Origin: Deferrisomatales bacterium
GTDB taxonomy: Bacteria; Desulfobacterota; Deferrisomatia; Deferrisomatales; JARGFW01
Length of the DNA stretch: 64,000 nucleotides
Assembly (NCBI GenBank): GCA_029211085.1
Contig: JARGFW010000003.1
Location: forward strand, 15,938-79,937
Reading direction: 5' to 3'
Positions 1-64,000 of the stretch are shown piece by piece (position 1 is the stretch's first letter; the number at the start of each line of letters is the position of its first letter). The notes beneath the pieces were generated by a model that saw only the letters and a program-made list of their open reading frames with translations, was not told the DNA's origin and did not search any database. Both the position numbers and the translations under genes were made by a program.

Positions 1-2303
1 CCCAGGAGGTCAACATCACGGGGAAACCGGTTCCGGCCATGACGGTCAACGGCGCGATCCCCGGACCCGTGTTGCGCTTCCAGGAGGGAGACACCGCACG
101 GATCGCGGTCCACAACGCAATGACCGAGGACACCTCGATCCACTGGCACGGCATCCTGGTGCCTCCGGGTATGGACGGCGTGCCGAACATCAGCTTCCCA
201 CCCATCGCGCCGGGGGCCACCTTCACCTATGAGTTCCCGATCCGCCAGGCCGGCACCTACTGGTACCACTCCCACACCGACGTGCAAGAACAGCGCGGGG
301 TGTACGGGGGCATCGTGATCCAACCGCGTCAGGTAGCAACGGTGAGGGCTCGTGAACACGTGGTCCTGCTGTCCGACTGGACCGACGAGGACCCCCATGC
401 CGTGCTGCGCACCCTGAAGCGCGGCAGCGAGTGGTACGCCCTGGAGAAAGGGGCAGCCCAGAGCATCGCCGGCGCAGCCCGGGCGGGGGCCCTGGGAGCC
501 TACTTCCAGCGCGAGTTGCTGCGCATGCCGCCGATGGATATCGCCGACGTGGCCTATGACCGTTTCCTGGCTAACGGGTCCCCCGAGGTCCGTCTGGGCG
601 CAAAACCCGGCGAAACCGTGCGGCTGCGCCTCATCGACGGCTCGGCCACCACCTATTTCCACCTGGAGTTCGCCGGCGGCCCCCTGACCGTGGTGGCGGC
701 CGACGGCCAGGACGTGGAGCCTTTGGACCTGGAACAGCTGCTGATCGGGGTGGCGGAAACCTACGACGTGCGGGTCACCCTGCCCGGGGACGGCGCCTAC
801 GAACTGCGGGCCACAGCCCACGACGGATCGTCTTACGCCAGTGTGTGGCTCGGCGACGGGGAACGACACGCTGCCCCCGCGACGCCCCGGCCGGACCTCT
901 ACCGGGGGCACGCCATGGGGTTGAGTTGGCGCCGGGTGTTCGCCCTCACCCCGGCGGGCTCGATGGGCATGACCGACGCAGCGGTAGAGGCAGGCCGGTT
1001 TGACCATACAGGCATGGGGGACATGGGGGGCATGCACGGGGACATGGGGGGCATGGGAGGCGTGGGGGACATGAGGGACATGGGGGAAATGGGAGGTATG
1101 CGCGGGGGCATGGGGTCCATGCACGGCGCCGGCCATGGGGGGATGGGGGGAGAAATGATGCACTCGATGCCCCACCCGATGAACGCCGCGATGAACCATG
1201 GCGGAGACCACCCCGCACAGGAACCCCGCAGCGGCGCTGGGGAGCCACCCAGTGGGCGCCGGTTCGCCACCGCGTTCCGCCCCCTGGCGGCGGACGTCTC
1301 CTCTGCCGCTGATCTGGCGATGGACGGCATGGACCCCCGCCGCCCCTGGCCCCCCTATGACAAATTGCGCGCCACCCGCCCGACAGCCCTGCCCTCAGGG
1401 CAACCGGTGCGGGAGTTGCGCTTCACCTTGGACGGCGACATGGAGCGCTACGTCTGGTTGTTGAACAACAAGGCCCTCGCGGAAAGTGATGTCATCCACA
1501 TCCACGAAGGAGAAGCGGTGCGTTTCATCCTCATCAACCGCACCATGATGCACCACCCCATGCACCTGCACGGGCACTTCTTCCGGGTCGTCACCGGACA
1601 AGGGGACCGCTCCCCCCTCAAGCACACCGTGGACGTGGCACCGATGTCCACCACCGTCATCGAGTTCGACGCCAACGAGGTGGGAGACTGGTTCTTCCAC
1701 TGCCACCTGCTCTACCACATGAAGAGCGGCATGGCTCGGGTGGTGCACTACGACGGGTTCGACGCCGGTCCCGAGGTGGCGGCCGGGCGACCGGCCCTGT
1801 ACCGAGATCCCTGGTACGCGTGGGGGCAGGGGGACGTGCTGACCAGCATGACCGAGGGCACCCTGCAGGCGTCGAACACCCGCAACGTCCTGGCCGCCGG
1901 GTGGGAGGTCGGCTGGCAACATGTAGATGGCACCGAGTGGGAGGGGATCGCCACCTGGGACCGGGTTCTGAACCGCTTCACCAGCCTGTTCGCAGGGGGG
2001 GACTTTCTGGGCGTCGATGACGACGTGGAGGACGTCCGGGCCATCGCGGGGGTGCGCTACCTGCTGCCCCTGAGCATCGAATCGCGTTTGTGGCTCGACT
2101 CGGAGTTGGGAGCGCGCATCACCCTGGGTCGGCGGCTGGATCTCACCCCGCGGTTGGGGCTGAGCGGCGAGGTGGGGTACGACACCCATGCCCAGTGGGA
2201 GGGTCGGGTCACCGCAGACTACACCCTGACCCGCGGCTTCTCCATCCTGGGTAGCTGGCACTCCCAGTTCGGCTGGGGTGCCGGAGTGCAAGTTCGGTTC
2301 TGA
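1..2303 (+). CDS. Multicopper oxidase (CopA/PcoA type), 5' end outside the window, with a C-terminal CopB/PcoB-like extension
   Basis: The frame of ORF 39..2303 stays open back to nt 3 (QEVNITGKPVPA precedes the first Met), so the gene is 5'-truncated. Copper-site motifs are present: HWHG, WYHSH, HPMHLHGH, HCHLLYHMKSGM. There is a Met/Gly/His-rich insert (GMGDMGGMHGDMGGMGG...). About 190 aa after ...ARVVHYDG are beta-strand-like and end in ...GAGVQVRF, as in CopB-type outer-membrane proteins. Confidence 0.85.
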   Translation, partial: QEVNITGKPVPAMTVNGAIPGPVLRFQEGDTARIAVHNAMTEDTSIHWHGILVPPGMDGVPNISFPPIAPGATFTYEFPIRQAGTYWYHSHTDVQEQRGVYGGIVIQPRQVATVRAREHVVLLSDWTDEDPHAVLRTLKRGSEWYALEKGAAQSIAGAARAGALGAYFQRELLRMPPMDIADVAYDRFLANGSPEVRLGAKPGETVRLRLIDGSATTYFHLEFAGGPLTVVAADGQDVEPLDLEQLLIGVAETYDVRVTLPGDGAYELRATAHDGSSYASVWLGDGERHAAPATPRPDLYRGHAMGLSWRRVFALTPAGSMGMTDAAVEAGRFDHTGMGDMGGMHGDMGGMGGVGDMRDMGEMGGMRGGMGSMHGAGHGGMGGEMMHSMPHPMNAAMNHGGDHPAQEPRSGAGEPPSGRRFATAFRPLAADVSSAADLAMDGMDPRRPWPPYDKLRATRPTALPSGQPVRELRFTLDGDMERYVWLLNNKALAESDVIHIHEGEAVRFILINRTMMHHPMHLHGHFFRVVTGQGDRSPLKHTVDVAPMSTTVIEFDANEVGDWFFHCHLLYHMKSGMARVVHYDGFDAGPEVAAGRPALYRDPWYAWGQGDVLTSMTEGTLQASNTRNVLAAGWEVGWQHVDGTEWEGIATWDRVLNRFTSLFAGGDFLGVDDDVEDVRAIAGVRYLLPLSIESRLWLDSELGARITLGRRLDLTPRLGLSGEVGYDTHAQWEGRVTADYTLTRGFSILGSWHSQFGWGAGVQVRF

Positions 2304-2511
2304 TCAGCGGCCGCGGCTCCGCAATGACACGTCGACGCCGGGAAACGAGCCCCTTCTGTCCAATAGAGCACAGCCGTGCTGACTATTCTGCAGAAACTCG
2401 GCAACCCTCTCCGTTTTGCCTCGATTCCCGGGCCCGCAACCAGGCACGCCTCTTGCTCTACCCTTGCCCGAAGTACCGAACGCCCCCGTTCACCGAAGGG
2501 TACGTGTCACG

Positions 2512-4890
2512 ATGGCCCACACCCTGCGACGTTGGTTCGATGTGTATCAAGGCGAGGCGCGTCTGTTTCTCCTCTCGGCCCTGGTGCTGTTTTTCGTCCG
2601 CAGCTCCGGGGTTCTGTTCGGCAACTACGCGGAGACGGCATTTCTGAAGCGGTTCGGGATCGAGTACCTCCCGATCCTCATCGTGGTGAACTCCCTGTGC
2701 ACCTTCGTGGTGATGGGGTTCTTCGGGAGGCTGATGGCCCGGGTGCCGGCCGGCAACCTGCTCCGGCGCGCCCTCATCGGCTGCGGCGTCGTGGTGGGTA
2801 CCCTGCGGCTGGCGGTCCCGCTGGGACTCGATCTCCTGTATCCGGTGCTGTACGTGCTGCGCACCCAGTTCGACCTGTTGCTCACGTTCCTGTTTTGGAA
2901 CCTGGCCAACGAGCGGTTCTCTACCCGTCAATCCAAGCGCCTGTTTCCCCTGATCACTGCCGGCGGGATCGTGGGGGGGATTCTAGGCAGCTTCGCCACC
3001 CCACTGGTGGCACGCATGACCTCGGTGGACAACTTCATGTGGCTCTATGGGATCCTGGTCCTCACCGGAGCGACGTTCACCCGGAGTCTGGCCCAGGAGG
3101 AAAGACCCCCGTCGCCGCAGCACGCCGAGCCGGCGGAACCGTCGGGGCGTTCCTCCCTGTTCCAGGAGATCCGCAGGGCCACCCCCGTGCTGCGGGAATC
3201 CTCCCTGGCCCGTTCTCTGGTGCTGATGACCCTGCTGCCGAACATCGTGATACCGCTCTTGAACTACCAGTTCAGCTTTGCGGTGGACATGAACTACGGC
3301 TCCGAAGCGGCCATGCTGGGGTTCTACAGCACCTTCCGGGGTGTCCAGTACATTCTCGCCCTGGTGATCAGCCTGTTCGCCGGGCGCTTGTATGCCCGCT
3401 TCGGGATTCCCACGTCCCTGCTGTTCCATCCACTCAACTACCTGTTCGTGTTCGCCGGGTTCCTGTTCCAGTTCGATATCTTCACCGCGGTGTACGCCGG
3501 CATCTCCGTGGGCGTGTTGCGGATGTCCGTGCACAACCCGGCCCGAACCGCTTTGTTCGGGCTCTTCCAGGAGCGGGAACGGGTGCTCCTGCGCGTGTTG
3601 CTCCGGAGCACGGTGGTGCGTGTCGGCCTCCTCTTGGGTTCCCTCCTCGTGCTGGTTTGCCAGTCCGGTTATTTCGCCTGGTGCCGCTCGGCCCTCCACC
3701 CCCAAAACCTCTCCCCGTTCGGGATGTTCTTCGCCGGGCTATGGGTCTGGGTGACGCTGCGACTCCGGCGGAAGTACCCCGCCATCCTGCTCCGGTCGAT
3801 CGGACACGAGCCCCCGGCCGCAGTCGCGGCGGGAGCCCTGGTGAGCCATGGCGTGCGGCTTCCGGCCGACGTTCTCTCCCGGTGCCGAGAACGGGTGGAC
3901 CGCTGCTACCGGAGCCTTTTCGCGGCACGGGATCTGCGGCGGGTTTCTCCCCCGAGCCCGCACCGCGAGCTACTCGCGCGGCACCTGGAGGAAGCGGCAA
4001 AGCAGGACGCGCTGGAGACCCTCTCTGCGGCCGCTCAAGCGGATTCGAGCGGCCAACTGGCGACGGTCCGGCGTGCCCTCGACTCCGGCTCCTCCCGTCG
4101 GCGATCCAACGCCCTGGAAACCCTGGACCACCTCCTCGACCGCTCCCTGGCCCGACCGTTGCTCGCGTTGCTCGATGACCTGGCACCGGGCGACCGGCTG
4201 GCTGCCGGCGCTCGGTACCTGAAGGACCGACGACCGGCGCGATCGTCGGCGGCGGACCTGATCGGCGGGTTCCTGCGCAGCCCGGACCGGGTGACGCAGT
4301 TGCTCGCGCTCCATCTCGCGCAGCACGGCGGAGCACCCTCGACCCATGCGACCGACCTGCTGCGGTTGGCCGACTCGTCCACCTCCCACGTTCGGGATCT
4401 GGCCGCCGCCATGGCTCACGGAACCCATGACAGCGGCGCGGTTTCGAACGGGCCGGCGGTTGTCACCCCAAACCTGGTCGACGCCATCCTGCTGCTGCAC
4501 AGCCTGCCCGCCATGGCCGGCGTGCCCGTGCGGGACCTGGCTGAGTTGGTGTCCTCGGGAGGCTTCGTGGAGGCGGATGCGGGGCGGGAGATCGCCCTGG
4601 ACGGCGCTCCGTTTCAAGGCATCTGTCTGGTGCTCGCGGGTGCCCTGTCGGTCGAGGGTGATGCCGTTGGCGGAGGACTGGAGTCTGGAGGGGCACTGCT
4701 CCTCGGTCCGGGAGATGCGTTCGGACCGGCGCTCCCCAACGACCCGTGCAGCCGGGGCTTGTCGGGGCGGGTGGTGGAAAACATCCGCCTGTTCCTCGTC
4801 CCCAGGGACCGACCGGCCCCGCTGGACGCGATCGCGGCGGCAAGTCGCTTCAGGGCGCCCTGCTCTCCCGCGCCAGCATGGTCTCGATGA
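2512..4890 (+). CDS. TLC/AAA-family (ATP:ADP-antiporter-like) polytopic transporter fused to HEAT-like repeats and a degenerate C-terminal cNMP-binding-like domain (paralogue 1)
   Basis: It lies in ORF 2416..4890, and I place the start at ATG 2512 (MAHTLRRWFDVYQGE). The N-terminal half is collinear with the 15453..18734 protein (FFVRSSGVLFGNYAETAFLKRFGIEYLP / LFWNLANERFSTRQSKRLFPLITAGG). The middle has HEAT-like helical repeats. The C-terminus looks like a beta-barrel but lacks a clean FGE...R(S/T)A phosphate-binding cassette. Confidence 0.7.
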   Translation: MAHTLRRWFDVYQGEARLFLLSALVLFFVRSSGVLFGNYAETAFLKRFGIEYLPILIVVNSLCTFVVMGFFGRLMARVPAGNLLRRALIGCGVVVGTLRLAVPLGLDLLYPVLYVLRTQFDLLLTFLFWNLANERFSTRQSKRLFPLITAGGIVGGILGSFATPLVARMTSVDNFMWLYGILVLTGATFTRSLAQEERPPSPQHAEPAEPSGRSSLFQEIRRATPVLRESSLARSLVLMTLLPNIVIPLLNYQFSFAVDMNYGSEAAMLGFYSTFRGVQYILALVISLFAGRLYARFGIPTSLLFHPLNYLFVFAGFLFQFDIFTAVYAGISVGVLRMSVHNPARTALFGLFQERERVLLRVLLRSTVVRVGLLLGSLLVLVCQSGYFAWCRSALHPQNLSPFGMFFAGLWVWVTLRLRRKYPAILLRSIGHEPPAAVAAGALVSHGVRLPADVLSRCRERVDRCYRSLFAARDLRRVSPPSPHRELLARHLEEAAKQDALETLSAAAQADSSGQLATVRRALDSGSSRRRSNALETLDHLLDRSLARPLLALLDDLAPGDRLAAGARYLKDRRPARSSAADLIGGFLRSPDRVTQLLALHLAQHGGAPSTHATDLLRLADSSTSHVRDLAAAMAHGTHDSGAVSNGPAVVTPNLVDAILLLHSLPAMAGVPVRDLAELVSSGGFVEADAGREIALDGAPFQGICLVLAGALSVEGDAVGGGLESGGALLLGPGDAFGPALPNDPCSRGLSGRVVENIRLFLVPRDRPAPLDAIAAASRFRAPCSPAPAWSR

Positions 4891-5989
4891 CCTCGGCGAT
4901 GTCGTGTCTGCCAGCCTGGCGCAACGGCCCGAGCAGCTCGCGGTAGAAGACGTCGCGGTGGCGGATGTTGATGTCGAAGGCCGAGAGCTTTTCGAGATCC
5001 ACGTCGTCCGCGACGAAAGCCCGGGAGCGCTCCAGCGCCCCCACGGCGGCCAGCCCGGTCATCGTGCGCAGGCACTTCTCGCACTCGCCACAGTTGAGCC
5101 GGTCCTCCACATTGGCCAGACAGACCCTCAAGTTGTGCAGCGCCACCTCCCAGTCGGCAACCAGGCGAATCTTGTCCATCCGCGACAGATGCAGGTCCTT
5201 GTGGAAGATGGGCAGGTCACGGCTGGAGTACTTGGGTTCGAGCAGCGGGTGGGTGCCGCAGGGGACCAGGTGCGCCACCGGGTAGGACGAACCGATGTAC
5301 AGGGTGTCCCACCGCGACGCGAAGGCGTGCCCGCCCGCCGCTAGGACCGCGCCGCAGAACTTGCCCAGCCACAGGGCGCGGTCGTCACACAGGTGGCGCA
5401 CGTTGGTGTACAGGGGCACCAGTCGGGTGCCGGCTGCCTCCATGACCGGGGCCAGCGCCTGCCGAGCGCGCTGGTAGACCGGGTACTTCATGCCCCGGCG
5501 CACCACCCCACCGATCTCGAAACCGTGGATGAACAGGCACTCCCGCACATAGCCGGGGTGGCCCTCGGGATAGTACTGCCGGTTGGTGAGCAACGCGGCA
5601 AAGGAATCGATGCCGCCCGACATCAACAGCGCAGCGCTGCGGTCCCGCCCCGGGAACAGGGTCTCCCCGAGCCTCGGCGCATGGATCTCCAGGGGGCGGT
5701 AGGCATCGCCACCCCAGTGTGCCAGCAGCGCCATCGCGTCTGCCAACCCCTCGGCCAGCTGCGGACACACCGGATCTTCGAGGGCGATTCTTCGCTCTCG
5801 GAAGTGCATGGCGGGCACGAAGCAGCCAACCAGAAAGGGGTGGGCGGTGAGCGAGAGGCTCTCGCCGTACGGCTCCTCCGTCTCGAAGAACACTTCGGCG
5901 GGTTCCTTGCTGCAGTCTTCCCACACCACGTCGCAGCGGATCCGCACCCTGCCCTCGCGGGTGACTTTGTCCAGGTTGCGGATTCTCAT
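4850..5989 (-). CDS. PP-loop ATP pyrophosphatase superfamily protein, QueC-like (predicted carboxylate adenylation/amidation enzyme)
   Basis: It lies in ORF 4850..6154, with the start at ATG 5989 (MRIRNLDKV). That start overlaps the upstream TGA by 4 nt (ATGA). It carries the PP-loop motif SGGIDS and a C-terminal Cys cluster NCGECEKC like the Zn site of QueC. The upstream extension of the ORF is Arg/Gly/Pro-rich and looks non-coding. Confidence 0.7.
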   Translation of the reverse strand: MRIRNLDKVTREGRVRIRCDVVWEDCSKEPAEVFFETEEPYGESLSLTAHPFLVGCFVPAMHFRERRIALEDPVCPQLAEGLADAMALLAHWGGDAYRPLEIHAPRLGETLFPGRDRSAALLMSGGIDSFAALLTNRQYYPEGHPGYVRECLFIHGFEIGGVVRRGMKYPVYQRARQALAPVMEAAGTRLVPLYTNVRHLCDDRALWLGKFCGAVLAAGGHAFASRWDTLYIGSSYPVAHLVPCGTHPLLEPKYSSRDLPIFHKDLHLSRMDKIRLVADWEVALHNLRVCLANVEDRLNCGECEKCLRTMTGLAAVGALERSRAFVADDVDLEKLSAFDINIRHRDVFYRELLGPLRQAGRHDIAEVIETMLARESRAP

Positions 5990-6867
5990 GGGGAGTACTC
6001 CGTTTCCAGGTGCCGCACGATCATTGCCGCCACATCCAGCCCGGTGGCCTGCTCCAGCCCCCGAAACCCGGGTGCATAGTTCACCTCCAGGAGATAGGGG
6101 CTGCCGTCCCGGTCGACGAGCAGGTCCACGCCGGCCAAGTCCAACCCGATGCAATGGGCCGCTCGCTCGGCCAGGCGCCGCAGGTCCGCCGCAACGGGAA
6201 CCCCTCCCCCCCGACCACCGCGGTGGATGTTGGCTCGGAAATCGCCGGGGGCGGCCACGACATCCATGGCGGCGACCGCGGCGCCTCCGAGTACCAGCAC
6301 ACGGATGTCACGACGTCCTTGGATCGGCACGAAGCGTTGCAGCAGGAACCCCTGCTTCGGCTCCAGGTCGCGGTCTACCAGCGCCTCCAGTTCGCGCAGG
6401 GATTCCGCCAGCCAAACCCCGCTTCCCTGCCGTGAGCGGGTCTGCTTGACCACCAGGGGGAACGCGCCGACGCTGGCAGCACAGGCAGCCAGGGTGTCGC
6501 GGTGGTTGCACAGAATCGAATCCGGGACCGGCAAACCCGCCGCGGTGAGACACTGCATCGTGTGAAACTTGTCGCGGGCGATGGCGATGGGCTGCGCCCG
6601 GTTGAGCAGCGCGACGCCCGCCAGCTCCAACTGCCTCACGTAGGCCAGATTCGGGTCGCTGACCAAGGCCCCCTGGCGTGGGATGACGACATCGGGGCGC
6701 GGCCCCTCCGGGTTGGGGCCGAAACCCAGCTGGCCACCGCGCATGAGGGGCCGGAGCGCATACGGATTGATCAACGATGCGTCGTGGCCGCGCTGCTGCG
6801 CGGCCTCCATCAAGCGCTGGTTGGGATGGTAGGCCGCGTCACGGACCGATACGATGCCAATACGCAC
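5986..6867 (-). CDS. RimK-family ATP-grasp ligase (alpha-L-glutamate-ligase-like)
   Basis: This 293-aa protein has a GTG start at 6867. RimK-like blocks are present: ARDKFHTMQ, VVKQTRSRQGSGV, DIRVLVLGG, DFRANIHRGG, AGVDLL...YLLEVN. Confidence 0.85.
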   Translation of the reverse strand: MRIGIVSVRDAAYHPNQRLMEAAQQRGHDASLINPYALRPLMRGGQLGFGPNPEGPRPDVVIPRQGALVSDPNLAYVRQLELAGVALLNRAQPIAIARDKFHTMQCLTAAGLPVPDSILCNHRDTLAACAASVGAFPLVVKQTRSRQGSGVWLAESLRELEALVDRDLEPKQGFLLQRFVPIQGRRDIRVLVLGGAAVAAMDVVAAPGDFRANIHRGGRGGGVPVAADLRRLAERAAHCIGLDLAGVDLLVDRDGSPYLLEVNYAPGFRGLEQATGLDVAAMIVRHLETEYSP

Positions 6868-6891
6868 AGGCGTTGCCTTTCCGAAGGGGGC

Positions 6892-8079
6892 TCAGCGGCT
6901 GGCGATTTCAGCGAACTCCGCGGCCGTCCAGATACCGACCTGCTTGTTCATCTTGGTGCTGAAGAACGAGCCGACCTGCACGGTGTTGTTGCGCCGGGCC
7001 ATGGTCTTGGTGGCCTCGTTGTCTTCGGCGATGATCGAGTAGAACTTGCGGCCCTCGGCCCGCGCGGTCAGTCCCGCGAGCAGCTGCGTGCCGATCCCCA
7101 GCCCCCGGTACTCGGGACGAACCGAGGTATAGCCGCGCTCGAGAAAGCCGCGCAGGTCGAAGCCGGTCTGCTGGCGCACGGTTTCGATGTATTCCTCGCG
7201 GGGGTGCTTCAGGGTGGAATCCGCCACCACCCGCCCGCGCTCCGTCACGTAGCCGATCAGGAACGCGGTCTCCAGATTGCTGCGCACGCGCTCGGTGGCC
7301 ACCGCCCCCCCCGCCGCCACCAGTCGCAGCACCTCGTCGAAGACCCCCGCGGGAACCTCCGCGGGGGGCGCGAACTGGTACTCGAGGGCCGCGCCCAGGG
7401 TGAACAGGGAACCGTCGTCGGCCGCGCGCATGCGGCACAGGGTCTTGACTCCGTACCGGAGCACGGCGCACAGCAGCTCCGCAGGGTCGGCCAGCCGGGT
7501 CCACAGCGGACGACCTTCGAGGGCGGCGGTCTCACCGTAGCGTGCGCGCAAATCGACCCCCCGCAATCCGCCGTCGGGTCGCTGGTGGAAGCGCGCATGG
7601 ACCACCGTGGGCTCGGCGGCGGCCTCGGCGTCCCAGGCCGTGCACACTGCGGGGGGAGACTGCGCGTCGCTGAGCACCACGTTCCAGATCCCATCTTTTG
7701 CACTCTGCCACAGACGCTTGATCTGGTCCCCCGCGGGCGGCTCGTGGACGCGCCAGAAGACCACGCGGACGCGGCGGCCGAACTCGGACAGACCCGGGCG
7801 CCCTACCGACCCATCCAAGGGCAGGGTCATCGCTATGCTTCCGCCCACCTCCGGATGCTCGCGGATGTGCTCCAGGAGGACGTGGGCCGCTGGCTCACGG
7901 ACCGCAACCCCGGGCAACAGGCTTGCCCGAACGCCCAACACAGGTCCGCAATACAACAACAGGTCTTCTCCCCGCGAAAAATCTTGGCACACGGGTTCCT
8001 GGCCAACCGGCCGGTCGCCCGCCCCTTCGGCACTGCGGGGTACGGCGCCCCCGCGACTCCGCTCTTCCGCGTCCGTCAC
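6892..8079 (-). CDS. Two-domain protein: unknown N-terminal domain (about 230 aa) plus C-terminal GNAT acyltransferase
   Basis: It lies in ORF 6892..8130. I place the start at GTG 8079, which overlaps the upstream TGA (GTGA) and has AAGGGAGG 7 nt upstream. The C-terminus has the GNAT acetyl-CoA motif (RPEYRGLGIGTQLLAGL). I recognise no motif in the N-terminal part. Confidence 0.65.
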   Translation of the reverse strand: MTDAEERSRGGAVPRSAEGAGDRPVGQEPVCQDFSRGEDLLLYCGPVLGVRASLLPGVAVREPAAHVLLEHIREHPEVGGSIAMTLPLDGSVGRPGLSEFGRRVRVVFWRVHEPPAGDQIKRLWQSAKDGIWNVVLSDAQSPPAVCTAWDAEAAAEPTVVHARFHQRPDGGLRGVDLRARYGETAALEGRPLWTRLADPAELLCAVLRYGVKTLCRMRAADDGSLFTLGAALEYQFAPPAEVPAGVFDEVLRLVAAGGAVATERVRSNLETAFLIGYVTERGRVVADSTLKHPREEYIETVRQQTGFDLRGFLERGYTSVRPEYRGLGIGTQLLAGLTARAEGRKFYSIIAEDNEATKTMARRNNTVQVGSFFSTKMNKQVGIWTAAEFAEIASR

Positions 8080-8876
8080 GGTGTGCCTCCCTTCTGGTCG
8101 GTGCACCGCAGGTCGTCTGCAAAGCGGCACAAGACCTCGCCCATGGCCATCTTGATTGACGACAGTTTCAGCGCGTCGCAGGCATAGGCATCCGGCTGTT
8201 TATACAGATCCTCGTTGAGTTCCACCTGAATTGCCCACTTGCCTTGCTGACGAAGCAACGGGCCGTAAGTCGCTGTGATGAAGCCACCGGAATACGGGCT
8301 ATTGAGGGAGACGCTGAACCCCTGCGCACGAAACGCCTCCGCGAGGAAAGCCAGAATCTCGCCCGGGCAGCTGGTGGTCCGCCTGGCAGAGGTCGAACCA
8401 TTGGGATCCCCCAGGTTGCCCAGGGTCACATCCTTGCGACGCTGGGATCGGTCTGGAGCGTTGACCGGGCCGATCCCCTCCAAGGAGTGGCAATCGATCA
8501 AGCCGGCGCAAGGCGTCGTGGCGAGCACGTCGCGCAGGCGGGTGTGAAACGGCTGGTAGTAGCGCTCGATCAGCTGCGCTCTCAACGCGGCGGACGGCTC
8601 CCGTCCGGGCTTCCACACCCGGTTGCCCCCGTAATCCGTCTGCGGGATCACCCCCATCGGGCGCTGGTCGTCGATTGCCCGGTTCAGATCGACAACCAAC
8701 CGGCTACACACCGCCGGCACAACGGCCACTACCGGCAGGTCGACATAGATCTCGCCGGTGCACAGGTCCGCCGAGCGGGCCACCTCTTCGTCGCCGACCG
8801 CCAGGCGCTCGACGATCTCCGCGGCGATGGTTGTAGAACAGTGGGGCAACGACAGAACGAACGGCAGCGGGTTCAC
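8076..8876 (-). CDS. N-formylglutamate amidohydrolase (FGase) family hydrolase
   Basis: This 266-aa protein has a GTG start at 8876 that overlaps the upstream TGA (GTGA). FGase-like blocks are present: SLPH, RLVVDLNR, GLIDCHS. Confidence 0.7.
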   Translation of the reverse strand: MNPLPFVLSLPHCSTTIAAEIVERLAVGDEEVARSADLCTGEIYVDLPVVAVVPAVCSRLVVDLNRAIDDQRPMGVIPQTDYGGNRVWKPGREPSAALRAQLIERYYQPFHTRLRDVLATTPCAGLIDCHSLEGIGPVNAPDRSQRRKDVTLGNLGDPNGSTSARRTTSCPGEILAFLAEAFRAQGFSVSLNSPYSGGFITATYGPLLRQQGKWAIQVELNEDLYKQPDAYACDALKLSSIKMAMGEVLCRFADDLRCTDQKGGTP

Positions 8877-9880
8877 TCTTGAGCCCTCGCAAAGCCGCGC
8901 TTCTCGGCCACCTTGAGTTCGATGAAATCGACGATCTTCTCTTCCAGCTTCACTTTGTCCAGGCGATTGATGCGCGGCACGCCGCCGGGACTGAGGCAGT
9001 TGATCTCGATGAGCTTGTCCCCGATGATATCGATGCCCACGAAGTACAGCCCATCGCGCACCAGACGCTCCTTGATCACCTCACAGATATGGCGTTGGGC
9101 CGGCGTCAGTGTGTGCTTCAGCGCCCGGCCCCCCGCGTGGATGTTGGTGCGGAAATCACCCACTGCCGGGACCCGGCGCATGGCGCCCAGCACCTCGCCG
9201 TTGAGCAGCAGGACACGCACGTCTCCCTCACTCAGGCTGGTCTCGAGGTACTCCTGCACCATGATCGGTTCCCGCCGCGCATACTCCCGGGAGGAATGGA
9301 CGTAGAAGTGGATCAGGGAGTTCAGATTGAGCTTGTCCTGCATGCCCACCTTGATGACCCCTTCCCCCCCGAACCGGGAGATGGGCTTGATGATCATGGA
9401 GCCCCCGAACTCCTCGATCACCCTGCGCAGTCGGTTGGGGTCCCTGGACAAGTGGGTTTCCGGAATGATACTGGGAAAGTTCAGGGCGTAGAGCTTGGTG
9501 TGGGCGAGCAGTTGCCCGTGGGTCGAGTTGAGGATGAACACCCGGTCTTCGAGCGGCGACAGAATTTCCAAGGCATGGCGAACGATCGGCGGGTTCTTGC
9601 GCAGGAAGATCGCGTCGATCTCGCTCAAGGGCTCGAAAATTCGCTCCTCGCGCTTCAAGCCCCGGATCAAGGTCCGCCAGTACTGCTTCATCGACAGATC
9701 TTGGGGAGCCGATACATCCCGCATTCGTGCAACAATGCGATTGCCCCGCACATAGATGTCGTGGGGCTCGAAGAAATACACCGAGTGCCGGCGCTGGTTG
9801 CACTCGTACATGATGTGGCTGGTGGTCTCGTGGACTGGAGCGATGGACTCAAGGGGGTCCATCAGGAATGCTATTCTCAT
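8873..9880 (-). CDS. Glutathione-synthetase-like (GshB-type) ATP-grasp ligase
   Basis: This 335-aa protein starts at ATG 9880. It is collinear by eye with E. coli GshB: MDP...; IFLRKNPP; IIKP..RFGGEGV; GDVRVLLLNGE; NIHAGGR; GLYFVGIDIIGDKLIEINCLSP. Its GC content is visibly lower (about 57% in the first 120 nt) than that of its neighbours. Confidence 0.8.
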   Translation of the reverse strand: MRIAFLMDPLESIAPVHETTSHIMYECNQRRHSVYFFEPHDIYVRGNRIVARMRDVSAPQDLSMKQYWRTLIRGLKREERIFEPLSEIDAIFLRKNPPIVRHALEILSPLEDRVFILNSTHGQLLAHTKLYALNFPSIIPETHLSRDPNRLRRVIEEFGGSMIIKPISRFGGEGVIKVGMQDKLNLNSLIHFYVHSSREYARREPIMVQEYLETSLSEGDVRVLLLNGEVLGAMRRVPAVGDFRTNIHAGGRALKHTLTPAQRHICEVIKERLVRDGLYFVGIDIIGDKLIEINCLSPGGVPRINRLDKVKLEEKIVDFIELKVAEKRGFARAQE

Positions 9881-10183
9881 GATTGCACCGGCTTTCTTCT
9901 TCCGTGGCCAGCGAGAACACCGCTAATCATGCGCTAGTTTTTCTTCCTCCACCTGCTGGGTCCAATCGTTTACCATGGTTCTTAGATTCCCTATCTACCA
10001 GGGTGCATCACCTCCGGGAAGAAAAACCCTCCAAATGGTTTCTCTGCCCCCCGTAAAAGCATCCAAAAATTTGTGTTCAAGGGGAAGGATGACCGCTGTC
10101 CTGCCGAAGGGCCGTCCCTTTGCCACGGCCGATCTCACTACTACACTTACTCTAGCGCGCGCCACCTCAGGAGCCACCCCCGG

Positions 10184-11788
10184 ATGAGTCCGTCCACCCT
10201 GCGTCACGCATTGGCCATCGCAGCACTGCTGCTCTTGGCCCCCCCCGTGCAGGCACGGACAAAGACCCCGGCCGATCTGCTGCTGTTGGCTGCGGATCTC
10301 AGCTCGATGATCACCCTGGACCCCGCGGCCGTGGCGGAAAGCCTCACCAGCGGGTTCCTGCGCAACACCTGCGACACGCTGATGGACCTCGACGAAGAGG
10401 ATGCTTCGCGCGTAGTACCGGGGGTCGCCGAGCGGTGGAGCGTTTCGGAGGATCTGAGCACCTACACCTTCACCCTCCGGGACGGGCTGGTGTTCCCTTC
10501 CGGCAATCCGGTCACCGCCCGGGACTTCGCCTGGTCAATGCGCAGAAACGTGGAGCTCAACCTGGCCAGCGCGAAGCGGCTCCGCGACTGGGGGATCGAC
10601 GCCAGCAATATCGACCAGGTGGTGACCGTGGTCGATGATCGCACCCTGCGGTTGACGCCGCCGCGGCGTTACGCCCCCTCGCTGTTCCTGTTCGCCCTCA
10701 CCGACTACCGGGTGGCCCCCGCCCTCGACTCCGTCCTGGTGCAGGAGAAGGAGGTCAGCGGCGACCACGGCAACCGCTGGCTGTCACGCAACACCGCCTG
10801 CTACGGGCCGTTCCGGGTCAAGACCTGGCGCCCCCAGGAGGTGCTGGTACTGGAACGCAATCCGGACTGGTACAAGGACAACCCCATCCGCAAGGTCCTC
10901 GTGCGCCACATCTCCGAACCCGGCTCCCAACGCCTGATGCTGGAGCGCGGCGACATCGACATGGGGGTCAACATCGACCCCGCAGACTACGACGAACTGG
11001 AAAACAACCCCGACACGTACCTGACGAAGACGCCGGGGCTGCGGATGATCTACATGGCCTTCAACACGCTGGACCCGCGGTTTCAGGACCCTCGGGTGAT
11101 CCAGGCCTTCCGCCACATGATCGACTACGACACGCTGAGCAACACCGTGTTGAAGAACGCGGCCGAGGTGCGACAGAGTCCGGTGCCCAGCGCGATGTTC
11201 GGCGCCCTGCCGCGGGACTTCCGGCCCTACGCGTTCGACCTGGAGAAAGCCCGGCAGTTGCTCCGCGATGCAGGGCACGCAGACGGCCTGGTGGTGGAAC
11301 TGATGACCCAGAGTTCCTACCCGTACTACGACATCGCCCAGCACATCCAGGCGAACGCAGCCGCGATCGGCGTGGAGGTCCGTATCGCCTCCACCATCGG
11401 CAAGCACCTCTACACGAGTCTGCGGGCGCGCAAATACGAGATCTCCCTGTCCGGGTACGCGTTCAACTACCCCGACGCCAACAATGTGATGCTCAGCCAC
11501 GGATACAACCCCAGCGGGTCCGACACGGACAACACCGTCTCGGTGGCGTGGCGCTCCTCATGGTTCCCGGAGCCGTGGTTCAACGAGGCCATCCTGGCCG
11601 CCCAGACCGCGGCCGACCCGGACCGGCGCCGGAGCATCTACGAGGATCTGCAGCGCTACCACGTGGAGCACTCACCACTGATCTACCTGTTCGAGCGAAT
11701 CGATGTCCGGGCCCTGAGCAGGTCGGTGCGGAGCGTGAAGTGCAACGCGGCTGGCATATGTTTCTCCTCGGTGGTGAAAGAGCAATGA
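10184..11788 (+). CDS. ABC transporter substrate-binding protein, family 5 (peptide/nickel, DppA/OppA-like)
   Basis: It lies in ORF 10073..11788, starting at ATG 10184, which is preceded by AGGAG. It has a signal peptide (MSPSTLRHALAIAALLLLAPPVQA). Length and composition are typical of family-5 substrate-binding proteins. Confidence 0.85.
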   Translation: MSPSTLRHALAIAALLLLAPPVQARTKTPADLLLLAADLSSMITLDPAAVAESLTSGFLRNTCDTLMDLDEEDASRVVPGVAERWSVSEDLSTYTFTLRDGLVFPSGNPVTARDFAWSMRRNVELNLASAKRLRDWGIDASNIDQVVTVVDDRTLRLTPPRRYAPSLFLFALTDYRVAPALDSVLVQEKEVSGDHGNRWLSRNTACYGPFRVKTWRPQEVLVLERNPDWYKDNPIRKVLVRHISEPGSQRLMLERGDIDMGVNIDPADYDELENNPDTYLTKTPGLRMIYMAFNTLDPRFQDPRVIQAFRHMIDYDTLSNTVLKNAAEVRQSPVPSAMFGALPRDFRPYAFDLEKARQLLRDAGHADGLVVELMTQSSYPYYDIAQHIQANAAAIGVEVRIASTIGKHLYTSLRARKYEISLSGYAFNYPDANNVMLSHGYNPSGSDTDNTVSVAWRSSWFPEPWFNEAILAAQTAADPDRRRSIYEDLQRYHVEHSPLIYLFERIDVRALSRSVRSVKCNAAGICFSSVVKEQ

Positions 11789-12855
11789 ACATGGCACAGA
11801 CCACCCAGCAGGGGACAGACCCGCACCGCGGGGGAGCCACGCAGTGGGGCTCTCGGGCCCGGCGGCTGGCCCAGCTGGTGCTGACCATCGGGCTCACCCT
11901 GCTCGGTCTGCTAGCGGTGACCTTCTTCATCGGCCGGTTGATGCCCATCGACCCGGTGGTCGCCATCATCGGCGAGCAGGCAGACCAGGCGGCGTATCAG
12001 ACGGTGTATCACCAGCTCGGGCTGGACAAGCCGCTGCCGGTGCAGTTCTTCATCTACGCCCGCAGCATCTTCAGCGGCGACTTCGGCTTCTCCCTCACCA
12101 CCGGCAATCCGGTGGCCGAAGACCTTTGGCGGGTCTGGCCCGCGACCATGGAATTGGCCACCCTGGCGCTGGTGCTGGGGGTGCTGGCGGGGGTGCCGCT
12201 GGGGATCATCGCCGCCATCTGCCAGAACTCCGTGTGGGACCACCTGGTCCGGCTGTTCAGCCTGATCGGCCACTCGATCCCGAATTTCTGGCTCGGGCTG
12301 ATGGCCCTGGTGGTGTTCTACGCCAAGCTGGGCTGGATCGGGGGGGCAGGCCGCACCTCGATGCAGTTCATCGACGCGCTGGATCCGGTGACGGGATCGA
12401 TTCTGCTGGACTCGCTGTTGGCCCGCAGGTGGGACATGCTCGCCGACGCCCTGCGACACGTGATCATGCCCGCCCTGATCCTCGCCAGCGGCTCGATGGC
12501 GTTCCTCAGCCGCATGACCCGCAGTTTCATGCTCGAGCAGTTGAACCAGGAGTACATCGTCACCGCCAAGCTGAAGGGCCTGGGCACGGCCGGTCTGGTC
12601 GCCCACGCCATGCGCAACATCGGCGTGCAGTTGGTCACCATCGTGGTGCTTTCCTACGGCGGGCTGCTCGACGGAGCGGTGCTGACCGAGACGGTCTTTG
12701 CCTGGCCCGGCTTCGGCAGGTACATGACCACAGGACTGATGAACGGCGACATGAACGTGACCCTGGCCTGCGTGTTCCTCGTGGGCACGATCTTCATCAC
12801 CATGAATCTGTGCGCAGACGCACTCTACCGCATACTCGACCCGAGGACCCGCTGA
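11785..12855 (+). CDS. ABC transporter permease (DppB/OppB-like)
   Basis: The start at ATG 11785 overlaps the stop of the binding-protein gene (ATGA). Typical DppB blocks are present: RLMPIDPV, MTRSFMLEQLNQEYIVTAKLKGL. Confidence 0.9.
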   Translation: MNMAQTTQQGTDPHRGGATQWGSRARRLAQLVLTIGLTLLGLLAVTFFIGRLMPIDPVVAIIGEQADQAAYQTVYHQLGLDKPLPVQFFIYARSIFSGDFGFSLTTGNPVAEDLWRVWPATMELATLALVLGVLAGVPLGIIAAICQNSVWDHLVRLFSLIGHSIPNFWLGLMALVVFYAKLGWIGGAGRTSMQFIDALDPVTGSILLDSLLARRWDMLADALRHVIMPALILASGSMAFLSRMTRSFMLEQLNQEYIVTAKLKGLGTAGLVAHAMRNIGVQLVTIVVLSYGGLLDGAVLTETVFAWPGFGRYMTTGLMNGDMNVTLACVFLVGTIFITMNLCADALYRILDPRTR

Positions 12856-13757
12856 TGATCGGGGTAAGGCAGTGGCTACGGGCCGCCGAGGCCGCTTCAC
12901 CGACCCAGGCCCTGGCCCAAAGGGTCTACTTCGGCTGGCTCGAGTTCAAGTCGCACCGACTCGCCATGGTGGGGCTCTCGGTGCTCGCCGCACTGGTGCT
13001 GATGGCCGCGTTTGCCCCCTGGATCGCCACCCACGACCCACTGGCGCAGGACCTAATGTTCCGCCTGGCCGGACCCAGCAGGGAACACTGGCTGGGCACC
13101 GACGAACTCGGCCGGGACCTGTTCAGTCGCATCGTCTACGGCTCTCGGACCACCCTGTACATCATGACCGTGGTCGCCTCCATGATCGGCCCCGCCGGCC
13201 TGTTGATCGGCACCGTGGCCGGGTTCCTGGGGGGCCGGGTGGACGCCCTGCTGATGCGCATCACCGACGTGTTTCTCGCCTTCCCCGGGCTGGTCTTGGC
13301 CCTGGCTTTTGTCGCCGTACTCGGCCCCGGCCTGGAAAACGCGTTGATCGCCATCGCGCTGACCGGGTGGCCCGGCATCGCACGCCTGGCCCGGGCGGAA
13401 ACCCTCACCCTGCGCTCCCGGGACTTCATCCACGTGATCAGACTGCAGGGGGGGTCACAGCTACGGATCATCCTGCGCCACATCATCCCCCTGTGCCTGC
13501 CGTCGGTGATCGTGCGCCTTACCCTGGGCATGTCGGGCATCATCCTCACGGCCGCCGGCCTGGGGTTCCTGGGTCTGGGTGCACGGCCCCCCGCGCCCGA
13601 GTGGGGATCCATGCTTTCCACCGGGCGGCGGTTCATGCTCGACCACTGGTGGCTCGCCGCGATACCGGGCACGGCGATCCTGCTGGTGAGCCTCGCCTGC
13701 AACCTGCTTGGCGACGGGCTGCGGGATGTCCTGGACCCAAGGAGCAAGACCGGATGA
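12855..13757 (+). CDS. ABC transporter permease (DppC/OppC-like)
   Basis: The start at ATG 12855 shares one nt with the upstream TGA. It carries the block HWLGTDELGRDLFSRIVYGSR and several transmembrane segments. Confidence 0.9.
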   Translation: MIGVRQWLRAAEAASPTQALAQRVYFGWLEFKSHRLAMVGLSVLAALVLMAAFAPWIATHDPLAQDLMFRLAGPSREHWLGTDELGRDLFSRIVYGSRTTLYIMTVVASMIGPAGLLIGTVAGFLGGRVDALLMRITDVFLAFPGLVLALAFVAVLGPGLENALIAIALTGWPGIARLARAETLTLRSRDFIHVIRLQGGSQLRIILRHIIPLCLPSVIVRLTLGMSGIILTAAGLGFLGLGARPPAPEWGSMLSTGRRFMLDHWWLAAIPGTAILLVSLACNLLGDGLRDVLDPRSKTG

Positions 13758-14623
13758 ACCACACCACCCCCCCCGCCGACCCCATTCTCAAGGTGGACAA
13801 CCTGTCGGTCGGCTACGCCTCCCATCACGGAACGGTGCACGCCGTGCGGGACGTTTCGTTCCAGATGGGTGCGGAAAAGGTGGGCATCGTCGGCGAGTCG
13901 GGTTCGGGCAAGTCCACCCTGGGCAGGGCCCTGCTGCGCATTCTGCCGCGCAGCGCCACCCTGCAGGGGAACATCTGGTTTCACGGCACCGACCTGGCGC
14001 GGCTGACCGAAAAGCAACTGCGCGCCTACCGGGGTGCCCGACTGTCGATGGTCCTGCAGGACCCCAAGTACTCGCTGAATCCGTTGATGCGGGTAGGCGA
14101 ACAGATCGCCGAAGCCTACCGCCTGCATTCCGACGCCAGCCGAGAACAGGCCCGGGAGCGGGCCATGTCGATCCTCGAGGCGGTACAGATCAGGAACCCC
14201 GCTCGGGTCTACCGCTCCTACCCCCACGAGGTCTCCGGCGGCATGGGGCAACGAGTGATGATCGCCATGATGCTGGTCGCGGAGCCCGAGTTGGTGGTGG
14301 CCGACGAGATCACCTCCGCCCTCGACGCGACGGTGAGCATGCAGGTGCTGGCCATCCTCGACGATCTGGTCCGGGAAATGGGCTTGGGCCTGGTGTTCAT
14401 CAGCCACGATCTGGAACTCGTCGCGACGTTCTGCGAGCGCATCCTGGTCATGTACGCCGGGCGCATCGTCGAGGAGTGTCGCGCCGGGGAACTCGACCAG
14501 GCCCGGCACCCGTACACCCGCGGGCTGCTCGGGTCGGTTCCGCGCATCGACCGGCCGAGCCGCCGCCTGGCGGTGCTCGAACGCTGTCCCACCTGGGCCG
14601 AGCCCACACCGGGTGCCCCGTGA
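13754..14623 (+). CDS. ABC transporter ATP-binding protein (DppD/OppD-like)
   Basis: The start at ATG 13754 overlaps the upstream TGA (ATGA). It has Walker A GESGSGKST, the signature VSGGMGQRV, and Walker B LVVADEITSALD. Confidence 0.9.
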   Translation: MNHTTPPADPILKVDNLSVGYASHHGTVHAVRDVSFQMGAEKVGIVGESGSGKSTLGRALLRILPRSATLQGNIWFHGTDLARLTEKQLRAYRGARLSMVLQDPKYSLNPLMRVGEQIAEAYRLHSDASREQARERAMSILEAVQIRNPARVYRSYPHEVSGGMGQRVMIAMMLVAEPELVVADEITSALDATVSMQVLAILDDLVREMGLGLVFISHDLELVATFCERILVMYAGRIVEECRAGELDQARHPYTRGLLGSVPRIDRPSRRLAVLERCPTWAEPTPGAP

Positions 14624-15417
14624 CACCCGTGATCGAGGCAAACGGCCTGAGCGTGGTTTTCGGCAAGGGTGCGGCGGCCCACCGGGTGCTGGACTCGGTG
14701 TCCTTCAGGGTAGGCCGCAACGAGGTGTTCGGCCTGGTCGGGGAGTCCGGCTGCGGCAAGTCTACCCTGCTCAACTGCCTCAGCGGGCTGCAGCGCAACT
14801 GGGAGGGAGAGCTCCGCATCGACGGCGCCCCCCTGGCCCGCAGGCGCAGCAAGGCGTGTTTCCGCCGTACCCAGATGGTCTTCCAGGATCCCTATGACTC
14901 GCTGCACCCGCGACACACCGTCAACTCGATCCTGCGCGAGCCGCTCTCCATCCACCGCCTGGGCGACGTGGACGCGCGCATTCGCGGCGCGCTGAGCGAA
15001 GTCGGGTTGGGACCCGAGTTTCGTTTTCGCTACCCCCATCAGCTCTCCGGCGGCCAACGCCAGCGCGTGGCCATCGCCCGCGCCCTGATCCTGGACCCCG
15101 AGATCCTACTGCTGGACGAGCCCACCTCGGCCCTGGATGTTTCCGTGCAGGCAGAGATCCTCAACCTGCTCCTGGACATTCGGGAGAAGGGCCGCATCAC
15201 CTACGTGCTGGTCAGCCACAACCTGGGCGTGGTGGCCCACATGTGCAACCGGATCGCGGTCCTGCACGGCGGAGTCCTGGTCGAGGAACTGGTCCCCGAC
15301 CAACTGCGGGAGCACACCCCGCAACACCCCTACACCCGTCGACTCCTCGACGCCAACCTCGGCTACGACCGCGGCAAGGCCCACAGGATGCTGCAAGGGG
15401 CGGAGTCCGGTGGGTAG
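14620..15417 (+). CDS. ABC transporter ATP-binding protein (DppF/OppF-like)
   Basis: The start at GTG 14620 overlaps the upstream TGA (GTGA). It has Walker A GESGCGKST, the signature LSGGQRQRVAIARAL, and Walker B LLLDEPTSALD. Confidence 0.9.
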   Translation: MTPVIEANGLSVVFGKGAAAHRVLDSVSFRVGRNEVFGLVGESGCGKSTLLNCLSGLQRNWEGELRIDGAPLARRRSKACFRRTQMVFQDPYDSLHPRHTVNSILREPLSIHRLGDVDARIRGALSEVGLGPEFRFRYPHQLSGGQRQRVAIARALILDPEILLLDEPTSALDVSVQAEILNLLLDIREKGRITYVLVSHNLGVVAHMCNRIAVLHGGVLVEELVPDQLREHTPQHPYTRRLLDANLGYDRGKAHRMLQGAESGG

Positions 15418-15452
15418 ACCACCCGGCGCCGGGAACCCTGGGGAGTCCCCCC

Positions 15453-18400
15453 GTGCGTAAGCGGCTCCTGGGCTTGCTGAACCTTACCGAGAACGAGCTC
15501 GCCCTGTTCCTGTGGACCGCTGCCCTGCTGTTTTTCGTCAGGAGTTCGGGCATCGTCCTCAACAACTTCGCCGAGACGGTGTTCCTGCAGCGCTTCGGCG
15601 TGGAGTTCCTGCCCTACGTCAACATGGGCAACGCGGCGGCCACGTTCCTGTTGATGGGCTGGATGAGCGGGCTCCTCGGGCGCTTCTCCGCCGCACAGCT
15701 GCTCGAGAAAATGTTCTTTTTCTGCGGCATCTCGGTGGTGTTCTTGCGCCTCCTCATTCCCCTCGGCCTGACCTTCGTCTATCCGGTGTTCTTCATCCTC
15801 AAGGCCCAGTACGAGGTCCTGCTTGCCCTGTTGTTCTGGAATCTCGCCAATGACCTGTTCGACACCCGGCAGTCGAAACGCATCTTCCCCCTGGTCACGG
15901 CGGGGGGGGTGGTCGGGCAGATTCTCGGCAGCTTTCTCACGCCAGCGGCCGCGCGACTTCTCTCCCTGGACAACCTCGTCTATTTCTACCTGGCCATCGT
16001 GGTCGCGGGGGCCCTGACGACACTGGCGATGCGGCGGAAGCACCCATCCTCCGCGTTCATCGGGGAGAAGAAAGAGAGCAACGACAAAATTTCCATACTG
16101 GATGAAGTTCGAAACATCATCCCTATAATAAAAGAGTCTCACCTACTGAAGATCCTCATCGCGTTGACATTCATTCCCAACGTTCTCATACCCATACTGA
16201 ATTACCAATTCAATTTCGTTGTCGCGGACCGCTTTGCCTCTGAAAGTGGTATGTTGGATTTCCTGAGCAATTTCAGAGGTTATCTAAACATCGTCAGCCT
16301 ATTGATATTGCTTTTCGTCGGAAAGTTATACGGAAGATTCGGTCTACCGATCGCTTTGATGTTCCACCCAATCAACTACCTTCTTATCTTCGCCTCCCTG
16401 CTGCTCCGCTTCGACATCATCACGGCTTCATACGCGCGCCTGACAGCCAACATCGTCCGCACGACGATCAATGCGCCAGCGCTCGCCGTAGTCACCGGGA
16501 TGTTCCCGGAACGCTACCGGAATCAAGTGCGCCCGTTCCTGCGCGGGACGGTCGTGCGCGTCGGGATCGTGGGCAGCTCGGCCGTCATCCTGGCATCTGC
16601 CCCCTTGTTCCACCCCCGCTACCTGTCGCTGGTGGCCCTGCCATTTTGCCTCACGTGGATTGCCGCCTGTGTGTCCCTGAAGCGCAACTACGCGGCTCTG
16701 CTGCTGGGCATCGTGCGGGATGGCACCCTGGAGCTGAACTCCATGGAGGAGGATCGGGTCGCCGAGTATTTTCAGGACTCCCGGGTAAAAGACACCCTCG
16801 CCCAGAACCTGGCGCAGGCGAGCGAAGATACCAAGGTCTGGCATGCGGACCTGCTGCGCCGGGTGGACGCGGCGCGCGCCAGTATCCTGATCGCGGCAGT
16901 CCTGAAACGGGAGGACTCGGAGCAGACGTGCACCCGGCTCATCCATCTACTGGACTCGGACCCGGACGGCTCGGTGGTGGAGAAGCTCAAGACCCTGGTG
17001 GACCTCTCGCGCACCCGGCAGACCCGCGCGCTGCTCACCGCGTTGCGCCGCTTCGACCCAGCCAGTTCCCGAGAGGTCTGCGCGCACATCGAGACCCTGG
17101 AACCGCCCCTGTCGATCCGCGCGCACACCGTTGCGGATCTGTACGCAACCGATCCGCAGGCCTACGGCCGCACCGTAGACGCCTGGCTCCACTCTTCCCA
17201 GCGCCGGGAGCGGGCCGCCGGGGCCGTGGCTGCCGGCCTGATCGGCGCGGACTACGGCGACACCCTGCGCGGCATGCTCGACCGCGAGCAGGACCCTCGG
17301 GTCACGGCCAAACTTCTCCAGGCACTGCAGCAGATAGGGATGAGCGGGTTGAAACCCCTCGCCGAGCGGTTTCTCGATCACCCGAGCCCGGCGGTGCGCT
17401 TCTTCGCTCTGCAGGGGTACGGAGTGGGGGGAAGGAGCGACTTGCGCAAGGTCGTCTATATGTTCGCCGACCCGTCCAGCAGGGTGGCCGAACGGGCTCG
17501 GCAGAAGGTCAAGAGCGCTCCCAACCTCGACGCCCAGGATCTGTTCGCCCTGCTGGACCTGCCCCACAAGAAAGTGCGCAAAGGAATTCTCGCGCTACTG
17601 AAGTCGATCAACGTGGGCGAGATCGAGGTCATCCGCTTCGGCATGAAACAGGCGCGCACCGCGTATCAACGTCTGGCCGAGGCCAACGCCCTGGACCAGT
17701 TGCCAGATAGCCTGGAGCGCAACCTGCTCCAACGCCACCTGCTGACCCTCAAGGACGAAGCGGCGGAGACCCTGATCCGCGTCCTGCAGAGCCAGAACCG
17801 AGAGGTTGGGATGCGAACCCTGGCCAGGGGGCTGTTCACCGGGGACGAGCGCAGGAAGGCAAACAGCGTGGAGGCGATTTCACAACTCCTCGCCAAGCCG
17901 CTGCGCGAGGTGCTGGTGCCCATCCTGGACAGCACCGACAACGACGCGAAGCTGGCGGCAGGAAGGCGGCACTTCTCCCTGAAATACTACCGCCAAGAGA
18001 CCGACGCGTTGGTGTCGACGCTGTCGGTCAGCGAGGACTGCGTGACCTCCGCCCTCGCCTATTTCCTGTCGATGAAGGAGCACATCCCCATCGACCTGTC
18101 GGCGGCCGTGGATCTGGAACGCTTCGAGTCGGAACCCATCTGCAAGATCGCCCACTTCCTGTATCAGTCGGGCGCCGGCCCGAACACGGCAACGGAGTCC
18201 GCCATGAAGAACGCCCTGGGCCTTCCAGAAAAGATCTTCTTGCTGCAGAACGTATACGTCTTCCAAGGCATGTCCGTCGGCGACCTGGCGGCGGTCGCCG
18301 CAGTCGGCGAGGAGGTAGCGCTGCAGGCCGGACAGCGCGTCTTCGCCGAAGGCGAGTTCGCCGACAAGATGTTCATGGTGGCCACAGGCGCGGTGTCGCT

Positions 18401-18734
18401 GACGAAGCAGGTGGAGAACGGGGAGGCGGTTGAAGTGCGGAACCTCGGGAAAGGCGATCATTTCGGCGAGATCGCCCTATTCAACGACGACCCGCGCCTG
18501 GTCACCGCCACGGCGAGCACCGACACCCACCTACTGGTCTTGCACAAGGACGAACTGACCGAACTGATCCGTGAGTTTCCCCAGATCGGGCTGCACATCT
18601 GCCGCGCGTTCAGCAAGCAACTGCGCCAGGTTCTGAACCTGGTTGCCGAGCGCCACGGGCCCCGGGGGCTCTCCGACCTCATAAGCAAGGCCGGCGCCTT
18701 GTGTGGGTCACCCTCCACGGGCGACTTGAGCTGA
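15453..18734 (+). CDS. TLC/AAA-family transporter fused to HEAT-like repeats and a C-terminal cyclic-nucleotide-binding domain (paralogue 2)
   Basis: It lies in ORF 15243..18734. I place the start at GTG 15453 (VRKRLLGLL), with GGGGAG upstream, only 36 nt after the ABC ATPase gene. The N-terminal half is collinear with paralogue 1. HEAT-like repeats are present ([15 protein letters not shown]..., [14 protein letters not shown]). The C-terminus has a near-canonical cNMP cassette ([23 protein letters not shown]). Confidence 0.75.
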
Positions 18735-18870
18735 CGCGCTGCCGTGGGCAGGGCCCAGGAATGCGGCAGCGCAGGCAGGCCCGGCTCGCTTGCGTCGCTG
18801 CTACCTCGCCGACGTGCCCTGCATCCTAGTGACACAACCGTCCCTTTGTTCCTCCCACGAAGGACCCGCC

Positions 18871-21726
<2,856 letters not shown>

Positions 21727-21788
21727 CTGCCTGTCACCGCCGTCAAACCCGGCGTGTTCCCCGCGCCTGCAATCGAAAGGAAGCCTTA

Positions 21789-23090
21789 GTGTCCCTTTCC
21801 TCCACCCCCGACGCCGACCTGCGCATCCTGGGGATCTATCCCCAGGCCCAGAACAACCGCTACATGCTTCGGGTCAAGGTGCCGGGGGGTGCCCTCTCCG
21901 CAGTCCAGGCGCGGCAACTCGCCGATCTCTCCGAGGCGTTCTCCCGGGGGGTGCTGCACCTGACCACCCGGGCCAGCCTCGAACTCCACGACCTGACCCG
22001 GGCCAGCCTGGAACTGGTTCTGCAGCGACTGGACGCCGCCGGCCTCACCTCCCGCGGCGCCTGCGGTGGCGCCGTACGCGGGGTGGCGGTGAGCACCCCG
22101 TTGGCTGAGGCCGCCCCGTCGGCCCGGGCCCTGGCGCGGGCGGTGCACACCCACTTCACCGGCAATTCCACGTTCGAGGGCCTGCCGAAAAAGTTCAAGG
22201 TCGGGGTGGACGCCGGCTACCCGGGGGCCCGCCACCTGATCCAGGATCTGGGGCTGGTGCTCACCTCGCCCCCTGGAGAGCCGGCCCGATGGGATGCCTG
22301 GGTGGCGGGGGGCCTGGGCCGCCAGCCCACCCCGGCGTTCCCCCTGGCTGCCGGGGTGGCCACCGACCGGGTGCTGGCGCTGGCCGAAGCGGCGGTGGAG
22401 GTGTACCGGCGCCACGCCCCGCCCGGCAAACGCCTCAAGCACGTGGCCGAGCAACTGGGCCGCGCGCAATTGGCGGCGGAGATCCACGCCGAGTGGCAGA
22501 AACGGGCGCCTGTGCCCGGGACCACGGTCGGCGAGGAACGGGGCGCCGCCCCCGGCGCCTCGGCCGCCCTGTTGGTGCCCGTGTTCGCCGGCGAACTGCC
22601 TGCCGCCGCCCTGCGCGCCCTGGCCGACGCCAGCGACCAGGTGGGCGCCGGCCGTCTGCTGCTCACCCCCGACCAGGACGTCGCCCTGCCCCTGCCCCGG
22701 GAGGATCGGGCCGAGGAGGTGGCCCGCCGACTGCTCCAGGCGGGCCTGGCGCTGTCTCCCACCGGCCCGGAGGTGCTGCGCATCTGCCCCGGCAGTCACC
22801 AGTGCAAGCTGGGTCTGGCCCCCACCCGCGACCTGGCCCGGGAGCTCATCGACGGCATGGGGCCGAAAGCCGCCGCCAGGGGATGGGCCATCTCCGGCTG
22901 CCCGAACAGCTGTTCCCAGCCCCAGCTGGCCGAGGTCGGGATCGTGTGTGCCAAGCGTGCCCGGGGGGAACGCGCCGAGCGCGAGCCGCGCTTCGATCTC
23001 TGGCGCCGGAAGGGTGAAGGGTTCGGCACCCGGGTGCTGGAGGGAGCCTCCCGGGGCGAGCTGTTCGCCGCCGTCGCGGAACTGGGCTGA
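21789..23090 (+). CDS. Short nitrite/sulfite-reductase-like hemoprotein (NirA/CysI/CobG superfamily)
   Basis: This is the 3' third of ORF 19914..23090. I place the start at GTG 21789, which is preceded by AAAGGAAG. Matching blocks are RYMLRVKVPGG.LS..QARQLADL, HLTTRASLELH and ACGGAVRGV. The siroheme/4Fe-4S Cys set is present: CPGSHQC ... SGCPNSC. Confidence 0.75.
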   Translation: MSLSSTPDADLRILGIYPQAQNNRYMLRVKVPGGALSAVQARQLADLSEAFSRGVLHLTTRASLELHDLTRASLELVLQRLDAAGLTSRGACGGAVRGVAVSTPLAEAAPSARALARAVHTHFTGNSTFEGLPKKFKVGVDAGYPGARHLIQDLGLVLTSPPGEPARWDAWVAGGLGRQPTPAFPLAAGVATDRVLALAEAAVEVYRRHAPPGKRLKHVAEQLGRAQLAAEIHAEWQKRAPVPGTTVGEERGAAPGASAALLVPVFAGELPAAALRALADASDQVGAGRLLLTPDQDVALPLPREDRAEEVARRLLQAGLALSPTGPEVLRICPGSHQCKLGLAPTRDLARELIDGMGPKAAARGWAISGCPNSCSQPQLAEVGIVCAKRARGERAEREPRFDLWRRKGEGFGTRVLEGASRGELFAAVAELG

Positions 23091-23120
23091 GCAGACCAAA
23101 GGCAAGGGCAAAGGGCATTC

Positions 23121-23232
23121 TTGGGCGGGATCGCACAGATCACGCGGATGAAGACCGTAGCATGATTTTGGGTTTGCTGTTCGATCCGTGAGATCCGTGA
23201 ACTCCTGTCAAAAAAGAGAAGGTTTGGACGTT
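23121..23232. repeat. Intergenic element with two TTGGG...GATC-N5-GATC units; homologous to 55706-55765
   Basis: GATC pairs lie at 23129/23138 and 23183/23192, each spaced 9 nt start to start. The stretch TTGGGTTT...GATCCGTGAGATCC...TGTCAAAA...GGTTTGGA recurs nearly unchanged at 55706-55765. Confidence 0.6.
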
Positions 23233-23256
23233 CCCTCCCCTGAGAGCGGAGTTCCC

Positions 23257-24399
23257 ATGGACATCGAGACCCGCCTAGCCCGCGTCGGCTTGGGCTCCGA
23301 CCCCGCCACCGGTGCCGTCAGCACCCCGATCCACCCGTCTTCCACCTACGCCCACCCGGGCCTGGGAGAGACCACCGGGTTCGACTACGCCCGCACCGGC
23401 AACCCCACCCGACAGGTTCTGGAACGGGCCCTGGCCGACCTGGAGGGCGGCGTGGCGGGGTTCGCGTTCGCCTCCGGCATGGCGGCCCTGACCACTTTCT
23501 TCCTGCTGTTTCGGCCGGGGGACCACGTGGTGGTGTCCGACGATCTGTACGGAGGCACCTACCGACTGCTCGAACAGGTGTTCCGCCGTTTCAACGTGCG
23601 GGCCAGCTACGCAGACCTCACCGATCGGGAGGCAGCGGCCACCGCGATCACGTCCGACACCCGGGCCTTGTTGCTGGAGACACCCAGTAACCCGCTGATG
23701 AAGGTGGCGGACCTCGTCGCCCTGGCAGACCTGTCTCGGAGCCGCGGCGTGCTGCTGGCGGTGGACAACACCTTCCTCACCCCCTACTACCAGCGCCCCC
23801 TGGAGCTCGGCGCCGACCTGGTGATCCACAGCGCCACCAAGTATCTGGGCGGCCACAACGACCTGTTGGCCGGGGTCCTGGTAGCGCGGGAGGCCGATCT
23901 GGCGCATCGGCTCGGGTTCCTGCACAACACCACCGGACCGGTGCTGCCGCCCCAGGACTCCTGGCTGCTGCTGCGCAGCCTCAAGACCCTGGGTGTGCGA
24001 CTCAAGCGGCAGTCGGAGAGTGCCGCGCATCTGGCCGGGTTCCTGCGGGAGCAGGCGTCGGTGACCCAGGTCTTCTACCCGGGGTTCGAGGACCATCCCG
24101 GACACCGGGTGATGCGGCGCCAAACCAGCGGCTTCGGCGGCATGCTCAGCTTCCGTCTCGCCGACCCGGAACGCGTGCCGGGGTTCCTGAAGGCCCTGCG
24201 CTGCGTCACCTTCGCCGAGAGCCTGGGCGGGGTGGAGACCCTGGTCACCGTGCCCAGCCGCCAGACCCACTGCGACATCCCTCCCCTGGTCCGGGAACGG
24301 ATGGGGGTCACCGACGACCTCTTGCGCCTGTCGGTGGGTCTGGAGGCTCCCCAAGACCTGATAAAAGATCTGGACCGGGCCCTGAAGGCCGCGCCCTAG
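23257..24399 (+). CDS. PLP-dependent Cys/Met-metabolism enzyme (cystathionine gamma-synthase / beta- or gamma-lyase family)
   Basis: It lies in ORF 23188..24399, starting at ATG 23257 (MDIETRLARVG). It has the PLP-lysine block HSATKYLGGHND and the family-typical blocks STPIHPSSTY and FESLGGVETL-like (FAESLGGVETLV). Confidence 0.85.
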   Translation: MDIETRLARVGLGSDPATGAVSTPIHPSSTYAHPGLGETTGFDYARTGNPTRQVLERALADLEGGVAGFAFASGMAALTTFFLLFRPGDHVVVSDDLYGGTYRLLEQVFRRFNVRASYADLTDREAAATAITSDTRALLLETPSNPLMKVADLVALADLSRSRGVLLAVDNTFLTPYYQRPLELGADLVIHSATKYLGGHNDLLAGVLVAREADLAHRLGFLHNTTGPVLPPQDSWLLLRSLKTLGVRLKRQSESAAHLAGFLREQASVTQVFYPGFEDHPGHRVMRRQTSGFGGMLSFRLADPERVPGFLKALRCVTFAESLGGVETLVTVPSRQTHCDIPPLVRERMGVTDDLLRLSVGLEAPQDLIKDLDRALKAAP

Positions 24400-24499
24400 G
24401 CGAAAGCCCGCAGCACTCCGCTACACCCCCGCGGGCCGGCGTGCGATGGCCTGCTGGCCGGGAGGGTCGGGTGCGGTGGCACAGGGGAAGCGGCGTGGC

Positions 24500-25090
24500 T
24501 CAGGACAGGGTCTTGCGACACCGCAGGGCGGCGACGCCCAGGGTGGTCGGGCCGAGCAGGGCCAGGCCCACCAGCTGGGGCCAGAGGATGTCGATCCCGA
24601 CCCCCTTGAGGAAGATGCCGTGAATGATCACCAGGAAGTAACGCAGGGGGTTCAGGTGGGTGACCCCCTGGATTGGTAACGGCATGTTCTGGATCGCTCC
24701 GTCCGCCGGCATGCCCGCTTTGAGCTCCCCCTCGGGGTTCGCAACCGTCACCGTCACCTTCACCCGGCAGACGAGCTTCACCCGCTCCCGCCGGGGTCTG
24801 GAGCGCCTTGGGGGTGAACTCCGCCGTAGAAGAGATAAAGGAGAAGCGGCCTGCATAGATCCTGCCCGGGTAGCTGTCTGTGGTGAGGTCCACCCGCTGC
24901 CCGAGCTACACGCGACCCAGGTGGGTCTCACGCACGTAGGCCCGCAGCCAGACCCTCGCCAGATCGCCCACGGTGACCTCGATGTACCCGGAAATGCGGA
25001 TCCGGCCCCCGGGCGCGCTGCCGCCGGCCCGCAGGAACAGGTGACCCCTGGCCCCCGATCCTGGTTCAGGCTGTGTCCGCGTGCCACTCT
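24500..25090 (-). pseudogene. Remnant of a HlyD-family membrane-fusion gene joined to the last ~60 codons of an ABC-2 permease gene (frameshifted, internally deleted)
   Basis: Three minus-strand frames carry consecutive HlyD-like pieces. The first is ...IEVTVGDLARVWLRAYVRETHLGRV, ending at 24906. The second is LTTDSYPGRIYAGRFSFISSTAEFTPKALQTP. The third is RVKLVCRVKVTVTVANPEGELKAGMPADGAI. The third piece runs straight into an ABC-2 permease C-terminus (NPLRYFLVIIHGIFLKGVGIDILWPQLVGLALLG...). Confidence 0.6.
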
Positions 25091-25195
25091 CCAGCATCAC
25101 AATTCCCGCCGCGCCACCCCTGCAACCCGGAAGCACACCGGCCGGACCCACGTACGTGGACCCGGCCGGGCAGCGGTTGGACCAACGGCTGAACC

Positions 25196-25570
25196 TCAAC
25201 CAGCGGCGAACACCACCTTGTTCAACACCTCGAGAACCTTCTCCTCCTCGAACGGCTTGAGAATGTAGTGTTTGGCTCCGGCCTTGGCGCACTCCACGAT
25301 CTTGTCCTTACCGGACATGGAGCTGACCATGATCACGGTGGCGTCGGGGTCGATCTTCTTCAGCAATACCAGGGTCTGAATGCCCCCCATCTGCGGCATC
25401 ACCAGATCCAGGGTGACGAAGTCGGGGCGGAACTCCTTGTACTTCTTCACCCCCTCCAGGCCGTTGGCGGCGGTGGCCACCACCTCACAGCCGTGCTTTT
25501 CCAGAATCTTCGACAACTCTTTCTGGATGTAGGGCGAGTCGTCCACCACCATTGCCCGTTTGGCCATCAT
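25196..25570 (-). CDS. Single-domain CheY-like response regulator
   Basis: The start is ATG 25570, with GAGGAGG upstream. Receiver residues are intact: VVDDS, phospho-acceptor TLDLVMP, VSS, KPF. Confidence 0.9.
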   Translation of the reverse strand: MMAKRAMVVDDSPYIQKELSKILEKHGCEVVATAANGLEGVKKYKEFRPDFVTLDLVMPQMGGIQTLVLLKKIDPDATVIMVSSMSGKDKIVECAKAGAKHYILKPFEEEKVLEVLNKVVFAAG

Positions 25571-25616
25571 CGTTCCTCCTCGGTCTCTATCCGCCACACA
25601 CCCGGCGAGCGCCGGG

Positions 25617-26099
25617 TCACGGGGTCTCCCGGGTCAGCGACACCACGACCGTGATCTCCCCCACGGTGGTCTCCAGGGGAATCTGCACGCTCTCTACTCC
25701 CCCATCGAAGCCGAAGCTCACCTCGGGCCCCAGAACCACGGTGGGGGGGGTGATCCCCTCCTGGATGCCCAGGTCGTATAGCAACCCGGTGGCGTTGCCC
25801 ACAATGGTGTTCGCCACCTCGGCCATGATCGCCCGCACATCGTCCTCACCCACCTCTTCGGGCGGGGCCTTGACGATCATCGCCGAAAGGGCCTCGGCCA
25901 CCGGCCGCGGGGCGGTGAAGATCACCGAGCCCGAGAGCCGCCCCTTGAGCCCGATGATGATGCTCAGGTGGTGGTCCACCGTGCTGCCCACACTCTGGCC
26001 CAGGCGGGACACCTTGCCCACCTTCACCTCCGTGCCCGCCATCTTTTGCAGCACCTGCACCGCGGGCACCAGGAACGCGTTGACGTGCTCTGCCTTCAT
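25617..26099 (-). CDS. CheX/CheC-like chemotaxis phosphatase family protein
   Basis: It lies in ORF 25617..26462, starting at ATG 26099 (MKAEHVNAFLVPAV), with GGAAGGAG upstream. It is about 160 aa with a CheX-like layout (..AEVANTIVGNA..). The upstream part of the ORF is Arg/Gly/Pro-rich shadow. Confidence 0.7.
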   Translation of the reverse strand: MKAEHVNAFLVPAVQVLQKMAGTEVKVGKVSRLGQSVGSTVDHHLSIIIGLKGRLSGSVIFTAPRPVAEALSAMIVKAPPEEVGEDDVRAIMAEVANTIVGNATGLLYDLGIQEGITPPTVVLGPEVSFGFDGGVESVQIPLETTVGEITVVVSLTRETP

Positions 26100-26128
26100 C
26101 GGGGCGCTCCTTCCCGGGAACGGGGCCA

Positions 26129-27847
26129 CTACTCCACCGCCTTGGTCACCCGGACGACTTCCTCCAGGGTGGTCTGCCCCGCCACCGCCTTGCGCAGCCC
26201 GTCGAAGCGCAGGTCGCGGAATCCCTTGCCGTACGCCACCCGGCGCAGCTGCGAGGTGCTCGCCTTCTCGATGATCAGCTCGCGAATCTCCTCGTCCACT
26301 TTGAGCACCTCGTGGATACCGGTCCGGCCCCGGTAGCCCGAACCGCTGCAGTAGCCGCACCCCTTGCCGCGGTAGAACGTCACCTGGCCGGCGATGTCCT
26401 GCACTCCGGCCTCGGCGATCTCGGCGGGCAGGGGCGTGTGGGGCGCCTTGCACTGGGGGCACACCCGACGCAGCAGGCGCTGGGCGAGGATGCCCAACAG
26501 GGTCGGCGCCAGCAGGAACGGCGCCACCCCCATCTCCATCAGTCGGGTGATCGAGCTGGGGGCGTCGTTGGTGTGCAGGGTGGACAGCACCAGGTGGCCG
26601 GTGAGTGCCGCCTCGGCGGCAATGGAGCCGGTCTCCGGGTCGCGGATCTCGCCCACCATGATGATGTCCGGGTCCTGGCGCAGAAACGCGCGCAAGGCAC
26701 CGGCGAACGTCAACCCCCGCTTCACGTTGACCGCCACCTGGTTGATCAGGGGGATCTGGTACTCCACCGGGTCCTCGACGGTGACGATGTTCCTCTCGAT
26801 CGAGTTGATGGAGTTGAGCGCCGCGTACAGGGTGGTTGACTTGCCGCTGCCCGTGGGGCCGGTGACCAGCACGATGCCGTTGGGCTGGCGCAGCAGGGAC
26901 TCGAACACCTCCAGGTTGTATTTGGAGAACCCCAGGTCGGTCAGCTCCACCCGCACGCTGCTGCGGTCGAGGATGCGCATGACCACCTTCTCGCCGTAGA
27001 CCACGGGCAGCACGCTGACGCGGAACTCCAGTTCCCGGTCCCCCATCTTGAGCTGTATGCGCCCGTCCTGGGGCCGCTGGCGCTCGGAGATGTCCAACGC
27101 CGAGAGGATCTTCACCCGGCTCGTCACCGCCGCCGAGAGTTGCATGGAGAACGCGAAGCGCTTCTGCATCACCCCATCGATGCGGAAGCGCACCAGCAGG
27201 TGGTCTTCGCCGGGCTCGATGTGGATGTCGCTGGCCCCCTCCCGCACCGCCAATTTGAGGATCTTGTCCACCATCTTGACGATGGGGGCCTCCTCACCGG
27301 CGGCCCGCAGGCTCTCGATGTCGGTCTTGCGCCCTCCCGAATCCACGTCCAGGGCGCCGAGGGTCACCAGGTCGTCGGAGGCCTCCTCTTCGTCGCCCCC
27401 CCCGTAATGGGAGGCGATGCTCTGCAGCACCTGGGTCTCGCTGACCAGCACCGGCTGCACCGGCCGTTTGAGCAGGCCGCTGACCACGTCCACTCCGTCG
27501 ATGCTGGTGGGATCGGAGACCGCCAGGGTGATCTCGTCGCCGATTGCGAACAGGGGCAGCAGTTTGTAGCGGCGGCAGATCTCCTCGGGCACCTGTGCCA
27601 GCAGATCTTCCTGGACCTCCACCTCCTCCAGATCCATCACCGCCAGGTTGAACTGGCGAGCCAGCACCCGCAGGCAGTCCTTCTCGTTGATGTAGCCGTG
27701 GCGCACCAGGTACTTGCCCACGGGCAGGCTGGTCAGGCCCTTGCGGTCCCGCTCGGTCAGCGCCTGCTCCAGTTCCTCCTCACTGAGCACCTGCTCCTCG
27801 ACCATCATCGACCCGAGGCGCCGCTCGACCTTGGTTATCTTGGCCAC
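26129..27847 (-). CDS. GspE/PilB/MshE-family secretion ATPase with T2SSE_N/MshEN-like N-terminal domain
   Basis: This 572-aa protein has a GTG start at 27847. It has Walker A GPTGSGKSTT, Asp/His boxes, and a tetra-Cys motif (CPQCK...CGYCSGSG). The N-terminus (RLGSMMVEEQVLSEEELEQAL...VGKYLVRHGYINEKDCLRVLARQ) resembles the MshEN c-di-GMP motif. Confidence 0.9.
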   Translation of the reverse strand: MAKITKVERRLGSMMVEEQVLSEEELEQALTERDRKGLTSLPVGKYLVRHGYINEKDCLRVLARQFNLAVMDLEEVEVQEDLLAQVPEEICRRYKLLPLFAIGDEITLAVSDPTSIDGVDVVSGLLKRPVQPVLVSETQVLQSIASHYGGGDEEEASDDLVTLGALDVDSGGRKTDIESLRAAGEEAPIVKMVDKILKLAVREGASDIHIEPGEDHLLVRFRIDGVMQKRFAFSMQLSAAVTSRVKILSALDISERQRPQDGRIQLKMGDRELEFRVSVLPVVYGEKVVMRILDRSSVRVELTDLGFSKYNLEVFESLLRQPNGIVLVTGPTGSGKSTTLYAALNSINSIERNIVTVEDPVEYQIPLINQVAVNVKRGLTFAGALRAFLRQDPDIIMVGEIRDPETGSIAAEAALTGHLVLSTLHTNDAPSSITRLMEMGVAPFLLAPTLLGILAQRLLRRVCPQCKAPHTPLPAEIAEAGVQDIAGQVTFYRGKGCGYCSGSGYRGRTGIHEVLKVDEEIRELIIEKASTSQLRRVAYGKGFRDLRFDGLRKAVAGQTTLEEVVRVTKAVE

Positions 27848-27850
27848 GGG

Positions 27851-28204
27851 TCAGTCTCCGAACAGGGAGTCGATGTCATCCTGCGACACCTTCACGTCCG
27901 CGTCCTGCTGCGCCACCTCCTCGGTCTCCCGGGCCGCTTCCAGCAGGTCGGCCATGCCGGCCATTGCGGGGCCGGCGTCCGGCGCCGGGGCGGGAACGGC
28001 GGGGGCGACCGGCCGAGCGGCGGACGGGCGGAGTTCCGGCCGGGGGGGAGCGTCGCCCAGGGGGCTGCCGCAACCGCCGCAGTAGTGGTCTGCCAGCCCG
28101 TTGCGGAAGCCACATCGGGGGCAGAACCGCACCAGCGGGCTGCCGCAGGCACCGCAGTAGTTGCGGCCGTCGGCACAGGGGTGTTTGCAGTGGGGACAGT
28201 TCAT
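27851..28204 (-). CDS. Double zinc-ribbon protein with Pro/Ala-rich linker and acidic C-terminal SQDDIDSLF peptide
   Basis: This 117-aa protein starts at ATG 28204, overlapping the upstream TGA (ATGA). Zinc-ribbon Cys pairs are CPHC..CGAC and CPRC..CGGC. The C-terminus is ...VKVSQDDIDSLFGD. Confidence 0.75.
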   Translation of the reverse strand: MNCPHCKHPCADGRNYCGACGSPLVRFCPRCGFRNGLADHYCGGCGSPLGDAPPRPELRPSAARPVAPAVPAPAPDAGPAMAGMADLLEAARETEEVAQQDADVKVSQDDIDSLFGD

Positions 28205-29166
28205 CGCTCGCTCACCATCACGCGGTTGCGCCCGGCCCGCTTCGCCCGGTACAGGGCGTCGTCCGCCAGGCGGATCAGATCGTCACCGCTCTCCACGGCG
28301 GGGTTGGGACAAGCCGAGACACCGATGCTCACCGTCATACTCACCTCGTGGCCGTCCACCAGCAGGGTCTTGTCTTCCACCCCGAGGCGCAGGCGGTGGG
28401 CAAACTCCGCGGCGCCTTCCAGGTCGGTCTCGGGTAACAGCATGCAGAACTCCTCGCCCCCGTAGCGGGCCGCGATGTCGGTGGTGCGCACCGCGTCGTG
28501 GATCAGCGCGCCCAGGCCCCGCAGCGCCTGGTCCCCCACCTGGTGGCCGAAGGTATCGTTGAGCCGCTTGAAGTGGTCGATGTCGAGCATCACCATGCCC
28601 AGGGGCGAGCCGTAGCGGTCGGTGCGTTCGAACTCCGTGCCCAGGGCCGCCATGAAGTAGCGGCGGTTGAACAGTTTGGTGAGGGCGTCGGTGGAGGAGA
28701 GCTCCTGGAGCAACTCGTTGGAGCGCCGCAGTTCGTCCTGCAGGGCCTTGATCTTGAGCTGCACCTTGATGCGGGCCAGCAGTTCCCCGGCATCGAACGG
28801 CTTGGTGACGTAGTCCGAGGCCCCCAGCTCCAGACCGCGGATCTTGGTCTCCACATCGGTCTTGCCGGTGACCAAGATCACCGGGATGTCCCGCAGTTCC
28901 TCCCGGGCGCGGATCAAGGCGAGGAACTTCAACCCGTCCACTCCGGGCATCACCAGGTCGCACAGGATCAGGTCCGGTGCTGCCTCCAGTACCCGTTTGT
29001 ACGCCTCGACGCCGTTTTCCGCTTCCCGGCAGGTGCCGAACACCCCCAGCCGCCCGGCCAGGCGCCGCACCTCCTGGCGCACGCTGACCGCGTCATCGAC
29101 GATGAGCAGGGAGAAGTCGCGCCGCCCCAGCAGCCCGAGGCGGTCGGCCGCCTCGTCGTCTCTCAC
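28201..29166 (-). CDS. Response regulator-diguanylate cyclase (REC-GGDEF)
   Basis: It lies in ORF 28201..30051. I place the start at GTG 29166, overlapping the upstream TGA (GTGA). The REC domain has [19 protein letters not shown]. The GGDEF active site GGEEF is present, with an RxxD I-site (RTTD) 5 residues upstream. Confidence 0.9.
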
Positions 29167-29960
29167 CGGTGCGGTGCCGGCAGCCACAGGGGAAGTTGCG
29201 TCGTGGTCCACGGTTCGGTTCCTTCCAGCGTTTCCACGGCTGTGCCCGGCGGCACCTCCAACCGCAGCGCAGCGGCGGGCAGGGTGTCGGTCGGCGTGAC
29301 CTGGCGAAACTCCAAGCGGTAGCCGGGCGCTCCGTAGCCCGGCTGCACGGCGATGGCCCCGGGGAACGGCTGCCCGTCCACCGCCATGTACTCTCCCAGT
29401 TCCACTTCCAACTCGGCGACCCCCGCCCGGCTGAACACGGCCCGCCGGGGCACCTGGGCACCCGCGGCGAACTCCACCTCCTCGAGCCAGTCCCCGCGGC
29501 CGGATAGCTGCAACACTTCCGCGCCGTCTGCCAGCCGCCGGGCCTCCCGGGCCTTCCCCATCACCGGCAGCCGGCCCCGGGTCAGGTCCAACAGCCACGG
29601 CCCCCAGGTCCCCGCGGGATCCACCAACACCCGGCGCTGCTCGGGCAGGTAGATACGGCAAGCGCCCCCGACGGTGCACGCCACCGACAGCAGCGGCCGG
29701 GAAAACGCCCCGCTCACCGCGTCCAGACGCAGCCCCTGGCCAACCACAGCGGTGGCCCCGAACACCGCGCTGCCGCGCCCCTCGAGCCGCAACCGCCCCT
29801 GCACTCGGGCCCCCGCAGGAGCCCCGTTGTACTCGGACAGGACGGCGGCGAGCCGTGCCGGCGGAATCGGCGCCCCGTCCCCGGCGCGCTCCAGGCCTCG
29901 CGGCGCACACCCCGGCCCGACCAGCACCAACGCCAACAGCAGGCCCGCCCCCAGCCTCAC
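29163..29960 (-). CDS. Exported protein / possible lipoprotein of unknown function
   Basis: This 265-aa protein has a GTG start at 29960 that overlaps the upstream TGA (GTGA). The N-terminus is MRLGAGLLLALVLVGPGC, a hydrophobic signal with a weak lipobox. I recognise no catalytic motif. Confidence 0.6.
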   Translation of the reverse strand: MRLGAGLLLALVLVGPGCAPRGLERAGDGAPIPPARLAAVLSEYNGAPAGARVQGRLRLEGRGSAVFGATAVVGQGLRLDAVSGAFSRPLLSVACTVGGACRIYLPEQRRVLVDPAGTWGPWLLDLTRGRLPVMGKAREARRLADGAEVLQLSGRGDWLEEVEFAAGAQVPRRAVFSRAGVAELEVELGEYMAVDGQPFPGAIAVQPGYGAPGYRLEFRQVTPTDTLPAAALRLEVPPGTAVETLEGTEPWTTTQLPLWLPAPHR

Positions 29961-31603
29961 TGCAGTTGCTCCGCCTTCTCCCGGGCCGAGCCGGTGTCGG
30001 GGGAGATCTCCAGGGTCTTCCGGTACGCCTCCAGGGCCTGTTGCGGCTCACCCCACTTCACCAGGGCGTCTCCCAGATGCTCCCAGATCACCGGATCCTT
30101 GGGGGCAATCTCCACCGCCCGGCGCAGGGTGGTCACGGCCTCTTCGAAGCGCCCCTGTTTGAAGTACACCCACCCCAGGCTGTCGGTGATGAACCCGTCC
30201 TGGGGGCGCAACTCCAGGGCCCGCAGGATCAACCCCTCCGCCTCCTCCAGGTACACCCCCTGGTCGGCGTAGGTGTAACCCAGGTAGTTGAGGGCGTGGG
30301 CATCGTCGGGCCGCAGCGCCAGCGAACGCTTCATGTATTCGGCACTGGTGCGCCAATCCTTTAGCTTGTCGTGGAGCACCCCGAGGGTGAAGAACACCCG
30401 GGCGTTGTCCACCTCGCCCCGGGCCACGTAGGCTTCCAGCAGCTCGACCGCGGCGCGGTAGTCCCCGGCGTTCTCATGCAGCCCGGCCAGGGCCAGGAGC
30501 ACCTCCTCGTCCTGGGGGGCCTCGGCCAACCGGGCCTCCAGCAGGGCCCGGGCCTCGGCGCCCCGCTGCAGGCTGCCCAGGGCGATGGCGCGGCGCACCA
30601 GGGCGTCGGAGTACTGGGCGTCATCCGGACCGATGCGGGCGAACACCTCTATGGCCTCGGCGTACTCCTCCTGGGCCAGCAGGCTGACCCCCAGCAGATA
30701 GAGGGCCTGGCTGTCGTCTTGGTGCCCCTCGGCCATGGTGCGGAACACCTTCTCGGCCTCCCCGGGGCGGTCGAACTGCAGCAGCAACACCCCGAGGCGG
30801 AAGCGCAGCCCGGGGTCGCCACCGCTCCAGCGCTCGGCCGCCTCGAACACCTGCACCGCCTCGTCCACCGCGCCTTCGCGCAGCAGTACCTGGCCCAGGC
30901 GCAGGCGCGCCTCCACGCTGTGGGGGTTGACCTCGATCACCCGCCGGTACAACGCCTCGGCTGCCGCCAGGTTGCCTGCTTCCTCCTCCAGCGCCGCGAG
31001 GGCACGCAACCCGGAGCGGTGGTTGGGGGCCAGCTCCAGGGCCCGGCGCAAGCGCTCGCGGCCCTGCTCGGTGTTTCCCTGCTGCGCCAACAGACGGCCC
31101 CAGGTGAACTGGGCCTCGGGGCTGTCCGGCACCTGCTCGGCCCAAGCGGCAGCCTGTGCCAGGGCCTCCCCCGGGCGCTCCAACCGCTCCAGCAGGTGCA
31201 CCGCGAGCGCCTGGGCCTCACTGCCCGCCCCCCGGGTGGCCGCCTCCCGCGCCGGTTCCAGGGCCTCGGCGGGACGCTCCAGCAGCTCCAGCAGGCGCGC
31301 CTGGAGCAGCAGCAACTCGGCACTTTGGGGCCGCAGCACCAACCCCTCCTCCACGGTGCCCAGGGCGGCAGTGTAGTCCCTGCGCCCGCCCAACAGGCGG
31401 GCGAGCTCGGTGCGGATCACCTCAGAGGCCGGGTCGGCCTCCAGCGCTTCGCGCAGGGACTGCAGGGTCTGCTCCAGATCCCCCGCGCGCTGGGCCAGGT
31501 AGGCGCGCAGCAGGGGTTCGACCGCAGACGCCAGGCTGGCTGGCGACGGGCACGGGGCCAGCAGCGCGGCGAACACGACCAACGGCAGGACACAGCGGCG
31601 CAT
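29957..31603 (-). CDS. Tetratricopeptide-repeat (TPR) protein with signal peptide
   Basis: It lies in ORF 29957..32680. The start at ATG 31603 (MRRCVLPLVVFAALLAPC) shares one nt with the mutS stop (TGATG). It has many TPR units (..ALNYLGYTYADQGVYLEEAEGLILRALELRPQD..). The upstream part of the ORF is antisense-frame shadow inside mutS. Confidence 0.85.
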   Translation of the reverse strand: MRRCVLPLVVFAALLAPCPSPASLASAVEPLLRAYLAQRAGDLEQTLQSLREALEADPASEVIRTELARLLGGRRDYTAALGTVEEGLVLRPQSAELLLLQARLLELLERPAEALEPAREAATRGAGSEAQALAVHLLERLERPGEALAQAAAWAEQVPDSPEAQFTWGRLLAQQGNTEQGRERLRRALELAPNHRSGLRALAALEEEAGNLAAAEALYRRVIEVNPHSVEARLRLGQVLLREGAVDEAVQVFEAAERWSGGDPGLRFRLGVLLLQFDRPGEAEKVFRTMAEGHQDDSQALYLLGVSLLAQEEYAEAIEVFARIGPDDAQYSDALVRRAIALGSLQRGAEARALLEARLAEAPQDEEVLLALAGLHENAGDYRAAVELLEAYVARGEVDNARVFFTLGVLHDKLKDWRTSAEYMKRSLALRPDDAHALNYLGYTYADQGVYLEEAEGLILRALELRPQDGFITDSLGWVYFKQGRFEEAVTTLRRAVEIAPKDPVIWEHLGDALVKWGEPQQALEAYRKTLEISPDTGSAREKAEQLQ

Positions 31604-34248
31604 CAGCGATCCTCCTGGGGGGCCAGCAGATCCCGGGCACGGCGGCGCAACTGCTCCAGGCGCACCAGCGCTTCCACCGGGGTGAGGGTTTCCAGATCCT
31701 GTCCGGCAAGTTCCGCCACCAAGCGCTCCTGGGCGCGGTTGACCGGGGCGCTGAACAGGTCGAGCTGGCGCAGGGGCAGTTCCGGCGGCACCCGCTCCGA
31801 CACCGACAGGCGGGGGCGCCCGATCTCGTCGAGCTCCTCGGCCTCCAGGTTGGCCAGCACCTCCCGGGCGCGCTCGATCACCGTGTCGGGCAGCCCCGCC
31901 AGCCGCGCCACCTGGATGCCGTAGGAGCGGCTCACGCCCCCCTCCACCAACCGCCGCAGGAAGATCACCTGCCCCTCCCACTCCTTCACGGCCACGTTGT
32001 AGTTGGCCACCCCCCGCAGGGTGCGAGCCAGGTCGGTAAGTTCGTGGTAGTGGGTGGCGAACAGGGTGCGGGAGCCCACATGGTGGATGTACTCGGCCAC
32101 CGCCCAGGCGATGGAGAGGCCGTCGAAGGTCGACGTGCCCCGGCCGATCTCGTCCAGGATCACCACGCTGCGCGGGGTGGCGTTGTGCAGGATGTTTGCC
32201 GCCTCGGTCATCTCCACCATGAACGTGGAGCGCCCCCGGGCCAGATCGTCGGAGGCCCCCACCCGGGTGAAGATGCGGTCGGCGACACCGATCCGGACCC
32301 GCTCCGCGGGCACGAACGAGCCCATCTGCGCCATCAGTACGATCAGGGCCGTCTGGCGCAGGATGGTGGACTTGCCCGCCATGTTGGGCCCGGTGATGAT
32401 CAGCAACTGGCCCGATTCCGGCCCCATGCGCACGTCGTTGGGCACGAAGCGCTCCCCGGACAGGCTCGCCTCCACCACCGGGTGGCGCCCGCCGACGATC
32501 TCCACCGCGGCCCCCTCGTCCACCGCCGGCCGCACATAGCCCCTCTCCACCGCCAGATCGGCCAGGGCACACAGCACGTCCAGGGTCGCCAGGGCGTCCG
32601 CCCGGCGATCCAGGGCGTCCAGGTGCTCGGCAATCTGCCGGCGCACCGCCACGAAACGCTCGTACTCGAGGACCCGGCAACGATCCTCGGCGCCCAGCAC
32701 CTTGGCCTCCATCTCCTTGAGCTCCGGGGTGACGTAGCGCTCCGCGTTGGCCAGGGTCTGGCGGCGCTGGTAGCGCTCCGGTACCGCCGCCAGGTGCGCA
32801 CGGGTCACCTCCAGGTAGTAGCCGAACACCTTGTTGAAGCCGATCTTCAGGGACCCGATGCCGGTGGCTTCGCGCTCGGCCGCCTGCAGCCCGGCGATCC
32901 AGCCGCGGCCGTCGCGCTGGATCATCCGCAGTTCGTCGATCTCCGGGTCGAAGCCGTCCCGGATCACCCCCCCCTCGGTGAGCACCACCGGGGGATCCTC
33001 GGCCAGCGCCCGCCGCAGCAGGTCAGCCACCTCGGGAAGGGGCTCCAGGGCCCGGGCCAGTTCCCCCAGCACCGCGGCCTCGGCGCCTTCGAGGGCCGTT
33101 GCCAGGTGGGGCAGGACCTCCACCGACTGGCCCAGGGCGCGCAGGTCGCGGCCGTTGGCGGTGGACATCGCCACCTTGCCGACCAACCGCTCCAGGTCGT
33201 GCACCACCCGGAGCTGGTCCCGGAGCCGGCGCCGGGTCTCCCCACGCCGCACCAGCTCCCCCACCCCGTCCAGGCGCCCCTCGATGCGCCCTGGATCCCG
33301 TAGGGGATAGGCCAGCCAGCGCCGCAGACAGCGCCCACCCATGGCGGTGCGGGCCCGGTCCATGAGGTGGAGCAGGGTGCCCTCCCGGCGACCGCCGGAA
33401 AGGGTCTGGAACAGTTCCAGGTTGCGCTTGGTGGTGTCGTCCAGGGTCAGGGTGCCGTCGCGGGAGTGGCGGTGCAGGCGACGCAGGTTGGCCAGCCCGC
33501 TGGGGTAGTTGGCCTGCACGTAGGCGAACACGGCGCCGGCGGCGCGTGCCCCCTCCGGCAGATCGTCGGTGCCGAACGCCGCCAGATCAGGCACCTCGAA
33601 GTGCTCGCACAGCGCCCGGCGACCGGTGCGGGCATGAAACGCCGCGGCGCGAAACGGGGTGGGGGCGGGCCCGGGCAGGAACACGCCCGCGGGCACAGGC
33701 GCGGCATCCTCTGCCACCAGCACCTCCCGGGGCTCCAGGCGCGCCAACTCCTCGGCCAGCTGCTGCCAGCCGTTCACCTCACCCAGACGGAACTCCCCGG
33801 TGGTCACATCGGCGTAGGCGAACCCCAGCACGTGCCGCCCCGGGGCCACGGCCAGCAGGTACTGGGACGTTCGGGCCTCGATCATCTCGGTGTCGGTGAC
33901 CAGACCGGGGGTGACCACCTGCACCACCGCGCGGCGCACCAACCCCTTGGCCTGCCCCGCTTCCTCCACCTGGTCGCAGATCGCCACCTTGTGGCCCGCC
34001 GTCACCAGGCGGCCGATGTAGCCCCGGGAGGCGTGCCACGGCACCCCGCACATGGGCACCGCGTTCTCCCCCTTGTCGCGGCTGGTGAGCGTTATCTCCA
34101 GCACCCGGGAGGCGACCTCGGCGTCCTCGAAGAACATCTCATAGAAGTCCCCGAGGCGGAACATGAGGATGCAGTCGGGATGCTCCTGCTTGATCTCCAG
34201 ATACTGACGCATCATCGGCGTCAGCTTGGGGGGGGTCGCTTCGGACAT
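31603..34248 (-). CDS. mutS: DNA mismatch repair protein MutS
   Basis: This 881-aa protein starts TPMMRQYLEIKQEHPDCILMFRLGDFYEMFFEDA. It has Walker A GPNMAGKST and the blocks DEIGRGTSTFDG and THYHEL. Confidence 0.97.
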   Translation of the reverse strand: MSEATPPKLTPMMRQYLEIKQEHPDCILMFRLGDFYEMFFEDAEVASRVLEITLTSRDKGENAVPMCGVPWHASRGYIGRLVTAGHKVAICDQVEEAGQAKGLVRRAVVQVVTPGLVTDTEMIEARTSQYLLAVAPGRHVLGFAYADVTTGEFRLGEVNGWQQLAEELARLEPREVLVAEDAAPVPAGVFLPGPAPTPFRAAAFHARTGRRALCEHFEVPDLAAFGTDDLPEGARAAGAVFAYVQANYPSGLANLRRLHRHSRDGTLTLDDTTKRNLELFQTLSGGRREGTLLHLMDRARTAMGGRCLRRWLAYPLRDPGRIEGRLDGVGELVRRGETRRRLRDQLRVVHDLERLVGKVAMSTANGRDLRALGQSVEVLPHLATALEGAEAAVLGELARALEPLPEVADLLRRALAEDPPVVLTEGGVIRDGFDPEIDELRMIQRDGRGWIAGLQAAEREATGIGSLKIGFNKVFGYYLEVTRAHLAAVPERYQRRQTLANAERYVTPELKEMEAKVLGAEDRCRVLEYERFVAVRRQIAEHLDALDRRADALATLDVLCALADLAVERGYVRPAVDEGAAVEIVGGRHPVVEASLSGERFVPNDVRMGPESGQLLIITGPNMAGKSTILRQTALIVLMAQMGSFVPAERVRIGVADRIFTRVGASDDLARGRSTFMVEMTEAANILHNATPRSVVILDEIGRGTSTFDGLSIAWAVAEYIHHVGSRTLFATHYHELTDLARTLRGVANYNVAVKEWEGQVIFLRRLVEGGVSRSYGIQVARLAGLPDTVIERAREVLANLEAEELDEIGRPRLSVSERVPPELPLRQLDLFSAPVNRAQERLVAELAGQDLETLTPVEALVRLEQLRRRARDLLAPQEDR

Positions 34249-34372
34249 GGACTCGGCTCGGGGCGGGCGGGCTCAGCCGCCCGGCGGGGTGGGCCTGTCA
34301 CCCCGCCGCGGGCTCGGGGCTCGGGGCGGAGGGCCGGGACAGCAGAGGAGAGGACGGCCCTCTCGGGCGGTG

Positions 34373-34777
34373 CTACAGGGTGGGTTCGTCATCCCGGATT
34401 GCGGGGGCCTCGATTCGCGGCTGTGCCCCCGCGGCCGGCTCGGCGGCTGGAGGCGGCCTGAGTTCGGCCAGTTGGGACCGCAGGGTGTCGGTCTCGGCCT
34501 CCAGGGTGCGGATGCGCTTGTTGCGCCGGCGGATCTCGGTCTTGCGGGCGATGCGCTCGTAGATGCCGTGGAAACCGGCGGCGAGGAGCCCCAGCAGGAA
34601 GAACACCCCATAGAGCAGCACCACCGGGAACTCGGGAGTCTGCCACTGGTAACCCTCGGCGTACAAGTCGAACACGAAGTGGGTCTTGGTGCTGAGGATC
34701 TCGGCATTCTGGTAGCCCAACAGCACCAACAGCAGCACCGCGACCGCGAACACGACTTTCTTCAGTAGCGACAGCAT
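34373..34777 (-). CDS. LapA-family (DUF1049-like) inner-membrane protein
   Basis: This 134-aa protein has two transmembrane helices followed by a basic coiled segment (RKTEIRRRNKRIRTLEAETDTLRSQLAEL), the architecture of LapA/YciS. Confidence 0.6.
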   Translation of the reverse strand: MLSLLKKVVFAVAVLLLVLLGYQNAEILSTKTHFVFDLYAEGYQWQTPEFPVVLLYGVFFLLGLLAAGFHGIYERIARKTEIRRRNKRIRTLEAETDTLRSQLAELRPPPAAEPAAGAQPRIEAPAIRDDEPTL

Positions 34778-34926
34778 GCCCCACTCCCCTCATTGCATCG
34801 TTGACCGGGCCGGCGCCAGCCAACCGGGTGTCGACGTCTCGTGGCATTGTACCCGGGCCGGCGGGCTGCGTCACCCGCGGCTTCGTGCAACCCCGGCAGG
34901 CAGGTCCCGGAGTCTCCGCGACCACT

Positions 34927-34967
34927 GTGCGGGTGGGGAGGTCCGATCGAGAAGGGATGCGGCCACC
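34927..34967. repeat. Conserved intergenic motif, copy A (GTGCGGG-N8-CCGATCGA-N-AAGGGATGCGGCCACC)
   Basis: The sequence is gtgcgggtggggaggtccgatcgagaagggatgcggccacc. A near-identical copy lies at 50241-50282. The flanks can pair (GGGTGG/CCACCC). Confidence 0.6.
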
Positions 34968-35048
34968 CAGACCAGAGTGTTCGGCATCGCAGCCCGCAGC
35001 GAGCGGGCCTCCCCGCCCGCACACCTCGGCGTTGAGCGATTCCCATGA

Positions 35049-35552
35049 TCACTCCCCTCCCACCAGCCGAAACTCCACCGCCACCCGATAGCCCTCGAGG
35101 GTCAGCAGCGCCACACTGCCCCGCCTGCTCCCCCGCGGGTGAAACGCCGAGCCGGGGTTCACCAGCCAGCGGTCGCCCACCTGCCGCGCCAGGGGCCGGT
35201 GGCTGTGGCCGAACACCACTACCCGCGCCTCGTCGGGACCGAACGCTTCCAGCACCCGTTGCTCCAACCCGGCCGGGGCGCCCCAGCCGTGCACCAGACC
35301 CACGGCAATCCCGTTCAACTGCACCACCCGCCGGGTGGGGAGGGCTCGACCCCGAACTCCCAGGTCCATATTGCCCGCCACCGCGAGGTAGGGGCGCGGC
35401 TCTTCGTCCTCCAGATACCCGATTACCCCGTCGCCCACGTGGTCTCCGGCGTGGAGCAGCACCTCGGCATCGCCCAGTTCCTCGGCCAACACTCGCCGCA
35501 AGTGCCCCTCCGGATGCGCCAGATGGGTGTCCGACAACAGTCCCACCCGCAT
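35049..35552 (-). CDS. YfcE/MJ0936-family metallophosphoesterase
   Basis: This 167-aa protein has the motifs LSDTH, AGDHV, GNMD, GHSH. Its start ATG shares a nt with the dtd stop (TGATG). Confidence 0.85.
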   Translation of the reverse strand: MRVGLLSDTHLAHPEGHLRRVLAEELGDAEVLLHAGDHVGDGVIGYLEDEEPRPYLAVAGNMDLGVRGRALPTRRVVQLNGIAVGLVHGWGAPAGLEQRVLEAFGPDEARVVVFGHSHRPLARQVGDRWLVNPGSAFHPRGSRRGSVALLTLEGYRVAVEFRLVGGE

Positions 35553-36007
35553 CAGAACAACCGCCGCGACTCGAGCAGCAGGGTCACCGGACCGTCGTTG
35601 ACCAGTTCCACCGCCATCTCGGCCCGAAAGCGCCCGGTGGCCACGGGGACGCCGGCTGCGGCGATGCGCTCCGCCACTTGCAGATACAGGATCTCCGCCC
35701 GTTCCGGGGGGGCCGACGCCGTGAACGACGGCCTCCGCCCCTTGCGGCAGTCCCCCAACAGGGTGAACTGGCTCACCACCAGGACACCGCCGCCGACCGC
35801 GTGCAGGCCCAGGTTCATCTTGCCCGCACCGTCCTCAAACACCCGCAGGCCTACCACCTTGTCGGCGATGTAGGCCGCGTCCGCTTCCCCGTCCCCCTGC
35901 TCCACCCCCACCAGGACGACGAACCCGGTGCCGATACGGCCCACCGTCTCGCTCCCCACCCGCACCTCGGCCCGGCGGACCCGCTGCACCACCGCTCGCA
36001 CTGTCAT
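35552..36007 (-). CDS. dtd: D-aminoacyl-tRNA deacylase
   Basis: It lies in ORF 35552..36043, starting at ATG 36007 (MTVRAVVQRV). Matching blocks are GFVVLVGV, SQFTL, NDGPVTLLLE. Confidence 0.9.
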   Translation of the reverse strand: MTVRAVVQRVRRAEVRVGSETVGRIGTGFVVLVGVEQGDGEADAAYIADKVVGLRVFEDGAGKMNLGLHAVGGGVLVVSQFTLLGDCRKGRRPSFTASAPPERAEILYLQVAERIAAAGVPVATGRFRAEMAVELVNDGPVTLLLESRRLF

Positions 36008-36237
36008 CCGCCCCGCACACTGGGGTTGGAAAAGGAGCCGCATGGTAGCCGATAGCCCCCGGAGGCGACAAGGTCGGCTCCGGCCTTCCCCCCCGGGGGA
36101 CTGCGGAGATTTTTCATCGCCGCGTTTCCATGCCCGACGTCACCCCGAGGCCCGAGAGGAGGGCGGGAGGTGTGATTCCTGGTAGGCGTCCGGCGGGACC
36201 CGGCGCAGTTCACCCGCCGGCGACCCCGGCAGGCTCC

Positions 36238-37788
36238 TCACCCATCCGGAACCGGATCGCCCGCCCCCGGCGGCACCCGCACGGTACGGTCTCCGGCCAC
36301 CAACACCTGGCCGGGGGAGGCACCCTTGGGTTTGCGCAGCCGGGCGATCTCGGCCACCTGCACTTCCACCGCGCCGTCCGCCGCACGACTGCTGAACCGG
36401 GCCGCCAGGCCGGCGGCCTCGGTGAGGGTGCGCTCGGGCACCCGGGAATCCCGGCCGGGTTTACGGATCACCACATGGGCACCGGCAGCGTCGCGGACGT
36501 GGAGCCACAGGTCCCAGGGCTTGGATTCCCGCACCAACCGCTCGTTCTCGGCACCGTTGCGCCCCACCCGGAGGCTCCAGCCGTCGGAGGAGCGGAAGCG
36601 GCGGTAGGGGCCGGTGGATTCCGCCCGTCCCTCGGCTGCCTGCCGTTCCTGGGTCTCGGCCGGGCCGGCGGCCAACTCCCGTTCGGAGGCGGAAAGTCGC
36701 GCCTCCAGGGCCTGCCGGGTGCGTTCCCGCTTGCGGGCCAGGAGGTAGAGCTGGTTCAGATTCCTCCCGGGGGAGAGGCCGGGATCCAGGGGGAGGTCGT
36801 GGACGACGCCGGGGATGCGGAGGTCCGGCGCTTGCACCGAACGCTGCCCGGCCTCCACCTGCCACAACACGGCTCCCAGGGCGTCGGCCCGGTCACGGGC
36901 TTCGGCGGGGTCGGGAAGGTTCGCCAGATCGGCGCGGATGTTCGCCAGACGGCGCTGGAGCCGCCTCTCGAAGCGGGAGTAGGCCTTTTCCGCCGAGGAC
37001 TCCTGGGCGCGGTGTGCGACACCCGCTGCGTCGGCGAGCAGGTGCTCGCCGGCCGCCTCCAGCAGGTCGGTCCGCGCCGTTCCCCGATCGGGTTGGCAGG
37101 TGAGCCGCGCCGCGCTCAGCTGGTCCCCAACCCGCCACAGGGGCCCCGGCCCGGAACACTCCTCGAGCACGCCGCACCACGCCCCCCAGGGTTCGCCGGC
37201 GGCGGCGCGGTGGGCCACCTCCCGGCCCAGGGCGGCACCCAGGCCCAGTACACGGCGGTGCAGTGGCTCCCCCGCGGCCAGCCAGGTTACCAGATCCCGC
37301 TCCCCCACGGCGTCCGGCAAGGGGCGGTCCGCGGGGAGTTCCGGCCGCACGTAGGTGTTCCCGGCGGCACCCCACCCGCCTCCGGCAGCAGCGGCCCGCA
37401 CGACCCCAGCGGCGTCTACGGCAACGATGCGCCCCGCCCGCGGAAGGGCCTCCAACACCACCCGACAGGCGGAGTCGGGCGATCCGAGTTCCAGCTCCAC
37501 GACGCGCTGTCCGGCGACCACCCGCACTGCCCGCAGGGTGCCGTGGCCGTGAGCTCTCAGATACGCCGCCAGCGCGGTTGGGCGCTGGGGACAGGGTGGG
37601 CGCCTGGGCACCAGCCCCAGACCGGCACTGGCGCCGTTGGCCCCGAGCAGGAGCAGGCCGTTGCGCCCCCTCTGGCGGAGTTTGAGGACGAGTCGGCCTT
37701 CCCGGTCCTCCCACGCCCCCTGCAGCCACGCCCCGGCCCAGTCCCGTTCCAGGACACCGGCGAGGCGGGCGAGGACGAAGGAGTCCAC
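36238..37788 (-). CDS. NFACT-family protein (FbpA/RqcH-like, N-terminal NFACT-N plus C-terminal DUF814/NFACT-R)
   Basis: This protein is 516 aa. The C-terminus (YRRFRSSDGWSLRVGRNGAENERLV...DLWLHVRDAAGAHVVIR) matches the DUF814 pattern. In the N-terminal domain, the position aligned by eye with the Bacillus DR motif reads QR. Confidence 0.7.
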   Translation of the reverse strand: MDSFVLARLAGVLERDWAGAWLQGAWEDREGRLVLKLRQRGRNGLLLLGANGASAGLGLVPRRPPCPQRPTALAAYLRAHGHGTLRAVRVVAGQRVVELELGSPDSACRVVLEALPRAGRIVAVDAAGVVRAAAAGGGWGAAGNTYVRPELPADRPLPDAVGERDLVTWLAAGEPLHRRVLGLGAALGREVAHRAAAGEPWGAWCGVLEECSGPGPLWRVGDQLSAARLTCQPDRGTARTDLLEAAGEHLLADAAGVAHRAQESSAEKAYSRFERRLQRRLANIRADLANLPDPAEARDRADALGAVLWQVEAGQRSVQAPDLRIPGVVHDLPLDPGLSPGRNLNQLYLLARKRERTRQALEARLSASERELAAGPAETQERQAAEGRAESTGPYRRFRSSDGWSLRVGRNGAENERLVRESKPWDLWLHVRDAAGAHVVIRKPGRDSRVPERTLTEAAGLAARFSSRAADGAVEVQVAEIARLRKPKGASPGQVLVAGDRTVRVPPGAGDPVPDG

Positions 37789-37797
37789 CCGCGCCCC

Positions 37798-38673
37798 TTA
37801 CCAGGACGGCAGGGCGTAGCGGAACGCAGGGGCGGCGACCGCCTGCAGGGGCTCCAGGGCGGAGGCGTCCTCCCCCAAGGCCCAGTGCAGCAGGCCCGAG
37901 TGCTGCTTGCGCCGGTAGTCCAGCTTGGGTTCGCCGGTGAGTCCACCCAGTTCCTGGGCCACGGCCACGGCGTCCCAGAAGTTGCCGAGTTGGTCCACCA
38001 GCCCCAGTTCCAGTGCCTGGCGGCCGGAGTACACCCGGCCATCGGCGAGTTGCCGCACCTGCTGTGGATCCATCTTCCTACCCTCGGCCACGGCCACCAC
38101 GAACTGGTCGAACAGATCGTCGATCAGGGTCTGAAAGGTGGCGCGGTCGGCGTCGGTCATCTCCCGGAACGGGCTCCCGGCGTCCTTCATCGCACCACTT
38201 TTCACCGCTTGGCTGCGCAGGCCCAACTTGTCGAACAGCAGATGGACCTCCTTGAACTGCAAGATCACTCCGATGGACCCGGTGGCGGTGCCGGGGTTGG
38301 CAACGATGCGGGTCGCCGGTGCGGAGACATAGTAGCCCCCGGACGCGGCCAGGGCCCCCATCGCCACCACCACCGGCTTCACCGCCGCGGTGCGCCGGAC
38401 CTCGTCGTGGATCTCCTGGGACGGCCCGATCACCCCCCCGGGGCTGTTCACCTGCAATACCACGGCCTTGATGTCGTCCTCTGCGCGCAGGTTGCGCAGG
38501 GCCGTCGTGACGTGGGTGGGATCGGAGATGAACCCCTCCACCTCCACCACCCCGATGCGTTCCCCGCCCCCCAGGGCGCCGTCCTCGCGCCAGACGGCCA
38601 CGACCACCAGGGCGATCACGACTCCAAGCATGAGGGCGAACAGGAAGGCGAAGAACAGCAGCAGGCGTTTCAA
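37798..38673 (-). CDS. sppA: Signal peptide peptidase SppA (36K type)
   Basis: It lies in ORF 37798..38772. A TTG start at 38673 (LKRLLLFFAF) with GAGAGG upstream is preferred, and ATG 38631 is the alternative. Matching blocks are AVVLQVNSPGG, GALAASGGYY, GSIGV. Confidence 0.8.
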   Translation of the reverse strand: MKRLLLFFAFLFALMLGVVIALVVVAVWREDGALGGGERIGVVEVEGFISDPTHVTTALRNLRAEDDIKAVVLQVNSPGGVIGPSQEIHDEVRRTAAVKPVVVAMGALAASGGYYVSAPATRIVANPGTATGSIGVILQFKEVHLLFDKLGLRSQAVKSGAMKDAGSPFREMTDADRATFQTLIDDLFDQFVVAVAEGRKMDPQQVRQLADGRVYSGRQALELGLVDQLGNFWDAVAVAQELGGLTGEPKLDYRRKQHSGLLHWALGEDASALEPLQAVAAPAFRYALPSW

Positions 38674-38775
38674 GGGGGCACCTCTCGTGGGCGGGCGAGA
38701 CAAAGGCGGACGCGGGAAAGGATGTGCCGAACCGTGGGAGGCTGTCAATTGGGGGGCGCCCATACCCGGCACTTA

Positions 38776-38816
38776 CGCACAGAGGGCCGCCCCAAAACCG
38801 GAGCGGCCCTCTGCGC
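38776..38816 (-). terminator. GC-rich hairpin downstream of rpsA (possible terminator/attenuator)
   Basis: On the minus strand the sequence is GCGCAGAGGGCCGC-uccgguuuugg-GGCGGCCCUCUGUGCG, a stem of about 13 bp. There is no U-tract after it, so intrinsic termination is uncertain. Confidence 0.35.
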
Positions 38817-38850
38817 ATGCCACGGCCCCCGGCAGTTGCCGGGAGCGGTT

Positions 38851-40620
38851 CTATTCCTCGGTCGCGGGCTCCACGGCGGCCGCCGCCGGGGCGCTCTCTG
38901 CGCCCCCCTCCTTGGCCTTCTTGGCCTGCAGGATCTTCTCGCCGAGGGTACTCGGCGAGTTGGCCGCGATCTCCTCGTTGATCGCCGCCAGGGCCACCTT
39001 CCCGGCCCGCACCTCGGCGTCCTCGATGGCCTTCATGGAGAGGGAGATCTTGCGCTCCTCCTGGTCGATATTCAGCACCTCGGCCTGGACCTCCTGGCCG
39101 ACCGCAATCACCTTGGAGAGGTCTTCCACCTTGTCGCTGGAAACCTCACTGATGTGCACCAGCCCCTCGATACCCGGCTCCAGTTCCACGAAGATGCCGA
39201 ACTCGGTGAGGTTGGTGGCCTTGCCGGTGACGATGGAACCGACCCGGTAGCGGGTGTGGATGCCGGCCCAGGGGTCCGGGTGCAACTGCTTGACACCGAG
39301 ACTGAAGCGTTCGTTTTCCTTGTCGATGCTGAGCACCACGGCCTCTACCTCGTCGCCCACGGTGTAGAGGGTGGCGGGGTGGGTGACGCGTTTGGTCCAG
39401 GACAGGTCGCTGACGTGGATGAGGCCGTCGATGCCCTCTTCCACACCCAGGAACACACCGAAGTCGGTGATGTTGCGGATGGTGCCGCGCACCACCGCAC
39501 CCGGCGGGTAGCGTCCCTCAAGCATGTCCCAGGGGTTGGCCTGGCACTGTTTGATGCCGAGGGAGATGCGCTTGCGGTTGGTATCCAGGTTGAGGATCAT
39601 CACCTCGACCTGCTCGCCGATGGCCACCTTCTCGCTGGGGTGGTTGACGCGCTTGGTCCAACTCATCTCGGAGATGTGGACCAGACCTTCGATGCCCCGC
39701 TCCAACTCCACGAACGCGCCGTAGTCGGTGATGGAGACCACCTTGCCCATGACCTTGGAACCGATGGGGTAGGTGTCCTCGGCGGTGGTCCACGGATCGG
39801 GCTGCAACTGCTTCAGGCCCAGGCTCACACGCTCCCGCTCCGGGTCGAAGGACAGCACCTTGACGGTGACCTCTTCGCCGATGTCGAACATTTCAGAGGG
39901 GTGGTTGACCCGGCCCCAGCTCATGTCGGTGACGTGAAGCAGGCCGTCGATGCCGCCCAGGTCGATGAACGCGCCGTAGTCGGTGACGTTCTTGACCACA
40001 CCCAACAGCACGGCGCCCTCTTCCAGTTTCTTGAGGATGTCCTTGCGCTGGCTCTCGCGCTCCTTCTCCAGCAACACCCGGCGCGACAGAACGATGTTGC
40101 CGCGACGGCGGTTGAACTTGATGATCTTGAACTGATAGGTCTCGCCGATCAGTTTCTCGAGTTGGCGCACGGGGCGCAGGGCCACCTGGGATCCCGGCAG
40201 GAACGCGCGCACGCCGATGTCAACGGACAGGCCGCCCTTGATGCGGGCGACGATCTTGCCATCCACTGGCTCGTCCTTCTCGGCGGCCTCACTGATCACG
40301 TCCCAGACGCGAATCTTGTCGGCCTTGTCCTTCGACAAGACCACCATGCCATCGTCATCTTCGAGGCGCTCGACCAGCACTTCCACCTGGTCGCCGACCG
40401 CGACCTCCAGCTTCTTGCCATCGGGCCCGCGGAACTCGTTGAGGTTCACCATGCCTTCGGACTTGTAGCCGATGTCCACCACGGCGAAGTCGCTGCTCAC
40501 TTTGATGATGCGGCCCATGGCGACCTCGCCCTGTTTCGGCCCGAAGGTGCTCTCATCGAGGAGCGCGCCGAAATCCAGCTCCTCTTCGCTGTGGGTGGTC
40601 TGCCCGTTGTCGGTTACCAT
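38851..40620 (-). CDS. rpsA: 30S ribosomal protein S1
   Basis: This 589-aa protein has six S1 repeats (e.g. GRIIKVSSDFAVVDIGYKSEG, GVVKNVTDYGAFIDLGGIDGLLHVTDMSW). Confidence 0.97.
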   Translation of the reverse strand: MVTDNGQTTHSEEELDFGALLDESTFGPKQGEVAMGRIIKVSSDFAVVDIGYKSEGMVNLNEFRGPDGKKLEVAVGDQVEVLVERLEDDDGMVVLSKDKADKIRVWDVISEAAEKDEPVDGKIVARIKGGLSVDIGVRAFLPGSQVALRPVRQLEKLIGETYQFKIIKFNRRRGNIVLSRRVLLEKERESQRKDILKKLEEGAVLLGVVKNVTDYGAFIDLGGIDGLLHVTDMSWGRVNHPSEMFDIGEEVTVKVLSFDPERERVSLGLKQLQPDPWTTAEDTYPIGSKVMGKVVSITDYGAFVELERGIEGLVHISEMSWTKRVNHPSEKVAIGEQVEVMILNLDTNRKRISLGIKQCQANPWDMLEGRYPPGAVVRGTIRNITDFGVFLGVEEGIDGLIHVSDLSWTKRVTHPATLYTVGDEVEAVVLSIDKENERFSLGVKQLHPDPWAGIHTRYRVGSIVTGKATNLTEFGIFVELEPGIEGLVHISEVSSDKVEDLSKVIAVGQEVQAEVLNIDQEERKISLSMKAIEDAEVRAGKVALAAINEEIAANSPSTLGEKILQAKKAKEGGAESAPAAAAVEPATEE

Positions 40621-40744
40621 TGCTGATGATTTCCTTGGCTAGGGTGAATAAACAAAAGGCACCGCCCATGGCGATCCCTTCCAACAGTGGACTGGTGAGG
40701 CTAGCACAGCGTTTCCAGGAACTCAACGGATTTTCCCCGCCGCT

Positions 40745-41431
40745 TCAACCGTTTTTCGCTCTCCCCACCACGTTCTCCACGATCTCAATGAGCCGCTGCA
40801 CCACGCCGTCGATGTCGAGCCCGGTGGTATCCACTGCCACGGCGTCGTCGGCGCGCCGGAGCGGCGCGTGCTCACGGGTGCTGTCCTGGCGGTCGCGGGC
40901 GCAGATATCTGCCAGCACCGCGGCCGCGGCCGCGGGCTGACCACGGCGGTTCAACTCCGCGGTGCGGCGGCGCGCGCGCTCCTCGGCGGTGGCTGTCAGG
41001 AAGATCTTTACCGCCGCGTCGGGGAACACCACGGTACCGACGTCGCGGCCCTCCAGCACCGCCGGACGCCGTTCTCCCAACTGGCGTTGGTAGCGGCCCA
41101 TGGCGTCGCGTACCGGCCGCCGGGCCGAAACCCGGGATGCCAGGTCACTGACCCGGTGTTCGCGGATCGCCGCCGACACATCCTCCCCGTCCAGCAGCAC
41201 CTGTACCCCCCCAGAGGGATCGGGCACCAGGTCGATGCGGGTGTCGGCACACAATCCGGCCAGGGCCTGGTCGTCGTCCAGGGCCACCCCTAGGCGGTCG
41301 GCCTTGAGCCCCACGCTGCGGTACATCGCACCGGTGTCGATGTAGCTCCAGCCCAGACGGGTGGCCAGGGCCCGGGCCACGGTGCTCTTGCCCGCTCCCG
41401 AGGGACCGTCGATCGCCACCACCTTCAGCAC
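40745..41431 (-). CDS. cmk: Cytidylate kinase
   Basis: It lies in ORF 40745..41764. The start is GTG 41431 (VLKVVAIDGPSGAGKST), with GGGAGG upstream, and it overlaps the end of engB by 7 nt. The block GAMYR is present. Confidence 0.9.
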   Translation of the reverse strand: MLKVVAIDGPSGAGKSTVARALATRLGWSYIDTGAMYRSVGLKADRLGVALDDDQALAGLCADTRIDLVPDPSGGVQVLLDGEDVSAAIREHRVSDLASRVSARRPVRDAMGRYQRQLGERRPAVLEGRDVGTVVFPDAAVKIFLTATAEERARRRTAELNRRGQPAAAAAVLADICARDRQDSTREHAPLRRADDAVAVDTTGLDIDGVVQRLIEIVENVVGRAKNG

Positions 41432-42051
41432 CCGGGTTCCGCCTCCCCGGCACCGGGCGCCAGCCAACCGTTCACGGTGTGCCACACCGCATCGATCCCC
41501 TCTCCGGTGCGGGCCGAGGTGACCAGCAGCAGGGCGGGATCGCACTCGAGCGCCCGGGCCAGCACCTGCACCCGCCGGCTGCGTTCCCCGCGCCCCACCT
41601 TGTCGGCCTTGGTCAGCGCCACCACCAGTTCGCGCCCCCCCTGACGGGCCAGGGACAACAGCTCCCGGTCGTCGGCGGTGGGATCGCGGCGCAGATCCAG
41701 CAGCAGCACCACACCCACCAGGTCGGCGGAGCCGAGCACATAGCGCCGGGTGTTCTGCTGCCACTGCTGTACCACCGCCAGGGGGGCCTTTGCGTATCCG
41801 TGCCCCGGCAGGTCCACCATCACCAACCCAGAACCCACCTCAAAGTAGTTGAGGGCCTGGGTGCGGCCCGGGGTATTCGAGGTGCGCGCCAGCCCCTTGC
41901 GCCCCAGCAGGCGGTTGAGAAGCGACGACTTGCCCACGTTGGAGCGTCCCCCTACCGCCACTTGGGGACGGCCATCGTCGTCGCCGGGGCGCCAAGAGGG
42001 CACGGTTTTCAAGAATCGCGCGGTGGATGGGTGGGGTCGCGGGTTGTTCAT
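41425..42051 (-). CDS. engB: Ribosome-biogenesis GTPase EngB/YihA
   Basis: It lies in ORF 41425..42249. G1 is GRSNVGKSSLLN and G3 is DLPGHG. ATG 42051 (MNNPRPHP) is preferred as the start, and ATG 42120 is the alternative. Confidence 0.85.
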   Translation of the reverse strand: MNNPRPHPSTARFLKTVPSWRPGDDDGRPQVAVGGRSNVGKSSLLNRLLGRKGLARTSNTPGRTQALNYFEVGSGLVMVDLPGHGYAKAPLAVVQQWQQNTRRYVLGSADLVGVVLLLDLRRDPTADDRELLSLARQGGRELVVALTKADKVGRGERSRRVQVLARALECDPALLLVTSARTGEGIDAVWHTVNGWLAPGAGEAEPGC

Positions 42052-42122
42052 GGGGGCCGGGGGTCGGGGTTGCGGCAGAGGTCTTACGGTAGGGCCAGGC
42101 CCTTGGAATTTCAACTTCATTC

Positions 42123-42152
42123 TTGACACGCTTTCGACCCAACCGAAACAAT
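42123..42152 (+). promoter_or_regulatory. Candidate sigma70-type promoter upstream of the 42298 gene
   Basis: TTGACA lies at 42123-42128, followed by an 18-nt spacer and AACAAT at 42147-42152. This is a sequence match only. Confidence 0.3.
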
Positions 42153-42297
42153 GCCAAGTTGGTTGACGTCCAGATCGTGCCCGCCCGACAGTCGGAGTTC
42201 TCCTCAACCGTTTCGCGTCGTCGGCTGCGGCCGTAGCGGGTCGGAACACTTCCCAGACGCCCAGGGTGAGGGCGAGCGGTTAAGCGCGGAGGGCCCC

Positions 42298-42510
42298 ATG
42301 GCCGATACGGTTGCCAAGCTCAAACACCTGTTGCCCCACTGGGTGGAGCACAACGCGTCCCACCTGGAGTCGTTCCGCCAGTGGCAGCAGAGGGCCCGCG
42401 ACCAGGGGCTGGATACGATTGCCGACGCACTGGGGGAGACTGTAGACGCGGCACGGCAAGCGGACGCCGCCCTGCGGCGGGCCACGGCAGCCGTCGCCGA
42501 AGCAGAGTGA
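42298..42510 (+). CDS. Small helical hypothetical protein (70 aa)
   Basis: The start is ATG 42298, with GGAGGG upstream (MADTVAKLKHLLPHWVEHNASHLESFRQW...). GC3 is high. I recognise no family. Confidence 0.5.
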   Translation: MADTVAKLKHLLPHWVEHNASHLESFRQWQQRARDQGLDTIADALGETVDAARQADAALRRATAAVAEAE

Positions 42511-42592
42511 CACGCCGCTTTTGGGAAGGGCTCAACATTTTGCGTTGGGGGTCCGATAGGAGAGTGCGGAACAACCGGGAAGGAATATCGCA

Positions 42593-43276
42593 GTGGAACT
42601 GCGCGGCAACCTGATCGATTTCAGCCTGCCTGATATCATCCAGTTGGTGGGCTTCGGGCGTAAGACGGGCGCCCTGCGACTGAGCTTTGCCGCCGGTGAC
42701 GCGGCGCTGTTCTTCGACCAGGGCAACGTGGTGCACGCCGAATACCCGGGCAGTGTGGGCCAGGACGCGGTGTACCAGTTGTTCCACGTGCCCTCCGGGG
42801 AGTTCCGGTTTCAGACCGAGGTGCTGCCCGATACCCGCACCATCGAGATGGACCCGACCAACCTCATCATGGAGGCCGCCCGGCTCCTGGATGAGTCCAA
42901 CCGGGAACGATCGGAGGAGGCAGTCCTCGCCGACGCCATCGACGAACTCAGCGAGTCCGACTGGTTCGGCGAGGCTACGGCTGGGCCAGAGGCTGCGGCT
43001 GAGCCAGAGGCTGGCCCCGCGCCAGACGCTGAGCCCGCCCCCCCCCGGCGGCGGACGCCCGGGGAGATCAAGGCGGATATCAAATCCCTGCTGAAAGAAC
43101 GCTTCGGACGGGGGGCCAAGAAACTCTTACAGGCTGTGGAGCGATGCGGAGATTCTGTCGAGGAAATGAACGAGATGACGGACCGGGCCGAGAAATACAT
43201 CCAGGTCTTTCTCGACAGCAGTGCCGCCCAGGACGTGGCCCGGCAGCTTCGCCAGCTCATCTCTGGATCCCCCTAG
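42593..43276 (+). CDS. DUF4388-like (PatA-N-like) domain protein with acidic/Pro-rich linker
   Basis: The start is GTG 42593. The N-terminus is LRGNLIDFSLPDIIQLVGFGRKTGALRL...G.VVHAEY, the typical DUF4388 signature. Confidence 0.65.
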   Translation: MELRGNLIDFSLPDIIQLVGFGRKTGALRLSFAAGDAALFFDQGNVVHAEYPGSVGQDAVYQLFHVPSGEFRFQTEVLPDTRTIEMDPTNLIMEAARLLDESNRERSEEAVLADAIDELSESDWFGEATAGPEAAAEPEAGPAPDAEPAPPRRRTPGEIKADIKSLLKERFGRGAKKLLQAVERCGDSVEEMNEMTDRAEKYIQVFLDSSAAQDVARQLRQLISGSP

Positions 43277-45606
43277 TCCTCCTGCTGCTCCCGAACCTGT
43301 GGGGAGCTGCAACCCCTTGTCTGGCCGGGCCCGCCGGCACAGCCGCGATCCAGATCACCCTTCCCAAAGACGCGTACTACGATATCGCTTCGGACTCCCT
43401 GGGCCACAAGACCGAGGCCATCCGCGCCGCAGTACGGAACGCCAACCCCGGGGTGACCTCGTTCGAACTGGACCGCAGCGGCGACGACATCACCCTGCAT
43501 TTCATCTTGGGTGACGGCATGGAACAGACCGGGTTCCGCCTGCTCGGTTCCAAGCGCGACTTCTATAGCATCTCCATGGGCGGGCGCCTGGAAGAGACCC
43601 TGGCCAAGCTGGCCCAGGCGGACCCCAACATCGAACCCGCCGGGGCCGAAAAATCCGGCGCAATGATCACCCTTCGCGTCGCCTATGCCTGGCCTGCGGG
43701 CCACGTGCCGTCGTTCGCGGTGCTGCTCCAGCCCGAGACCGCCCCGGAGCCGCCCCCGCCGCCGGAGACCACACCCAAACCCGCTCCGAAAACGGATTCC
43801 CGGCCCGAGACACCTCCCGAGAACAAGGTCCCTGCGCGGCAGGTGCGGTTCATCGACACCCCGGTAGCGGAACAGCAGCGCGCCGCGCCCCCTGCCCCTG
43901 CCCCAGCACCCGTCCAGGCCCGGCGGCCGGCCGCCGCGGAAGCGGCCGTGGCGGTGGAGCCACCGCCCCAAGCGCCGGTGGGCCGTTCACCGGTGGTACG
44001 GGAAAGCACCGCCACCGCAGCCCCCGCCCAGGCCGAAGCCCCCCGGCCGGCCTCCCGCACCCAGGCGGAGATGGACTTCAACGCCGCCCGCGAGACGGGA
44101 ACCTTGCAGGCCCTGACGCGCTTCCTCGACGCCCACCCCGACTCCCCGTACTCCCCAGAGGCAGAGCAACGGGCCAGCGAGCTCCGCGAGCGAGCCGCCT
44201 ATACCCGAGCCCGGGAGCGTGACGACGTGGCCGGTTATCGGGGCTTTTTGGAGAACTTTCCCGAATCCCGTCTGCGCGGCGAGATCGAGGTTCGGGCGCA
44301 GGCCCTGGAGGAGAGCCAACGCCGTCAGGAATCCGAGAAGCGCAACCAGGCCGACGCGGCGAAGCGCCTGCGCGCCGCCTACGACGAGACCCGCAAACTC
44401 GACAGCCCGGAGGCATACCAGATCTTCCTGGCTGCGTACCCCAACTCGACCGAGGCCGTGGCTGCCAAGAAGCGACTGGCGACGATCGAGGCCGACGAGG
44501 AGGCGTTTCGCGGAGCCCACGGGTCCGAGGAACAGCTCGACAGCTACCTGACCCAGTACCCCTATGGCCGCCACGCGAGCGAGGCCCGCAGCGAGTTGCA
44601 GACCCTGCGGGTTCGCCGCATGGAGGCGGACTACCGCACCACCCTGGCTGCCGGCACGGCCGAGGCGTTCCGCGCCTTTCTCAAACAGTGGCCCCGTAGC
44701 CCCCGGAGCCGGGAAGCCAGTGAAGCCCTGGCGTCCTTGGAGCGGAGCGGTATCCCCGAGCCCCCCCGGGCGGGAGGGCATCCGGCGGAGATCGCCACCT
44801 CGGCGGCGCAGCTGATCGCACCCCGGGTGACCACGCCCCCGACGGTGGACGGAAACGGGGCGGACCCGGGCTGGGCCGCAGCGCCTACCCTAGTGACCCC
44901 GTTGCACGGCGCGGCCGGTGCCGACAGGCTGGAAGTACGGGCAGTGCACGACGGCCAAACCTTGTACTTCCTGCTGCGCTGGGCCGATCCCACCCGCGAC
45001 ACGGTGAACCGGCCCTGGAACTGGTCTCCGGCGGACAAGACCTACCACCAGGGCCAGCAACTCGACGACGGCGCATCGGTGATGCTGTTCGGCGACACCG
45101 CACCGGGAGACGCCTGTATGCTCGCCGGCGGGGGATGGCAGGGCGATAGCTGGACCTGGCGGGCCAACTGGTCGAGCCTCGCCGGCCTGGCCGACGACGG
45201 GGTGATGCGCGGCAGCGTGGAGCGGCTCCCCCAGTCCAACCCCTACCCCGCCGCCGACGGCAACGGCCAGGTGTGGATCAGCAGGCACACCGACGAAGGC
45301 ACGCCGGGCTGGTCGTTCTACATCCCCCTGGATTTCGAAGGCCCGGTAGTGGGCAGTTACCAGGCCGCCAGGGCTCGCGGAAGCCGCGCCGACGTAGTCG
45401 CGCAGGGCCAGTGGTCCGAGGCCCGGGAGAACCCGACCTGGACCGTGGAGTTCTCAAGGGCACTGGACACCCGTCACAGCGACGACCAGCCGCTGGCGAT
45501 CGGCCGGCCCACGGCCGTCGCCTTCGCCGTGTACAACCAGGCGGACAAGGCCAACCACAGCGTCAGCTCGCTGATCCGGCTCATTCTGAAAAAGGAGCAA
45601 CCGTGA
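43144..45606 (+). CDS. Secreted multi-domain protein: N-terminal domain, Pro-rich linker, five ~40-aa FL..YP.S helical repeats, C-terminal EB_dh/DOMON-like (heme-binding-type) domain
   Basis: This is the long frame of ORF 43144..45606. The true start is uncertain, lying between 43144 and about 43290, and the hydrophobic stretch WIPLVLLLLPNLWGAA looks like a signal peptide. The repeats include LTRFLDAHPDSPYSPEAEQRASEL and YRGFLENFPESRLRGEIE. The C-terminus (PTVDGNGADPGWAAAP...VRAVHDGQTLYFLLRWADPTRD) matches the EB_dh/DOMON pattern. Confidence 0.65.
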   Translation: MRRFCRGNERDDGPGREIHPGLSRQQCRPGRGPAASPAHLWIPLVLLLLPNLWGAATPCLAGPAGTAAIQITLPKDAYYDIASDSLGHKTEAIRAAVRNANPGVTSFELDRSGDDITLHFILGDGMEQTGFRLLGSKRDFYSISMGGRLEETLAKLAQADPNIEPAGAEKSGAMITLRVAYAWPAGHVPSFAVLLQPETAPEPPPPPETTPKPAPKTDSRPETPPENKVPARQVRFIDTPVAEQQRAAPPAPAPAPVQARRPAAAEAAVAVEPPPQAPVGRSPVVRESTATAAPAQAEAPRPASRTQAEMDFNAARETGTLQALTRFLDAHPDSPYSPEAEQRASELRERAAYTRARERDDVAGYRGFLENFPESRLRGEIEVRAQALEESQRRQESEKRNQADAAKRLRAAYDETRKLDSPEAYQIFLAAYPNSTEAVAAKKRLATIEADEEAFRGAHGSEEQLDSYLTQYPYGRHASEARSELQTLRVRRMEADYRTTLAAGTAEAFRAFLKQWPRSPRSREASEALASLERSGIPEPPRAGGHPAEIATSAAQLIAPRVTTPPTVDGNGADPGWAAAPTLVTPLHGAAGADRLEVRAVHDGQTLYFLLRWADPTRDTVNRPWNWSPADKTYHQGQQLDDGASVMLFGDTAPGDACMLAGGGWQGDSWTWRANWSSLAGLADDGVMRGSVERLPQSNPYPAADGNGQVWISRHTDEGTPGWSFYIPLDFEGPVVGSYQAARARGSRADVVAQGQWSEARENPTWTVEFSRALDTRHSDDQPLAIGRPTAVAFAVYNQADKANHSVSSLIRLILKKEQP

Positions 45607-46241
45607 GCAAACCCGCCGGGGTACAAATCCGTTTCTGGATCTTGTTCTTGGGCGCGCTGCTGGTCCTGGTGGACCTCACCGCGCTTACCGGCAGCCTGCT
45701 GGTCACCCGCTCCATCCGCGTGGTATCCGATCGCGCCGCACCGGTGGCAGCCACCACCGCGGCGATCCGCCAGGAGATCATGGCAGCCCAGAACGAGCTG
45801 TTCCGTTACCTGGCCGAACTGTCCGACGACACCAGCCGCGCGGTGGCGCGCATCGACACCCTGGTCCGCCATGTGGACGCTACCCGGTCTCTCGACGTGA
45901 GCACCGAGGTGCTGGCCGAACTGGACACCATCCAGGCCAGCACGAGCCGCTACCGCAAGGTTCTCGCACTGCTGCCCGGCACAGTGGCGGGGGCACGGGA
46001 CTGGGCGCGGCTGCAGGAGTACAGCGAAACCGCGATCCGCTTGGGGCTGGAGATAGAGCAGCGGGTGGGGCAGCTGGCCGACCAGGCCCAGCAGGAAATC
46101 CTGTCCAAGAACCGCGACGCCACCCGGGTGGCCACCGCTGCGATGTGGGGCTCGGTGGGCGTGCTCAGCGTAAGCCTTCTGGCGCTGATGTCCCTGCGCC
46201 ACTGGTGGAAGCGGTTCGAGGAAACCCTGCTGGGATTCTAG
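45603..46241 (+). CDS. Membrane protein: two TM helices flanking a helical (4-helix-bundle-sensor-like) periplasmic segment
   Basis: The start at GTG 45603 overlaps the upstream TGA (GTGA). One TM helix lies at the N-terminus (FWILFLGALLVLVDL) and one near the C-terminus (AAMWGSVGVLSVSLLALM). Confidence 0.6.
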   Translation: MSKPAGVQIRFWILFLGALLVLVDLTALTGSLLVTRSIRVVSDRAAPVAATTAAIRQEIMAAQNELFRYLAELSDDTSRAVARIDTLVRHVDATRSLDVSTEVLAELDTIQASTSRYRKVLALLPGTVAGARDWARLQEYSETAIRLGLEIEQRVGQLADQAQQEILSKNRDATRVATAAMWGSVGVLSVSLLALMSLRHWWKRFEETLLGF

Positions 46242-46984
46242 TGGCCCTGGCTCCTGTGCTGATCGAGCAGAGCGGAGGCTCCTACCGGGTGAGCCGTGAC
46301 GGCGAACTGTTGCTGGTGGTCCCGCAGGCGCTGTTCGATACCTACACCCAGGATAGCGTGTTCCCCCCCTCTTGGCCGGACGCCACCGGCGACGCCCATC
46401 CGGTGCGGCGTCTCTACTGGAACCCCGAAAACCGGCAGTTCCTGATGGCCGGGCTGGAGCGCCACCCGGCCCGGGTGGTGGAGGGTCACGGCCTCACCGC
46501 GTACCGCTCGTTTCTGCAGGGGTTCTGGCTGCCGGAGCCGCCGGTGCTGCTCCTGCGGCCGTTCTGGAACCCCCCTGACCCCTACGCCGCGTTCGACCAG
46601 CAGGCCCGGGCCAGGAGCCTCGACCTGCAGTTGCAGTTCCACCGACTCCTGGCACAGATGCGCCCACCCCACGGTTGGGCCACCATTCTCAACGCCACCG
46701 ATGCCTACCTGGAGGCGCTGGGCATCACCTCCGCCGACGGCAGCAGCGACCCGGAAGCGATCCACGAACTGTCCCTGATCCCCCCCCTCGCGGTGGGTCG
46801 TCCCCCAGCGGTGAGACTGCTCGACGCTCTTTCCCAAGAGCACGTGAAGACGGTGTTTCCCCTACTGCGGGACAACGCCCTGTGCGGTCTGCACACCCTG
46901 GGACTGGATGCCCGCCACCGCGCGGAGGCCCTGCTGGAAACATCGGGCACCAACTACCAACCGGGAATCCTGCGCCCCCACTGA
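46241..46984 (+). CDS. Hypothetical protein (247 aa)
   Basis: The start at GTG 46241 shares one nt with the upstream TAG. GC3 is high. I recognise no motif. Confidence 0.5.
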   Translation: MALAPVLIEQSGGSYRVSRDGELLLVVPQALFDTYTQDSVFPPSWPDATGDAHPVRRLYWNPENRQFLMAGLERHPARVVEGHGLTAYRSFLQGFWLPEPPVLLLRPFWNPPDPYAAFDQQARARSLDLQLQFHRLLAQMRPPHGWATILNATDAYLEALGITSADGSSDPEAIHELSLIPPLAVGRPPAVRLLDALSQEHVKTVFPLLRDNALCGLHTLGLDARHRAEALLETSGTNYQPGILRPH

Positions 46985-47105
46985 ACTGCGCCGGCTACCA
47001 AACCGCGGTCCCGGGGCAGCGTTCCGGCGGCAGCGACTTCGACCCACCGGGAAACGGGCTTGCCTGCTGCTGGGAATCCGCCGCACGCCGCGCCCGGAGG
47101 CGTCG

Positions 47106-47972
47106 TCAGGGCGCCGGCCCAGCCGCGTCCCGCACGGTACCCGCGGCGAGCACCGTGAACGGCGCCCCCTGGCCGGGTCCCTCGGACGTTACCTGGACAG
47201 TGAACGGTCCACCCAGGGGAACCGAGGTGGCGAGCCGCACCGATGGGCCGAAACGGGCGTCCAGCACCAGGACCGTCAGGTCGCCGTCGCCGGCTCCGGT
47301 CACGGTACCGGCAACGGCGCCAGGGCTGGCCAGCACCCGCACGGTGAGACGGGCGTCGGGGCGGGTGTCCAGGGTGAGGTCGGTGAGCAGGAACTCGGTC
47401 CCCTTGGGCGGTGCGAAACTGCGCCGCTGGACACTCTGCTTCGCCTCGAACACGCCGGCGAACGCGAACGCTGCGTAGCGCGGCGGGGGCGGAGCGACCA
47501 CGGGCGGGGCGGGGGGCGAGTTCTCGACCCACACCCGCAGGAGTTGGTCGACGCTGACCGCCACAGGACCGTCCAGGGTCAGGGTTGGCGGCGCTGGAGG
47601 GTTGACCAGTTCCACGGGTAATGGTCCCGAGAGCCGCAGCCCCACCTCGCCCTGCACCGCCAGGGGCTGGTCCAGGCTCCCGCCCACCACCTGGACGTCC
47701 TGGACCGGTGGCTGGTTCACCACCTCCACCAGGCCGGTGATCGGCTCGGTCAAGTGCACCGGTGCGGAGACAGCCTCCCCCGGGCTGCGGATCGGGTATT
47801 CCTGGGCCCACGCGGCCCCGGCCCCGAGGGCCGCCAAGAGCGCCGGCGCCAGCCGCAGCCATGGCGCCGTTACCCCCCGACGTGAGCCCACAAATGGCCG
47901 CCACCGGCCCCTTGACCGGCCGCCGGACCCACTGGTAGCGTACCTCTCTGCAGGACATCCACCTTGGTTCAT
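47106..47972 (-). CDS. Secreted hypothetical protein
   Basis: It lies in ORF 47106..47999. The signal-like segment is RRGVTAPWLRLAPALLAALGAGAAWAQE. The start is uncertain: ATG 47972 or GTG about 47891. Confidence 0.5.
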   Translation of the reverse strand: MNQGGCPAERYATSGSGGRSRGRWRPFVGSRRGVTAPWLRLAPALLAALGAGAAWAQEYPIRSPGEAVSAPVHLTEPITGLVEVVNQPPVQDVQVVGGSLDQPLAVQGEVGLRLSGPLPVELVNPPAPPTLTLDGPVAVSVDQLLRVWVENSPPAPPVVAPPPPRYAAFAFAGVFEAKQSVQRRSFAPPKGTEFLLTDLTLDTRPDARLTVRVLASPGAVAGTVTGAGDGDLTVLVLDARFGPSVRLATSVPLGGPFTVQVTSEGPGQGAPFTVLAAGTVRDAAGPAP

Positions 47973-47997
47973 TTTTTCTGCCCCTGGAGGAAGGAAC

Positions 47998-48216
47998 ATG
48001 GCCCACTGGAACGACTATCCCACCCGGTACGTGGGAGACGCAAACCCTAACCGCCCCAGACACGTCCACGATCTCGCCAACGAAAAGGACAGCTGCGCGC
48101 TGCACGCCGTGGAGTGGGCCAACAACGCCGTGCCGTTCGCCACCAAACAGGCCGCGACCACCGCCGGTTATGCCCCCTGCCTGTTCTGCATGCCCTACGA
48201 CAAGGGCGCCAGCTGA
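47998..48216 (+). CDS. Small protein (72 aa) with Ada-type Zn-binding-like C-terminal motif (tentative)
   Basis: The start is ATG 47998, with GGAGGAAGGA upstream. The C-terminus FATKQAATTAGYAPCLFCMP resembles the ...G(F/Y)RPCKRC.P motif of the Ada metal-binding domain. Confidence 0.45.
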   Translation: MAHWNDYPTRYVGDANPNRPRHVHDLANEKDSCALHAVEWANNAVPFATKQAATTAGYAPCLFCMPYDKGAS

Positions 48217-48251
48217 CCCCCCCGCAGGCTCATCCAGCCAGGAGACCAGCC

Positions 48252-48803
48252 ATCGACCGCACCGTCCTCAAGGGCTATTACCTGGCCGCGATGCCCCAGC
48301 TGAAGGATCCCAACTTCGAGCAGACCGTGGTACTGCTGTGCGAACACAGTGCGGACGGAGCCCTGGGGGTGGTGGTGAACCGGCCCACCCCGTTCTTGTT
48401 GGGGCAGATCTACGAGGGTCAGCAAGTGGAGGGCACGGGCAGCGCGGAACAGCCGATCCTCTACGGCGGTCCGGTGCAGCCCGAGATGGGGTTCGTTCTC
48501 TACGAGGGTGGCGAGTACGAGGGTTCCGCGGAAGTGGTGCGCGGCCTGCGACTGAGCACCTCCATGGACGTACTGCGCGATATTGCCGCCGGAAAGGGAC
48601 CGGAGCGGTTCCTGTTCGCCCTGGGTTACGCCGGCTGGGCCCCGGACCAACTGGAACAAGAGATCGCCCGCAACGACTGGCTGGTGGTGCCCGCCGACCC
48701 CGAGCTGCTGTTTCGCGTACCCCCCGGCGAGCTGTGGACCGCAGCGGTGCGCAGTCTCGGCATCGATCCCGGCCTGTTGACCCAGGACTTCGGCACCGCC
48801 TGA
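48252..48803 (+). CDS. yqgE: YqgE/AlgH-family (UPF0301) protein
   Basis: It is collinear with E. coli YqgE: LAAMPQLKDPNFEQTVVLLCEH..GALGVVVNRP; GGPV; LGYAGWAPDQLEQEI..N.WL. There is no ATG, GTG or TTG upstream of the conserved N-terminus. The only plausible start is ATC 48252, 7 nt after AGGAGA. Otherwise Met 48291 would truncate the conserved segment. Confidence 0.75.
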   Translation: MDRTVLKGYYLAAMPQLKDPNFEQTVVLLCEHSADGALGVVVNRPTPFLLGQIYEGQQVEGTGSAEQPILYGGPVQPEMGFVLYEGGEYEGSAEVVRGLRLSTSMDVLRDIAAGKGPERFLFALGYAGWAPDQLEQEIARNDWLVVPADPELLFRVPPGELWTAAVRSLGIDPGLLTQDFGTA

Positions 48804-48836
48804 GCGTCTCCCCCAGGATCCCAGCCCCCCCCCTGT

Positions 48837-50021
48837 TCAGTCCACCAGTTGGATCACCAGCTCCTGACCGGGCCGGATGATGCTGCGGGCGTTCAGGCGG
48901 TTCCACTGCAGCAGGGAGTGCAGAGAAACGCTGTGGCGGCTGGCGATGGCGCTCAGGGTGTCGCCCCGGCGCACGGCGTAGTAGACCTTTTGGGGTTCCG
49001 GGTTGGCGGCCTCCCAACGGGCCAGTTCCCCGTCGAAGCTCCCGACGTTGGCGGTCGGCACCTGGACGCGGTAGGTACCGCGGGGCAGCGGCGCCCCCAA
49101 CAGCCAGGGGTTGAGGCGGCGCAGTTCTCGATACGGAACCCCGGCAGCGCCGGCCACCGCCGCCACGGGAAGCTCCCGGCGTCGCACTCGAAACTCGTGC
49201 ACCACCACGTCCAGCGGGGCGTACAGGCGGGCCCCCGGCACCCGGATGCCGTACTGCTCGGGGTTTTCAATCACCAGTTTCGCCGCGAGCATCCGGAACA
49301 CGTAGCGCTCGGTCTCCCGGGGCAGCACCAGATCGTAGTAATCGATGTGCTGCTGCTCCTCCATGGCGTTGCTCACCCGTTGGCGGCCGGCGTTGTACGC
49401 CGCCAGGGCCGCGGGCCAGGAGTCGAAGGACTCCCGCAGGGCACTGAGGTAGTCCAGGGCCGCGGAGGTGGCCTTATCCCAGTCGCGGCGCTCGTCCGCC
49501 CAGGCGCTATGTTCCAGTCCCATCTCACGGCCGGTACCGCCCATGAACTGCCAGGGGCCCACTGCGCCGGCGGAGCTGCGGGCGCTGGCCCGCAGGTTGC
49601 TCTCCACCAGAGCGACGTACTTGAGATCTTGGGGCAGCCCGCGCCGCTCCAGCTCGGCCTCTATCCCGGGAAAATAGCGGGGCAGGCGCTTGAACCAGAG
49701 GGTGGTGGCCACGGGATTGCCCAGGATGACCGCCAACTCCAGGTCCAAGCGCTCCGCCACGTCCGGCCTCTCCAGGGGCACCGGCTCCCCGCAGAACTCC
49801 ATCCGTTCGGGCACCTGGATGCTCAGCAGGTGGTTGATGGTGGCGGCCTCGAGCAGGGGCACGACAGAGGCAGCGGGCCGCGGCGTCTCCGGGGGGGGCG
49901 CCGCTTCCCCGACAGCGGCCATCGGGGGAACACCTCCGGAGTCGCTGTCAGCGGCCGGGATGGTGGCGGACACTCCGGGAAGAGCCAATCCGAGGAGAAA
50001 CAGTAACAGGGGCAGTCGCAT
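48837..50021 (-). CDS. Lytic murein transglycosylase (SLT domain) with C-terminal LysM domain (MltD-like)
   Basis: It lies in ORF 48837..50069, starting at ATG 50021 (MRLPLLLFLLGLALPGVSA). The SLT blocks are VALVESNL, GPWQFM, AAYNAG. The LysM domain is YYAVRRGDTLSAIASRHSVSLHSLLQWN. Confidence 0.85.
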   Translation of the reverse strand: MRLPLLLFLLGLALPGVSATIPAADSDSGGVPPMAAVGEAAPPPETPRPAASVVPLLEAATINHLLSIQVPERMEFCGEPVPLERPDVAERLDLELAVILGNPVATTLWFKRLPRYFPGIEAELERRGLPQDLKYVALVESNLRASARSSAGAVGPWQFMGGTGREMGLEHSAWADERRDWDKATSAALDYLSALRESFDSWPAALAAYNAGRQRVSNAMEEQQHIDYYDLVLPRETERYVFRMLAAKLVIENPEQYGIRVPGARLYAPLDVVVHEFRVRRRELPVAAVAGAAGVPYRELRRLNPWLLGAPLPRGTYRVQVPTANVGSFDGELARWEAANPEPQKVYYAVRRGDTLSAIASRHSVSLHSLLQWNRLNARSIIRPGQELVIQLVD

Positions 50022-50240
50022 GGGTTCATCTCGCTTTGCGGGGGCCAGTCCAGCCCGGGGGGAACTCATCCTCCCGGCGCCCCCCGCCGGAGTGCGGCGC
50101 CGCGCGGGGGATCACCGTTCACATCGTCCCGTTTCCCCGTAGACTTGACCGCTCTGGTATGCCACGCCTCCAGTATCCCGGCCGCCGGCCCGGTTGTCCA
50201 GGGGAGGAACCGCCACGGGGCAGTTGCCCATCGCCGCAGA

Positions 50241-50282
50241 GTGCGGGCAGGGGGGGGCCGATCGACAAGGGATGCGGCCACC
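50241..50282. repeat. Conserved intergenic motif, copy B
   Basis: The sequence is gtgcgggcagggggggggccgatcgacaagggatgcggccacc. It matches 34927-34967. The flanks are able to pair (GCGGGCAGG / CCTCCCCGC), and direct GCAGTTGCC repeats lie on both sides. Confidence 0.6.
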
Positions 50283-50361
50283 TCCCCGCTGCAGTTGCCA
50301 CCCCGGGTGCAAGCCGGTCGAGGGGATTACCCGGTACCCCGCAAGGCGCCGCTTGAGCCCC

Positions 50362-53163
50362 ATGGCCAATGGGCCGCATAATCAAAGCCCTCCCATGGAC
50401 ACCCCTCCCCTGCGCATCTTTGGTGCCCGGCAGAACAACCTGACCGGCTTCGACCTGGTGATCCCCCACGACCGGCTGGTGGTGGTCACCGGTGTGTCCG
50501 GCTCCGGGAAATCCAGTCTGGCGTTCGACACCGTTTACGCGGAAGGCCAGTGGCGCTTCCTGGAATCCCTGCCGTCCTACACCCGGCTGCTGTTGGAGAA
50601 GGTGGCGCGCCCCCGGGTGGACTCCCTGGAGAACGTGCGGCCGGCCGTCGCCCTGCAGCAACACAACGCGGTGCGCAGCGCCCGTTCCACGGTGGGCACC
50701 GCAACCGAGCTGTACGACCTGTTCCGGGTGCTGTTCGCCCGGGCCGGACGCTGGGTCTGTCCGACCTGCCGGGAGGCGGTACGGGCCTGGACCCCGGGGG
50801 CCGCGGCCGCCGACGCCCTGCGCCGCTGCGCCGGAGCGACGGTATCGGTAGAGGTGCCGGTGGCGGACCTGGACCCACCGGCGGCCACAGACTGGCCGGC
50901 CGACCTGGCCGCCCGGGGATACGCCCGGGTCGCGTTCGACGGCGAACTGCGGCGCCTGGACTCGGGGGACCTCCCCGCTGAACTGCCCCCCAACGCCACC
51001 CTGGTGCTGGACCGTGTGCGCCTAACTGAGGAGCGCAACCCTCGCCTGGAGACCGCAGTGGCCGAAGCGTTCCGCATGGCGGCGGCGTGGATCGTGGTAC
51101 GCCCCGACGGGGGGAGCGAACCGCTGCGCTACCCCACCGACCGGCGCTGCCGACAGTGCGGTACCGAGGCGCCCCAGCTGCGCCCCGTGCTGTTCAGCTT
51201 CAACCACCCCCTGGGGGCGTGCCCCGGGTGCAACGGCTTCGGCGCCAACCTGGAGGGGGACGAAGCCAAGATCGTTCCAGCCCCCTGGTTGAGCCTGGCC
51301 GAAGGCGCGGTGCACCCGTGGCAGACCCCCGCCAACGCCTGGTGGCAGGAGCAACTGGAGGCCCACGCCGCGGACCACGGCATCCCCCTGGACGTGCCGT
51401 GGTGCGACCTGCCCCCCGCGGCACGCCGCACGGTGTGGTCCGGAGCCGACGGGCTGGAGGGGGTGGAGGGGTTCCTGCGTTACCTGGAGTCCAAGCGCTA
51501 CAAGATGCACGTGCGGGTGTTCCTGGCCCGCTACCGGACCCCCCGGCGCTGCACGGAGTGCGGCGGTGCCCGACTGCGTGCAGGGGTGCGCCAGGTGCTG
51601 GTTGACGGACGCTCCATCGACCAGGTGGCGGCCCAGGACCTGGGTTCCCTGGCCACCTGGGTGCGCGGCCTGTCCGCCACCCTCGGGGACGGCGTCCGGG
51701 AGATCCTGTGGCGCCTCGAGACGCGCCTCGATACTCTGCTGCGCCTGGGGCTGCACTACCTCACCATGGATCGCGCGACCCGCACCCTGAGCGGCGGAGA
51801 GGCCCAGCGGGCGGCCCTGGCCCTGCAACTGCAGAACCACCTGACCGGGACCCTCTACGTCCTGGACGAGCCCACCGTGGGCCTGCACCCCCGGGACGTG
51901 GACGTACTGGCCGGAGTCATCGAAGAACTTACCAGCCGCGGCAACACGGTGCTGGCGGTGGAGCACGACCTGGCCCTGGTCCGCCGCGCCGACCACTGTG
52001 TGGAGATGGGCCCCGGCGGCGGCCGCGACGGCGGGCGGGTGCTGTTCGCCGGCTCCCCGGCGGAACTGGCAGCCAGCGACACCCCCACCGGCCGACAGTT
52101 GCGCCCCCGTCCCGCCCGCCCGTTGACCGCCGCCCCCACACCGGGCTCGGGCCGGCTGCGTCTGCGGGGCTGCAGCCTTCACAATCTTCAAGACCTGGAC
52201 GTGAGCTTCCCCCTGCACACCATGACCTGCGTCACGGGGGTGTCCGGCTCGGGCAAGACCAGTCTGGTCGGTGGCACCCTGCTGCCTGCGGTGGAGTCCC
52301 GGGGCCGGCGCGGCCCGTTCGCCGCCGCCGAGGCGGTGGACGGCGGCCGCTTCCCGAAAGCCGTTCTCGCCGTGGACCAGTCCCCCATGGGCCGCACCCC
52401 GCGCTCCATTCCGCTCACCTATATCGGTGCCTACGACGCGGTGCGCGGCTGTTTCGCCACACTGGAGGCGAGCCGCCGCCTGGGCCTCGGCGCCCGCCAC
52501 TTCTCGTTCAATGTGGCCGGGGGCCGCTGCGAACGCTGCGACGGCAGCGGCTACGAGAAGCTGGAGATGCTGTTCTTCGAGGACCTGTACGTGCCCTGCG
52601 AGACCTGCGCCGGCCGCCGTTTCCGCCCGGAGGTGTTGTCCGTGCGCTACCGGGGACACACCATCGCCGAGGTGCTGGAACTGAGCGTGGATGGTGCCGC
52701 GGAGCTGTTCGCGGACGAGGACAAGGTGGCCCGCCCCCTGGGCCGGCTGCGGCAGATGGGGCTGGGCTACCTGGTGCTGGGCCAGCCGGCACCCAGCCTC
52801 TCCGGCGGGGAGGCGCAACGACTGAAGATCGCTGCCCAGCTGGTGGGGCGCCCGCCTCGGGACACCCTGTTCCTCCTGGACGAGCCCACCACCGGCCTGC
52901 ACGCCGACGACGTGGAACGACTGCTCGACGTGCTGCGCGAACTGGTGGCGGCGGGCAACACCGTGGTGGCGGTGGAACACCATCTGGAGTTGGTGTCCCG
53001 CTGCGACTGGGTGTTGGATCTGGGCCCTGAAGGCGGCACCGGGGGGGGACGGCTGGTGGACTGCGGCCCCCCGGGTGAGATCGCTGCCCGATCCCTGGGC
53101 GCCACCGGGCAGTACCTGGCCCGGCACCTGGGCCTGGCCCCGCTGGGGAGGAGGTCCCGGTGA
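50362..53163 (+). CDS. uvrA: Excinuclease ABC subunit A family protein (UvrA or UvrA paralogue)
   Basis: It lies in ORF 50194..53163, starting at ATG 50362 or ATG 50395 (MDTPPLRIFGARQNNL). Both ABC modules are present (GVSGSGKSSLAFDT, LSGGEAQR twice). The Zn modules are CPTC and CRQCG...CPGCNG, plus CERCDGSG...CETCAG. Confidence 0.9.
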   Translation: MANGPHNQSPPMDTPPLRIFGARQNNLTGFDLVIPHDRLVVVTGVSGSGKSSLAFDTVYAEGQWRFLESLPSYTRLLLEKVARPRVDSLENVRPAVALQQHNAVRSARSTVGTATELYDLFRVLFARAGRWVCPTCREAVRAWTPGAAAADALRRCAGATVSVEVPVADLDPPAATDWPADLAARGYARVAFDGELRRLDSGDLPAELPPNATLVLDRVRLTEERNPRLETAVAEAFRMAAAWIVVRPDGGSEPLRYPTDRRCRQCGTEAPQLRPVLFSFNHPLGACPGCNGFGANLEGDEAKIVPAPWLSLAEGAVHPWQTPANAWWQEQLEAHAADHGIPLDVPWCDLPPAARRTVWSGADGLEGVEGFLRYLESKRYKMHVRVFLARYRTPRRCTECGGARLRAGVRQVLVDGRSIDQVAAQDLGSLATWVRGLSATLGDGVREILWRLETRLDTLLRLGLHYLTMDRATRTLSGGEAQRAALALQLQNHLTGTLYVLDEPTVGLHPRDVDVLAGVIEELTSRGNTVLAVEHDLALVRRADHCVEMGPGGGRDGGRVLFAGSPAELAASDTPTGRQLRPRPARPLTAAPTPGSGRLRLRGCSLHNLQDLDVSFPLHTMTCVTGVSGSGKTSLVGGTLLPAVESRGRRGPFAAAEAVDGGRFPKAVLAVDQSPMGRTPRSIPLTYIGAYDAVRGCFATLEASRRLGLGARHFSFNVAGGRCERCDGSGYEKLEMLFFEDLYVPCETCAGRRFRPEVLSVRYRGHTIAEVLELSVDGAAELFADEDKVARPLGRLRQMGLGYLVLGQPAPSLSGGEAQRLKIAAQLVGRPPRDTLFLLDEPTTGLHADDVERLLDVLRELVAAGNTVVAVEHHLELVSRCDWVLDLGPEGGTGGGRLVDCGPPGEIAARSLGATGQYLARHLGLAPLGRRSR

Positions 53164-53639
53164 GTGGCGCCGCGCCCAGGGGCGGTCTGCACGTGATACT
53201 GGTGGAACCCGAGATTCCCCCCAACACCGGCAACATCGCCCGTCTGTGCGCCGCCACCCGAACTGCCCTGCACCTGGTGCACCCCCTGGGATTTTCGGTG
53301 GATGACCGACACCTGCGGCGCGCCGGCCTCGACTACTGGCCCCATGTGACTGTGCACCACCACGACAACCTGGCGACCGCCCTGGCGGCCAGCGGCGACG
53401 GCCCGGTGTGCCTGTTCTCGGCCCGCCACGGTGCCCCCTACGATCAGGCCCCCTATCGCCCCGGCACCCGACTGGTGTTCGGGCCGGAAACCCGCGGACT
53501 GCCGGCTGCGCTGCTGGAGCAGAACCCACATCAGTGCTACCGCATCCCGATCTGGGGGGAGGTGCGCAGCCTCAACCTCTCGGCGGCGGCGGCGGTGGTG
53601 GTGTACGAGGGGTACCGCCAGATCGGCGGCTGCTGGTAG
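53160..53639 (+). CDS. trmL: tRNA (cytidine/uridine-2'-O)-methyltransferase TrmL (SpoU/TrmH family)
   Basis: The start at GTG 53160 overlaps the uvrA TGA (GTGA). Matching blocks are VEPEIPPNTGNIARLC, LVFGPETRGL, IPIWGEVRSLNLS. Confidence 0.9.
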   Translation: MSGAAPRGGLHVILVEPEIPPNTGNIARLCAATRTALHLVHPLGFSVDDRHLRRAGLDYWPHVTVHHHDNLATALAASGDGPVCLFSARHGAPYDQAPYRPGTRLVFGPETRGLPAALLEQNPHQCYRIPIWGEVRSLNLSAAAAVVVYEGYRQIGGCW

Positions 53640-53831
53640 GGGTCACACGGTTCCGAACTGGGGAGCCGACCCGTGGGTGCCTGCGTGGAGTCCGGGGCGG
53701 GTTGCGCCGATCCCTGCACCCCGAACGTCCCACCCCGGCATGCCCGACAGGACAACATGGCAGCGGCGCGGCGGCGAACACGGCGTCCGGTCGACGCGGG
53801 GGAGCCGCCCGCACACCGCGCGGGCAGGTCT

Positions 53832-54119
53832 TCAGGCGAGGAGGTCGAGCAACTTTCGGGGATCCAGCCCCTGCTGTACGCTGGCCGCCTCACGGTTGGA
53901 CGCGGCGATCATCTCCCGGGTCTCCCCCGCCACCTGCAGTGCCTCGGCGGCGGTGGTGATGCCGGACTCGGCAAGCTTGCCGGCGGCCCGGCTCAACTCC
54001 ACCCGGTATGCCGCGCCGTCGCCTGCGGCCGTGTTCCGCCCCGGGTCCGGCTTTTCCCCGGTGCTCCCCTGCGGGAAAACTCGCTCCGAGATGGGAAGGG
54101 GTACGTTGCCGATCTTCAT
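53832..54119 (-). CDS. Small hypothetical protein (95 aa)
   Basis: It lies in ORF 53832..54173, starting at ATG 54119 (MKIGNVPLP), with AAGGAGAG upstream. It shows a faint FlgM-like flavour (VELSRAAGKLAES), too weak for a family call. Confidence 0.5.
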   Translation of the reverse strand: MKIGNVPLPISERVFPQGSTGEKPDPGRNTAAGDGAAYRVELSRAAGKLAESGITTAAEALQVAGETREMIAASNREAASVQQGLDPRKLLDLLA

Positions 54120-54337
54120 CGCCGTCTCTCCTTGAACCGCCCTGCTGCTGCGGCCTTGCGGGCTTGCCTTCACCCTTGTCTGATTTCACCGATCCGTTGG
54201 TGAAATCAGACTACGCGACGCATTGCGCGACGTCAACCGCCGGGGAACGGGAATATAGGAACTGCGTCAGGAGTTGCGGCGATCGCCCGCCCCATCGGGA
54301 CGGAGAGCGGGGTTTTCGCGCCCCTCGCAGGAGGCTC

Positions 54338-55291
54338 TCAGCCCAGGGCTGCCTCTTCGGCCAGGGAACGCTGGGTCTCGGGATGGTGCAGCAGGGTGGT
54401 CTTGAGGTCGAGTTCGTCGAGCAGGTCCATCTTCTGGAAGCGCCGATCCTTGTGGATCGCGGTGAGAGCCAGCACCAGGTACGCCGCGCCGCGACGGTGC
54501 AAGGTGGCCGCCAGCAGGAACGGCGCGGGGCGCCCCGGCACGTGGATGGTGAGAAACAGGCGGTCTCCCTCGCGGGCGGCGGTCAACCACCCCTGGGAGG
54601 CGTCCACCTCCAGGCGCAGGAAACGGTCGGAGAAGTCCTGCACGCTGCAGGGGGTACCCACGGCGTCCGGCTCCGGGCTCAGGCTGGCGGGGAGGCAGGT
54701 GTACACCCGATGGTACTGGCGCTGATCCAGAAACTGGAAAGACCCTCCATCCGGCTCCAGCGCCGCCACCCTGCGGTTGGCGTACACCCCGTCGCGCAGA
54801 TCGATCAACCGGGCGACGGTGCAGTCCAGGTACGCCACTTTGCCGTTGGAGCCCTTGTTGAACAGGGTGATGGTGTTGCCGCGTTTGAAATCGTTGACCG
54901 TCTTCTCGGTGAAGCTCTCCTCCTGGCCGGTGCCGTAGTCCATCTCGCTGCGGCTCTTGAACGGCACCAGGAAGCAAAAACGCGCCGCCGTCGCGATGCG
55001 CTCCAGGCGGCCCGGCGCCGTGCGCAGGGCGAGCGCGGCGGTGGCGGCGTCGAGTTCCAGGCTCACCGCGTGGTCCGAGTACACATGGTGGCCGTTGATG
55101 TCGTAGCCGAGCACCAGGGTGTCCAGCTTGACGCTGCGCTGATACTCAGGGAAGTAGTGCATCCGCGCCCCGATGGGGAAGTGGCGCAGGAACTCCCCCA
55201 CGGTGGCCAGCGGAACCCCCGCGGGTGCCGCCGCCGCGGGAGCGGGGGCGGCCCCGCCCTTGCCCAGCCAGTTGTTGATGATGCGCTTCAC
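54338..55291 (-). CDS. Protein with C-terminal PilZ-like domain (tentative)
   Basis: This protein is 317 aa. The motif QRQYHRV (RxxxR) is followed about 25 aa later by DFSDRF (D.S..G with G replaced by F), then beta-rich sequence. The N-terminal domain is unassigned. Confidence 0.5.
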   Translation of the reverse strand: MKRIINNWLGKGGAAPAPAAAAPAGVPLATVGEFLRHFPIGARMHYFPEYQRSVKLDTLVLGYDINGHHVYSDHAVSLELDAATAALALRTAPGRLERIATAARFCFLVPFKSRSEMDYGTGQEESFTEKTVNDFKRGNTITLFNKGSNGKVAYLDCTVARLIDLRDGVYANRRVAALEPDGGSFQFLDQRQYHRVYTCLPASLSPEPDAVGTPCSVQDFSDRFLRLEVDASQGWLTAAREGDRLFLTIHVPGRPAPFLLAATLHRRGAAYLVLALTAIHKDRRFQKMDLLDELDLKTTLLHHPETQRSLAEEAALG

Positions 55292-55444
55292 CGGTGTCGC
55301 CTCGCGCGGTAGGTTCCGGGTGGTGTCGGTCGCGGGGCCCGTTCCCCTCCCCGGACTTATCGGCCTGGGATCTCCCTACTTGAGGGCGACGCGGGCGGGG
55401 TTCGGGGGTATTCTGGGGGCGGTGACAACCCCTGCAGCAGCAGG

Positions 55445-55684
55445 TTGCGGGAGGTAGCGGTGGCAGACCGAGAGGAGAGGTTCCGGCCGGTGGCGGGGCT
55501 GCCGGGCAAGCTCTACGTGCCGCGGCCCGGGAAGCCCTGCAAACACCCCTGCGCCGACTGCTTCAGCTGCCAGTGGTGTGGGGACACCCGCTGTGCGGCG
55601 TGCCTCGGGAAGGTGGAGGAAGACGGCGGGAAGGAGGAAAGAGAAGCAGGCCCTTTTGGACCGGAGGGCACGGATCCAGAGTAA
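55445..55684 (+). CDS. Small Cys-rich protein (79 aa)
   Basis: GC3 is high. Seven Cys fall within 22 residues (CKHPCADCFSCQWCGDTRCAAC), followed by an acidic tail. The start is uncertain (ATG 55445 or GTG a few codons downstream). Confidence 0.45.
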   Translation: MREVAVADREERFRPVAGLPGKLYVPRPGKPCKHPCADCFSCQWCGDTRCAACLGKVEEDGGKEEREAGPFGPEGTDPE

Positions 55685-55705
55685 ACAGCACAAGGCGGGG
55701 TCGGG

Positions 55706-55765
55706 TCTTGGGTTTCCCACTCAGGGGATCCGTGTGATCCTGTCAAAAGGCGGGTCTTGGAACCG
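55706..55765. repeat. Intergenic TTGGGTTT...GATC-N5-GATC...TGTCAAAA...GGTCTTGGA element; homologous to 23166-23232
   Basis: GATC sites lie at 55727 and 55736. The core GATCCGTGTGATCC compares with GATCCGTGAGATCC at 23183. Confidence 0.6.
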
Positions 55766-55832
55766 TTTGGGGCAGATCCCGACTCCCGCTCGGGCGCCCT
55801 GGCAGGCCCCGCCGTGTCGACCCGAAGAGAAG

Positions 55833-56318
55833 CTACCGAACTTCCGCCGGCTCCCCGGTCACCTCGTGGAGCATGGCCACCTCGTCGCAGTCCGGGAACT
55901 TGGAACAGTTCACACAATCCTGCCACACCTTGTGGGGCAACTGGGCTTTGTCCACCTCGTGGAACCCTAACTTGCGGAAGAACCCGGGGCGGTAGGTGAG
56001 CGAGAACACCTGCCGCAAGCCCAGGGCGGCGGCGTCCGCCAGACAGCTCTCCACCAGCGCGCGCCCGACTCCGCCCCCCTGCAGTTCCCGTTGCACCGCC
56101 AGGGAACGCACCTCCCCCAGGTCCGTCCAGCACACGTGCAGAGCCCCGAGCCCCACCAGCACTCCCGCCCTGCGGGCCACGAAGAAGTCGCGGATGCACT
56201 CGTACAGGGACAGCCGCGAGCGCGCCAGCAGGTCGCCGCTGGCGGCGTAGTCGTCCAGGATCTTCTTCATCGCCTCTACGTCGTTGAGGCGGGCCCGTTC
56301 GATGGTGATCTCGTTCAC
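55833..56318 (-). CDS. GNAT N-acetyltransferase (short ArgA-like / N-acetylglutamate-synthase-like form)
   Basis: This 161-aa protein has the acetyl-CoA motif (VQRELQGGGVGRALV). Its start ATG overlaps the recN stop. Confidence 0.8.
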   Translation of the reverse strand: MNEITIERARLNDVEAMKKILDDYAASGDLLARSRLSLYECIRDFFVARRAGVLVGLGALHVCWTDLGEVRSLAVQRELQGGGVGRALVESCLADAAALGLRQVFSLTYRPGFFRKLGFHEVDKAQLPHKVWQDCVNCSKFPDCDEVAMLHEVTGEPAEVR

Positions 56319-57991
56319 GTTGCATACCTCGCGGCCAGCTCTCGGGCGTGGCCCAGCACGGTGGGACTGATCTCGTTACCGGCCAGCATGCGCGCCAGCT
56401 CGGCCACCCGCTCCTCGGCCCCCAGGGCCACCACCCGGATCACCGTGCGGCCGTCGGCGACCTGTTTGTCCACCCGCAGATGGCGGGCCGCCCGCGGTGC
56501 GATCTGGGGCAGGTGGGTGATCACCACCACCTGGCAACCCCGGGCCAGCTCGCTGAGCCGCTCCCCCACCGCCTCCGCGGTGGCGCCGCCGACCCCCGCG
56601 TCCACCTCGTCGAACACCAGGGTCTCCACCCCGGCGTCGCGCAGGGCGTTCTTCAAACCCAGCAGGATGCGCGAGAGTTCACCGCCGCTGGCGGTGCGGG
56701 CCAGGGGCTTGGCGGGTTCGCCGGGGTTGGGCGCCAGCAAGAAGCGTGCGGTCTCGGTGCCGTCAGGCCCCGGCTCCACCGGCAGCCACTCCACCCGGAA
56801 CGCCGAACGGCCCAGGGCCAGGGCCTCCAGCTCCCGGCCTACCCGCTGTTCCAGCTCCGCCGCCGTGGCCCGTCGCACCCGACACAGCTCGGCAGCGGCC
56901 CGCTGCAGGACAACCGCGGCAGAGGTCAGGGTCTTGCGGGCCTGGTCCAGCGCCAGCTCGGTATTCTCCAGTTCCCAGAGCTCCGCCTCCATCGCCTCCA
57001 GACGCCCCAGAATCGCCTCGACTCCAGCGCCGTACTTGCGCTCGAGTCGCCGTAGCTGGTCGATGCGCCCTTCCACCGCCTCCAGGCGCCGGGGGTCGGC
57101 TTCCAGCCGGTCGCGGCGCTGGCGCAGCTGCAGGGCCGCTTCCTCCAGACCGCTGCGGGCCTCCTCCAGCACCTCGCGGATCGGTGCCGCCGCGGGGTCC
57201 CGCTCGGCGGCCCGCTCCACCGTGCGCAGGGCCCGTCCCACCCGGTCCAGGGCGGCGTCCGTCCCGGAGTAGAGCTCGGCCTCGGCTTCGGCGTAGCCCT
57301 CGAGCAGCTTGCCGGCGTGGGCCAGCAGGTCGCGCTCGGCCCGCAGCGTCCGGTCCTCCCCGGGCTGCAGGCCGGCGGCACGGATCTCCTCGCACTGGAA
57401 GCGCAGGAACTCGGCCCGTTCCCGCCCCTCGGTCTCCAGCCGCTGCAGCCGTGCCACCGTGTCCCGGGCGGTCAGCCATTTCGCCAGTTCCCCGGAGTAG
57501 TCGAGCAGAACGGCGCGTCCCGCCGCCGGCAGGGCGCGGTCCAGCAGGCCCAGGTGGGTCTCCTCACGCAGCAGGCCCTGGTGCTGGTGCTGTCCCGAGA
57601 ACTCCACCAGGTGGGCTCCCAGGCGGGTCAGCAGGCCGGTGGACACCGTGCTGCCGTTGACGAACGCCCGGCTGCGGCCGTCGGCGGCCACCGTACGCGC
57701 CAGCAGCAGCGGGTCGCCGTCCTCCCAGGGCACCCCCGCCTCCTCCAGCAGCACCCGCAACCGCCCCGCGGCTGCCTCCGCGGGCTGAAACTCCCCCTGC
57801 ACCCGCGCCTGGGCGGCGCCGGCGCGCACCGAATCGCGGCTGGCGCGGTCGCCCAGCAGCAGGCCGAGGGCCTGCAGCAGGATCGACTTGCCCGCCCCGG
57901 TCTCCCCGGTCAACACGTTGAGCCCCGGGCCCAACTCCAGGGTCAGTTCCTCCACCAGGGCGAAGTTGCGGATCTGCAGCGACTCGATCAC
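56315..57991 (-). CDS. recN: DNA repair protein RecN
   Basis: This 558-aa protein starts MIESLQIRNFALVEEL.L.L..GLNVLTGETGAGKSIL. It has a long coiled coil and the C-terminal blocks SGGELSR and VFDEVDAGVGG. Confidence 0.95.
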   Translation of the reverse strand: MIESLQIRNFALVEELTLELGPGLNVLTGETGAGKSILLQALGLLLGDRASRDSVRAGAAQARVQGEFQPAEAAAGRLRVLLEEAGVPWEDGDPLLLARTVAADGRSRAFVNGSTVSTGLLTRLGAHLVEFSGQHQHQGLLREETHLGLLDRALPAAGRAVLLDYSGELAKWLTARDTVARLQRLETEGRERAEFLRFQCEEIRAAGLQPGEDRTLRAERDLLAHAGKLLEGYAEAEAELYSGTDAALDRVGRALRTVERAAERDPAAAPIREVLEEARSGLEEAALQLRQRRDRLEADPRRLEAVEGRIDQLRRLERKYGAGVEAILGRLEAMEAELWELENTELALDQARKTLTSAAVVLQRAAAELCRVRRATAAELEQRVGRELEALALGRSAFRVEWLPVEPGPDGTETARFLLAPNPGEPAKPLARTASGGELSRILLGLKNALRDAGVETLVFDEVDAGVGGATAEAVGERLSELARGCQVVVITHLPQIAPRAARHLRVDKQVADGRTVIRVVALGAEERVAELARMLAGNEISPTVLGHARELAARYAT

Positions 57992-58848
57992 CCGCCGCCC
58001 GCCCCCGGGCCGCGTCCGCCCCAGTGCAGTTTGCTGCGCAACACCTGGAAGAAATCCCGCTCCGGCGAACGCACCAGCAGCACGCGGTGGGCGGCCCTGA
58101 CCACCCGCACCACGTCGCCCACCGCCAGCTCCACACCCTGTTGCCCGTCCAGGGTGAGATAGACCTCACCGTTCTTGAGCTCCAGGCAGATCTCCACCAC
58201 GGCAGAGTCGGGCACCAGGATCGGCCGGTGGGTCAGGGTGTGGGGGCAGATCGGGGTGAGCACGAACGCCGCCAGGTCCGGGGAGACGATCGGCCCCCCG
58301 GCCGAAAGGTTGTAGGCGGTGGATCCGGTGGGGGTGGAGACGATGAAGCCGTCGCTGCGGTAGTTGCTCACCCGGCAGCCGTCCACCCGCACCGAAAAAT
58401 CGCTGATGCGGGCCAGCGCCCCGTTGTTGAGCACCACGTCGTTTAGCACCTGATAGGTGGCCACGGTGCGGCCGGCGCGGGCCACGGCGCAGGTGAGCAT
58501 GGTGCGGGGCTCGGTGCGGATCTCCCCGGCGAGCACCCGTTCCAAGGCCGGGTACAGCTCGTCCAGGGCGATCTCGGTGAGAAACCCGAGGCGCCCCAGG
58601 TTGACCCCCAGCACCGGCACCTCGCAACCGGCCAGGGCCCGCACCGCCGAGAGCAAGGTGCCGTCCCCTCCCAGCACCACCACCAGGTCCACCCCGGCGC
58701 ACCCTCCCCCGGCGATCAACTCCCCAAGGGCCTCCTCCCCCAATACCCGCAGCCCCCTGTGCTCGGCCCAGGCGCGCACCTCGCGGGCCACCCGGTCCGC
58801 CGCCGGCGTCGTCTTCTTGCGGTACAGCGCAATGGTCTGCAAGCTCAC
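57988..58848 (-). CDS. nadK: NAD+ kinase
   Basis: This 286-aa protein has a GTG start at 58848. Matching blocks are GGDGTLL, NLGRLGFL, STPTGSTAY. There is a 4-nt overlap with recN. Confidence 0.93.
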   Translation of the reverse strand: MSLQTIALYRKKTTPAADRVAREVRAWAEHRGLRVLGEEALGELIAGGGCAGVDLVVVLGGDGTLLSAVRALAGCEVPVLGVNLGRLGFLTEIALDELYPALERVLAGEIRTEPRTMLTCAVARAGRTVATYQVLNDVVLNNGALARISDFSVRVDGCRVSNYRSDGFIVSTPTGSTAYNLSAGGPIVSPDLAAFVLTPICPHTLTHRPILVPDSAVVEICLELKNGEVYLTLDGQQGVELAVGDVVRVVRAAHRVLLVRSPERDFFQVLRSKLHWGGRGPGAGGG

Positions 58849-58889
58849 CCTCCCCTCCTCTCGGGAAAGGGTGTTATGGTAGCAAAACC

Positions 58890-60212
58890 ATGCCTTCCCA
58901 GGAAGAACCGCGCCCCCACCCCCGTGCCCCCCTGGCCGACCGCATGCGCCCCCGCACCCTGGAGGAGGTGCTCGGCCAGGACCATCTACTGGGCCCCGGC
59001 CGTCCCTTGCGCGCCGCCCTGGAAGGGGGAGAACTGCCGTCCCTGCTGCTGTGGGGCCCGCCCGGGTGCGGCAAGACTAGCCTTGCCCGCCTGCTGGCCG
59101 ACCGCGCCGGGTATTATTTCGAACCCCTGTCCGCGGTGCTGGTGGGGGTCAAGGAGGTCCGCGCCGAGATCGCCGCCGCCGCCTCGCGCCGCGACGACGG
59201 CGGCCGCACCCTGCTGTTCCTCGACGAGATCCACCGCTTCAACAAGGCCCAGCAAGACGCCCTGCTGCCCCACGTGGAGGCCGGCACCATCACACTGGTG
59301 GGGGCCACCACCGAAAACCCGTCGTTCCAGCTCATCTCGGCCCTGCAGTCACGGCTGCTGATCTCGCGCCTGGAACCCCTGGAGGCCGACGCCCTGGCGA
59401 CCCTGGTGCGCCGCGCCCTGGAGGACTCCGAAAGCGGCCTGGGGGGAACCGGCGTGGCCCTGGAGGCGGCCGCCGAGCAGCTGCTGGTGCGCACCGCCCA
59501 GGGCGACGCCCGCAAGGCGCTCAACTTGCTGGAGGCGTCGGCGCGGGTGGCTCCGGCCGGCGCCGACGGCACCCGCACCGTGACCCGCGAAGTGGTGGCC
59601 GCGACCCTGCAGAGCCCCACCCTGTACCACGACGCCGACGGCGACTGGCACTACGACGTGGTCAGCGCCCTGATCAAGAGCCTGCGGGGCTCGGACCCCG
59701 ACGCCGCACTGTACTGGCTGGCACGCATGGTGGAGGCCGGCGAAGACCCTCTGTTCATCGCCCGCCGCCTGGTGATCTTCGCCTCCGAAGACGTGGGCAA
59801 CGCCGACCCCGAGGCCCTGCGCCTGGCCCTCTCGGTGCGGGACGCCGTGCACTTCGTGGGCATGCCCGAGGGCTGGATCCCCCTGGCCCAGGGGGCGGTG
59901 TACCTGGCCACCGCACCCAAGTCCAACAGCTCGTACGCGGCCTACAAGCTGGCAAAGAAAGACGTGCTGGAGCACGGCAACCTGCCCGTGCCCCTGCACC
60001 TGCGCAACGCGCCCACCCAGCTCGCCAAGCAGATGGGCCACGGCCAGGGCTACCTCTACCCCCATGACCACCCCGACGGGGTGGTGGCACAGACCTACCT
60101 GCCCGACGCGTTGGTGGGGCGCCGCTACTTCACCCCGGGCCCCTTCGGCTTCGAACGGGACATCGCCAAGCGCCTGGAGTGGTGGCGCAAGCGCCGGGGC
60201 GAGAACCCGTAG
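58890..60212 (+). CDS. rarA: Replication-associated recombination protein A (AAA+ ATPase RarA/MgsA)
   Basis: This protein is 440 aa. Matching blocks are LLLWGPPGCGKTSLA, LFLDEIHRFNK, GATTENPSF, YPHDHP. Confidence 0.95.
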   Translation: MPSQEEPRPHPRAPLADRMRPRTLEEVLGQDHLLGPGRPLRAALEGGELPSLLLWGPPGCGKTSLARLLADRAGYYFEPLSAVLVGVKEVRAEIAAAASRRDDGGRTLLFLDEIHRFNKAQQDALLPHVEAGTITLVGATTENPSFQLISALQSRLLISRLEPLEADALATLVRRALEDSESGLGGTGVALEAAAEQLLVRTAQGDARKALNLLEASARVAPAGADGTRTVTREVVAATLQSPTLYHDADGDWHYDVVSALIKSLRGSDPDAALYWLARMVEAGEDPLFIARRLVIFASEDVGNADPEALRLALSVRDAVHFVGMPEGWIPLAQGAVYLATAPKSNSSYAAYKLAKKDVLEHGNLPVPLHLRNAPTQLAKQMGHGQGYLYPHDHPDGVVAQTYLPDALVGRRYFTPGPFGFERDIAKRLEWWRKRRGENP

Positions 60213-60299
60213 GGCGGCGTCCAGCGCGGCAACGGGTGTTGCGGGGAGGGTCCGCGCCCGACCCGGCACCACCGGTTTCCCCCAATCGATCGAGGCCGG

Positions 60300-60329
60300 T
60301 TGACAGTTCAGAAGAGCCCTTGCTATGAG
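60300..60329 (+). promoter_or_regulatory. Candidate sigma70-type promoter upstream of the 60398 gene
   Basis: TTGACA lies at 60300-60305, followed by an 18-nt spacer and TATGAG at 60324-60329. This is about 70 nt upstream of the ATG. Confidence 0.4.
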
Positions 60330-60397
60330 GGGGCCGAGACTGCGGCGGCTCCCCCCACCACCGCCCCCTGCGGGGCGAACGCCTCCGAGCACAGGCC

Positions 60398-61678
60398 ATG
60401 GCACACGCCGTTTCCTGGTCCCCCTATCGACGGCTCACCGACCGGCTCAACCGGTTTCCCCAGGGCGCGCCTCCCTCCGAACTGCTGTTGCGGATCCTGA
60501 AACTCCTGTTCCAGGAGCAGGAGGCCGAGTTGGTGGCCCTGTTGCCGATCCGGCCGTTTACCGCCCGCAAGGCCGCCCGTATCTGGAAGACTGGGGAGCG
60601 GGCCGCCCGGGAGACCCTGGAAGGCCTGGCGGCCCGGGCACTGCTGGTAGACTTCGAGCAGGCGGGGGAGACCCGGTATGTGCTGCCTCCGCCCATGGCC
60701 GGCTTCTTCGAGTTCTCCCTCATGCGGGTCCGGAACGACATCGACCAGAAGCTACTGAGTGAGTTGTTTTTCCAGTACCTGAACGTGGAGGAAGACTTCG
60801 TCCGAGAGCTCTTTGCCGAGGGAAACACCCAGCTCGGGCGCACCTTCGTGCTCGAACCGGCGCTGTCGGAGGAAAACGCCGTGCACGTTCTCGACTTCGA
60901 GCGGGCCAGCGAGGTGATCCGTACCGCCACGGCCATGGGGGTGGGCACCTGCTACTGCCGCCACAAGATGCTGCACATGGGCCGCACCTGCGGGGCTCCC
61001 CTGGACATCTGCATGACCTTCAACACCACGGCCGATTCCCTGATCCGACACGGGCACGCCCGGTCCGTGGACCGGGCCGAGGGGCTCGACCTGCTCCAAC
61101 AGGCCTATGAAAACAACCTGGTGCAGTTCGGCGAGAACGTGCGGGAAGGGGTCAACTTCATTTGCAACTGCTGCGGGTGCTGCTGCGAGGCGATGATTGC
61201 GGCGCGTCGTTTCGCGGCCATGAACCCGATCCACACGACCGCTTTCCTCCCGGTCCTGGACCGCGGAAGCTGCACCGGCTGCGGACGGTGCGTAAGCATC
61301 TGTCCGGTGGAAGCCCTGGCCCTGGTCTCAGCCAACGACCCGGGTCGCCCTGGGAGGCACGAAGCCAGGATCGACCCAGACCGCTGCCTCGGCTGCGGCC
61401 TGTGCGTGCGGGCCTGCCCCGGGGAAGGGAGCCTGCGGCTGGAGGCCCGGCCCCACAGGGTGCTCACCCCCCGCAACGCTGCCCACCGGGCGGTGCTCAT
61501 GGCCGTCGAGCGCGGCAAGCTTCAGGAGCTGATCTTCGACAACCGGGTGCTCTGGAGCCACCGGGCCCTGGCCGCCGTGTTGGGTGCCATCCTGCGCCTG
61601 CCGCCGGTGAAGCGCGCCCTGGCCACCGAACAGGTCCGATCCCGCTACCTGGAAGCGCTGGTGGCCCGCGTGGCATGA
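60398..61678 (+). CDS. 4Fe-4S dicluster-domain protein with additional CNCCGCCC Cys cluster
   Basis: This protein is 426 aa. It has two ferredoxin motifs (CTGCGRCVSICP and CLGCGLCVRACP) and the upstream clusters CYCRHK...C and FICNCCGCCCEA. Confidence 0.8.
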   Translation: MAHAVSWSPYRRLTDRLNRFPQGAPPSELLLRILKLLFQEQEAELVALLPIRPFTARKAARIWKTGERAARETLEGLAARALLVDFEQAGETRYVLPPPMAGFFEFSLMRVRNDIDQKLLSELFFQYLNVEEDFVRELFAEGNTQLGRTFVLEPALSEENAVHVLDFERASEVIRTATAMGVGTCYCRHKMLHMGRTCGAPLDICMTFNTTADSLIRHGHARSVDRAEGLDLLQQAYENNLVQFGENVREGVNFICNCCGCCCEAMIAARRFAAMNPIHTTAFLPVLDRGSCTGCGRCVSICPVEALALVSANDPGRPGRHEARIDPDRCLGCGLCVRACPGEGSLRLEARPHRVLTPRNAAHRAVLMAVERGKLQELIFDNRVLWSHRALAAVLGAILRLPPVKRALATEQVRSRYLEALVARVA

Positions 61679-61810
61679 CCGGGGCACCTCTGCTGCGGGA
61701 CAGCCTCGCCGCAGGAACCACCCACGCCGCCGTGCACCCGTGCCCTGCTTGCCGCGCCACCCCTGTCGATGTCTTGCCCCGCCCCCTTCACTCCCGATCC
61801 TGTGCGCCGA

Positions 61811-62506
61811 TCAGAAAGGCACCCCGAGGGCTGCGCAGAGAAAGCTCATGTAGCCGCGCGAGGTGGCGAACTGCTTGGCACAGTAGATCGGGAAGTCTGG
61901 ATCGCCGATCTCCGCAGCCCCGACCGTTTGCACGGCCAGGAAATCCTTCCACTTCAGGTCTTCGCTACACGGGTGGTCCGGATCATATCCCTTGGGTGGC
62001 CGCGTCAGCCGGTCCCCGCTGAGCTCGAAGGCGGCCCGGAACCCCTGGTCGTCGCGGGCCGCTTCCCACTCGCCCGGGAACGCGACGATCCGATCCCGGA
62101 TCTTCGCGAGGGCGTCCGGTGCCGGGTGCCAGGTACCGAGGGCGACAAACGCCTCCTGCACCTCGATGTGCACGTAGAACCCGGGGGCGTGCACATCCTT
62201 GGCCCGTTCGTGACGGAACTGGATGCCGATGTTGGTCTTGTAGGGTGTCTTGTCCTTCGCGAACCGTGTATCCCGATGCACCCGCATCAAGGAACCCCGG
62301 GTCCGGGTGGGGACGGCGAGGATGTGGTGGGAAATGCTGTCGAGCAACGGGCCCATGGCAGCGATGAAGCGGAGCGCGGGCTCCAGCACCACTTGGTCGT
62401 AGCGGCCCTTGTTGGCCGTGAACCACTCGCGGTCGTTGTTGGCCGCCAGCTCTTCCAGGTAGGAGAGGGTCTCCGGGGGGAACCCGGTGAATCCTTGCAC
62501 AGGCAT
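61811..62506 (-). CDS. DUF2461-family (TIGR02453-like) protein
   Basis: This protein is 231 aa. Matching blocks are FL.EL..NN.REWF..NK..Y, RDTRFAKDKTPYKT, PGFYVHI. Confidence 0.75.
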   Translation of the reverse strand: MPVQGFTGFPPETLSYLEELAANNDREWFTANKGRYDQVVLEPALRFIAAMGPLLDSISHHILAVPTRTRGSLMRVHRDTRFAKDKTPYKTNIGIQFRHERAKDVHAPGFYVHIEVQEAFVALGTWHPAPDALAKIRDRIVAFPGEWEAARDDQGFRAAFELSGDRLTRPPKGYDPDHPCSEDLKWKDFLAVQTVGAAEIGDPDFPIYCAKQFATSRGYMSFLCAALGVPF

Positions 62507-63009
62507 GGTGGATCTCCTCTGCGGGGGTAAGGTCCAGCGCGGGTCGACGGGTTTCCCCTCGCGGGATCGACAGCCCTTCCCCCGGTTCCGCCAGATGGTA
62601 CCAACCCCTCAAGCCATCGTGTCCAGCACGTTCCAGCCGGGAGACACCCGGTTTCATCCGTCACGCAATCCTCGGTGCCCGTGGCGGATCCCTGCCAGGC
62701 GTCGATCTCCGGGAAGCGTACCTTGCGATAGCGGAGCCCCCGTTCCAGCGGCGCGCCTCACGACTCACACCCCATGAACGGGGTCGCCGCCAAGCCTCCC
62801 GTAGCCACAGAAGTGACCGCTCGTAGGCCTCATCCCATGAGTAGAGCAGTTCCAGGTCTCGGTCCGAAGCATCCCCTTCATGATGAATGCGTTTCAATCG
62901 GTTAGCGGCAACCCCATGCGCGAAACGCGCGGCGCTGTGCGCCTGTACCGCCCACCTGGTGCTGGGCCTGCTGCAGCCCAAGGGCAGACAACTCCCGCGG
63001 CCGGGCAAT

Positions 63010-63366
63010 GTGATGCACCTGTGCACCGGAGCGGCCCGTTCCATGGTGCAGATCACGGTGGTGTGCGCCGCGGCGGGCTTCGTCGTCGGCCTGGTTTCCT
63101 ACACCGGGTTGGACGCCGCCCGTGGCCCCGGCGGTGTATGCCGCCGCGGCCATAGCGGTGGTGTTGCGCCATTGAGCGGCGCTGTTTTCGGCCGCTGCCC
63201 TGGTGGGCCGGAAGACTGCTGGGAGTCGCGGCACTGCCCATGTTCGTCCCGGGATGGCACGCGCGGGTTGCCGGACTGACCATTGCCCTGCCGATCCTGG
63301 TCTGGGATTATTGGAAGGCCCGGGGCCAGCGCACCCCCGCCACACGAGGGGTGCGTGGCGGCCTGA
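63010..63366 (+). pseudogene. Remnant of a TRAP-transporter fused-permease gene (frameshifted, heavily truncated)
   Basis: One frame reads GAARSMVQITVVCAAAGFVVGLVSYTGL, which resembles the conserved GAR.A..V...CA.AGI.VGV...TGL block. A second frame reads LLGVAALPMFVPGWHARVAGLTIALPILVWDYWKARG, ending at the TGA at 63364-63366. No intact ORF spans both pieces. Confidence 0.45.
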
Positions 63367-63495
63367 CCCGCGGGCCAGATCTTACCTGCAGCGGGTCTTC
63401 CGGGCCCTCGGGAGGCCGTGGGCCCGGACAACTGCAGACACCGGGGCAGCCCATGGGGCCCCCGGGGCCAAAACACTTCCCCAGGAGGGAGTTTC

Positions 63496-64000
63496 ATGAG
63501 GCACATCGATGCGTTCAACCACTTTTTCCCGAAACGGCTCTGGGAACGGATGGTGGCCTCCGAGGGCAAGGCCCGCGACATCAGCATGCGCATGCGCAGC
63601 GTTCCCGCCATCCACGATCTGGACGTGCGCTTGCAGGTGCTCGACAGGTTCGAGGGGTACAGCCAGATCCTTTCTCTCGGGATGCCCCCCATGGAGGCAC
63701 TGGGTGGACCCGAGGTGGCCACCGAGTTCGCGCGGTTGGGCAACGACGGCCTGGCCGACCTGGTGGCCAAGTATCCGGACCGCTTTCCGGGCTTCGTCGG
63801 GTGCCTCCCCATGAACGCGCCGGAGGCGGCGGCCCGGGAGGCCGAGCGGGCCTTCACCGAGTGTGGCGCGAACGGCCTGCAGATCCACACCAACGTGAAC
63901 GGACTACCCTTGGACGACCCCCGGTTCCTGCCGATCTTCGAGATCGCGGCCCGGTACGACAAGCCGATCCTCCTCCACCCGGCGCGGGGGGCGGACGTGG
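63496..64000 (+). CDS. Amidohydrolase-2 (ACMSD-like decarboxylase/hydrolase) family protein, 3' end outside the window
   Basis: The start is ATG 63496, with AGGAGGGAG upstream. The frame is open to the window end and is not in the ORF track because no stop is reached. The N-terminus is MRHIDAFNHFFPKRLWERM, and the blocks ...GANGLQIHTNVNG...PILLHP are typical of PF04909-type enzymes. Confidence 0.75.
   Translation, partial: MRHIDAFNHFFPKRLWERMVASEGKARDISMRMRSVPAIHDLDVRLQVLDRFEGYSQILSLGMPPMEALGGPEVATEFARLGNDGLADLVAKYPDRFPGFVGCLPMNAPEAAAREAERAFTECGANGLQIHTNVNGLPLDDPRFLPIFEIAARYDKPILLHPARGADV

Follow-up and report, generated by a model that had tools for sequence, protein, structure and literature searches.

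A zinc-ribbon protein family with a FliM/CheZ-like C-terminal peptide as a putative adaptor between CheY and PilB/GspE-family ATPases

In a window of 64,000 nucleotides (the whole stretch of DNA that was analysed, from a Deferrisomatales bacterium), we found a small double zinc-ribbon (DZR) protein whose conserved C-terminal peptide resembles the CheY-binding peptides of FliM and CheZ, and whose gene lies in one operon with those of a single-domain CheY and a PilB/GspE-family ATPase. The reading that we prefer, and to which we assign a probability of roughly 0.55, is that CheY docks onto this tail and that the DZR protein, as a tethered adaptor, connects CheY with the ATPase; in this manner, the protein probably wires chemotaxis-like signalling to a pilus-type motor. 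We adopted this model because the predicted anatomy of the protein is that of a docking adaptor, its tail matches the FliM and CheZ peptides, and a chemotaxis-type CheY is its constant neighbour. The wiring principle would be that of a FliM docking peptide transplanted onto a small zinc-ribbon protein beside a pilus- or secretion-type ATPase. To our knowledge, few chemosensory outputs beyond the flagellar switch are understood at the molecular level, namely those of Pil-Chp in Pseudomonas, of the PATAN regulators in cyanobacteria and of CheF in archaea.

The gene of the DZR protein and the parts of its product were assigned as follows, with the evidence for each given in parentheses.

27851..28204, minus strand: DZR-protein gene, ATG start, 117 aa, stop included (ORF and translation, Pfam DZR, homologues)
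28067..28198, minus strand: double zinc ribbon, residues 3–46 (PF12773, invariant columns, AF2)
27968..28066, minus strand: Pro/Ala-rich linker, residues 47–79 (AF2 and gap-rich alignment columns)
27902..27967, minus strand: predicted helix, residues 80–101 (AF2, column statistics, tail segments)
27854..27889, minus strand: docking-like C-terminal peptide VSQDDIDSLFGD, residues 106–117 (invariant residues, family logo, AF2 helix 108–115)

Translation and the match to PF12773 agree with the initial annotation, which had described a 117-aa ORF with a double CxxC ribbon, a Pro/Ala linker and the tail KVSQDDIDSLFGD; the C-terminus reads ...EEVAQQDADVKVSQDDIDSLFGD, or DADVKVSQDDIDSLFGD in another cut. 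The Cys pairs of the ribbon are C3xxC6...C17xxC20 and C28xxC31...C42xxC45, and Pfam DZR (PF12773) was matched on residues 3–46 with E = 6e-9 and 36.3 bits against a cut-off of 27.3, which makes the protein a DZR member. Residues of the ribbon conserved in the family were the 8 Cys together with N10, R14, F33, N35, D39 and GGCG. In the AF2 model, the ribbon was predicted with a pLDDT of 92–94 (53-sequence alignment), followed by a linker without secondary structure (pLDDT 46–53, disordered about residues 51–78), the columns of which were poorly conserved and gap-rich in the homologue alignments, both its length and its sequence being variable. Two helices were predicted after the linker, one at residues 80–101 (pLDDT 65–70) and the other at residues 108–115, within the tail. 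With a folded part as anchor, a flexible part as tether and, at the terminus, an amphipathic helix that is invariant, the protein has the anatomy of a docking adaptor. A Foldseek search with the AF2 model gave no functional lead, every match being a generic ribbon of the RanBP2/NZF type with E > 0.1. Pfam and NCBIfam scans of the protein likewise returned zinc-ribbon families only, with no CheZ, CheF or PilZ match.

A word-seeded search gave 53 homologues with 34–78% identity, all of 104–137 aa, in whose alignment V106, Q108, D110, D112, L114, F115 and the eight Cys were invariant and the linker was free to vary. When 1.84 billion cluster representatives were searched exhaustively with a profile, 16,033 matches were obtained at E <= 1e-3 and 1,371 at E <= 1e-10; many of the 16,033 were larger, multi-ribbon DZR proteins. 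Among the best 150 of the 1,371 matches, more than 120 were small proteins (100–160 aa) aligned end to end, nearly all of which close with [VI][ST]Q[DE][DE][LI]DxLFG at most 1–5 residues from the C-terminus. Whether the C-terminal motif is conserved in homologues was the point on which the initial annotation could have failed, and the outcome was decisive, since the motif was invariant in the 53 homologues and persisted in the more than 120 distant ones. The tail columns of a 131-sequence alignment contained Q in 131/131, D in 124/131, L in 115/131 and F in 128/131 sequences, a conservation equal to that of the zinc ligands in the same alignment. Residues kept so strictly in sequences this divergent speak for a tail with a specific ligand. 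The named cluster members of the family are all recorded as 'hypothetical protein', and NCBIfam holds no model for it; the DZR-tail family is widespread and unstudied.

The two E. coli peptides to which the tail had originally been compared were checked, and both sequences were correct: the N-terminal peptide of FliM is MGDSILSQAEIDALLNG, with ILSQAEIDALL as its motif part, and the C-terminus of CheZ is ...VVASQDQVDDLLDSLGF / ...ASQDQVDDLLDSLGF, with ASQDQVDDLL as its motif part. The DZR tail aligns with both of them position by position and in the same register (hydrophobic, S, Q, x, acidic, I/L, D, x, L, hydrophobic). The C-terminal peptide of CheZ binds CheY. The EIDAL(L) motif of FliM is the docking site of phosphorylated CheY, CheY-P (PMC9126983; PMC6946799). 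Of the traits of this docking class, the terminal position and the predicted helix on a flexible tether are present, most members having the tail within 1–5 residues of the C-terminus; it shares with the FliM/FliY peptide the character of a terminal, flexible and predicted helical segment, and the DZR gene stands beside that of a chemotaxis-type CheY. On the other hand, the tail of the DZR protein is C-terminal and not N-terminal, and in place of the LL of FliM and CheZ it has LFG, the F and the G being near-invariant. Its carrier also differs from FliM/FliY, being a 100–160-aa zinc-ribbon protein without a CheC-like or SPOA domain that goes with a PilB/GspE-family ATPase and not with the flagellar C-ring.

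When the whole window was translated in six frames, the FliM/CheZ-style pattern [LIVM][ST]Qx[DE][ILV][DN]x[LIM][LIMF] had a single match, which was the DZR tail (about 2.6e-4 matches expected by composition, a figure that is indicative only, the pattern being post hoc). A profile of 146 tails gave no significant match in the PDB: residues 5–14 of Salmonella FliM appeared in the correct register with E = 5.2, sixth and last among the matches listed, and were outranked by chance matches such as the Hsp70 lid helix, the likeness to the FliM/FliY peptide being without statistical significance in this profile search. A 42-column tail profile searched against a 5.8-billion-protein set returned only truncated gene calls of the DZR family. 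From the shared register and terminal placement, we infer that the DZR tail is akin in function to FliM_N and CheZ_C; homology to them cannot be shown. Other classes of short motif were rejected: the beta-clamp-binding motif QL[SD]LF has a different Q-to-L-to-LF spacing, the SSB C-terminal DDDIPF requires a terminal F and has neither the Q nor the helix pattern, and the FtsZ C-terminal peptide and the MCP NWETF pentapeptide deviate in spacing or composition.

The order of genes reported earlier (cyclase, DZR protein and ATPase, then CheX and CheY) was confirmed on the minus strand, where it reads REC-GGDEF, DZR ORF, MshEN-T2SSE ATPase, CheX and CheY. The neighbours of the DZR gene were assigned as follows.

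28201..~29190, minus strand: REC-GGDEF diguanylate cyclase (Pfam Response_reg and GGDEF; start codon uncertain)
26129..27847, minus strand: PilB/GspE-family ATPase with MshEN N-terminus (PF00437, 458 bits, and PF05157)
25617..26084, minus strand: CheX-like CheY-P phosphatase (PF13690, 58.8 bits; NF041094 match below cut-off)
25196..25570, minus strand: single-domain CheY (PF00072; 124 aa)

The stop codon of the GGDEF gene overlaps the start of the DZR ORF (ATGA), and the DZR stop is separated from the ATPase start by 3 nt only. The large genes of the window were scanned for structural genes of pili, secretion systems or flagella, and none turned up. MAGs that carry the locus include GCA_016214985.1 and GCA_054026035.1. 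Close relatives come from one MAG each of Deltaproteobacteria, Thermodesulfobacteriota and Deferrisomatales, in which the arrangement of the window is repeated exactly (mutS, TPR, a gene of ~265–279 aa, REC-GGDEF, DZR, ATPase, CheX, CheY). The order REC-GGDEF, DZR, ATPase, CheX, CheY was observed in 5/5 loci of the window type, with REC-GGDEF kept upstream of the DZR gene in L001, L003, L008 and L009. Identity among these relatives was 80–86% for CheY, 75% for the ATPase, 51–61% for CheX and 47–55% for the DZR protein, the tail of which was unchanged.

Synteny was strong in Thermodesulfobacteriota, Nitrospirota and Ignavibacteriales, and likewise in soil metagenomes. At ~24 independent loci from several phyla, the DZR operon includes a single-domain cheY, often with translational coupling, and a cheY that is co-operonic across phyla is the pattern expected of a CheY target or adaptor. 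Frequent further partners in the operon are CheX and a CheA-like Hpt-HATPase kinase. Together with the conservation of the tail, these cheY-linked loci support the earlier proposal of the DZR protein as a candidate CheY-P target or adaptor. The operon of a Nitrospirota MAG consists of DZR, ATPase and CheY and nothing more, and that of an Ignavibacteriales MAG of ATPase, CheY, DZR and ATPase. For a second subfamily, from soil, metagenome contigs were scanned with a 16-sequence alignment of its members as the seed (the 131-sequence alignment was too diverse for this use), giving 23 loci. In 18 unique loci the sequence reached far enough upstream; a single-domain CheY was encoded directly upstream in 15/18, a CheA-type kinase had its C-terminus upstream of the DZR gene in a further 2/18, and the remaining 1/18 had a receiver gene 2 kb away. 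Downstream of the soil-subfamily ATPase, the genes encode CheX and a kinase in which Hpt and HATPase_c domains, but no CheW-like domain, were detectable. In L038, a 388-kb contig, cheY, dzr, ATPase, cheX and Hpt-HATPase form a five-gene operon whose stops and starts overlap.

Where a locus has room for it, the ATPase gene nearly always follows the DZR gene directly, the stop and start codons often overlapping or lying 3 nt apart. It is thus almost as constant a neighbour as CheY, which speaks against the adaptor model in so far as the ATPase may be the true partner of the tail. The window ATPase scored 630 bits against the PilB equivalog TIGR02538, under the cut-off of 675, and had M. xanthus and Geobacter PilB as its best PDB matches; inspection by eye revealed an intact Walker A (GPTGSGKST), Walker B, His box and tetracysteine motif. 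It is conceivable, although we consider it unlikely, that the tail and/or the upstream helix binds this PilB-like ATPase, for instance at its N-terminal MshEN/N1 domain. The DZR protein would then be a cofactor like PilZ/FimX and would resemble FliM_N by coincidence, with CheY acting via another surface, possibly the zinc ribbon. Besides the position of the ATPase gene, the failure of the tail profile to detect FliM significantly and the LFG unlike the LL of FliM and CheZ are in favour of such binding. However, the L035/L020 lineage has the order cheY, dzr, cheX and FIST sensor with a complete tail (GVTQDDLDRLFG) and no ATPase gene within 1.5 kb of it, which favours CheY over the ATPase as the tail ligand. 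The N-terminus of the ATPase, moreover, diverges strongly between subfamilies whereas the DZR tail does not. Nor is a zinc-ribbon cofactor listed in a review of PilB cofactors, in which zinc refers only to PilB's own C-terminal zinc-coordination motif (PMC11656802). Because L035 has cheY, dzr and cheX without an adjacent ATPase gene, CheY is the most constant partner, and the constancy of the neighbours ranks CheY > ATPase > CheX.

The window CheY is a bona fide chemotaxis-type CheY. Its best PDB matches were CheYs that act in chemotaxis, 6er7 from P. horikoshii and 4iga/1tmy from T. maritima, with ~50% identity by eye, and it keeps D12, D13, D57, S87, K92, I95, A103, Y106, K109 and K122 (E. 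coli numbering). In 21 DZR-linked CheYs, S88, K94, I/V95, C98, H105, Y/F106 and L108 were near-invariant. K119 of E. coli CheY forms a salt bridge with D12 of FliM, whereas position 119 is Val in the DZR-linked CheYs, which counts against the docking model. The alpha4-beta5 region of the DZR-linked CheYs showed a conservation of 0.51 between subfamilies, compared to 0.36 elsewhere. This difference was set aside as a binding signature, and, since a similar bias was seen against E. coli CheY, it supports the docking model weakly.

The gene cheX was co-operonic with dzr in the window type (5/5) and also in L026, L029, L038 and L035/L020, with a weak match in L016. These loci would fit a CheZ-like phosphatase split in two, with the DZR protein as its docking subunit, in which the tail captures CheY~P for CheX and the main role is faster termination of the signal, not output. 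As CheX has no docking peptide of its own, the tail would present CheY~P to it; the DZR tail resembles CheZ in that it is in register with the CheZ peptide, is likewise C-terminal on a flexible linker, and has a CheY-P phosphatase (CheX) encoded in its operon. Unlike CheZ, however, the DZR protein has neither the helical bundle nor the catalytic Asp/Gln, and the phosphatase of the DZR system would be a separate protein that is missing from some operons. The operons of Nitrospirota and Ignavibacteriales have no CheX, arguing against a purely CheX-centred role, and such a role would explain neither the zinc ribbon nor why the ATPase gene is so tightly coupled, so that we regard this main role as improbable. 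A part in phosphatase action and the adaptor role are compatible and not mutually exclusive.

The cyclase that heads the window operon is apparently active, as it carries GGEEF and an RxxD I-site and matches the PleD family (NCBIfam). Residues 10–65 of the window ATPase passed the NF053729 model of the MshE-related c-di-GMP motif (41.6 bits, cut-off 38), which suggests c-di-GMP sensing of the MshEN kind beside a diguanylate cyclase. The MshE-type motif is a tandem 24-residue RLGxx(L/V/I)(L/V/I)xxG..., and by eye, motif 1 of the window ATPase has Q at the turn-Gly position of this sequence (PMC5013675). Since the soil-subfamily ATPases are without MshE-type c-di-GMP motifs, the c-di-GMP input appears to be specific to lineages such as that of the window.

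According to the adaptor model, the C-terminal helix would dock onto the alpha4-beta5-alpha5 face of phosphorylated CheY, like the N-terminus of FliM and the C-terminus of CheZ. The zinc ribbon and/or helix 80–101 would anchor the adaptor on the PilB-like ATPase, a step that we propose because the two genes are translationally coupled. Occupancy by CheY~P would alter the activity, assembly or localisation of the ATPase, and CheX, to go by its family, would reset the signal. In the lineage of the window, c-di-GMP from REC-GGDEF could be sensed by the MshE-type motif of the ATPase as a second input, and the motor would then integrate two phosphorylation-driven inputs.

The same logic is found in archaeal CheF, a small adaptor through which CheY-P acts on a type-IV-filament-type machine and not on a C-ring. 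CheF adapts CheY-P to the archaellum, whose ATPase ArlI/FlaI belongs to the PilB/GspE superfamily, and its mode of CheY binding differs from that of FliM_N (PMC9126983). An archaeal CheY was also the best PDB match of the window CheY. The DZR protein, in contrast, has no sequence or domain relationship to CheF and belongs to bacterial lineages, the analogy being functional only. Signalling inputs converge on PilB-type extension ATPases in the known PilB regulators as well (PilZ/FimX, MshEN, PATAN-CheY), and control of PilB by response regulators has a precedent in the PATAN-CheY proteins PixG and PixE, which bind cyanobacterial PilB1 (PMC11656802). The DZR protein differs from these regulators in having no PilZ, EAL or PATAN, the link being made, in our model, via a zinc-ribbon adaptor with a FliM-mimic peptide. 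Among the PilB regulators named in a review and in the titles of retrieved papers (PilZ/FimX, MshEN, PATAN response regulators and PilG/PilH of Pil-Chp), none involves a zinc-ribbon adaptor or a FliM-mimic peptide (PMC11656802), and literature searches for DZR with PilB, for zinc ribbon with CheY and MshEN, and for FliM-like peptides with type IV pili gave no relevant work. These searches and those of the family libraries are in agreement with the remark in the initial annotation that the combination had not been described. What would be new here is the carrier of the CheY docking peptide and the output that it serves; the DZR domain itself is ordinary.

In its most general form, which we put forward tentatively and at slightly less than even odds, the proposal is that of an unrecognised and widespread CheY output. 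In it, a module of CheA-like Hpt kinase, CheY and CheX would control a PilB/GspE ATPase via a zinc-ribbon adaptor with one or two tethered FliM-peptide mimics, as the bacterial parallel to the link that runs from CheY through CheF to the archaellum in archaea, and in some lineages this control would be merged with c-di-GMP sensing by the ATPase. If true, hundreds of proteins now listed as 'hypothetical' in soil bacteria and in Thermodesulfobacteriota, Nitrospirota and Ignavibacteriales would gain a function, CheY targets of a new class could be recognised by sequence, and there would be a case in which one motor integrates phosphorylation and c-di-GMP signals.

About 20 residues upstream of the tail, the family has a second motif, [LIVY][ST]xx[ED][LI]x[ED]L[LF], which is also FliM_N-like (for instance, ISQAELAELL, YSQDEIQQLL and LSAAELASLL); in the window protein, only the remnant MADLL is left of it, in helix 80–101. 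FlhG reportedly binds the same EIDAL motif of FliM/FliY. That the tail docks some other partner (the receiver domain of the cyclase, a FlhG/MinD-type ATPase or an unrelated protein) or is a structural or stability element is highly improbable: the second motif would leave room for a second partner and, in loci of the window type, the DZR start lies within the end of the REC-GGDEF gene, but the operons of Nitrospirota, Ignavibacteriales and the soil subfamily have no REC-GGDEF, no FlhG/MinD gene was found in any DZR locus, and the deeply invariant Q, D, L and F point to a specific ligand. No natural CheY-DZR fusion was found among the family matches; one candidate, P0065, was rejected as a frameshift-like read-through with a truncated receiver domain. 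In a few members of the family, the tail is followed by an extra charged stretch of 10–12 residues.

The neighbourhoods of dzr, the gene of the double-zinc-ribbon (DZR) protein, were compared among homologous loci from other genomes and metagenomes, and the following arrangements were found:

L035, 549-2787 (also L020; one lineage): cheY, dzr, cheX and a FIST-domain sensor
L038, 9603-15445 (also L016, L029, L022 and L023; soil subfamily): cheY, dzr, ATPase, cheX and kinase, a compact operon
L011, 17-1720 and 2481-4175 (Ignavibacteriales): two PilB-like ATPases, either side of cheY-dzr

Since no ATPase gene lies within 1.5 kb of cheY-dzr-cheX in the L035/L020 lineage, the ATPase is a non-obligatory neighbour of dzr, and the obligatory one is CheY. 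The kinase of the soil-subfamily operon (670-950 aa) carries Hpt and HATPase_c domains without a detectable CheW-like (P5) domain, and neither an MCP nor a CheW gene was found near the operon in the five loci listed; this kinase looks like a CheA-like, receptor-independent enzyme. At the Ignavibacteriales locus, the ATPase directly 3' of dzr has a degenerate His box (TVLSSD versus TLHTND) and a variant Walker A (GPSAGGKT), and may be a non-catalytic paralogue.

ATPases of the window type (26129-27847, at the N-terminus) and of the Nitrospirota type carry tandem MshE-type c-di-GMP motifs, and those of the soil subfamily lack them; the comparison covered the window ATPase and those of L038, L026, L032 and L021. 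The presence of these motifs matches that of a GGDEF gene in the window type only, and in motif 1 of the window ATPase the turn Gly of the consensus is replaced by Gln. The following window genes lie upstream of dzr:

28201-29190, minus strand: REC-GGDEF protein
29163-29960, minus strand: 265-aa protein, no Pfam match
29957-~31500, minus strand: TPR protein, ~510 aa

Because its GGEEF active site is intact and an RxxD inhibitory site (RTTD) is present five residues upstream, the REC-GGDEF protein probably has cyclase activity and is inhibited by its product. The position of its start codon is uncertain, as the ORF runs far upstream across the adjoining gene. The 265-aa and TPR proteins, encoded between mutS and the REC-GGDEF gene, are found at this place in every close relative (L001, L003, L008 and L009).

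In alignments A3 and A6 of the DZR family, another motif, [LIVY][ST]xx[ED][LI]x[ED]L[LF], is conserved ~20 residues N-terminal to the C-terminal one (for instance, ISQAELAELL, YSQDEIQQLL and LSAAELASLL). This motif too resembles the FliM N-terminal peptide, so that many family members have a tandem pair of EIDAL-like helices. The window DZR protein retains just MADLL of it, within residues 80-101 (window 27902-27967).

Elsewhere in the window, a 1163-aa protein (15243-18734, plus strand) has a membrane region like that of TLC ATP/ADP transporters and, at its C-terminus, a cyclic-nucleotide-binding domain, an architecture that looked unusual, and a second MFS/TLC-like protein of 824 aa (2416-4890, plus strand) is encoded near it.
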